Source of the DNA: a virus
Taxonomy: Duplodnaviria; Heunggongvirae; Uroviricota; Caudoviricetes
Length of the DNA stretch: 4,512 nucleotides
Strand: one strand, 5' to 3'
Virus record (IMG/VR): IMGVR_UViG_2695420658_000008
Part shown: piece after piece, positions 1 to 4,512 of the stretch
How positions within the stretch are numbered: position 1 is the first letter of the stretch
Layout of the letters: the number at the start of each line of letters is the position of its first letter
Notes under the pieces: model-generated
Seen by the model: only the letters and a program-made list of their open reading frames with translations
Told to the model about the DNA's origin: nothing
The model's database searches: none
Position numbers and translations under genes: made by a program

Positions 1-44
1 ATTATCTGAACATAAAACACTATCAATAAGTTGGAGTCATTACC
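1..44 (+). mobile_element. IS1 insertion sequence, terminal 44 bp (IRR end); body of the element lies upstream of the window
   Basis: Seen in sequence: 1-44 ATTATCTGAACATAAAACACTATCAATAAGTTGGAGTCATTACC matches, from memory, the right terminus of IS1 ending in the inverted repeat ...CAACTTATTGATAGTGT / GGTAATGACTCC. Composition switches from AT-rich to GC-rich phage-like coding DNA at 44/45. The reverse complement of 4485-4512 is identical to 17-44. Not verified by alignment. Confidence 0.85.
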
Positions 45-638
45 TGCGCCCCCCTGTGGAATGTAGTAATAACGTTCCATAACGCGGGCACGCCATATTT
101 CCAGATTTTCAATATCTTCACCGTCTGTAATGGTGTCAGCGTACCCTGTGGACGGCAGACCACTGACGGGTGTTCCCAGTTGCATGGCAATACCATCATC
201 CGTATTCCCCGCCGATCCCGGTTCGTCTGCCACAACAGGCACCCGGAGAAGACCATCGGCTGCGGTCACCGTCGCCGTCGTGGTAAAGGTCACCTGATTA
301 TCACGCTGGATCTGCGTTCCCGCTGGCAATACCGGCGTCCCCTCTACGCCATCCCAGCGCACAAATCCCCGGGCTGCCACCGCTTCTTTTCGCGGGCAGC
401 GTTTGATTCTGGCGTGCCGGTACAGCCAGTCTTCATCACACACGTCCGGTAACAGATTTCTGGCAAGATAATCGATATACCCGTACAACGTGTGTACGGC
501 TGCAGCCTGTACACGGGCATACACTTCCGCATCCATACGACGAAGCAGCGTATCCTGCTCAAAGCGGGTTAATAAATCGCTCCGGATCATAGAAATAAGT
601 TGCGGGAGGCCGGGGCGATAAAACTGACTGTCAGCCAT
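45..638 (-). pseudogene. Baseplate J-family protein (Mu gp47-like), 5' portion only (198 native codons); 3' end replaced by IS1
   Basis: Own translation of the minus strand from ATG at 636-638: MADSQFYRPGLPQLISMIRSDLLTRFEQDTLLRRMDAEVYARVQAAAVHTLYGYIDYLARNLLPDVCDEDWLYRHARIKRCPRKEAVAARGFVRWDGVEGTPVLPAGTQIQRDNQVTFTTTATVTAADGLLRVPVVADEPGSAGN..., open with no stop down to position 45 and on through the IS1 end to the window edge. The LYGY.DYLAR...A.G.V...G..G..PAGT pattern is typical of phage baseplate J proteins. Start overlaps the upstream gene stop by 8 nt. Missing from the ORF track because no stop codon occurs in the window. Homologues are longer as far as I recall, so truncation is inferred. 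Confidence 0.7.
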
Positions 639-1041
639 TCAGTTCACTCCAGATATCATCAAAAATAATGTTGTGAATATTGCCGTCACGCTGGTAAATG
701 GTAATGGCAAGTGCCAGCGAGTCTGTCCCGGTCCGGACAGCGTTAATATCAAGACGGGAAGCAACACCATCCTCCACCATCCACGCCAGCGCCTCACGGA
801 CATAATCTCTGGCAAGCTGCGGGGTTTTATTTGTCAGCTTGCTGCGTCGCAACAGATACAAACGCGACCCCGTGCGATCATTCTGAACCGCAGGCCAGGT
901 ATCCCCCCACCATCCAAATATCCGTGGTGCATCATCACGCCCGGCACGCCGCCATGTAAAAAGCGAAATAATCACAGCACGCGTCAGAAGGTCGATCGAA
1001 GCCCCGGTCGACACGGGTCGCCCGTTAACATTAATCATCAT
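631..1041 (-). CDS. Small baseplate protein, Mu gp46-like (gp25/gpW-type wedge component), 136 aa
   Basis: Complete ORF MMINVNGRPV...IFDDIWSELNG with TGA stop at 631-633. Size and position (between the gpV-like spike gene and the baseplate-J-like gene) fit the Mu gp46 slot; the assignment rests on synteny and size rather than on a motif I can name. Tandem ATG ATG start at 1036-1041. Confidence 0.6.
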   Translation of the reverse strand: MMINVNGRPVSTGASIDLLTRAVIISLFTWRRAGRDDAPRIFGWWGDTWPAVQNDRTGSRLYLLRRSKLTNKTPQLARDYVREALAWMVEDGVASRLDINAVRTGTDSLALAITIYQRDGNIHNIIFDDIWSELNG

Positions 1042-1046
1042 GATTT

Positions 1047-1580
1047 TCAGCCCATCGGTTGATCCGGCGTGTCAGTGATCCCGCCACCATCACCATTTTC
1101 GGTATGTTTGTGGGCATTGTAGGCCTGCCGCATTTGCTGCATGCTGAGTCCGCCACTGTCGCAATTGTCAGTAATATCGGCGGTGGATTCGACTGGCATT
1201 TCAAAGCGCGCTTTAGGCGCGTTTTTAAAAATTATGGCCTTCCCGGCCCCGTCCACCACAATACCGGAACGGGTCAGGACAACGGACTGTCCCAGATCGT
1301 CATAAAGCGCCACTTCCCCACGTTTCAGTCCTTTCAGCCGGTAACGTCTGTCAGCCACGACCACAACCACACCATGAGAACGATCGCCCGCCGGAAATAA
1401 AGCAACGCCCTCAGCACCGTTCTGTGCGGCAGATGTAAAACCATAAGGTTCAAGGTGCTCAACGTGTTGTTTCTGATCTCCGGCTATCATTTTCAACCCT
1501 ACAGACTGACACTTTCTGGCGGAATCCACCGCCGTGATGACAGCCCGGGAAATCAGATTACGAAGAGAAAACCCGTTCAT
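1047..1580 (-). CDS. Baseplate central spike protein, gpV family (Mu gp45/Q-like), 177 aa
   Basis: Complete ORF MNGFSLRNLISRAVITAVDSARKCQSVGL...GVALFPAGDRSHGVVVVVADRRYRLKGLKRGEVALYDDLGQSVVLTRSGIVVDG. The RAVITAVD and FPAGDRSHGVVV segments resemble the conserved N-terminal OB-fold of phage baseplate assembly protein V. A strong Shine-Dalgarno GAGGAGG sits 7 nt upstream of the ATG. The start overlaps the 3' end of the hub gene by 23 nt. Confidence 0.75.
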   Translation of the reverse strand: MNGFSLRNLISRAVITAVDSARKCQSVGLKMIAGDQKQHVEHLEPYGFTSAAQNGAEGVALFPAGDRSHGVVVVVADRRYRLKGLKRGEVALYDDLGQSVVLTRSGIVVDGAGKAIIFKNAPKARFEMPVESTADITDNCDSGGLSMQQMRQAYNAHKHTENGDGGGITDTPDQPMG

Positions 1581-2640
1581 CAGAAATCCTCCTCAACATT
1601 TTTTTCTTCCTGGCGGTAACAGGCTCGGGGAGATAAGCATCTGCCGGGCCAACCCGTAATTCAGTCGTCGTGCCCCGGTCGTCCTGGTTATAGGTAACTT
1701 CTGCGATCACCAGTTCATCATTATCAAAATTATTCAGCGGGTCGAAAACGATGACAGATAACCCCGGACGCCATAACGCGCCACTGCCCTGCCGCCAGCC
1801 CTGAACCGTATATGTTGTCTCACGGGTAAGCGCAGCCCGTTGGCGCGCTTCAAATTCACAACGGGCCTTACAGGTTGCTGTCGTTGCTGTGCCTGACTGC
1901 TGAATCAACAAAGGGCGATAACGGGTCACGCCACTGTCCTGAATGGTCTGACGTATTGCGGCAATGGTGGCCTCACCAAAATCATCGTCGTTGCCCGGGC
2001 GCTGCCCACTGACCTGATATTCAGAAAACCGCTCTCTGATGCTTCTTTCCGTGTCACAGGAAAGAATATTCTCTCCCAGCACCAGCACCAGCGCCGTCGC
2101 CGCTTTACCTGTTCCGGGTTTTCCCAGAACCAGTCGCCCGCATTCATCGTCATAAGCCAGCGTCTGAACCTGCCCCAGTAACCGGTTAAGACAATCGGCA
2201 ACGGTTTCGCCGTGTTCCGGCTGGGCATCAATCACCGCTGTCTGCGGCACGCCAGCATCAACAACGGTGATGCCAAATGGCGCAGCCAGTTCACTGACTA
2301 TTCTGAGCAGGTTTTTTCCGCTCTGCTGGAGTGGCAAAGCAGAGCAGTCAACCAGATCGGCTGTTTTGCTTCGCCCGACAATTCCCATGCTGACGCTGCT
2401 GGCGTCATAACGAAGCGGTAGTGCCTCCACATATCCGGTGAGCACAGGCTCATCCCCGATAAGCACTTCAACCAGCTCACCATTTTTTATCCGGGGTTGA
2501 TAATCCCGGCTTCCGGGCCAGCGGGTGGTAATGGCAACATTAAAATCCCGGGCAATACGGTTAATGCCCGCACTGATACGGACGGATGTCCAGCCGCCCC
2601 ATTCGCGACCGGAAACCCGAAGTAAAACGGTATCATTCAT
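1558..2640 (-). CDS. Baseplate hub protein, phage late control gene D family (Mu gp44/P-like), 360 aa
   Basis: Complete ORF MNDTVLLRVSGREWGGWTSVRISAGINRIARDFNVAITTRWPGSRDYQPRIKNGELVEVLIGDEPVLTGYVEALPLRYDASSVSMGIVGRSKTADLVDCSA..., with the hallmark gpD / Mu P architecture (GY.E......D...V...GR..T.DLVDCS). ATG at 2638-2640 overlaps the TGA of the upstream gene (ATGA), implying translational coupling. TAA stop at 1558-1560. Confidence 0.85.
   Translation of the reverse strand: MNDTVLLRVSGREWGGWTSVRISAGINRIARDFNVAITTRWPGSRDYQPRIKNGELVEVLIGDEPVLTGYVEALPLRYDASSVSMGIVGRSKTADLVDCSALPLQQSGKNLLRIVSELAAPFGITVVDAGVPQTAVIDAQPEHGETVADCLNRLLGQVQTLAYDDECGRLVLGKPGTGKAATALVLVLGENILSCDTERSIRERFSEYQVSGQRPGNDDDFGEATIAAIRQTIQDSGVTRYRPLLIQQSGTATTATCKARCEFEARQRAALTRETTYTVQGWRQGSGALWRPGLSVIVFDPLNNFDNDELVIAEVTYNQDDRGTTTELRVGPADAYLPEPVTARKKKMLRRISDERVFSS
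1588..1594 (-). promoter_or_regulatory. Ribosome-binding site (GAGGAGG) for the gpV-like spike gene, embedded in the 3' end of the hub gene
   Basis: Minus strand reads GAGGAGG ATTTCTG ATG; plus-strand CCTCCTC at 1588-1594, ATG at 1578-1580. Confidence 0.6.
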
Positions 2641-4056
2641 CTGACGGGTACCCTTAATGCCCTGACCGGAACAAAGCCCGGATGAGAGATGGCATTTCGA
2701 TCCAGGATATCAGTTTCACGGGACGCATCGTCGTACCATGACGCAGCCAGAACAAGCGCAGGCAGAACTTCCGCTGGCGTTCGCTCTGCGGTTTCCTCCG
2801 TCTGAACCAGACGCGCCTGAATATCCCGGTTCAGTTCTGTACGTAATGACGTCAGCTGAAAAAACAGCCTGTCATCCGCCGTACGCCTGAGCTCCTGTTC
2901 AATCGCCGCGTTCAGCGATTTGCGTATGATGGTGAGATTTTCCCGCGTGGGTGGTTGCGCTCTCTCATCCTGTCCTGTGCTGGCTGCCACGCTGTCAAGT
3001 GCCGGATGAGAAACGTGAATAATATCGGACTGACGTTCAGTGGAACCACCAACAGCCACAACCGCCTGCTGATTTTTCACCAGGCTTCCGGGTTGTGGCA
3101 GTGAAGTGACCGCCCTTGTGGCTTCGCTGATTGCCGTCGTCCGGATGACAGCAGCCACAAGGTTTGTCTGCTGTTTTTGCCTGATAACCGATGCGGAATC
3201 TGTGGGCCACACCGCACGCGGTGCCAGTCCTGGGTCCAGCGTAATGCCGGACATTGTCGTTATGGACTGCACCAGATCCTGTGTGTTATCCACCAGCCGG
3301 GTTCCGGCCCGCCAGGTATCCTGCAACGTATGCACAAAATCACTGGCAACCGACGGCGGCATCAGAATGACGGATAAATCGCCCTGCAGTAGTCTCGCTC
3401 CGGCAGAAACAGCCGAATTAACCATTTTGAAAGCTGTCTGAACGGTTCCCAGCATATCGGTCGTCCGGGCAATAACATCGTTCTGAATAAAGTCCGGTAT
3501 TCCCGCGAGATCAAAATCGCCGAACATGTCTTCAATCAACTCATCCAGGAATACGGACGACTCCTCCAGTTTTCTGGCGGTTGCAGCTCCGGCGACCGGA
3601 AATGACAGTTCCCCGCTCTCAACAAACTGAAATGAAACCCGGCACATACGGCCTTCAGTGCCGGAGTGAGAAACGGTCACCTGCCCGTCAATACAGCCCT
3701 GCATTTCACCGAACTGCGGNNNNNNNNNNNNNNNNNNNNNNNNNNNNNNNNNNNNNNNNNNNNNNNNNNNNNNNNNNNNNNNNNNNNNNNNNNNNNNNNN
3801 NNNNNNNNNNNNNNNNNNNNNNNNNNNNNNNNNNNNNNNNNNNNNNNNNNNNNNNNNNNNNNNNNNNNNNNNNNNNNNNNNNNNNNNNNNNNNNNNNNNN
3901 NNNNNNNNNNNNNNNNNNNNNNNNNNNNNNNNCCTCGTCGCTCTCCACCGAAAACGGAACGCCACGAAATGAAGCGTCGTAAAGATTATCGCGCCAATTG
4001 ATACCTGAAGATGCAGAAAAGAGTGAAGAAAGAGAAGGTAAAGAAGGTAAGTCCAT
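2637..4056 (-). CDS. DNA circulation protein (Mu gp43/N-like), interrupted by a scaffold gap; true length unknown
   Basis: N-terminal segment 4056..3933 encodes MDLPSLPSLSSLFSASSGINWRDNLYDASFRGVPFSVESDE, containing the W.D.L..ASFRGVPF signature of DNA circulation N-terminal domains, with GGAG 5 nt upstream of the ATG. Segment 3719..2637 encodes PQFGEMQGCIDGQVTVSHSGTEGRMCRVSFQFVESGEL...RALRVPVR and is continuously open. The two segments sit in different frames relative to the 213-N placeholder, as expected if the gap length is arbitrary. The ORF-track start at 4067 (METVWTYLL...) is an artefact of reading across the gap. Confidence 0.75.
3720..3932. other. Assembly or scaffold gap (213 N) inside the DNA circulation gene
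   Basis: Uninterrupted run of n from 3720 to 3932, flanked on both sides by coding sequence of the same gene. Confidence 0.95.
4025..4051. repeat. About three tandem 9-bp units (GAAGGTAAA-like) encoding the Ser/Leu/Pro-rich N-terminal extension (LPSLPSLSS) of the DNA circulation protein
   Basis: Plus strand gaagaaaga / gaaggtaaa / gaaggtaag at 4025-4051; the last two units differ by one base. Unit length is a multiple of 3, so copy-number change would stay in frame. Confidence 0.5.
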
Positions 4057-4061
4057 ACTGT

Positions 4062-4065
4062 CTCC
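4062..4065 (-). promoter_or_regulatory. Ribosome-binding site (GGAG) for the DNA circulation gene
   Basis: Minus strand reads TGGAGACAGT ATG; GGAG is 5 nt upstream of the ATG at 4054-4056. Confidence 0.5.
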
Positions 4066-4070
4066 ACTAT

Positions 4071-4094
4071 AAAAAAACCGCCAATTTCTGGCGG
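4071..4094 (-). terminator. Rho-independent terminator for the upstream AT-rich ORF (minus strand)
   Basis: Perfect 6-bp stem CCGCCA / TGGCGG (4078-4083 and 4089-4094) with a 5-nt loop, followed on the minus strand by TTTTTTT (complement of 4071-4077). It lies between the stop of the AT-rich ORF (4103-4105) and the start of the DNA circulation gene (4056). The plus-strand side has only a weak T tract. Confidence 0.7.
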
Positions 4095-4102
4095 CTTATA
4101 TA

Positions 4103-4484
4103 TTAATCATCATTAATATCTTTCATATTCAATTTGCAATTTTCGTAGGTCACTCCCGACTCGCCATTAACATTAACTCCAGCTCTGATATTCCCGTTTT
4201 CTTTTACATCTACAAAAAACTGGCCTCTTGGCATCTTGAACGCAAATGTAAAACCAACAGTATCTGAATCAAAATCATCATCTTTATATATTGGGATCAA
4301 AAATGTCATCGTCGCTGGTGATGCATTGTTTGCAAAATCAAATACACCTATACTTTTGCCGAATTCATAAGAAGCTTTTCTCAATATAATCGCACCGCTG
4401 GCAGAAGGGGATGGGCACGATATCCTCAGTTGTCTGAATCCATCTGTATCCAAGTCAACGTCATTATCTGCAGATGTTTTAACG
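4103..4484 (-). CDS. Hypothetical protein, AT-rich ORF fragment of unknown function (127 native codons); 5' end interrupted by IS1
   Basis: Open frame ...VKTSADNDVDLDTDGFRQLRISCPSPSASGAIILRKASYEFGKSIGVFDFANNASPATMTFLIPIYKDDDFDSDTVGFTFAFKMPRGQFFVDVKENGNIRAGVNVNGESGVTYENCKLNMKDINDD with TAA stop at 4103-4105. It has no native start codon near its 5' end and reads straight into the IS1 terminus at 4485; the TTG start at 4498 in the ORF track lies inside IS1. Composition is markedly more AT-rich than the tail genes. I recognise no family. Confidence 0.4.
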
Positions 4485-4512
4485 GGTAATGACTCCAACT
4501 TATTGATAGTGT
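4485..4512 (-). mobile_element. IS1 insertion sequence, terminal 28 bp (IRR end), inverted relative to the copy at 1-44; body of the element lies beyond the window end
   Basis: 4485-4512 GGTAATGACTCCAACTTATTGATAGTGT is the exact reverse complement of 17-44 and matches the IS1 terminal inverted repeat as recalled. Identity stops exactly at 4484/4485 and 44/45, where the unique flanks diverge. Confidence 0.75.

Follow-up and report, generated by a model that had tools for sequence, protein, structure and literature searches.

Two IS1 insertions and the ends of a short baseplate-gene contig from a degraded phiP27-like prophage of Shigella sonnei

What does it mean when a short contig of phage tail genes begins and ends in the same insertion sequence, with the two ends facing each other? 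This question is raised by the window analysed here, a 4,512-nt stretch of DNA held as an IMG/VR virus record (IMGVR_UViG_2695420658_000008). The original prediction offered two readings: a composite-transposon-like or IS-scarred prophage remnant, or a draft contig that had broken at IS1 repeats. We consider it highly probable (about 0.95) that the window comes from a Shigella sonnei chromosome as a draft contig or scaffold of short reads, and that it spans the stretch of a degraded phiP27-like prophage bounded by two independent IS1 insertions. Such a structure is unremarkable and was known before, being present in published complete genomes.

The two ends of the window can be assigned to IS1 directly. 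Positions 1-44 (plus strand) are the last 44 nt of an IRR end, with the element lying to the left in standard orientation and its terminus at 44. At the other edge, positions 4485-4512 (minus strand) belong to a second IS1 in the opposite orientation, whose IRR end contributes its first 28 nt and whose body lies to the right. Both carry the IS1 terminal inverted repeat (IRR end GGTAATGACTCCAACTTATTGATAGTGT...). A repeat search of the window returned 17-44 and 4485-4512 as inverted repeat arms of 28 nt, perfect reverse complements of each other (100%). The chance expectation for such a pair in 4.5 kb is about 1.4e-10; the repeat is real and a chance match is excluded. Supporting the assignment, window 1-44 is identical to the end of the annotated full-length 768-bp IS1 copies in S. 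sonnei Ss046 (L005 8141-8184), and the right junction, on the 4485-4512 side, is likewise identical to Ss046 sequence. In megablast searches, window 1-48 matched a feature annotated 'IS1 family IS1F / insB' and, among plasmids, the IS1B elements of Tn9-type catA1 units. The identity to Ss046 and these annotations bear out the earlier claim of 28-bp terminal reverse complements that match the IS1 IRR. The IS1 content of the contig ends is unequal (44 vs 28 nt), a difference for which a single k-mer rule gives no account.

Between the two IRR ends, both of which abut it, lies a block of 4,440 bp (45-4484), in agreement with the extent of about 4.44 kb first stated, as the IS1 termini fall at 44 on the left and 4485 on the right. 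Its genes are all on the minus strand. The first is a baseplate J / Mu gp47-type wedge gene, of which the N-terminal 198 codons are present (45-638; Pfam Baseplate_J, E=3.5e-24, profile positions 2-134 of 255); the left IS1 cuts this gene, and its remainder (Baseplate_J_C) lies beyond the IS1 in loci L003-L005. It is followed by a GP46-family baseplate gene (631-1041, 136 aa; Pfam GP46, E=4.5e-33), a Mu gp45 / gpV-type baseplate spike gene (1047-1580, 177 aa; Pfam Phage_Mu_Gp45, E=2.1e-26), a Mu gp44 / GpP-type baseplate hub gene (1558-2640, 360 aa; four GpP/Gp44 Pfam domains) and a DNA-circularization (Mu gp43-type) gene (2637-4056; Pfam DNA_circ_N, E=3e-36, and phrog_184 'baseplate hub', both on the Ss046 copy). 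Last comes an orphan gene represented by codons 35-160 and its stop (4103-4484), cut by the right IS1 and intact in E. coli (L001 10030-10512). The predicted content of five phage baseplate genes and an orphan ORF thus held, with Pfam confirming the tail genes and returning no match for the orphan. The DNA-circularization, gp44, gp45, gp46 and gp47 genes, syntenic and on one strand, form a baseplate module of the Mu / phiP27 type. The block is a piece of a dead, degraded prophage adjoining ssrA/smpB, and its tail module is Mu-type.

Relatives of the block are found with and without the insertions. E. coli genomes hold window 44-4484 without interruption (11 matches, H1-H11), and the Stx2e phage phiP27 (NC_003356) aligns to window 44-4060 at 96.5% identity, sharing the baseplate wedge, assembly, hub and DNA-circularization genes. 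However, phiP27 is a complete phage without IS1 insertions and without the orphan ORF (the match ends at 4060), whereas the window is a remnant. The closest counterparts are in finished S. sonnei chromosomes. Each of the two 44-nt junction sequences has a single exact match in each of 4 complete chromosomes, including that of S. sonnei Ss046 (CP000038), and wherever a complete genome has the junctions, they lie in the same prophage. The Ss046 prophage remnant (about 2.885-2.902 Mb) and the other complete S. sonnei chromosomes show identical junctions and the same genes. Compared with Ss046, the window is truncated to the inner 44 nt of one IS1 copy and the inner 28 nt of the other, and 185 nt are replaced by an N run, with nothing else substantial to separate them: a single, synonymous difference was found in 4,299 determined bases, and the other three chromosomes share the window allele.

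These complete genomes provide the evidence that decides how the locus is to be read. In Ss046, both flanking IS1 copies (L005 7417-8184 and 12597-13364) are full-length at 768 bp, inverted, 100% identical to each other and 4,412 bp apart, so that the block proposed to lie between inverted IS1 copies is indeed flanked exactly by two of them. The flanks of the window's own isolate are inferred from such near-identical complete genomes; a scan of the genome_contigs set for the exact 44-mer of the left junction gave no match. Length and coding content were judged on L002-L005, the window itself holding only element ends; there the flanking elements are 768 bp and encode InsA / InsAB' (Pfam Zn_ribbon_InsA, HTH_Tnp_IS1, DDE_Tnp_IS1). 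A search for 8-9 bp target-site duplications had been suggested as a check, and a 9-bp duplication was found at each copy in Ss046, with CGTTAAAAC on either side of the IS1 at 7417-8184 and GGGGGCGCA on either side of the one at 12597-13364. The window retains the inner copies: TGCGCCCCC at 45-53, next to the left IS1, is the reverse complement of GGGGGCGCA, and GTTTTAACG at 4476-4484, next to the right IS1, is the reverse complement of CGTTAAAAC. The Ss046 prophage is colinear across both elements, in the normal phage gene order of tape measure, orphan, DNA_circ, gp44, gp45, gp46, gp47 and gp48.

We propose that one IS1 inserted into the baseplate wedge gene gp47 and another into a small orphan gene flanked by the genes for the tape measure and DNA circularization. 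A separate 9-bp target duplication would have arisen at each insertion, with no loss of prophage colinearity, and the resulting copies are inverted, with their IRR ends facing the block. Because the target duplications are separate and colinearity extends beyond each IS1, the two insertions appear to have been independent, simple transposition events. In a colinear arrangement, the outer junction on the tape-measure side is predicted to run ...AGTAACGTTAAAAC joined to GGTGATGCTGCC..., and that on the gp47 C-terminal side ...GGCAGCATCACC joined to GGGGGCGCAGACCC.... Assemblers would then stop within a few dozen bases of entering each IS1 copy, giving the contig ends the look of a terminal inverted repeat; both these ends and the N run are probably assembly products.

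Two other origins of the paired ends have to be weighed against independent insertion. In one, a composite transposon of the IS1-cargo-IS1 kind (Tn9 / Tn1681 type) would have inserted as a unit, with the tail genes as cargo. The shape fits, as two full IS1 copies surround a 4.4-kb segment; Tn9 and Tn1681 also consist of two IS1 copies around a few kb of DNA, and plasmids show a comparable layout in which IS1 pairs flank catA1. These plasmid matches have the Tn9-type arrangement with direct IS1 copies, while the inverted layout of the window is that of Tn1681, in which inverted IS1 copies surround an ST toxin gene. Unlike Tn9 and Tn1681, however, the locus shows no sign of movement as a unit. 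The outer 9-mers in Ss046 differ (CGTTAAAAC and GGGGGCGCA), each matching the 9-mer just inside the IS1 that it adjoins rather than forming a shared outer duplication, and the DNA outside both copies continues the same phage genes, with the gp47 C-terminus on one side and, on the other, the orphan N-terminus and then the tape-measure gene, so the cargo sits in its native phage context. Moreover, the IS1-flanked unit was found in no other context among 5,426 E. coli genomes, 72,556 plasmids and 50,697 phage records; no match covering 1-4512 was found in the E. coli complete genomes, plasmids or phages searched, and the junction-bearing complete genomes all carry it in the same prophage. Matching duplications at each copy, unlike 9-mers at the two outer ends and a colinear prophage together mean that the unit never transposed as a whole. 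A composite-transposon origin, to which we give almost no credence, is rejected on the target duplications and prophage colinearity, and 'composite-transposon-like' stands as a description of shape alone.

In the other, the pair itself would be an artefact, either a single IS1 collapsed onto both contig ends or a chimeric contig. In favour of this, the window is a draft contig whose ends derive from repeats and which contains an N run. However, one IS1 has one IRR end, and therefore two IRR junctions need two copies; in four finished chromosomes both junctions are present, and 4,412 bp lie between two distinct full IS1 copies. A collapsed repeat, named beforehand as a possible refutation, is excluded by these copies, and an artefact of either kind is about as improbable as transposition of the unit. 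Independent insertion of two IS1 copies is thus retained as the preferred reading.

The inverted copies also raise the possibility that the block inverts by homologous recombination, as put forward in the original prediction, and exists as two isomers in the population. Such inversion is physically possible, as long inverted repeats of high identity are present (768 bp, 100% in Ss046) and provide enough substrate for a RecA-dependent event. However, all four complete genomes inspected show the ancestral orientation and phage gene order, and none the other orientation; the genes are relics (gp47 split, head genes absent), and a selectable phenotype is therefore not expected. The window is silent on the matter because inversion leaves inner and outer junctions unchanged, and exact short patterns and exact-protein look-ups are blind to isomers for the same reason, all four junctions being preserved. 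We regard two coexisting isomers as very unlikely. Scarcely more probable is the wider notion that in some S. sonnei isolates the block is inverted, or that IS1-block-IS1 is mobilised via the outer IRL ends as a Tn1681-like composite; if true, this would be a structural polymorphism hidden from short-read data.

Why, then, does the contig end where it does? Among insertion sequences in Shigella, S. sonnei included, IS1 accounts for the most insertion sites (PMC7373316). The collection index lists the exact gp44 protein in 1,509 blocks; the longest contig with this protein measures 2-5 kb in 1,443 of these and >1 Mb in 37. The 2-5 kb size is the signature of assemblies breaking at IS1, and short-read assemblies routinely end there. 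Short reads fail to bridge the 768-bp IS1 and assembly ends inside each copy, which produces the terminal inverted repeat. The window, which extends no more than a few tens of bases into a high-copy IS at either end, resembles other IS-fragmented Shigella short-read assemblies. Both the broken draft contig and the IS-scarred prophage remnant, posed as alternatives, are true together, the latter from the two IS1 copies in a colinear prophage in complete genomes. The locus carries little biological weight: the scar is fixed, has been sequenced before and lies in a defunct prophage of a pathogen that is well studied. It is useful in practice as a worked example. When a short draft contig ends in a terminal inverted repeat, the usual cause is an assembler that stopped at two high-copy IS copies, and target duplications in a finished relative decide whether an IS pair is a composite transposon.

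Several smaller features of the block can be added. The N run (3720-3932, 213 nt) interrupts the DNA-circularization gene, which encodes 463 aa in complete genomes. In Ss046 the corresponding stretch is ordinary coding DNA of 185 nt. The run therefore exceeds the real sequence by 28 nt, an excess that breaks the reading frame and marks its length as an estimate or mask. The C-terminus of gp44 is altered, with an A7 run in the window vs A8 in E. coli. The intact orphan is 160 aa, has a low GC content (0.36-0.39) and a predicted N-terminal resemblance to a lipoprotein signal; apart from phrog_5586 (unknown function), its ORF matches only a single phage homologue, which is 50% identical. Between the orphan and the tail genes lies an intrinsic-terminator-like hairpin on the minus strand (4075-4097), with a 10-pair stem including 5 GC pairs followed by the T run TTTTTATAG; three terminator-like sites were found against 0.3 expected.

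Sequence comparison identifies the window as chromosomal DNA of Shigella sonnei, because both of its 44-nt junctions are present exactly once in each of four complete chromosomes (L002-L005) and it is nearly identical to one of these, strain Ss046 (L005; CP000038). Of the 4,299 determined bases, a single one departs from Ss046 in a base-by-base comparison: window 2596 reads G against C in Ss046, and the substitution is synonymous within gp44. The G is shared with L002-L004 and an E. coli relative, leaving the C private to Ss046 among the sequences compared. The four distinct chromosomes were returned by a look-up of public assemblies with the exact gp44 protein as query. This protein occurs in 1,509 indexed blocks, where the longest gp44-bearing contig measures 2-5 kb in 1,443 and exceeds 1 Mb in 37.

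The first 44 nt of the window (1-44) read ATTATCTGAACATAAAACACTATCAATAAGTTGGAGTCATTACC and the last 28 (4485-4512) read GGTAATGACTCCAACTTATTGATAGTGT. A repeat search recovered the 28-nt inverted pair of the original prediction at the same coordinates (17-44 and 4485-4512, 100% complementary), for which the chance expectation in 4.5 kb is ~1.4e-10, and the enclosed segment (45-4484; 4,440 bp) agrees with the predicted 4.44 kb. Assignment of both ends to the IS1 IRR terminus also holds. With Megablast, window 1-48 matches an 'IS1 family IS1F / insB' feature of a phage record (H45), while both ends match, in thousands of plasmids, the IS1B elements that surround catA1; window 1-44 is identical to the terminus of full IS1 copies in Ss046. 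The IS1 overhangs are unequal (44 nt left, 28 nt right), whereas a single k-mer overlap rule predicts equal lengths; this inequality is probably an assembler product.

Checks for full flanking IS1 copies and for 8-9 bp target-site duplications, as originally proposed, were made in Ss046, and both were found. One 768-bp IS1 lies on the orphan-gene side (L005 7417-8184), with CGTTAAAAC directly on both sides, and a second, in opposite orientation, on the gp47 side (L005 12597-13364; 768 bp), with GGGGGCGCA directly on both sides. The copies are 100% identical to each other, and each has its own 9-bp target duplication. Beyond the orphan-side copy come codons 1-34 of the orphan gene, followed by the tape-measure gene; beyond the other lie the remainder of gp47 (Baseplate_J_C), gp48 and tail-fibre genes. 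The prophage is thus colinear across both copies, whose IRR ends face the block.

The arrangement resembles IS1 composites such as Tn9 and Tn1681, and a composite-transposon-like element was among the options first raised. Had such an element moved in as a whole, one target duplication would be common to its two outer ends, and the DNA beyond them would be foreign. In Ss046, however, the outer ends do not share one duplication, and the DNA outside both copies belongs to the same prophage, so the likeness is one of shape only. Because each IS1 has its own duplication and the prophage continues outside both, the two copies are two separate simple insertions. Within the S. sonnei lineage, IS1 would have transposed here twice independently, inactivating gp47 and the orphan gene. 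Short-read assemblers would then halt soon after entering each IS1, leaving a ~4.5-kb contig in most draft assemblies, because the element is 768 bp long and accounts for the largest share of Shigella's IS insertion sites (PMC7373316). The structure is known from S. sonnei chromosomes sequenced and annotated earlier, and it belongs to no new class; the original prediction correctly read an ordinary, known feature.

Inversion of the block by IS1 recombination had also been suggested. RecA-dependent recombination between the identical inverted copies could flip the block, but all four complete genomes (L002-L005) have the ancestral order and none the inverted one. A crossover inside IS1 keeps the inner (IRR plus block) and outer (flank plus IRL) junctions unchanged, so inversion is invisible to the window and to short-pattern searches, and orientation is readable only from reads spanning an entire IS1. 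Both IS1 transposase genes are directed at the block (L005, + strand upstream, - strand downstream). Read-through transcription into it from both sides is a matter of speculation, and would have no evident consequence, the tail module being dead.

All genes of the block lie on the minus strand. They comprise the first 198 codons of a Baseplate_J/Mu gp47-type gene (45-638; E=3.5e-24, covering only profile positions 2-134 of 255), GP46 (631-1041; E=4.5e-33), Phage_Mu_Gp45 (1047-1580; E=2.1e-26), a GpP/gp44 hub gene with four Pfam domains (1558-2640) and a DNA_circ_N gene (2637-4056; E=3e-36, measured on the Ss046 copy). In gp44, a run of 7 A at ~1598-1604 (-), versus 8 in E. coli FDAARGOS_944, shifts the final codons: the protein reaches 360 aa rather than 351, and the gene overlaps gp45 by 23 nt.

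The DNA_circ_N gene is broken by an N run (3720-3932). Its 213 nt stand for 185 nt of ordinary coding sequence in Ss046, 28 nt fewer, so the run is a gap-size estimate or mask rather than a length-true placeholder, a mismatch that supports draft status, as predicted, or scaffold status. The run throws the two gene halves out of frame, making the gene look frameshifted, and the 476-aa window ORF is therefore an artefact.

After a terminator-like hairpin (4075-4097) comes the orphan gene (4103-4484; codons 35-160 of a 160-aa protein), a low-GC insert (0.36-0.39 versus 0.52-0.57 in the tail genes) that separates the DNA-circularization gene from the tape-measure gene and carries a terminator of its own. 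The protein matched no Pfam family; its sole family match is phrog_5586, where function is unassigned, and it has one phage homologue (ON470603, 50% identity). The intact protein (L001 10030-10512, -, in FDAARGOS_944) begins VIKPFLMTVAILTSCCAQA, which by eye resembles a lipoprotein signal with an LTSC lipobox.

The baseplate region of Stx2e phage phiP27 matches window 44-4060 at 96.5% identity, and the orphan gene is absent from phiP27 and from E. coli relatives whose match ends at 4060 (H12-H30). Several complete E. coli genomes hold 44-4484 without interruption at 97-99% identity (H1-H11), and none of the E. coli genomes, plasmids and phage records searched carries the IS1-flanked version. 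In FDAARGOS_944, the closest uninterrupted copy among E. coli strains (98.75-100% identity), intact gp47 and orphan genes extend past either block edge; a frameshifted ipaH effector gene lies ~5 kb from the block (L001 1-1137).

The Ss046 locus is a heavily decayed prophage. Its head region is replaced by an IS4-type transposase gene and an IS3-family element, which with a Peptidase_S78 fragment marks the site of head-gene loss (L005 1799-2955), and its tail end adjoins the tmRNA gene (18092-18454) and smpB. The ~19-kb region, consisting of the prophage remnant, the tmRNA gene and smpB (18092-19151) and two more genes, sits between two same-strand IS4-type transposase genes (L005 1-1271 and 20133-21083).

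Follow-up and report, generated by a model that had tools for sequence, protein, structure and literature searches.

An IS1-interrupted open reading frame, probably the 3′ part of an optional, moron-like cargo gene in a phiP27/SfV-like prophage

Near one end of a 4,512-nucleotide stretch of tailed-phage DNA (the window), the minus strand of which carries Mu-type tail and baseplate genes, an AT-rich open reading frame runs into the end of an IS1 element. The locus raises three questions: which gene was cut here, whether it belonged beside the tail genes before the insertion, and what its intact product might do. The account that we find probable, though well short of assured, is that the frame is the 3′ part, severed by IS1, of an optional, moron-like cargo gene of a phiP27/SfV-like prophage, the product of which would by analogy act on the cell envelope. 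The prophage is of the type that combines an HK97-type head with a Mu-type contractile tail. The window has the following features, with an identical IS1 terminal repeat, inverted, at its two ends (1–44 and 4485–4512).

1..44, no strand assigned: end of another IS1, in the opposite orientation, which lies in the baseplate J/gp47 gene (target duplication GGGGCGCAG in IMG/VR contig L011)
From 638, minus strand: J/gp47, start only
1041-631, minus strand: gp46
1580-1047, minus strand: gp45
2640-1558, minus strand: P/gp44
2637..4056, minus strand: Mu N-like DNA-circularization (tail) protein gene, the downstream neighbour of the cargo gene (96% identity to phiP27 L48)
4068..4097, minus strand: predicted rho-independent terminator of the cargo gene (folding energy and comparison with shuffled sequences)
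4103..4484, minus strand: 3′ fragment of the cargo gene, codons 36–160 plus stop (100% identity to L001 8047–8428)
4476..4484, no strand assigned: one 9-bp copy of the IS1 target-site duplication (CGTTAAAAC on the gene strand; same 9 bp in L011)
4485..4512, no strand assigned: IS1 terminal inverted repeat, insB-distal end, GGTAATGACTCCAACTTATTGATAGTGT (hundreds of IS1 matches)

The frame extends without a stop from the IS1 junction (4484) to the TAA at 4103–4105, and its translation reads VKTSADN...NMKDINDD. A first-pass annotation had called it an AT-rich orphan that could not be assigned to any family, with an acidic KDINDD end, a strong intrinsic terminator of its own, and a 5′ end lost to IS1 without a native start codon. 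Apart from the word orphan, this description stands. The GC content of 4103–4484 is 37.4% (GC3 31%) against 54.5% (GC3 52–56%) for the tail genes at 45–3719, KDINDD is present before the TAA stop, and searches of Pfam, NCBIfam, and PADLOC with both the fragment and the intact protein gave no match. Just downstream of the ORF lies a terminator (4097–4075) with a 9–10-bp stem that includes 5 G-C pairs, followed by a 7-U run (AAGCCGCCAG-AAA-TTGGCGGTTT then the T-run); the computed folding energy of −14 kcal/mol lies below that of shuffled sequences (z = −3.5). The IS1 repeat fills 4485–4512, and the 35 codons of the 5′ part lie beyond IS1 in contig L011. The 131-aa version of the ORF listed for the window (4103–4498) begins at a TTG (4496–4498) inside the IS1 repeat; since this codon and the first residues, (M)ESLP, belong to IS1, the frame has no native start. 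The IS1 TTG is not preceded by a Shine-Dalgarno sequence, and a product begun there would be cytoplasmic, with no signal peptide. Promoter-proximal DNA, start codon, ribosome-binding site, signal peptide, and the first 16 residues of the mature protein are all missing from the fragment; with its start and signal peptide cut off by IS1, the window copy is a non-functional pseudogene, and it most likely comes from Shigella sonnei. An Rfam search of the window gave no match, and a 213-base run of N at 3720–3932 hides part of the DNA-circularization gene, the real bases of which are found at about 5552–5736 of L011.

The orphan label did not survive comparison with other genomes. A megablast search of 4057–4512 against 5,426 complete Escherichia coli genomes found 11 that match 4057–4484 at 97–100%, with matches that end exactly at the IS1 junction. 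The annotation had proposed looking for an uninterrupted allele, and one was found in its native neighborhood. It spans 483 nt, encodes a hypothetical protein of 160 aa (WP_000594909.1), and is flanked by the tape-measure and DNA-circularization genes in a complete prophage that has a head of the HK97 type and a tail of the Mu type. The window matches it with 100% identity from codon 36 to past the terminator. A second allele, 50% identical, fills this slot in phage vB_EcoM-720R4 and in 101 other genomes among the 5,426; about 2% of the complete E. coli genomes carry the intact family. The intact protein matches PHROG 5586, a family with no assigned function, over the whole profile (E = 9.7e-89, residues 1–160 on positions 1–161 of 161), and the window copy, which corresponds to residues 36–160, differs by truncation. 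The family is narrow and enterobacterial. Records of Shigella flexneri, Yersinia, Salmonella, and Pantoea contain relatives; an exhaustive profile search, which covered 1.84 billion representatives, returned only about 15 genuine ones; and a scan of 185,579 species-representative genomes yielded two loci only, each carrying the intact Shigella/E. coli allele. No publication turned up under the RefSeq accession WP_000594909.1. In E. coli FDAARGOS_944, which carries a 100%-identical intact allele, the tail-sheath gene of that same prophage (L001 11322–14122) is split by the IS4-like element ISEc60.

The slot beside the tape-measure gene

The gene is an optional piece of cargo and comes close to a classical moron, since the nearest relatives, phiP27 and SfV, are without it. 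The N, P, and tape-measure products of phiP27 share 96%, 99%, and 98% identity with their E. coli prophage counterparts, and its tape-measure stop lies within 15 nt of the N start, with no cargo gene between them. SfV, ST64B, F1055, and YeP1 likewise pass directly from the tape-measure gene to N, and vB_EcoM-720R4 has N and P products 96% and 99% identical to those of SfV although SfV lacks the gene. The insert measures about 590 bp and contains the ORF, preceded by a leader of 67 nt in which GGAG serves as the predicted ribosome-binding site and followed by the terminator. Across homologues, GC content is 34–42% compared with 48–57% in the neighboring genes, a drop of 8–21 points, and terminators with a GC stem and T-run follow all nine diverged homologues for which the downstream DNA was read, with stem sequences that are unrelated. 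Added DNA between genes that are adjacent in relatives, deviating GC content, and a terminator of its own are three features that the gene shares with HK97 gene 15 and with morons as they have been described (PMC3594210).

A promoter of its own, which such an element would also have, was not recognized, though one that departs from the consensus may be present; this is the main weakness of the account. A scan for consensus promoters found none upstream of the gene, the best sigma-70-like matches upstream of eight homologues were no better than shuffled sequence, and at locus L049 the gap between the tape-measure stop and the homologue is only about 16 nt long. Judged from these sequences, the gene may be transcribed late, together with the tail genes, and not from the repressed prophage, and the classical picture of a moron serving lysogenic conversion is weakened because no promoter rises above chance and the gap is so short. 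The same two observations speak for a different account, in which the product is a tail-associated or tail-assembly protein of Mu-type tails, encoded by a late-expressed member of the tail operon that is AT-rich by chance. Position agrees with it, as seven of the ten homologues examined sit directly after the tape-measure gene, including members at 30–44% identity, and the divergence of the ORF partly tracks that of the N protein (74 versus 68, and 50 versus 52). We nevertheless judge a tail role improbable: all members have Sec signal peptides (described below), which cytoplasmically assembled tail proteins do not, the functional relatives phiP27, SfV, ST64B, F1055, and YeP1 do entirely without the gene, a terminator follows it in every case, and divergence is uncoupled between L001 and L049, where the ORF is 38% identical compared with 68% for N. 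In addition, the most distant homologues (25–28%) lie outside tail modules, in phage-plasmid-like contigs (L033 740–1270, L034 2919–3413, and L035 1–452) with neighbors such as IncFII RepA, ParA, a CI-like repressor, and HigB/HigA-like or MazE/PemK toxin-antitoxin pairs, and with no tail clusters.

Two loci have other genes at this position. Gene 16 of Pantoea phage AH07 (L044 961–1455) is in the slot between tape-measure gene and N and encodes an unrelated 164-aa signal-peptide protein of PHROG 8976, which speaks for the cargo reading and suggests that the slot is a hot spot for exported cargo proteins. In a metagenomic contig (L052 2387–3423), a gene with a HIRAN domain, a DNA-binding domain unexpected in a tail operon, separates the tape-measure gene from a cargo homologue of 30% identity.

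Predicted export and fold of the protein family

In every full-length member, inspection of the alignments showed a basic n-region, then a hydrophobic core, and a cleavage motif at one shared position (A-x-A, or F-A or S-A, cut before K), which in the intact allele is MIKPFLMTVAILTSCCAQA before K. From this pattern we infer that the product is Sec-exported, with a predicted mature form of about 141 aa. The E. coli/Shigella and Yersinia proteins also have lipobox-like LTSC and LISC sequences, respectively, which fit the pattern [LVI][ASTVI][GAS]C, at a place where other subfamilies have no cysteine; the type of cleavage in the E. coli/Shigella/Yersinia clade is accordingly ambiguous, and the protein might be lipidated there. 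Two further cysteines are conserved, Cys57 in nearly all members and Cys150 in every one.

An AlphaFold2 model built on a 12-sequence alignment (pLDDT 84.9, pTM 0.77) has a helix at residues 24–41 followed by eight strands, so the mature protein is predicted to consist of an N-terminal helix and a generic eight-stranded beta-barrel. The depth of the alignment mattered, with a pLDDT of 40 from five sequences and about 85 after distant members from the exhaustive profile search were added. Cys57 ends the first strand of the model and Cys150 lies in the last, and because of these positions a disulfide between them that closes the barrel is plausible. Foldseek searches of the PDB and BFVD returned only E-values of 0.02 or greater. 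Calx-beta domains of Na/Ca exchangers, considered as a candidate (E = 0.1), were not significant and are at odds with the barrel model. Three large repeat proteins (P0017, P0018, and P0020) scored E-values of 1e-8 to 1e-13 and were rejected as spurious; with a broader profile they fell to about 0 bits, the original scores having been inflated by the summing of many weak matches in repetitive T9SS-type or VCBS-like proteins.

The predicted architecture, a signal peptide followed by a small eight-stranded antiparallel beta-barrel, would be shared with the periplasmic lysozyme inhibitors MliC/PliC and with other calycin-like barrels. The protein could, like those inhibitors, act on a peptidoglycan hydrolase in the periplasm and shield the lysogen against lysozyme or against muramidases that are secreted or carried on tails. 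We consider this as improbable as a tail role; none of the 12 family members has a Pfam match, and an hhalign comparison with E. coli MliC aligned the signal peptide only.

Selection on the sequence was also evident. The family is under purifying selection, with dN/dS of 0.07–0.09 against a 74%-identical Yersinia orthologue and of 0.17–0.42 for more distant pairs. That the frame opened by chance in AT-rich DNA, as the annotation had allowed for the case that homologues and conservation were lacking, has only its AT-richness in its favor and is next to impossible to reconcile with the low dN/dS, the full-length PHROG match, some 15 divergent members with conserved motifs, and a confident structure model.

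IS1 insertions in the prophage

For the way in which the gene was cut, we relied on IMG/VR contig L011, which is 99.97–100% identical to the whole window; the window itself contains only the right-hand IS1 junction, and the far side was read from this contig. There, the tape-measure gene is followed by the intergenic region, codons 1–35 of the cargo gene, a complete 768-bp IS1 (4233–5000), and the fragment seen in the window. The insertion point is after codon 35, and CGTTAAAAC flanks both ends of the element (4224–4232 and 5001–5009) as a 9-bp duplication, a length within the 8–10 bp of a simple IS1 insertion. The interruption is a simple IS1 insertion rather than a rearrangement, because the element is complete, the duplication is present, and the 5′ part of the gene is kept on the far side. 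The second IS1 (L011 9395–10190), inverted relative to the first, lies in J/gp47 with its own target duplication, GGGGCGCAG, and is likewise a simple insertion. The annotation had considered that the frame might be a fragment of a chromosomal or island gene placed beside the tail genes by IS1-mediated rearrangement; two inverted IS1 copies do bound the segment and could in principle recombine, but the gene is in its native position, with the same gene order in intact prophages that have no IS1, and both copies have matching target duplications around split genes that otherwise continue uninterrupted, so that we give this origin almost no credence.

The window is a 4.4-kb prophage segment between inward-facing IS1 ends, which could be inverted by recombination between them and at which short-read assemblies break because of these ends. 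The junction of the ORF with IS1 (GCAGATGTTTTAACGGGTAATGACTCC) occurs in only one IMG/VR contig, and that of gp47 with IS1 in three. Both halves of the cut gene are recorded as partial Shigella sonnei proteins, namely the chimeric product "ESLPVKTSADN..." (130 aa, WP_252861237.1) and a 37-aa 5′ fragment, "MIKPF...SNVKT", and both sit on contigs of 4.4–4.9 kb, the size of IS1-bounded assembly fragments.

In S. flexneri SFBU1023 (L004 6480–7330), the cargo gene and its terminator are intact, and an IS1 variant (91% identical to IS1) has inserted just downstream, 31 nt into the N gene. The picture is one of a decaying prophage with independent IS1 insertions in different Shigella lineages, one of which retains the whole cargo gene. 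A further record, CP178302.1 (L005), is titled "Escherichia coli strain ECMA0423", yet its BLAST coordinates and identities equal those of SFBU1023 in comparisons against L001 and against IS1, including the position of the IS1 in N; it may be a Shigella genome under an E. coli label.

Possible functions of the intact protein and their meaning

The intact protein, if exported as predicted, would by comparison with known phage systems work in the periplasm or on the envelope or outer membrane of the phage-carrying cell. There it could bind an incoming tail component or block a step at the envelope, so that superinfecting phages would be excluded. By this analogy, the exclusion of related phages is the likeliest of the candidate functions of the intact protein, although we hold it at well below even odds; a conversion factor that benefits the host comes next among the possibilities and, like an inhibitor of a periplasmic enzyme, is less likely than exclusion. 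Searches of PADLOC, Pfam, NCBIfam, and Foldseek gave no sequence match or significant fold match to known exclusion, defense, or conversion proteins.

Llp of phage T5 is a small exported phage protein that acts in superinfection exclusion. Cor of phi80 and N15 is likewise an exported superinfection-exclusion protein (PMC11436027), and the exported lipoprotein Ltp of TP-J34 is directed against the tape-measure protein (as cited in PMC3952083). All three are small phage proteins exported across the inner membrane, as is predicted for the cargo product, and they act on the incoming phage or its receptor. No homology between them and the cargo protein was detected, and their genes, which specify lipoproteins or membrane proteins, lie in lysogeny or early regions or next to those for tail fibers, whereas lipidation of the cargo product is uncertain.

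The closest parallel in gene position is HK97 gp15, the product of a moron beside the tape-measure gene, which excludes superinfecting phages by blocking DNA entry (PMC3594210). Both genes are in the tail operon next to the tape-measure gene, and both products are directed to the envelope, by prediction in the case of the cargo gene. The cargo gene differs in having no recognizable promoter of its own and in coming after the tape-measure gene, where gene 15 lies upstream; the cargo product is predicted to be a Sec-exported soluble beta-barrel of about 141 aa, with no sequence similarity to gp15, a small inner-membrane protein.

A more specific version, which we regard as speculative and rather unlikely, is that the proteins of PHROG 5586 are periplasmic barrels whose genes travel with Mu-type tail modules, directly behind the tape-measure gene, and that they block genome delivery by tails of the same type through binding, in the periplasm, of the ejected tape-measure protein, N, or the tail tip. 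They would then be soluble periplasmic counterparts of HK97 gp15 and TP-J34 Ltp, and the terminator that always follows the cargo gene might also govern how much sheath, tube, and tape-measure transcript is made relative to baseplate transcript.

Overall, PHROG 5586 is a catalogued but uncharacterized family, and the event in the window is the ordinary loss of a prophage cargo gene to IS1. The window copy is a routine pseudogene in a decaying, IS1-riddled Shigella prophage, and the interest lies in the intact family, a conserved and selected group of predicted exported beta-barrels in a fixed slot by the tape-measure gene that has no entry in Pfam, NCBIfam, or the defense database. Should its members prove to be exclusion or envelope-modifying factors, the morons of tail operons would gain a fold new to them and a way of acting in the periplasm, and this might explain why S. 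flexneri retains the gene beside a tail gene that is already destroyed.
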